The notes beneath the pieces were generated by a model that was not told where the DNA came from, did not search any database, and saw only the letters and a list, made by a program, of their open reading frames with translations. From an uncultured Methanosarcinales archaeon (lineage in GTDB: Archaea; Nanobdellota; Nanobdellia; Woesearchaeales; GW2011-AR9): a DNA stretch of 22,181 nt. Position numbers and translations under genes: made by a program. The stretch lies in the NCBI GenBank assembly GCA_964344235.1, contig CAYFMJ010000013.1, forward strand, positions 1-22,181. The letters are read 5' to 3'. Numbering within the stretch: position 1 is the stretch's first letter; the number at the start of each line of letters is the position of its first letter. Below, in pieces: positions 1 through 22,181 of this stretch.

Positions 1-10
1 AGCTAAGAAA

Positions 11-43
11 TGTGTAGTAGTTTCGTGTTGTGTAGCAGTTTCG
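11..43. repeat. Imperfect tandem direct repeat, 2 x 15 bp with 18-bp period
   Basis: TGTGTAGTAGTTTCG (11-25) and TGTGTAGCAGTTTCG (29-43) match at 14/15 positions and lie just upstream of the ATG at 66. Confidence 0.7.
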
Positions 44-65
44 GGATATTAGAAATAGTAAAACC

Positions 66-469
66 ATGAGTATTAATGAAAGGACCCTACGCTCGGGGGT
101 TGACCCTGTTGTTGGGATTACTGTGAACGTAAGGTTGGCCAGAGACTTGGCTGTTGATTTCTATAAAATTAGCTCCCAGGGAAGGCGGGAAAAAGTTGAA
201 AAAATACTAAAATTTCTCAGGCAAGCAAAGAGTCTAACTACAGAGAAAGTCGCTGGTTTAAGAGGAGGGTTTAATCCATTTTCAAAAAAGCGGTTTCTTC
301 TAAACTTAGGGTTAGATTAGGAGATTATATCCAAGATTTGGAGAGTTTTGATGGTGAACTAAGCCCAACTGACGACTTTGGGCATCGAAATTTGCTGTTA
401 CTAGTAGAAGATATTAAAAGGAGTCTTGGTAGAGAAATAAATAGAATACAAGCTAAATTTAAACTCTAG
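66..469 (+). CDS. Hypothetical protein, probably split by a -1 frameshift (84 aa in frame 0, or about 134 aa fused)
   Basis: Track ORF is 66-320. The -1 frame is open from 275 to TAG 467-469 (SIFKKAVSSKLRVRLGDYIQDLESFDGELSPTDDFGHRNLLLLVEDIKRSLGREINRIQAKFKL*), and that stop overlaps the fen1 stop (CTAG). No family recognised. Confidence 0.5.
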
Positions 470-1503
470 AAAAAACTACTTAGCCCTTTCTGAGAAAGAT
501 TATTATTCACTTTCTGCAACTTCTGCAATTTACTTCTGACTCTCTCCTCACTAAAGTCATGTTCTCCAACAAGGAATTCAGTTATTTTCTCAGTGTCAAT
601 TTTTTTCCATTCTAATGTATAGTCATCAGTAACGGGGATGTCTTTGATAGTGTTGAAAATTTCTTCCCACGAAAGATCAGGATAATGCTCAGCCCAATTT
701 ACTTCTGCAAAAATTGCTGCGAAATCGTTATTGTGTTTCTTAATTAATTTGAGTGCTTTCTTTGGACCGATACCTTTAATCCCGCCGGGATTGTAATCAG
801 TTCCTGCAAGAATGGCAATGGTAATAAGTTGATCTCTTGTAACATCCAATTCTGAAAGAACGTCATCTAAGCGAATTACTTCTGGTTGAATGGTTTTGTA
901 CGCAAGAGTTCCTGTTTTCTTCCGCCTGCCAGCGATGGATAAATTACGGATTAATGTGGGGCAGCCAAAAATAAGGTTATCATAATCCTGTGAGACGGAT
1001 GCAAAGACATCTCCTCGTTGTGCCATGTATGCTGTTTGCGCTTCTCCTTCCGAAGGTGCTTGCACGATTGGAATGCCAAGGGATGTTAGAACATTCTTCG
1101 CATCGGCAATCATTTCTTTTGTCAGAGCCGTTGTTCGGGCAGAATATTTTTTCATTGCAGCGTAATCCCCCTGTTCGGTTGCCTCTTCTAATTTAAGAGC
1201 AGCCTCTTTCTTCACAGCAGATCGTTGTTCCCACGTTTTTCGTTTAATTTCAGGAGGTTTACCATCAAAAACAAACACGAGTCTAAGACCTTCTTCCATC
1301 AAAGAAGTCGTGCGGTTAAATAAGCCAATTAAGTGGGATGTCACTCTTCCTTTAGAGTCTGTTAATGCAGAGCCGTCCATTCCTAAAATGGTTGTAAGGA
1401 ATTGGTATAAAATGTTCATTGCATCAACTGCAAGAACTTTGCCTTTAAGGTCTTTTACAGAAATTTCCTGTGTGACAACGAGGTCTTTAAACTTTAGTCC
1501 CAT
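466..1503 (-). CDS. fen1: Flap endonuclease 1 (archaeal)
   Basis: Motifs VDA-N-LYQFL, VFDGKPP-K, SEGEAQ, SQDYD, GTDYNPGGIKGIGPKKA (H3TH) and C-terminal PIP box QKGLSSFF. Confidence 0.97.
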   Translation of the reverse strand: MGLKFKDLVVTQEISVKDLKGKVLAVDAMNILYQFLTTILGMDGSALTDSKGRVTSHLIGLFNRTTSLMEEGLRLVFVFDGKPPEIKRKTWEQRSAVKKEAALKLEEATEQGDYAAMKKYSARTTALTKEMIADAKNVLTSLGIPIVQAPSEGEAQTAYMAQRGDVFASVSQDYDNLIFGCPTLIRNLSIAGRRKKTGTLAYKTIQPEVIRLDDVLSELDVTRDQLITIAILAGTDYNPGGIKGIGPKKALKLIKKHNNDFAAIFAEVNWAEHYPDLSWEEIFNTIKDIPVTDDYTLEWKKIDTEKITEFLVGEHDFSEERVRSKLQKLQKVNNNLSQKGLSSFF

Positions 1504-2599
1504 TGTCTTGTTTTAGATCTGTTGTCTTCTTAATGATTGCGTTTTCATACGCGCCAGATTCAATCATCTCTTGCGCTTTTTTTGTAAGATCTTTGGTGTA
1601 CAGAAAGAGAAGTGGAAGTTTTTTTACCTGCGCTTCCATGTACGCCGCTGCAAGGTCTTTCTCGTCACATCTGGCTTTACTTTTTGCTTTACAGAAATAT
1701 TTCATCGTGCCAATGATTGATGGAACCGTAACGACGAAATCTAACTCGGAATTTTTACGAATAGTTTCTTTCTGTTCAACAATAATGTTGTGGTTGATAA
1801 AAAATGTTTCAATTGTTGGAAGGAATTTGTCTGGCGCTGGAGCGCGGCGTTTGGTGATTTTTTCTTTGATTTTTTTAAGAATTGGTTTTGGTTTCTTTTT
1901 CTGAGGATTTTCCTCCCGTTCGAGGATTTCAGCGAGTTCATCTTCCTCAACAACTTCAGGAACTTCTACTTCTAACGGTTCTTCTGGCTCTAATTGTGGG
2001 GAAATAGTACTTTGTACTTCAGTAGGTTGAGGTTCTTCAGAGAGTTCAGAGATTGGTTGTTGTGTTACTGTTGCAGGGATAGCGATAGGAGGAGCTTTAG
2101 TCATGAGAGGTGCTTTTGGTTGAGCAGGAGGTTCTGGTTTCGCGACAGGTGTTGGAGGTCGCAACATACCAGCAATCACCCCTTTAGTTTCTTCATCAGT
2201 TAAGAGGTACCATTTCCAGAATAGTTCTCTCTTTCCTCTCACAGTAACATGTAGTGGAATTGCGAAATCTTTCAATGCCCTCAGAGCAACTTTGGGAAGT
2301 GTCTCCAGATTTTTTTCGCGGAGGACCTTGTTTTGCTTGAGTCTTTCAAGTACTTGATGATTTTTTGTATTAATATTTCCTGCAGCGAACGGATAAATTT
2401 GGGATTCATGGCCAGGAAGGTAGTATAGTGGAGAGCCACCGATTTTGAGGTTCGTTAATTTGATCTTCCCCTGCGATCGGAGATCAGATAAATGGGCAGA
2501 TGCAATGAGGATGTTAGAACCGAGATGCTTCGCTACTTTGGAAGGCAGAGTTGGTCCAGTTACCTTAAGAAATTGAAGGATTTTATCCTGATCCGTCAT
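1487..2599 (-). CDS. Conserved hypothetical protein: N-terminal winged-helix-like domain, Pro/Glu-rich linker, C-terminal nuclease-like alpha/beta domain
   Basis: 370-aa ORF with an upstream TATA at standard spacing and a 17-nt overlap with the fen1 start. The N-terminus (ILQFLKVTGPTLPSKVAKHL...LSDL...KI) looks like a wHTH. Domain calls are inference. Confidence 0.8.
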   Translation of the reverse strand: MTDQDKILQFLKVTGPTLPSKVAKHLGSNILIASAHLSDLRSQGKIKLTNLKIGGSPLYYLPGHESQIYPFAAGNINTKNHQVLERLKQNKVLREKNLETLPKVALRALKDFAIPLHVTVRGKRELFWKWYLLTDEETKGVIAGMLRPPTPVAKPEPPAQPKAPLMTKAPPIAIPATVTQQPISELSEEPQPTEVQSTISPQLEPEEPLEVEVPEVVEEDELAEILEREENPQKKKPKPILKKIKEKITKRRAPAPDKFLPTIETFFINHNIIVEQKETIRKNSELDFVVTVPSIIGTMKYFCKAKSKARCDEKDLAAAYMEAQVKKLPLLFLYTKDLTKKAQEMIESGAYENAIIKKTTDLKQDNGTKV

Positions 2600-2621
2600 C
2601 GAAATTTAGGGAGAAAGGGGG

Positions 2622-2636
2622 TTTAAATAGTTTTTG
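2622..2636 (-). promoter_or_regulatory. BRE/TATA promoter of the hypothetical-fen1 unit
   Basis: Minus strand reads AAAAACTATTTAAA, with the TATA ending 22 nt before ATG 2599. Confidence 0.7.
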
Positions 2637-2737
2637 ATGGTGGAAGCATAGCAATCTGCTACTACCCACTGGACAACTGCAGGTAGAATTTATAAAACCA
2701 TTATTCTTTATTTTCACATGCTTCTAAGAGTGAAAAC

Positions 2738-3053
2738 ATGGTAAAAATAAAAGAATGGCATATTTGGGATTTCCCCGGAAATTTGTATGTGTTAATAGAA
2801 GAAGAAACAAGAGATGCTTTCTTTAAGGAGATGTACAATCAGTTTGGTTCTCAAGTAAATTATGCCAAATTTTTGAAAATTAATCGTATCATGGTGCAGG
2901 GGTATCATTATGCACGTGGTTGGGATCTTGGTAAAGAACATGTAAAATTCATGCCACTTAAGATACTACATAAATCTCGACATCTCTCTTCTTAGAGATA
3001 AAATGGTCATTAAGCGCGGGTATAAAAACAAAATAGTATGGGATATTGCCTAA
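2738..3053 (+). pseudogene. Frame-disrupted HTH-like hypothetical gene
   Basis: The 85-aa ORF 2738-2995 has an HTH-like segment (FGSQVNYAKFLKINRIMV...MPLKIL). The +1 frame is open from 2946 to 3053 (YINLDISLLRDKMVIKRGYKNKIVWDIA*) and stops overlapping the endA stop. TTTATAAA lies at 2689-2696. Confidence 0.45.
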
Positions 3054-3652
3054 GGCCGTATCCACGAAACTTGATAATAGGTGACGTCCGATTCACCATC
3101 AACTATTCCAAGTAGTAATCGTTTCTTGGTTGAGTGGGCTACCCTATTTTTGGCAGAGAATTCATGCCACGTTAGCGTAGAACCTTCATGTACTGGAAAG
3201 ACAATCCACTTCGCGTGATCTTCCCCCGGCTTGATACCTCGGTCGTAGACTCTAAAATCGGCACCGAATTTCAATGCTGTTTTGATGATGTAACCACGGT
3301 TTCTCATATCTTTGAAGACAACATAGCGAATCCAGAAATTTGGTTCAACTTTTCGTGCTTTCTTCACGTAGGATTCAAATTTGATTGCTCGACCTGCTTC
3401 GCTTTTGATAATCAGTCTGCCTTTCTCCATTAAATATAACGCTTCAAGCAGTGAGAGTTCAATTTTACCATTATCAGCGTTAGAACCAAATCTGCTTTGA
3501 TTATAAAACTCACGAGCTTCGTCAGAAGATTCGGTGATAACTCTTTCCCCAGTGAGGATGCCAGTTACCAGTTTCTTTTTGGTTTTGCTCTCGGTTTTCT
3601 TCTTTTTGGAAGTTTCAGACGCTGCTGCTCCCTTGGCTTTCTTTTTTGCCAT
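3050..3652 (-). CDS. endA: tRNA-intron endonuclease, short single-unit type with a Lys-rich N-terminal extension
   Basis: Motifs LSLLEALYL, VFKDMRNRGY, KTALKFGADFRVY, EDHA and RVAHSTKK contain the Tyr/His/Lys catalytic triad. TATA at 3675-3682. Confidence 0.95.
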   Translation of the reverse strand: MAKKKAKGAAASETSKKKKTESKTKKKLVTGILTGERVITESSDEAREFYNQSRFGSNADNGKIELSLLEALYLMEKGRLIIKSEAGRAIKFESYVKKARKVEPNFWIRYVVFKDMRNRGYIIKTALKFGADFRVYDRGIKPGEDHAKWIVFPVHEGSTLTWHEFSAKNRVAHSTKKRLLLGIVDGESDVTYYQVSWIRP

Positions 3653-3690
3653 AGTACTAGAATTCTAATTGTGTTTTTTAAAGCTTCTGT

Positions 3691-3864
3691 TTATTCGAGG
3701 GTTCGTCTGCCAAAATAATATCCGACAATAATTGTGGTAATAGGAAGAAGTCGTTCGAAGATTGTAGGAGAGGTAAAGGCTGTTGCTACAGTTGTGATAA
3801 CAAATAAGAGAGAAATGATTCCCCTCACTGAGCCCTTCGGTAATCCTAGCGGTTCTTGAATCAT
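3691..3864 (-). CDS. Small membrane protein (57 aa), absent from the ORF track
   Basis: Manual translation: MIQEPLGLPKGSVRGIISLLFVITTVATAFTSPTIFERLLPITTIIVGYYFGRRTLE*. It has two hydrophobic segments, fills the radC-endA gap, and has TTTAAATA ending 21 nt before its ATG. Confidence 0.8.
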   Translation of the reverse strand: MIQEPLGLPKGSVRGIISLLFVITTVATAFTSPTIFERLLPITTIIVGYYFGRRTLE

Positions 3865-3880
3865 GGTATTGAAAGGAGAA

Positions 3881-4543
3881 TTATGTATTTAAACTTTCCT
3901 GCCAGCTCCAGTAAGAATTCTTGCCAATTATGATATGGTCGATTAAAGGAATATTAACGAGCTGGCCCACTTCATGTATCTGGTGTGTTGCGGTAATATC
4001 ACTCTCTGAAGGTGTTGGGTCACCAGAAGGGTGGTTGTGAATAATAACGATTGATTTTGCGAGATTTTTAATCGCGCCATGGAAAATTTCTCGTGGGTGG
4101 ATGAGTGAAGCGTTGATGGTGCCGATTGTAATCGTTTGATCTTTGATAATGTTGTTCTTAGTGTCAAGATAGAGAGCTATGAGATGTTCTTGCTGCAGGT
4201 GTTGTAGTTTTTTTTGGTATAGTGATGCTATGTCTTCTGGTGTTTTGATGGTTTGTTTTTTTGTTTGAGTGGTTCTTCTGTTTAATTCGAAGAGGGCAAG
4301 AATTTGCGATGCCCTGGCTGGACCAATGCCATGAAGCTGGGTGAGTTCTTGTAGCGTGCAGTGAGAAAGTTGTTGTAAAGAATATTTTGAGAGAAGTGTG
4401 TTGCAGAGTGTGATAATGTCTTGTTGTTTCGTTCCTGATTTGATGATAATTGCCAGGAGTTCTGCGGTTGATAATGTGGTGGGGCCGTGTTGTTGCAGTC
4501 GTTCTCTGGGCCGGTTTTCAGGCGGCATTAATTTGATGTGCAT
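3881..4543 (-). CDS. radC: RadC family protein (HhH plus JAB/MPN domain)
   Basis: Motifs RPRERL, ELLAII, GIGPA-A, HPREIF, HNHPSGDPTPS-SD and DHIII. Confidence 0.95.
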   Translation of the reverse strand: MHIKLMPPENRPRERLQQHGPTTLSTAELLAIIIKSGTKQQDIITLCNTLLSKYSLQQLSHCTLQELTQLHGIGPARASQILALFELNRRTTQTKKQTIKTPEDIASLYQKKLQHLQQEHLIALYLDTKNNIIKDQTITIGTINASLIHPREIFHGAIKNLAKSIVIIHNHPSGDPTPSESDITATHQIHEVGQLVNIPLIDHIIIGKNSYWSWQESLNT

Positions 4544-4622
4544 GATGCTGGGAAAGAATTTCAGTTAATAAGTGCTAGGTGTGGTTGTCGAGTGGGAAGT
4601 GATATATATCGGGGGGAATGGT

Positions 4623-5246
4623 TTATCGGTGGCTTTTTAGCGCTTTCCTTAACTCCCTAATTGCCCTTCTAGGATTATCACTTTTAGAAGTAAAAGAACC
4701 AGAAATAATGTAATCTGCACCCTTAGCATCACGAACCGTTGTAGGGTGCATGCCGCCGTCAACGTAAATCTTAATTTTCGGATTGATTTTTTGTATTTGT
4801 TTTATTTTTCGTAATGGGGCTTTCAAATATTTCGCACCATAAAATCCTGGATGGACCGTTAAAATAAGAATTTGGTCAATATCTTTCAAGTATGGTCTGA
4901 GTTCTTTCACTTTCGTTTCTGGTTTCAATGCGAAGGCTACTTTTTTCTTTTTTTCTTTAAGATGCGAGATGAACTTTGGAACATTCTTCACAACTTCAAA
5001 TGAAACAATACAGACATCAACTTTATGTCCGTGTCTGTCAATCCACTTCTTGGGGTTGTTGATCATTAGATGAGCATTGTATTTGAACTTCCGACTTAAC
5101 CTAAAAGGAAACCACAACGATTTTGAGGGAACGAATTTACCATCTGCTACGTCTAAATGTAACGTAGAAGCAACACCGTCAAGTCTCTTAAAGAAAGCAT
5201 TCAACTCTTGCTGGTTCTTCGCCATGAGAGAAGGAAATATTTTCAT
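4623..5246 (-). CDS. rpe: Ribulose-phosphate 3-epimerase
   Basis: Motifs PSLMA, HLDVADGKFVP, AHLM, LTVHPGFYG and VDGG; metal ligands H-x-D, H and D are retained. ATGA overlap with rpiB. Confidence 0.93.
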   Translation of the reverse strand: MKIFPSLMAKNQQELNAFFKRLDGVASTLHLDVADGKFVPSKSLWFPFRLSRKFKYNAHLMINNPKKWIDRHGHKVDVCIVSFEVVKNVPKFISHLKEKKKKVAFALKPETKVKELRPYLKDIDQILILTVHPGFYGAKYLKAPLRKIKQIQKINPKIKIYVDGGMHPTTVRDAKGADYIISGSFTSKSDNPRRAIRELRKALKSHR

Positions 5247-5686
5247 CGTTCCATCCGTTTAATTTTTTGAATTCTCCGTTTATGTCGCGGTTTGTTAGAA
5301 AATTTCGTGTTAAGAAATGTTGTGATTATTTTTTTTGATCTGGAAGATGAAAAAAACCAGCCAGATAAACATAACACATTAGCATCATTGTGTTCACGAG
5401 ATAGCTGTGCGAGCTTTGCAGAAGAGGGGTTCACGGCACGAATTCCTTTCATTTTATTCGCAGCAATACACATGCCTTCAGCAGAACCACATAATAGAAT
5501 CCCTTTTGTTCTGCCCTGCACAACAGCTTTCGACACCAACTTAGCATAATCAGGATAGTCGTCGTTCTTGTCAAAGGTATGTGCACCAACGTCTTGATAC
5601 GGGATGTTTTGCTTCTGCAACCATTTGGTGATTTTCTCTTTCAATGCAAAACCTGCATGGTCCGAACCAATGTAAATTGTTTTCAT
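5243..5686 (-). CDS. rpiB: Ribose-5-phosphate isomerase B
   Basis: Motifs GSDHAG, DYPDYA, CGSAEGMCIAANK, REHNDANVL and RH-RRI-KI. Start moved to ATG 5686, which gives an ATGA overlap with the fba stop. Confidence 0.93.
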   Translation of the reverse strand: MKTIYIGSDHAGFALKEKITKWLQKQNIPYQDVGAHTFDKNDDYPDYAKLVSKAVVQGRTKGILLCGSAEGMCIAANKMKGIRAVNPSSAKLAQLSREHNDANVLCLSGWFFSSSRSKKIITTFLNTKFSNKPRHKRRIQKIKRMER

Positions 5687-6600
5687 TTTTTGTTCACACA
5701 TCCAAATGTTTTGATACGTTCCATAGCAACTTCCATGATTTTATCTCTTGCTGGTCCTAGAATTTCGCGAGGGTCAAACTTCTTAGGATATTTCTTGATA
5801 ACTTTCCTCACAGCTGCGTCAAACGCCAATCGTAGGTCCGTATCGGTATTGAATTTAGTAATGCCGTTTCTAATCGCAGTTTTAATTTGTGAATTTGGTA
5901 CACCGTAGACACCGGACAACCGAGCACCATACCTCTCAGCTTGCCTCACTACATTTTGTGGAACACCGGATGCACCATGAAGCACGAGGGGAATCTTAAC
6001 TTTCCGTGTTATTTTTTTCAAAATATCATGTCGTAAATCGGCTTTCCCCCTAAATTTGTACGCACCATGCGAAGTGCCAATGGCCACGGCAAGAAAATCA
6101 CAACCTGTTCGTTTTACAAAATCTCTTGCTTTTTCTGGATCAGTGTACATTATTTTCTTAGCTTCAATCGTATCCTCTTTCCCACCAATTGTGCCGAGTT
6201 CTGCCTCCACTGCAACACCATATCTGTGAGCATAGTCAACGATCTTTTTTGTTTCTCTCACGTTCTGTTCGTATGGTAAGTGGGAGCCGTCAAACATTAC
6301 GGAAGAATATCCTAAACGGATGGCTTTCTTAATAGTGGGAATATCTCTACCATGGTCAAGATGGAATGCAAGGGGAACGTTTGCTATTTCGGAAGCGGTA
6401 TAAGCTAGTTCATACAAAAAATTCATACCAGCATATTTAATCGCTCCCTCAGAAGTAGCAAGGATGATAGGGGCCTTTAATTTGACAGCGGCCTGCACTA
6501 CTCCCTGTAAAATTTCCATGTTGTTGATATTAAAATGTGCAACAGCGTATTTGCCTTTTTGTGCTTTCTTGAGAAGTGTTTTTGTATTTGCAAAACTCAT
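5683..6600 (-). CDS. fba: Class II fructose-1,6-bisphosphate aldolase
   Basis: Motifs FNINNME, HLDHG, SVMFDGS, VEAELG, AIGTSHGAYKF, LVLHGASG and KFNTDTD. Confidence 0.96.
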   Translation of the reverse strand: MSFANTKTLLKKAQKGKYAVAHFNINNMEILQGVVQAAVKLKAPIILATSEGAIKYAGMNFLYELAYTASEIANVPLAFHLDHGRDIPTIKKAIRLGYSSVMFDGSHLPYEQNVRETKKIVDYAHRYGVAVEAELGTIGGKEDTIEAKKIMYTDPEKARDFVKRTGCDFLAVAIGTSHGAYKFRGKADLRHDILKKITRKVKIPLVLHGASGVPQNVVRQAERYGARLSGVYGVPNSQIKTAIRNGITKFNTDTDLRLAFDAAVRKVIKKYPKKFDPREILGPARDKIMEVAMERIKTFGCVNKK

Positions 6601-7559
6601 GGGAACCCCTTACATCTTATTCTATATTTTTTAATCAAAGCATGTGCTTCTTTCTCACTTAGCAGTTTATTCTTTGTACCAACATGTTGAATGACAGAAG
6701 AAGCGTTCGCTTGACCAACGCGCATACCCTCAGAGAATTTATGTCCTTTAATCAATTCTGACAATAGGCCGGCGGTAAATGCATCTCCAGCACCAGCGGT
6801 GTTAACTCGTTTTACTTTTGGAGGTATAAGGGAGTACATGGTCTTTTCGTGCAATCCATAGAAGCGTTTTGTACCATTTGTGATCACAACAGAGGAAGGT
6901 CCCAATGAGTGAAGTTCTTTCAATAAATATGGAAACGATGTTTTGCTAGTGTTAAGCAAAGCTTGTGCTTCTTCTTTGTTAAGAACGAGAAGGGTTGTTG
7001 CTTGTAATATCTCTTTGAGGTAGCGTTTGCCTTTCTTTGCTAGGTATAGTGAAGGGTTGAAGAGAACGTTTATCTTTTTTCTTTGGGCGTATGACGCTAT
7101 TTTTTTAGCAGTATGAAATGATTTTCCCATTAATGTGGCCAGATAAATCCATTTGGCATTAAGTTGTCTTTGTTTGAAGTCATTTTGAGTTAGGTCTTGG
7201 GATGCTCCTTTGAAGGCATAAATTATTCTATCTTTCTCAATAGAAGATGACACAATGGCGGAAGAGTTTGTTGACTTGTTACTTCGCCTAACACAAATAT
7301 TTTTGACTTTATATTGTTTCATTTCCCTCTCAATGAATTTGGCATCGTGATCATCACCTAGTTTTGTAAGCATTTTTACTTTCACTCCAAGCTTTGAAAG
7401 TGCAGCAGCAGCATTGGTCGCGCCACCACCAGAATGGATTTGTTGTTCTGTCACAAGAACTTTATCACCTAACTTAATAGAAGAGAGAGGTCGTTCAACC
7501 TGTAGGAATCTATCAACAACAGCAGAACCTACACATAAAACATCGTATCTACGTAACAT
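6597..7559 (-). CDS. PfkB/ribokinase-family carbohydrate kinase
   Basis: Motifs GGGATNAA, G-D, LNKEEA, VITNG and NTAGAGDAF. Substrate cannot be determined from sequence. Confidence 0.9.
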   Translation of the reverse strand: MLRRYDVLCVGSAVVDRFLQVERPLSSIKLGDKVLVTEQQIHSGGGATNAAAALSKLGVKVKMLTKLGDDHDAKFIEREMKQYKVKNICVRRSNKSTNSSAIVSSSIEKDRIIYAFKGASQDLTQNDFKQRQLNAKWIYLATLMGKSFHTAKKIASYAQRKKINVLFNPSLYLAKKGKRYLKEILQATTLLVLNKEEAQALLNTSKTSFPYLLKELHSLGPSSVVITNGTKRFYGLHEKTMYSLIPPKVKRVNTAGAGDAFTAGLLSELIKGHKFSEGMRVGQANASSVIQHVGTKNKLLSEKEAHALIKKYRIRCKGFP

Positions 7560-7577
7560 CTAGTACCTCTTTTTGTA

Positions 7578-8438
7578 TTATCTATTGATTTTTATTTTAT
7601 AATAGTTGTGTTTCTTGTCAACGAAAATGGTGGAGTTTGGTTTGATTTTTTCATAACAGAGAAACGTCCAGGGGATGAAAATGTCAACAAAGTAATTGAC
7701 TTCTTCTTTTGTCATGCATTTACCCTTTGCCTTACATAGCCGTTTTGCTTGCAGAAAACGCCATTCTTTATGGATATTAGGACAGTTGTAGATGGCGGAG
7801 TAAACACAGTCTGGTTTAATGGAGATCACATAATCAATTTTTTCCCATAGTTTTTGATATTGTGGAATGTATTTAAGAACTGCTTTGTGATAGTTTAGTT
7901 GTGGGTCGAGTTTCTTCAAATCGATGTCGTGTTTTTTGCAGATTCTTTGGAGAATTGATGAAGTAACAGTGGGAATGCCGACACACCACCCTTCAAACAG
8001 TAGGAAGTCTAGCTTCTTTGTAATGCGTTTTGTTTTGGCAACACCACCTTGGGCGTTGTGAAGCGATTTATCAAATACTGGAATGGAAAAATGCTTGCCT
8101 GCTTTGGCTTTTTGTAGTGTAGAGAAGAGGTCTTTGACTTTATGCGTGCCAGGCATACCTCGAGAGATTTGGTAAAATGGGTTATTTTTATGTTTTCTTG
8201 AGAGTTGTTTTCGTTTGGTAATTGTTTCATAGAAATCGTCAATAGAAAATGAAGCGACGTTGTAACCTCTTTGTTGTAATTCTTTGTGTAGGTGCTTAAG
8301 AATTGTTGTTTTTCCAGTTCCCTGGCCACCCTGCATGCCAACGACGAATGGTTTATTGTTGTGTTTCTTTTCTAATCTATCTACAAGAGGGTTGATAATT
8401 CGTTTGTGTTCTTTCTCAGTAAACCTTCTCGCACCCAT
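7578..8438 (-). CDS. D-glycerate 3-kinase (GLYK/Tda10)-like P-loop kinase
   Basis: Motifs G-QG-GKTT, FSIDDFY, RG-PGTH, IPVFDKSL, LFEGWCVG, WR--Q and M---EV--FV are those I associate with the GLYK family. TATA at 8460-8467. Confidence 0.8.
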   Translation of the reverse strand: MGARRFTEKEHKRIINPLVDRLEKKHNNKPFVVGMQGGQGTGKTTILKHLHKELQQRGYNVASFSIDDFYETITKRKQLSRKHKNNPFYQISRGMPGTHKVKDLFSTLQKAKAGKHFSIPVFDKSLHNAQGGVAKTKRITKKLDFLLFEGWCVGIPTVTSSILQRICKKHDIDLKKLDPQLNYHKAVLKYIPQYQKLWEKIDYVISIKPDCVYSAIYNCPNIHKEWRFLQAKRLCKAKGKCMTKEEVNYFVDIFIPWTFLCYEKIKPNSTIFVDKKHNYYKIKINR

Positions 8439-8469
8439 AGGAGAATAAAAGAATAAAGGAATATAAAGT

Positions 8470-8982
8470 TTACTTTAGCAACTCAACGATCTTCTGAGCA
8501 AATGCTGCGGCTGCTTCGGGGCCATCAGCAGTTACAATGTTCCCGTCAACGACTACGTGTTCGTTTTGGTATGTTGCGCCTTGTTGTTCGAGAATGTTAG
8601 AAGTGCGCTGATCGCCGTTCCAGACAGTCGCTTTCTTACCATCCAGAACACCAGCATAGGCTAAGATCGTTGGAGCGATACAAATAGCAGCAAGCACTTT
8701 CTCTTGATTAATAGCTTCCTGAGCGGTTAAATGAGCTTGTACATCATGTTGAAAATTCACTGCACCAGGACCGCCAACGAAAACAATGGCAGCAAATTCA
8801 GCGACGTCAACATCGTCAATGGAGAGGGAGGCTGTGGTTCTCGTACCAAATTTACCAAGACATTCGCCAGGATGTTTGGAGACTGTAACAACGTCAAAAT
8901 CGGCAGCTTCAAAAATTCCTTTAGGCAATTTGTATTCGTCATCTTGGAAACCGTTTTGTGCGATAATTAATGCAATTTTCAT
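8470..8982 (-). CDS. DJ-1/PfpI family protein
   Basis: Motifs GFQDDE, FVGGPG, nucleophile elbow AAICIAP, VVVDGNIVTADGP. Confidence 0.92.
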   Translation of the reverse strand: MKIALIIAQNGFQDDEYKLPKGIFEAADFDVVTVSKHPGECLGKFGTRTTASLSIDDVDVAEFAAIVFVGGPGAVNFQHDVQAHLTAQEAINQEKVLAAICIAPTILAYAGVLDGKKATVWNGDQRTSNILEQQGATYQNEHVVVDGNIVTADGPEAAAAFAQKIVELLK

Positions 8983-9002
8983 GATTTCAGAAAAAAGAAA
9001 CT

Positions 9003-9012
9003 TTTATTTAAA
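9003..9012. promoter_or_regulatory. Shared bidirectional TATA between PfpI and the antiporter gene
   Basis: TTTATTTAAA on plus ends 20-22 nt before ATG 9033. On minus, TTTAAATA ends 22 nt before ATG 8982. The intergenic gap is only 50 bp. Confidence 0.6.
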
Positions 9013-9032
9013 CATTATTGTTATTGTATAGT

Positions 9033-10004
9033 ATGCTTATTGAATTTATTTCCATTCTGGCGGGAGTTGCGATTATCTTAGCGTTATCACATTCGATTAT
9101 CAATAATACTGTACGGTTAGCAGATCATTTTGGTTTATCACATACGTTTATTGGGTTAACCGTCTTATCGATAGGGACAAGTATTCCAGAAATAATGACG
9201 CATATTATTGGGAGTGCGAACATTCTCAGTAATCCTGCGAGTATGAATACGTTATCGGGGTTGTTAATTGGGACAAATATTGGATCTGATATTGTCCAAC
9301 AGAATTTTATTCTGCCGTTAATTGGAATTATTGGAGTTATTTTAGTTATCAAGAAAAATTTGTTTGCGCAAATGGGAGGTTTAATCGGAGCTGCGTTGTT
9401 AGTGTTAATTTTCTCTGTCGGGGGGAGGATCACTCGGGTGGAAGGGGGAATTTTATTGATTGCGTACGTTGCGTACTTATTGTATTTGAAATTACGAAAA
9501 GTGGAAGAGAAGTATAAAGCGGAGAATCATTTAACAAATGGAGAAGTTGTACAAGCGATGTTATTTGTGGCGATTTCGTTCGTAATTGTGGCGTTTGTTG
9601 CTGATTTTGTGTTAGGGCAGTCAGAGGTGTTATTGGAATCGTGGTCTATTAGCGCATCGTTCTTTGGATTGATTTTATTGGGTGTTGCAACAGCATTGCC
9701 AGAATTAATGACCGCGCTTGTTGCGGTGTTGAAAAAGAAGAGTGAAATCTCTGCAGGAATTTTAATTGGCAGTAATATTACGAATCCATTATTTGGAATT
9801 GGGATTGGGGCGGTTATTTCAGAATACGTAGTGCCAAAAGTAGTAGTGTATTATGATTTGCCATTCAAAATAGTAACGGCAGGGTTGCTTTATTACTTTT
9901 TGATGAGCGGGAAAAAATTGAGAAAATGGGAGGCAGGATTAATGATAGCGTTGTTCTTGGCGTATTTAGCGGTACGGCAGATTTATTTCCCCGTTGATTT
10001 TTAG
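9033..10004 (+). CDS. Ca2+/Na+ (CaCA, YrbG/NCX_Mj-like) antiporter
   Basis: Two alpha repeats (GTSIPE...IGSD and ATALPE...IGSN) and about 10 TM segments. Start moved from TTG 9018 to ATG 9033 on TATA spacing. Confidence 0.9.
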   Translation: MLIEFISILAGVAIILALSHSIINNTVRLADHFGLSHTFIGLTVLSIGTSIPEIMTHIIGSANILSNPASMNTLSGLLIGTNIGSDIVQQNFILPLIGIIGVILVIKKNLFAQMGGLIGAALLVLIFSVGGRITRVEGGILLIAYVAYLLYLKLRKVEEKYKAENHLTNGEVVQAMLFVAISFVIVAFVADFVLGQSEVLLESWSISASFFGLILLGVATALPELMTALVAVLKKKSEISAGILIGSNITNPLFGIGIGAVISEYVVPKVVVYYDLPFKIVTAGLLYYFLMSGKKLRKWEAGLMIALFLAYLAVRQIYFPVDF

Positions 10005-10801
10005 AGTTTGCTTGTTAAAGTTAAAGCAGCTGCACGCATCTCTTCACGAGTGTTGAAACGACCCTCTGCTTTGTTTTGATAAATCCCTCTACCGACAATT
10101 GCGTGAAATCTTGGTCCTGCTGCTTCCGCTCCCTTACTTAATTCACCGCCTTGTGCTACTAAACCAGGCGACCAAACTGTGAGTTCTGGAAACCCAAGGT
10201 CATCTAATCGCTCTCTATACTTGGTAATCTGGCTTGGTTTATTCCCAGGAAATACAAAGTTGGTAATACCCATGCGAGCTGCGATTTCATAGATGTCAGA
10301 GGGTGCTCGTCGAGTGATATAACCAGTAGCCAAAAATCTTATGCCGAGTCCTCTAAGTATTTCTGTATAATTTATACCAGAATTGCCATTACTAATATCT
10401 CCTTCTAAGTAGCGTGGGTGAGTCATCTCTCCACCAATAATAACCGGAAGATCTATCTCTTGCGCTGCTCTAATCCATTCATATTGGGTAACTGGGCCAG
10501 CTTGAGGAAAGAGAATAATTGCATCAATGCCTGCTTCTTTTACAGGACCCATCATTGTTTTTGCCGTCGCAGGGATATCTGTTCCCCATTTCTGTGGATC
10601 AAAGATGAGTGGTTTGTCTGTGTGTTCCCGTGCTGCGGCAACAACAGCATCATAGCCTGGGCGACCCATTAATGCAAGGCCAACTTTGTAGCCACCAACC
10701 GCGTCAATATCTGCAGTAGCTGCTACGATATCTCTAAACACTTCCAAAGGAACATCACATGCTGGTACAACACTTCTATCTCTTTCAATTATTCTTGTCA
10801 T
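10001..10801 (-). CDS. pyrF: Orotidine-5'-phosphate decarboxylase
   Basis: Motifs PACDV, GYKVG, D-QK-GTDIP, IILFPQAGP, EMTH, SPG--AQGG and IVGR-IY. True start is probably ATG 10801, preceded by GAGGT-AATAATA, rather than 10846. Confidence 0.9.
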   Translation of the reverse strand: MTRIIERDRSVVPACDVPLEVFRDIVAATADIDAVGGYKVGLALMGRPGYDAVVAAAREHTDKPLIFDPQKWGTDIPATAKTMMGPVKEAGIDAIILFPQAGPVTQYEWIRAAQEIDLPVIIGGEMTHPRYLEGDISNGNSGINYTEILRGLGIRFLATGYITRRAPSDIYEIAARMGITNFVFPGNKPSQITKYRERLDDLGFPELTVWSPGLVAQGGELSKGAEAAGPRFHAIVGRGIYQNKAEGRFNTREEMRAAALTLTSKL

Positions 10802-10806
10802 TATTA

Positions 10807-11752
10807 TTACCTCTCCAATCTTGGAAATCCATGTGCAGCACCCCACCCCAAAGGATCTTCACGCCATCGTTGGAGTAGTGCTTTCTGCGACTTCTAATAA
10901 AGTATCGTAATCTAGAATTGAATGCAAAGGAGTGTCAACTCTGGCGAAACTAGCTGCACTTGTGTCAAGGCCGTAATTAAAAATTGAGAGGCAAGCGACG
11001 ACATTGGCTCCATTTTTCTGTTCCTCAGCAATTTCTTTCGCTGCGCTTCCTCCCATACTCACAAGATCTTCAACCTTTAGAACCTTTTTACCAAAAGCAG
11101 GATTAATTCCCTCTCGATATGCCTCTCTTTCAAGAGGGCGTGAGTCTCTGCCAACAACCGTAACACCTCGCTCTTCTAACACGGCAACAGCTCGATCACA
11201 GTACTGCTCTGCAGGATCGACAAAACGATCAATGACAAAAGCTCTTTGTCCAGGAACAATGAGTCCTTCGGTTTGCTGCTTTAAGCCATGGCCTTTCTTC
11301 TTTTGTCGTACATACATGAACGGTAGTTGATGAGCATTTGCAGCAATAACTCCCGGAACAATAGCATAAGGGCACGTGCTGGCAATAGCCTCTGCATCTC
11401 CAATATCAGTTTCTTTATACCTCTCAAAGAGCTCTGGAGTAAAGAGAAGTGATCTCTCGGGGGTTTGCAAAAGAAGAGGCAACCCATATTGTTCCGCCAG
11501 TGATACGGCTGGTGCGATACCAGCAGTCATCGTGCCTGAGATCATTTCCGGTTCCAAGCCACGGTCCCAAATGAGAGATTCAAACCCCACAGTAACGAGA
11601 AGACGATGTGCAGGGTCACCGAGTAGTTTACGGTTATCATTATAAATTGGCATACGGTAACCGGAAGCCCACGTAAAAGGATCGTCAGGAGAAAGTTTAA
11701 TGGAAGGGATATCTAGTGAAACTTTGGCAAGTCGTCTTCCATAGTCATTCAT
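10807..11752 (-). CDS. pyrE: Orotate phosphoribosyltransferase with a nested duplicated PRT core and a frameshifted C-terminus
   Basis: Motifs PFTWASG-RMPIYNDNR, GT-TAGI, YVR-K-K-HG, VEDLVSMGGS, SIFNYG and DYDTL-EVA. The track ORF ends at 10859, but the +1 frame 10890-10807 encodes SQKALLQRWREDPLGWGAAHGFPRLER*. Confidence 0.88.
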
Positions 11753-11815
11753 AATAATGAGAATGTAATGATGACTTAAATAGTTATATCCAACACAAAA
11801 TATATTCAGAAGAGG

Positions 11816-13171
11816 TTACTTTGTTGTCTTAATGTGAACGTCCCTCAGTTGTTCCCCAGAAACTCCAGACGGTGCGTCCATCATGATGTCACGCGCTTCT
11901 TTATTTTTTGGAAACGCAATAACGTCCCTAATTGATTCTTTCCCTGCCATAATCATTGCCCATCGATCCAAGCCAAATGCAATACCACCATGTGGAGGAG
12001 CGAACTGTAACGCATCTAGTAGGAAGCCGAATTTTTCTTTCGCTTCTTTTTCTGATAACCCTAACGCTTTGAAAACTTGTTTCTGTAAATCATTATCATG
12101 AATCCTAATCGACCCGCCACCGATTTCAAATCCATTTAACACTAAATCATAAGCACGGCTGTGCACTTTCTCTTTAGCATCTTCTAGGTATTTCACATCA
12201 TCCATATTCGGAGAAGTGAAAGGGTGGTGCATTGCAACAAATCTATTTTCTTCTTCACTAAATTCGAACATAGGAAAATCAGTAACCCACAAGAAGGCAA
12301 ACTCTTCTCCTTTCTTTCGTAGATCGGGTTTGTCAGAATTATGTTTTTTCATAACTTCTTTGTATGTCATTCTCGGGAATGGTGTTTTAATATCCTTGTT
12401 AAGAACTTGTTTAAAGACAAATTTCATTAAACGTTCCATGGAGTCATAGATGTCTTCTTCATCAACAAAACTCATCTCTATGTCAAGTTGGGTGAACTCC
12501 GGTTGTCGATCTGCTCGTAGGTCCTCATCCCTAAAACAACGGGCTATTTGAAAATACCGATCGAAGCCAGAGACCATCAATAATTGTTTGAAGATTTGTG
12601 GTGATTGAGGTAGGGCAAAGAATTTCCTTGGAAAGGTTCTACTTGGTACAATATAGTCACGGGCACCTTCCGGTGTTGATTTTGCTAGAATGGGAGTTTC
12701 GATTTCCACAAAGTTTTCTTTATCGAGAAATGTGTGAATTGCATTGAGTAATTTATGTTTTAACACAATAGACTGTTGCATTTCTGGTTGGCGAAGATCT
12801 AAGTATCTGTATTGTAATCGCGTTTCTTCCGTTGACTCAACGTTGAAGTCTAGAGGTAGCTCCGGAACTTTTTTGAGAATAGTGATTTCAGTGGCAGATA
12901 ATTCGATCTCTCCGGTTCCTTTCCCTTTCACTTGGTTCGCTGGACGGGCTTTCACTTCCCCTTTTACCTGCAGGACATCTTCCCTACTAAGTGTTTTGAA
13001 TTCCTGTGCTAAGTCTTTATTGAGAAATACTTGTGTTTTACCATATCGGTCACGTAAATGTAAGAAACCAATTTTCCCACCTATACGAACGGAGTCAACC
13101 CAACCGGCTAGTGAAACTTTTTTACCAGCATGTTTCTTGGATAATTCCCCACATGTATGAGTTCGTAACAT
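11816..13171 (-). CDS. aspS: Aspartyl-tRNA synthetase, bacterial type, lacking the GAD domain
   Basis: Motifs RTH-CG, STPEGARDY-VPSR, LPQSPQ-FKQLLM, CFRDEDLRADRQPEFTQ-D-EMSF, HHPFT, GGGSIRIH and PPHGG-A-GLDR. 451 aa. Confidence 0.96.
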   Translation of the reverse strand: MLRTHTCGELSKKHAGKKVSLAGWVDSVRIGGKIGFLHLRDRYGKTQVFLNKDLAQEFKTLSREDVLQVKGEVKARPANQVKGKGTGEIELSATEITILKKVPELPLDFNVESTEETRLQYRYLDLRQPEMQQSIVLKHKLLNAIHTFLDKENFVEIETPILAKSTPEGARDYIVPSRTFPRKFFALPQSPQIFKQLLMVSGFDRYFQIARCFRDEDLRADRQPEFTQLDIEMSFVDEEDIYDSMERLMKFVFKQVLNKDIKTPFPRMTYKEVMKKHNSDKPDLRKKGEEFAFLWVTDFPMFEFSEEENRFVAMHHPFTSPNMDDVKYLEDAKEKVHSRAYDLVLNGFEIGGGSIRIHDNDLQKQVFKALGLSEKEAKEKFGFLLDALQFAPPHGGIAFGLDRWAMIMAGKESIRDVIAFPKNKEARDIMMDAPSGVSGEQLRDVHIKTTK

Positions 13172-13213
13172 AGTTGGGTAGAATTATGGGTGGTTTTTAT
13201 GTATTTTGGTATT

Positions 13214-13984
13214 TTAGAGTCTTCTGTTCTGAATATCCAAAGCAGTAGACAGTTTAGGTGCTGAGTATCTCCTATACAAGCCAGGGATTGCTTTGTTATC
13301 ATTCGGCACATATCCTGTCAGTAAGACTAACCAACTATCATGTGGCACTCGTCCTTCTCCCTCACCAAGATGGGCACTAGTTAGCCAAGATTCAACATAT
13401 TCCCCATTGTTTACCTTACGTAACTCTAAACTAGGGAAATCACCCTTGTTTGCATGAACATAAGGGAGTGCATCTGGTGCGAAGCGAAATAAATTAGTTC
13501 CATCACGTAAAAACGCGTCATTTGGAACTCCTTGGTTCTTACAATATTGAACGGCAGCGCCCCAATCGTGGAGTATCATGTGAACGGGGGTTATCACTGC
13601 TTCTAGATCCCTCAGTGTGTGTGAAAAAGGAACTGCTGCAAAATACTCTCCAACTAAATCATTGGATTGAGAATTTACGGGTTTTGTCCCCAAATAAAAT
13701 TCAGTAGATGATAAATCTGAAATGTCGGTAACGGTTGCAAATGCTTCTGTTATTATCTCTTGATATCTTTCACTTGTAACCAATCTGGGGTCAAAACGAA
13801 TTGCACCAGCCATCTGTGTTACTAGTAAACCCAAAACATGCTCTGAAAGTTCACCCTCACCAAGGTGGCGTTCTATGAGGCCTTTAATGTCAAGAACTAC
13901 CCGTGAGCCTTCATCAAGTGCGTTCGTTACAGCAGCAACATCATCATCAGTGAAACCGATTCCTTGAATTTGATAAGATTGCAA
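13214..13984 (-). CDS. Hypothetical protein (orphan), start uncertain
   Basis: 256 open codons with protein-like composition. It starts at a TTG immediately after an in-frame TAA, and I found no TATA at standard spacing. Confidence 0.65.
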   Translation of the reverse strand: MQSYQIQGIGFTDDDVAAVTNALDEGSRVVLDIKGLIERHLGEGELSEHVLGLLVTQMAGAIRFDPRLVTSERYQEIITEAFATVTDISDLSSTEFYLGTKPVNSQSNDLVGEYFAAVPFSHTLRDLEAVITPVHMILHDWGAAVQYCKNQGVPNDAFLRDGTNLFRFAPDALPYVHANKGDFPSLELRKVNNGEYVESWLTSAHLGEGEGRVPHDSWLVLLTGYVPNDNKAIPGLYRRYSAPKLSTALDIQNRRL

Positions 13985-14265
13985 TTAAACAGCACATTAC
14001 ACGAATAGCGAAATATGGTCTTAGTGAAAGACTCATCTCAAAAGAAAGCGCCGCAGATTTTTTTGAAGGGGACCAATCGAATTACCGATTGCTTCCAGAT
14101 CATTTGTTTAATCCGAACCCAACCCACATTTATGCAGATAAAGTAGCCATTATCCTCTGGGGGAATCCGATGCATGGTATTATTATGCAAAATAAGCAAG
14201 TAGCTGATGCTAATAGAAAATATTTTCAAATTTTATGGGATATGGCAAGAGAAAAATCAAAGTAA
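13954..14265 (+). pseudogene. 5'-truncated C-terminal half of a DPANN/CPR TrmB-like regulator, not in the ORF track
   Basis: Frame +1 reads NRFLEFDKIAIKQHITRIAKYGLSERLISKESAADFFEGDQSNYRLLPDHLFNPNPTHIYADKVAIILWGNPMHGIIMQNKQVADANRKYFQILWDMAREKSK*. The Y-DKVAII-W...I-N--VA...YF--LW tail is typical of this family. There is an in-frame TGA at 13951-13953 and no start codon before TTG 14089. Confidence 0.75.
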
Positions 14266-14481
14266 TTTTCTAATAAGGGCATTTGTTCCTAACAAAAGTA
14301 ATATCCCAACAATAAGGGAAGCGTATGCACTTAGGACAAAACTCTCAGCAAAAAGATAGTGGTCAAACAATTGCCATACACCTCTCCAGAATGCAACAAC
14401 AGCAACCCCAACAATTAGAGAGAATGTAATTTGGTAATTAGTTTCTAATTGGTTTATTCTTCTAAATAAGTTGTGTAACAT
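14257..14481 (-). CDS. Small two-TM membrane protein with a WRG-W-L-D motif
   Basis: 74 aa with two hydrophobic helices, the motif VVAFWRGVWQLFDHY, and a TATA-like TATTAATA at 14506-14513. Confidence 0.8.
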   Translation of the reverse strand: MLHNLFRRINQLETNYQITFSLIVGVAVVAFWRGVWQLFDHYLFAESFVLSAYASLIVGILLLLGTNALIRKLL

Positions 14482-14526
14482 GGGAAAGAGAAAGGACAGC
14501 GAGGTTATTAATACATGTAAGAAAAA

Positions 14527-15786
14527 TTATGACGAAATGCTATTTCTTTGCCTTTCAGCAGCCAACACTTTCTCAATAGCATGAATATAGGCAGTTGTTC
14601 TGAAATCGTATTTGTTTGGATTATATTTCTCCCACAACTGCGTAAACGCTGCAACCATTTTGTCTTTCAGTTTTCGTTTCACTGTTGCTTCATCCCAATA
14701 CTCATCTGTGTTATTCTGCAGCCATTCGAAGTAACTTACAGTCACACCACCAGAATTGGCAAGAATGTCTGGCAGTACCAAAACGTTATTTTTATGCAAG
14801 ATAGGGTCGGCTTCCGGTGTCGTTGGGCCATTGGCTAACTCCAACACAATCTTTGCTTTGATATTTCCGGCATTGGCACCAGTGATAACATTGCCAAGAG
14901 CAGCTGGAATAAGGATGTCAATGTCCAACTCTAGTAGTTCTTCATTACTAATTGCCTTACACGGTCCGTCTTTTGGGATTTCCTCTAACGAACAGACCTC
15001 ACCCAAACAATAACAACCAAGGACACCACCCGCTTTCTTAATGGTTTCAATTTTCTCTGGCACTAAACCATTTTCATTATACACACCACCCTTTGAATCA
15101 CTCGCTGCAACAATCGTGTAGCCAATGTCGTACAAAAATTTGGCCATGACATTTCCAGCATTACCAAAACCCTGGATGGCAACGCGTTTCCCTGCAAGAT
15201 TAACTTTCTTCACTGCTTCTTCTAAGACATACACGCCTCCAAGAGCCGTAGCAATATTCCGAACTTTCGAACCACCAAATTCTAACGGTTTTCCGGTGAT
15301 AACCCCCGGTACGGAATGACCAATTATTTTCTCATACTCTTCCCGCATCCACCGCATGATTTGGGGATTGGTATACATGTCGGGAGCAGGAATATCCTGT
15401 TGCGGGCCAAGAAATTTGTAAAATGCTTGCACATATTTCCTGCTTACTTCTTCGATCTGTTTTGATGATAGTTCTTTAGGATTCACACGAACACCACCTT
15501 TAGCTCCTCCTAAGGGAACATCGGCAACTGCTGTTTTAAGTGTCATCCAAAAGGCGAGAGAAGTAACTTCATCTTCATCAACTTCAGGATGGAAACGAAT
15601 GCCACCCTTAAACGGTCCACGAGCGTTGTTGAATTGTACACGAAACGCAGGGTATTTTTTGCCAGCAATGTCTAGCTCAGCTTTATGCACGTGTTGTGGA
15701 GTCTGTAATAATGTTACCCCTTCCTCTGTCGCGCCAGCAAGAGGAGCTATTTTTTGCAGGAATGCTTTTGCTTTTTCAAACGACAT
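14527..15786 (-). CDS. gdhA: Glu/Leu/Phe/Val dehydrogenase, most likely glutamate dehydrogenase
   Basis: Motifs GPFKGGIRFHP, MT-KTA, GGAKGG, DIPAPDM, GKP---GGS--R, QGFGNAG, ELANGP and ANSGGVTVSYFEWLQN. Confidence 0.93.
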   Translation of the reverse strand: MSFEKAKAFLQKIAPLAGATEEGVTLLQTPQHVHKAELDIAGKKYPAFRVQFNNARGPFKGGIRFHPEVDEDEVTSLAFWMTLKTAVADVPLGGAKGGVRVNPKELSSKQIEEVSRKYVQAFYKFLGPQQDIPAPDMYTNPQIMRWMREEYEKIIGHSVPGVITGKPLEFGGSKVRNIATALGGVYVLEEAVKKVNLAGKRVAIQGFGNAGNVMAKFLYDIGYTIVAASDSKGGVYNENGLVPEKIETIKKAGGVLGCYCLGEVCSLEEIPKDGPCKAISNEELLELDIDILIPAALGNVITGANAGNIKAKIVLELANGPTTPEADPILHKNNVLVLPDILANSGGVTVSYFEWLQNNTDEYWDEATVKRKLKDKMVAAFTQLWEKYNPNKYDFRTTAYIHAIEKVLAAERQRNSISS

Positions 15787-15834
15787 GTTTTTTCATAAGA
15801 GAAGGGATATATAAAGATTTAGTACAGTTGTTCA

Positions 15835-15864
15835 AGAAAAATTTTGAAAAGAAAAATAAAAAAA
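15835..15864 (-). terminator. Oligo-U archaeal-type terminator after the DsbA gene
   Basis: The minus strand reads several T runs (TTTTTTATTTTTCTTTTC...TTTTT) immediately after the stop codon and before the gdh TATA (15808-15815). Confidence 0.5.
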
Positions 15865-17514
15865 TTATTCCACAGTTAACGTTCCAGTCATACCACGCCA
15901 ATCTTCACAACTGCTGCAACTAAACTCAAATGTTCCTACAGTGTCTGCGGTGAACTCCACTGTTGTAGCACCGGAAACTTCCTGCTCAACACCAAACTGT
16001 GGCACTGCAAACGTGAAATCTAACCCAGCCGGTTGTAAGTGTAGTTGGACCGTATCTCCTTGGTTCACAGTCAGATCTTGTGGAGTGAATAACCATTTCT
16101 TTGCCGCAACGTCAAAGGAAACTGTTTCTCCAACTGGTGTTGGTTCGGGTTCTGCAACTGGTTCCTCAACAGGATCTTCAATCGGTGCAAGCTCTTCTTC
16201 TGTAGGAACTTCAACTGGTTCTTCAGTAACACCTGCAGCTGCTAATGCTGCGTCAATCTCAGCAGCGAATACTGCAAATGGTTGTGCACCACTAAGCAAT
16301 TTTCCGTTAATGAGGAAACCAGGCGTACCGGTGACACCAGCAAGACTACCCTGAGCAATATCATCTTGCACATCTGCGAGATATTTTTGTGATTCAAAAC
16401 AGTCAGTAAACTGTGCTTCGTCCATGCCTAGGTCAGTTGCCCATGCAAGGTAATTTTCTGTACTCAAAGCCTGTTGATTTTCAAACAGGGCGTCATGGAA
16501 TTCCCAAAAGACCCCCTGCTCTTGTGCACACGCTGCAGCAAGTGCAGCAGGTTGACCCTCTGGGTGTGACGGCAGTGGGAAGTCTTTGAATACAAGCTTC
16601 GCTTTGCCAGTAGCAAGATAATTCTCTTCAAGTAAAGGCAAAGTCTCTGCAGAGAATTGTGCACAGAACGGACATTGGAAGTCGGAAAATTCAATGATTG
16701 TTACTGGAGCATTTTCATCGCCTTTGAAAGGATCATTCTCAGTTGTTACTTCCGTTACGGGAGCTGGTGTTGGTTCGTCAAAGCTCTCTTCGCTTGTTGG
16801 AGGAAGATCAGCAAGTAAGAATCCCTGTGGGAAGAATAATTCTCCATCTTTTGTTAAATATGAATCAACACTGTCACCTGCAACAGAAAGTGTTATTTTG
16901 AATAAATCGTTTGACTCTTCGGAGCTTAACACTTCAGCAACAAACGGTGGTTGAAGCAGTTGTGTGTTAACAAAGTTAAGAGTTCTTTGTTCTGCTTCCG
17001 TTAGCGATAGAGCTGCGCCACCAGTAATACTTGAGCTCTCATCAAATGTAAAGCCATTAGTAAATACTGAGAAAATTAAAAGAATGATTAAAATTCCCGT
17101 TAATGCTTTCCATGTTCCAGCACTGCTGAATAAGCCAGAGTCAGTCTCTTCATCGTCCCATGGATCTGTTGGAGAAAATGTTTGAACTGGTTTCTTTTCT
17201 GCAGGCTTTGTTGCAGAAGTCATTGGGGTTGGTGCAACCGTTTCTGGTTTCTTTTCAGTTGTTTTAGTCTCAACAGGTTCCGCTTTTTTCTCAACTTTTG
17301 GTTCTGATTTTGTAGTTGACTTTGTTGCTTTCGCTTTAGAAGTTGTCGCTTTCTTTGCAGTTGTTTTTTTCCGCGTTGTTGTTTTTTTCGCAGGTTTTTC
17401 TTTCACTGCTGGAGCTGTTGCTTTTTCAATTTTGATTTCTTCTTGTGCGACGTCATCGATGAACTCTTCGCCGAAGTAGGACTCATCAATTTCGTCTAAT
17501 TGTTTTTGTTCCAT
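15865..17514 (-). CDS. Membrane-anchored DsbA/thioredoxin-fold protein fused to a C-terminal cupredoxin-like domain
   Basis: Low-complexity N-terminus, one TM helix, EFSDFQCPFC, W-FHD-LF and GV-GTP-F, then F-P--LTVNQGDTV...GTFEFSCSSC...MTGTLTVE. Start moved to ATG 17514 (GGGTGA 9 nt upstream; TTTATAAA at 17562-17569). Confidence 0.88.
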   Translation of the reverse strand: MEQKQLDEIDESYFGEEFIDDVAQEEIKIEKATAPAVKEKPAKKTTTRKKTTAKKATTSKAKATKSTTKSEPKVEKKAEPVETKTTEKKPETVAPTPMTSATKPAEKKPVQTFSPTDPWDDEETDSGLFSSAGTWKALTGILIILLIFSVFTNGFTFDESSSITGGAALSLTEAEQRTLNFVNTQLLQPPFVAEVLSSEESNDLFKITLSVAGDSVDSYLTKDGELFFPQGFLLADLPPTSEESFDEPTPAPVTEVTTENDPFKGDENAPVTIIEFSDFQCPFCAQFSAETLPLLEENYLATGKAKLVFKDFPLPSHPEGQPAALAAACAQEQGVFWEFHDALFENQQALSTENYLAWATDLGMDEAQFTDCFESQKYLADVQDDIAQGSLAGVTGTPGFLINGKLLSGAQPFAVFAAEIDAALAAAGVTEEPVEVPTEEELAPIEDPVEEPVAEPEPTPVGETVSFDVAAKKWLFTPQDLTVNQGDTVQLHLQPAGLDFTFAVPQFGVEQEVSGATTVEFTADTVGTFEFSCSSCEDWRGMTGTLTVE

Positions 17515-17606
17515 ATATACCACTCACCCATACTTTTTTCAAGAATTCTGCGTCAAAAATGTTTATAAACTTTTAGGTGGTTAAGAAGATAGTTTTAAAT
17601 GTGAAT

Positions 17607-18305
17607 TTAGCGTTTGTTATGTTTCGATATCCTTACTACTTCACCGTCTTTAAGGTAGACAGTTTTAGTGGAATATTCAATCAAGTGAACATCGTGCGTA
17701 ATGAGAATAATTGTTTTCTTTTTATGTGAATGGAGGTCAGTCAACATACTCATGATTTGTTGGCCTGCTTTTGAGTCTAGGTTACCAGTTGGCTCGTCTG
17801 CTAAGATGATTTCTGGATCGTTAATCAATGCGCGAGCAATCGCAACACGTTGTTGTTGTCCACCAGAAAGCTCTGTTGGTTTGTGGTATAGCCTCTCTCC
17901 AAGACCGACGTCCGTCAGAAGTTTTGTGCCTTTTTTTATTCTCTCTTCCTCGGACATGTCCTGAAAGATAGCAGGAAGTGTAACGTTCTCTAGGGCAGTT
18001 AACGTCGGAATGAGGTTGAATTGTTGGAAGATAAATCCAATCTTTTTTCCTCTCACTTGGGCAAGTTCCGATTCTGTAAAGAGAGAGATGTCACTGTTTT
18101 CAATAGAAACGGTTCCTTTCGTTGGTGTGTCAAGGATACCAACCTGGTTCATCAACGTTGATTTCCCAGAACCAGAAGGGCCGAGAATAGCAACGAACTC
18201 TCCCCGATAAATGTCAAGAGAAACTCCTTTTAGAACATCGAGAGAAATGTCCCCCATATAATAGGTTTTCCAGACGTCTTTGAGTTGGATTAATGGCTTT
18301 ATCAT
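17607..18305 (-). CDS. ABC transporter ATP-binding protein (LolD/MacB family)
   Basis: Walker [45 protein letters not shown]-switch ITHD. Confidence 0.96.
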
Positions 18306-18337
18306 TTTGTTTCGTTTATTTTTTTATTATTATAAAT

Positions 18338-19558
18338 TTATTCGTATCGCAAAGCGTCCACTGGTTTCATCTTCGATGCTTGGCGTGCGGGAGCGATTCC
18401 CGAAAGAGCACCAACAATGAACGCAAAAAAAAGGGTGCCGAAGACAACAACAGGGTTGAATTGTACATCGAGGAACGCTGGGCCAACAGCGATAACAAAG
18501 ACGTATTCAACAAGGAATGCTATACCTAAGCCAATGGCAATGCCGATGACTCCCCCCACCAAGCCATAAAAACCAGATTCAACAAGAGAGAGTGCGAGAA
18601 TGTGGTTGTTTTTTGCGCCAAGTGCTTTCATCACGCCTATTTCTTTGGTTCTTTGCAGGACAGAGGTATACATAGTGTTCATAATGCCGACGCCGCCCAC
18701 AAGTAAGGAGATAGCAGCGATGCCTACCAAAACAATATTCACAATATCAAGAATCGTGTTAAACGTCGAAAGGAGTTGCTGTGGTGTTTCAACAGAAAAA
18801 TCCTCTTTACCTTCTTCTACATCGCGAGAGTTGCGTAACTCTTTCTCAATTTTTTCCGCAACTTGGTCTGGATCTTCTCCTGCTTCGGCTTGCGCAACGA
18901 TAAAACCAACTTCATCGCCCGTGCCGAAGATATCGCCATACGTGTCAAATGGAATAGTAACCGACTGATCGTCAGGGGGAGAACCTATTTTGTTCCAAAA
19001 CCCCACAACTTTGAATTCTGTATCCTGCACTAAAATTTTATCACCAACTTCAATAGATTGTCCAAATAACGTTGCGTCTGTGTAAGAAAAACCCAAAACT
19101 GCTTTGAATTTATCACCTTTTTCAATCGCACGCCCTTTCATGATTGTATAACTATTTGATTCCCCCAACAAAGCACGCTGGTCCGGATCGGTGGGCATAC
19201 CGCCAATAGTAAAGTAACGAACGTTGTCGTTAAATTCAATCCTTGCCGTTGAGAAAATCATGGCGGCAGTTTCTTTCACTTCAGAAACCGATTGGATGAC
19301 TTCGACATCGTCCTCCGTTATTTTAACAGCATCCGTTGTCAAACCGGGCGTTAAGGAGTTACCTTTTGCTGTAATAAAGAGTTTGTCATTCCCTAGAGCA
19401 TCAAATTGGGCCGAGATTGCATTTTCTAAACCCTGGCCGAGGGTGATCAATGAGACAACGGCAGAGATGCCAATGATAATTCCAATGAGTGTAAGGAGTG
19501 ATCGGAGTTTTCGTCGTCTGATTTCCTTCCAGGGAATTTCAAAATAGTCTTTAATCAT
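18338..19558 (-). CDS. ABC permease (MacB/FtsX family)
   Basis: Motifs RS-LT-IGIIIGI, a periplasmic-type domain, VGG-GIMNTMYTSVL-RTKEIG-MKALGA, G--PA-QAS---PV-ALR. Confidence 0.94.
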   Translation of the reverse strand: MIKDYFEIPWKEIRRRKLRSLLTLIGIIIGISAVVSLITLGQGLENAISAQFDALGNDKLFITAKGNSLTPGLTTDAVKITEDDVEVIQSVSEVKETAAMIFSTARIEFNDNVRYFTIGGMPTDPDQRALLGESNSYTIMKGRAIEKGDKFKAVLGFSYTDATLFGQSIEVGDKILVQDTEFKVVGFWNKIGSPPDDQSVTIPFDTYGDIFGTGDEVGFIVAQAEAGEDPDQVAEKIEKELRNSRDVEEGKEDFSVETPQQLLSTFNTILDIVNIVLVGIAAISLLVGGVGIMNTMYTSVLQRTKEIGVMKALGAKNNHILALSLVESGFYGLVGGVIGIAIGLGIAFLVEYVFVIAVGPAFLDVQFNPVVVFGTLFFAFIVGALSGIAPARQASKMKPVDALRYE

Positions 19559-19560
19559 GT

Positions 19561-20775
19561 TTATTTCCTCAATGCGTCAACGGGTTTAAGGGATGCAGCT
19601 TGCCTCGCGGGAAAGAGGCCAGAGAGAGCTCCAACAGTAAACGCGAATAATAATGAACCACCTAAAAGAGCGGGAGTAAAGTTAGCTTGGATAAGGGGCG
19701 ACTGGAAGAATTGAAACGCAACAACCTCTACTAGTTTAGCAATACCCATACCTAAGAGAACACCAATGAGTCCCCCAAAAAAACCTAAGAAGCCCGATTC
19801 AATTAAGAAGAGAGTCATGATCCTGCCATTCGTTGCACCAACTGCTTTCATCACACCAATTTCTTTGGTTCTCTCCACAACAGCAGTATACATGGTGTTC
19901 ATAATGCCAATGCCCCCCACGACAAGGGAAATTGCGGCAATACCAACCAAGACACCTTGTACGATGAGGAGGATGTTGTCGAGGATCGCTAACACTTGCC
20001 CAGGTGTTTCTACAGTAAAATCTTCTTTCCCCTCTTCAACGTTTCGTGCTTTACGCATTTCTTTGTTGACACTTTCTGCAACTGCTTCGATGTTCTCACC
20101 GGGTTTCACACGTAGGGGGATAATATCAAGTTCATCACCAATGTCAAGAAGAATCCTGAGAGAGCCTTCGGGGAAGAGTAGTGTGCTATCTTGTTGAGGG
20201 TTACCGGACTTTTTGAGAATGCCTGCAACTTTGAATTCTGTATCTTGAATAAGAAGTTTGTCACGAAGTTCTACTTCCTCTTCAAAGAAGTCTTGAGAAA
20301 AAGTGTAGCCAATAACAACTTCTTTCGCATTATCATTTTCGACAAAAGAACCTTGTCCAATATGGTAGTTGTTGGCTTCAATCACTAACTCCCTTTCAAC
20401 AGTTTCCTTCGGCATCGTTACACCATAGGTGTACTTCTGCTCGTCGTCAAACTCTATTTGAACCACCCGGATGAGTCTGCCGACTGCTATATCGACCCCT
20501 TTAGTCTTCGCAATAACTTTTTCATCGGCTTCTGTTAACGGAACGGGGACAGCAGTACCAGGAGGGCCAAAGCCACCACCCGCTGCTTGTACAACGAGTT
20601 TGTCAGTACCCAAATTACTAAATTGCTGAGAAATTGCTCCTTTGAGTCCCTGTGAAAGAGAGATAAGAGCGACAACTGCAGCAATACCAATGAAAATTCC
20701 CAACATTGTTAGCCAAGAACGAATTTTACGTTGTTTACTATTTCTATATGCAAGAAGAAAATAATCACGAATCAT
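19561..20775 (-). CDS. ABC permease (MacB/FtsX family), paralogue
   Basis: Same motif set as the adjacent permease. ATGA overlap with the upstream gene. Confidence 0.94.
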   Translation of the reverse strand: MIRDYFLLAYRNSKQRKIRSWLTMLGIFIGIAAVVALISLSQGLKGAISQQFSNLGTDKLVVQAAGGGFGPPGTAVPVPLTEADEKVIAKTKGVDIAVGRLIRVVQIEFDDEQKYTYGVTMPKETVERELVIEANNYHIGQGSFVENDNAKEVVIGYTFSQDFFEEEVELRDKLLIQDTEFKVAGILKKSGNPQQDSTLLFPEGSLRILLDIGDELDIIPLRVKPGENIEAVAESVNKEMRKARNVEEGKEDFTVETPGQVLAILDNILLIVQGVLVGIAAISLVVGGIGIMNTMYTAVVERTKEIGVMKAVGATNGRIMTLFLIESGFLGFFGGLIGVLLGMGIAKLVEVVAFQFFQSPLIQANFTPALLGGSLLFAFTVGALSGLFPARQAASLKPVDALRK

Positions 20776-22064
20776 TTTTTGCCGTGATGGCTTGTGTGTT
20801 TTTTCTTTTTACGAAATCTTTGCATGAAGTTGGTAACAAAGGGGATGTAACCTTTCTTCCGATAGAACCAATAGCCACCGCCTCCAACGATGATCAGGAA
20901 GAAGATAAATCCACTGCTACTTGATTCAACAAGTCCGAATTTTTTGAGTTGTGATGAAGAGTAGAGATTCATCTCGAGGTTAAATTGTTGCTGGAATGGT
21001 TTGTTGTTCGCGTCATAGTACTTTAAACGGATTGGGAAGTCTAATGTTTTTGCTTTACGGTTAATGAAGATTTCAATTTCTTCACTTTCAGTATCGTCAG
21101 AATCAACATCACCAATGTAGATATAATCACTGGTTGAGATGAGTTGATAATCTTCTGAGGGAAGTAAGTACACTTCTACAAACTTCACATCGGTCGTTCC
21201 TGCGTTTGCCAATCCTAAAGTTAGCGTTCCTGCGCTATTCTTTTTGAGCACAGAACTTTTTTTGATAAATGGTTTTATACTAGGGGCGTCACCAACACTT
21301 AACGCCAGGGTTTCTTCGATGAGATAGGCATTGCCTTTTTCATCGCTGTACGTTATGTTTACGGGAACTTTGTATAAGCCAGGAGCTGCTTCTGGATCTG
21401 CAATAATGTTAAAGATAAGTGCATTCTGTTGGTTTGAGTCAAGTTGATCGAGGATTTTCTTAGAAGATGATTGGTATGGAGCAAGAGGAAGAGAATCTTT
21501 GCTTAAATCTAAATCAAAATGGATATCCCGCAATAAAGAGTCAGCCAGGTTCTTTACCATAACGCTTACTTCTGACGTGCCACCAGGTGGAATTTGTGCA
21601 GGGGACGAGGTGATGGACGTGATGTCTAAGACTGCGTCTCTCGTTTCAATGTCGATAAGCAGCTCATCATTGATGTACTGAATTACCGTCGTTCCAAGTT
21701 CAATTTCTAATTCTATTTCTGTTTCTCCTTCCACCGCGGCTTCATCAACTTTAATTTTGAATTCAACAATCTCAGCATCCGCCCCTGTTGAAGAGGAACG
21801 GAGTTTACCAATATTTTTTTCTGGAGAAGAACCATAGACTTTAAATGGAAATTGGGGGAGTACCCTCACAATAGCATCTTCGAACGTCTGTTTTCCGTCG
21901 TTTTCAATTTTGAATTTGACTGTAACTACTTCTCCAGGTTCTACTGGGTCGGGGGATTGGGAAGATATAGTTGCGGTTACATCCTGGGGTTTACTCGGGA
22001 TATCTGCTAATGCTAGCGTTACCATAGAAAGTAAGAGAATAGCGAGTAGGATAATGCGTTTCAT
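20772..22064 (-). CDS. COG1361-like S-layer-domain secreted/membrane-anchored protein
   Basis: Signal peptide, repeated beta-sandwich segments (PDPVEPGE, PGLYK-PV-ITY-D), a C-terminal TM helix with a basic tail, and position at the head of the ABC operon. Confidence 0.8.
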   Translation of the reverse strand: MKRIILLAILLLSMVTLALADIPSKPQDVTATISSQSPDPVEPGEVVTVKFKIENDGKQTFEDAIVRVLPQFPFKVYGSSPEKNIGKLRSSSTGADAEIVEFKIKVDEAAVEGETEIELEIELGTTVIQYINDELLIDIETRDAVLDITSITSSPAQIPPGGTSEVSVMVKNLADSLLRDIHFDLDLSKDSLPLAPYQSSSKKILDQLDSNQQNALIFNIIADPEAAPGLYKVPVNITYSDEKGNAYLIEETLALSVGDAPSIKPFIKKSSVLKKNSAGTLTLGLANAGTTDVKFVEVYLLPSEDYQLISTSDYIYIGDVDSDDTESEEIEIFINRKAKTLDFPIRLKYYDANNKPFQQQFNLEMNLYSSSQLKKFGLVESSSSGFIFFLIIVGGGGYWFYRKKGYIPFVTNFMQRFRKKKKHTSHHGKK

Positions 22065-22068
22065 GTAA

Positions 22069-22106
22069 CCACCTTTTGCTTCATTAAGAGAGATGAGGTT
22101 TATAAA
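22069..22106 (-). promoter_or_regulatory. TATA plus Shine-Dalgarno of the S-layer-like/ABC operon
   Basis: TTTATAAA at 22099-22106 and AGGTGG at 22069-22074, 4 nt before ATG 22064. Confidence 0.6.
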
Positions 22107-22123
22107 AGTATTGTATAGGGGAA

Positions 22124-22137
22124 GATACTGTAGTATC
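22124..22137. promoter_or_regulatory. Candidate operator, 6-2-6 inverted repeat
   Basis: GATACT-GT-AGTATC, located 17 nt upstream of the operon TATA. Confidence 0.35.
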
Positions 22138-22181
22138 CCGTTTTAACTACACAGTACATTAACCACTTTGGTGGTTATAAT

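What the first reader, a model, noticed from the sequence alone, without database searches (positions are those of the whole stretch)
11090..11480. PyrE with a second PRTase core nested in its catalytic loop: a possible single-chain pseudo-dimer
Seen: the core appears twice, one copy inside the other. The outer copy has EMISGTMTAGIAPAVSLAEQYGLPL (69-93) and resumes at EGINPAFGKKVLKVEDLVSMGGS (214-236), with an intact PRPP motif but no loop. The inner copy (about 119-201; nt 11150-11398) has EAIASTCPYAIVPGVIAANAHQLPFMYVRQKKKGHG...EG...GQRAFVIDRFVDPAEQ, with an intact R-x-K-x-K-x-H loop but a degenerate PRPP motif. The net gain is about 105 aa. Known: in homodimeric OPRTase the flexible loop of one subunit completes the active site of the other. 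Inference: the two half-functional copies complement each other within one chain, or the inner domain is regulatory. I do not know of this architecture being described.
Basis: partly seen in the sequence, partly recalled or inferred. Interest (0 to 1): 0.8.

Follow-up and report, generated by a model that had tools for sequence, protein, structure and literature searches.

The report
Pyrimidine enzyme carrying its own partner
An enzyme for making pyrimidine nucleotides that normally works as a pair, each half lending the other a catalytic loop, appears here as one chain with a cut-down second copy tucked inside it to supply that loop; about 120 relatives share the design, although this genome's copy is damaged at its tail.

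Summary
Confirmed. The ORF at 10859-11752 (-) is PyrE with a second PRT half-core (residues ~121-206) nested in it. About 120 homologs of 310-350 aa, mostly from DPANN archaea plus some CPR bacteria, share it; most sit beside pyrF and are the only PyrE found. Labour is divided. The outer core keeps the hood, PPi loop and PRPP motif, but its flexible loop is cut to a beta-turn (0/120 have it). The inner core keeps only the trans-acting R149/K153/H155 loop; R149 is the one invariant residue. A split-chain model docks the inner core on the outer through the canonical OPRT dimer surface (score 0.90, best control 0.00; possibly from memory of solved dimers). A separate set of 55 head-to-tail PyrE-PyrE fusions shows the same split. 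Best reading: a single-chain pseudo-dimer with one active site; activity and oligomeric state are untested. pyrB and pyrD are also broken in this genome, so an intact homolog should be assayed. No description was found in the literature searched.

The parts
10859..11752 (-). nested pyrE ORF, 297 aa (P0001)
11465..11752 (-). outer core, N-half (res 1-96): hood with D39/N40/R41, helix with R50, PPi loop G73-G78, helix B, strand 2
   Evidence: VIA Z 24.9, rmsd 1.9, 184 aligned to 2aee
11441..11464 (-). outer beta-turn and closing strand (res 97-104) where the flexible loop has been excised
   Evidence: DSSP E93-96 and E101-104; loop motif in 0 of 120 homologs
11393..11440 (-). linker 1 (res 105-120), variable in sequence
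11135..11392 (-). inner PRT half-core (res 121-206): strand 1, helix B, strand 2, flexible loop, strand 3, helix C, strand 4; no hood, no strand 5
11360..11380 (-). inner degenerate PPi loop (S125-I131) with conserved P128 and aromatic 129, packing on the outer core in the model
11264..11308 (-). inner catalytic flexible loop R149-K153-H155-G156-E162-G163 (equivalents of R99, K103, H105)
   Evidence: R149 invariant in 120; K153 99%, H155 98%
11201..11230 (-). inner degenerate PRPP motif (D175-Y184), acidic pair lost
11093..11134 (-). linker 2 (res 207-220) returning to the outer core
10886..11092 (-). outer core, C-half (res 221-289): strand 3, PRPP motif, helix C, strands 4-5
11045..11071 (-). 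intact PRPP-binding motif E228-S236
   Evidence: E228 98%, D229 99%, S236 99% in 120 homologs
10807..10888 (-). junction of an inferred ~29-nt deletion (near 10881-10888) and the stranded, out-of-frame C-terminal tail with the family's two conserved tryptophans
   Evidence: tblastn frame change; same junction in five contigs from four runs
10001..10801 (-). pyrF (OMP decarboxylase), directly downstream
11816..13171 (-). aspS upstream; the aspS-pyrE-pyrF order is shared with the closest intact homolog (L140)

Best explanation
The family is a single-chain pseudo-dimeric orotate phosphoribosyltransferase with one active site. In ordinary PyrE each subunit binds orotate and PRPP while the partner subunit lends the loop with R99, K103 and H105 (published). 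Here a duplicated half-core is inserted just after the outer loop position (shown by sequence and fold). It has kept the dimer-forming helix and strand and the R/K/H loop, and has lost its hood and both phosphate-binding loops (shown by conservation). It docks on the outer core as the partner subunit would (modelled). Its loop would then close over the outer active site to bind pyrophosphate and drive orotate + PRPP to OMP + PPi for the neighbouring PyrF (inferred). The outer loop, having no site to serve, shrank to a turn (inferred). The window's own copy has lost its last ~30 family residues to a deletion and may be impaired; pyrB and pyrD are broken in the same genome.
For: Conservation is split along the known cis/trans line. 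Outer core: D39 95%, R41 96%, R50 99%, G78 99%, E228 98%, D229 99%, S236 99%. Inner core: Y/F147 100%, R149 100%, K153 99%, H155 98%, E162 99%. The outer equivalents of Y147 and R149 are Ile and E/D/H, and the helix-B Asp is kept as N/D/E139 inside but is variable outside. The loop motif is in 119/120 inner and 0/120 outer copies. AF2 whole chain: pLDDT 94.6, pTM 0.92. Split-chain model: score 0.90, best control 0.00; the mark was reached by 58 of 80 solved and 2 of 110 mismatched pairs, counts that hold only roughly for this three-chain job; runs agree in at least 98% of contacts, partner pLDDT at least 87. Its contacts are helix 79-87 on helix 131-139, L44/R50 on 138-146, with R149, R41 and PPi loop 75-77 in the interface, which are the elements listed for the MtOPRT dimer (PMC5430920). 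pyrF is adjacent in 17 of 24 loci. It is the only PyrE-like gene found in G000 and in 8 of 10 other MAGs. 55 tandem PyrE-PyrE fusions show the same split.
Against: No activity or oligomer measurement exists. The docking pass may come from the model's memory of solved OPRT dimers, so it shows likeness rather than binding. The split-chain job cannot tell a within-chain from a between-chain arrangement. The window's copy is truncated and sits in a pathway with broken pyrB and pyrD.
Confidence: 0.75

Rival explanations
1. Same division of labour, but between chains: the protein forms a swapped homodimer in which the inner core of one chain caps the outer site of the other.
For: All conservation evidence and the split-chain docking fit equally well, and OPRTases are normally dimers.
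Against: The single chain folds with pTM 0.92 and confident linkers, so a compact arrangement is feasible. The spacing from outer P92 to inner P128 is never below 31 residues, which fits a required reach within one chain. A swapped dimer gives no obvious reason to keep the fusion.
Confidence: 0.13
2. The inner core is a regulatory or ligand-sensing domain that binds a nucleotide and controls the outer enzyme.
For: S125, T126, P128, aromatic 129 and Y184 are conserved around the former ligand pocket. PRT folds are reused as sensors in PyrR and PurR (own knowledge).
Against: The inner core has no hood, no acidic pair and a variable P-loop. Residues 127-129 lie in the modelled interface, which explains their conservation. 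The most conserved inner residues are the catalytic trans residues, which the outer core lacks and needs.
Confidence: 0.06
3. The nested protein has shifted function (another base acceptor, or non-catalytic) and is no longer an OPRTase.
For: It scores below the TIGR00336 cut-off (83.7 against 106.8). Two of ten MAGs hold another PRT-like gene.
Against: The low score comes from the split alignment. The hood and PRPP residues match canonical PyrE, pyrF is adjacent or fused (P0131), and pyrB, pyrC and pyrD are nearby in several loci.
Confidence: 0.04
4. The duplication is an assembly artefact or a meaningless one-off.
For: The genome is a MAG with other frameshifts.
Against: About 120 diverse homologs at 23-52% identity share it; the inner and outer copies are only about 22% identical; the same protein is in contigs from four runs and two assembly sources.
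Confidence: 0.01

Closest known systems
Homodimeric orotate phosphoribosyltransferase PyrE, Streptococcus/Bacillus type (PDB 2aee, 3dez, 3m3h, 4rv4; NF001729)
   Same: Hood, PRT core, PRPP motif and R/K/H loop are all present; the outer core superposes at Z 24.9, rmsd 1.9 A over 184 residues; pyrF is adjacent.
   Different: The loop and the binding site lie on two different cores in one chain. The second core is reduced to about 86 residues and the outer loop is deleted. One predicted site per chain instead of two per dimer.
Engineered OPRT heterodimers with loop-dead or site-dead subunits (Ozturk et al. 1995, as cited in bioRxiv 10.1101/2025.01.14.632917)
   Same: They establish the shared site: binding pocket on one subunit, covering loop on the other.
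   Different: Those are laboratory point mutants on separate chains. Here it is natural, covalent, nested and conserved.
Head-to-tail PyrE-PyrE fusions of 430-470 aa (found here; an automatically named 437-aa ESM Atlas cluster probably corresponds)
   Same: The N-domain keeps R, K and H/Y (55/55 each) and has lost the acidic pair; the C-domain keeps the hood D and R, the acidic pair and the final Ser, and has lost the loop R and K.
   Different: Two full-length domains in series, not nested, and the degenerate motifs differ. The tree cannot say whether the two designs share an origin (p-AU 0.45).
Archaeal tRNA splicing endonuclease series (homotetramer, heterotetramer, fused homodimer; PMC11837038)
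   Same: Duplication, fusion and split of catalytic and partner roles with the function retained.
   Different: Unrelated fold, and a tandem fusion rather than insertion of a cut-down copy into itself.
PRPP synthetase, PurR and PyrR
   Same: Proteins with a doubled or repurposed PRT fold; they appear lower in the inner-core fold search.
   Different: Their domains are in series or regulatory. The inner core here matches OPRTases best and carries the OPRT loop.

Membership tests
PyrE / OPRTase (type I PRT) | Type I PRT fold with hood | tested here: met
   AF2 pLDDT 94.6; VIA Z 24.9, rmsd 1.9, 184 aligned to 2aee
PyrE / OPRTase (type I PRT) | PRPP-binding motif with acidic pair | tested here: met
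   E228-D229 and S236 in the outer core, 98-99% conserved
PyrE / OPRTase (type I PRT) | Hood residues for orotate and pyrophosphate (D-x-R) | tested here: met
   D39 95%, N40 95%, R41 96%
PyrE / OPRTase (type I PRT) | Flexible loop with R99/K103/H105 equivalents | tested here: met
   R149, K153, H155 present, but on the inserted core only
PyrE / OPRTase (type I PRT) | One core per chain, each carrying both loop and site (canonical architecture) | tested here: not met
   Two cores with complementary losses
PyrE / OPRTase (type I PRT) | Curated HMM cut-off (TIGR00336, 106.8 bits) | tested here: not met
   83.7 bits over three stretches; the insert breaks the alignment
PyrE / OPRTase (type I PRT) | Linkage to de novo pyrimidine genes | tested here: met
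   pyrF adjacent in 17 of 24 loci; PyrF fusion P0131
PyrE / OPRTase (type I PRT) | Homodimer in solution | not testable with these tools
   Needs SEC-MALS; the split-chain model suggests the dimer surface is used within the chain
PyrE / OPRTase (type I PRT) | Orotate + PRPP to OMP activity | not testable with these tools
   Needs an assay or complementation
Nested PyrE family (defined here) | C-terminal helices with two conserved tryptophans | tested here: not met
   The window's copy loses them to a ~29-nt deletion; the tail survives out of frame at 10807-10887
Regulatory PRT-fold domain (PyrR/PurR-like) for the inner core | Intact PRPP or nucleotide-binding loops | tested here: not met
   Acidic pair absent and P-loop variable in the inner core

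The most novel reading that the evidence does not exclude
A natural monomeric, single-site OPRTase made by inserting a minimal loop-donor copy of the enzyme into itself. It would be one end of a series visible in the data: homodimer, adjacent gene pair with complementary lesions (one case, G074), head-to-tail fusion with split roles (55 proteins), nested minimal pseudo-dimer (about 120 proteins).
Probability: 0.65. Interest if true: 0.72.

Novelty: new variant of a known kind. Interest (0 to 1): 0.63.

Why it matters
OPRTase is a textbook shared-active-site homodimer, and the yeast enzyme was proposed to use alternating-site catalysis (McClard 2006, title seen in the references of PMC9978035). 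A natural enzyme with one permanent site and one permanent loop donor tests directly whether the second site is needed, and defines the smallest part of a partner subunit that catalysis requires (about 86 residues). With the tandem fusions it is a clean natural case of a homodimer's roles being split after duplication. In practice these genes fall below PyrE cut-offs and NCBI names many of them hypothetical proteins, so pyrimidine synthesis in some DPANN and CPR genomes is probably under-called.

Tried and rejected
Pfam gave no hit on the window protein. Foldseek and the ESM Atlas returned only single-core OPRTases, which does not prove absence. Literature searches for a pseudodimer, internal duplication, monomeric or DPANN PyrE found nothing relevant; the library lacks most subscription papers, and PMC3436960 was not held. 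Earlier scan notes had nothing on this family. Trees on 144 outer-core columns are poorly resolved. FastTree split the nested set in two, but a single origin is not rejected (p-AU 0.98), and neither is grouping with the tandem C-domains (p-AU 0.45), so no donor or order of events is claimed. A homodimer prediction was not run because the one complex job went to the interface. Rejected: assembly artefact, chance motif similarity, and plain tandem duplication (the order is A-A'-B'-B, not A-B-A'-B'). The E. coli R44-D92 cross-dimer pair was not equated with R50-N139, because I could not verify the register.

Full report
Observation. The finding lies in an ORF at 10859-11752 on the minus strand, 297 aa, between aspS and pyrF. 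Against solved structures the protein matches Streptococcus and Bacillus OPRTases in three pieces: residues 6-93, 133-174 and 221-290. The middle piece carries the flexible loop and the last the PRPP motif. The order is A, A', loop, B', B: a half-core nested in the core, not a tandem repeat.

The insert is a PRT core. Its profile matches canonical PyrE at probability 99.7 (E 6e-27) and the outer core at 94.3 (E 1e-7, 22% identity). Folded alone it gives pLDDT 94.5, and its top three matches among 48,161 chains are OPRT domains (Z 11.6, 11.2, 10.8; rmsd 2.7-2.9; 88-93 residues aligned). The whole chain folds at pLDDT 94.6, pTM 0.92, and 184 residues spanning 2-297 superpose on 2aee at 1.9 A, Z 24.9. 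The outer strand 93-96 pairs with 101-104 through a short turn, the loop-less equivalent of the inner 145-148 and 161-163 hairpin. So the outer loop was excised and the insert follows it (inference from secondary structure).

It is a family. Searches gave about 120 non-redundant proteins of mostly 310-350 aa with the same nesting. Named carriers are Woesearchaeota, Pacearchaeota and Nanoarchaeia MAGs, plus a Minisyncoccia and an Absconditabacterales genome on contigs of 840 and 677 kb. In the window's own order 9 of 401 genomes have the nested form, while about 114 have weaker matches, nearly all ordinary-length PyrE (this tally includes five genomes flagged unpublished, none of which carries the nested form). 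pyrF is adjacent in 17 of 24 loci, with pyrB, pyrC and pyrD nearby in several, and one member is fused to PyrF. The nested gene is the only PyrE found in G000 and in 8 of 10 other MAGs. The second hit examined in the other two is a divergent 373-aa PRT-like protein without the standard motif.

Division of labour. Published structures place the ribose-binding acidic pair, the 5'-phosphate loop and a hood arginine on the binding subunit, and the loop arginine and lysine on the neighbour (PMC5430920; PMC10087573; bioRxiv 2025.01.14.632917). Comparing 99 canonical PyrE with 120 nested proteins, the outer core keeps every own-subunit feature (D39, N40, R41, G73, G78, E228, D229, S232, S236) and none of the loop. 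The inner core keeps Y/F147, R149, K153, H155, G156, E162 and G163, and replaces the PPi loop and the PRPP motif. R149 is the only invariant position in the whole alignment. The loop motif is in 119 inner and 0 outer copies. Strong selection on a loop whose own core cannot bind substrate is most simply explained if it serves the other core.

Geometry. The chain was cut into outer-N (1-106), outer-C (219-292) and inner (118-207) and folded as a complex. Score 0.90, best of three controls 0.00; the mark was reached by 58 of 80 solved and 2 of 110 mismatched pairs in calibration, counts that hold only roughly for this job. Runs agreed in at least 98% of contacts, with partner pLDDT at least 87. 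Helix 79-87 crosses helix 131-139, and L44, G45 and R50 touch 138-146. R149, R41 and the PPi loop 75-77 are all in the interface. These are the elements named for the MtOPRT dimer: helices 2 and 3, all of helix 4 and strand 4. Solved OPRT dimers exist, so the pass may reflect memory; it shows that the inner core still looks like a partner subunit, not that it binds. It also cannot separate within-chain from swapped arrangements.

Parallel case. The same searches exposed head-to-tail PyrE-PyrE fusions of 430-470 aa. In 55 of them the N-domain keeps R (55/55), K (55/55) and H/Y (55/55) and has lost the acidic pair. The C-domain keeps the hood D and R, E/D-D and the final Ser, and has lost the loop arginine and lysine. 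One sits in a full pyr operon. In G074 two adjacent pyrE genes show complementary single lesions, E to K in the PRPP motif of one and K to N in the loop of the other. Trees cannot tell whether nested and tandem forms share an origin.

This copy is damaged. Homologs continue about 30 residues past A289 with two conserved tryptophans. Here the frame shifts near 10881-10888 and the tail survives out of frame at 10807-10887. Spacing against P0002 implies a deletion of about 29 nt (inference). The junction is identical in five contigs from four runs and two assembly sources, so it is probably real. In the same genome the pyrB-pyrI fusion is frameshifted, pyrD stops just after its catalytic loop where the convergent pyrC ends, and no carbamoyl-phosphate synthetase was found at 96% completeness. 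Nucleotide synthesis appears to be decaying in this strain. MtOPRT works without the C-terminal helices, so residual activity is possible.

Verdict. The family most likely works as a single-chain pseudo-dimeric OPRTase with one active site (0.75); a swapped dimer (0.13), a regulatory insert (0.06) and a changed function (0.04) remain open. It works like PyrE but does not have the canonical PyrE architecture. No description was found in the literature searched. It is a new variant of a known kind, interest 0.63.

Noticed in passing
P0137, P0148, P0153, P0191, P0262-P0303; L136:1604-2935 (G390:C34); L139:5001-6311: A second family of at least 55 head-to-tail PyrE-PyrE fusions (430-470 aa) whose N-domain keeps only the catalytic loop and whose C-domain keeps only the binding site. 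Named members include Thermoplasmata and Planctomycetota MAGs.
   Followed up: partly
L137:1908-3269 (G074:C3): Two adjacent pyrE genes with complementary lesions (E to K in the PRPP motif of one, K103-equivalent to N in the other): a candidate obligate heterodimer. L138 (G180) also has two adjacent pyrE-like genes, both with largely intact motifs.
   Followed up: partly
L101:1465-3122 (G000:C5) and L100:1465-2112 (G000:C1): In this genome the pyrB-pyrI fusion is frameshifted near L101:2165, pyrD is truncated to a 215-codon frame against about 350 in a homolog, and no carbamoyl-phosphate synthetase was found.
   Followed up: partly
P0131 (L102:6001-7839); P0186 (L105:6001-8037); P0183: Nested PyrE also occurs fused behind PyrF (612 aa, UMP-synthase-like), and with uncharacterised C-terminal extensions (678 aa, followed by pyrF; 430 aa).
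   Followed up: partly
L044:2456-7000 and L045:4932-5957: CPR bacteria carry the nested form: a Minisyncoccia genome next to pyrD, pyrC and pyrF, and an Absconditabacterales genome next to an ATP synthase gene. This suggests transfer between DPANN and CPR, direction unknown.
   Followed up: no
L098:1298-2419 (G067:C9): A 373-aa PRT-like protein with an N-terminal extension and degenerate PRPP motif, directly before an AMP-phosphorylase-like gene; a similar hit lies in G068.
   Followed up: no
window 11816-13171 (-): The aspS looks bacterial in type by eye but is only 451 aa, with no GAD insertion domain hit at E 1e-8, in an archaeal genome.
   Followed up: no
window 4623-8438 (-): A sugar-phosphate cluster: ribulose-phosphate epimerase, RpiB, class II aldolase, PfkB kinase and a PRK/uridine-kinase-like P-loop protein (286 aa) of unclear substrate.
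   Followed up: no
window 11054-11056 (-), residue M233: The conserved Thr of the PRPP loop is Met here and in a few intact relatives (P0002, P0003, P0005, P0123), so it is a lineage trait and not a sign of decay.
   Followed up: partly
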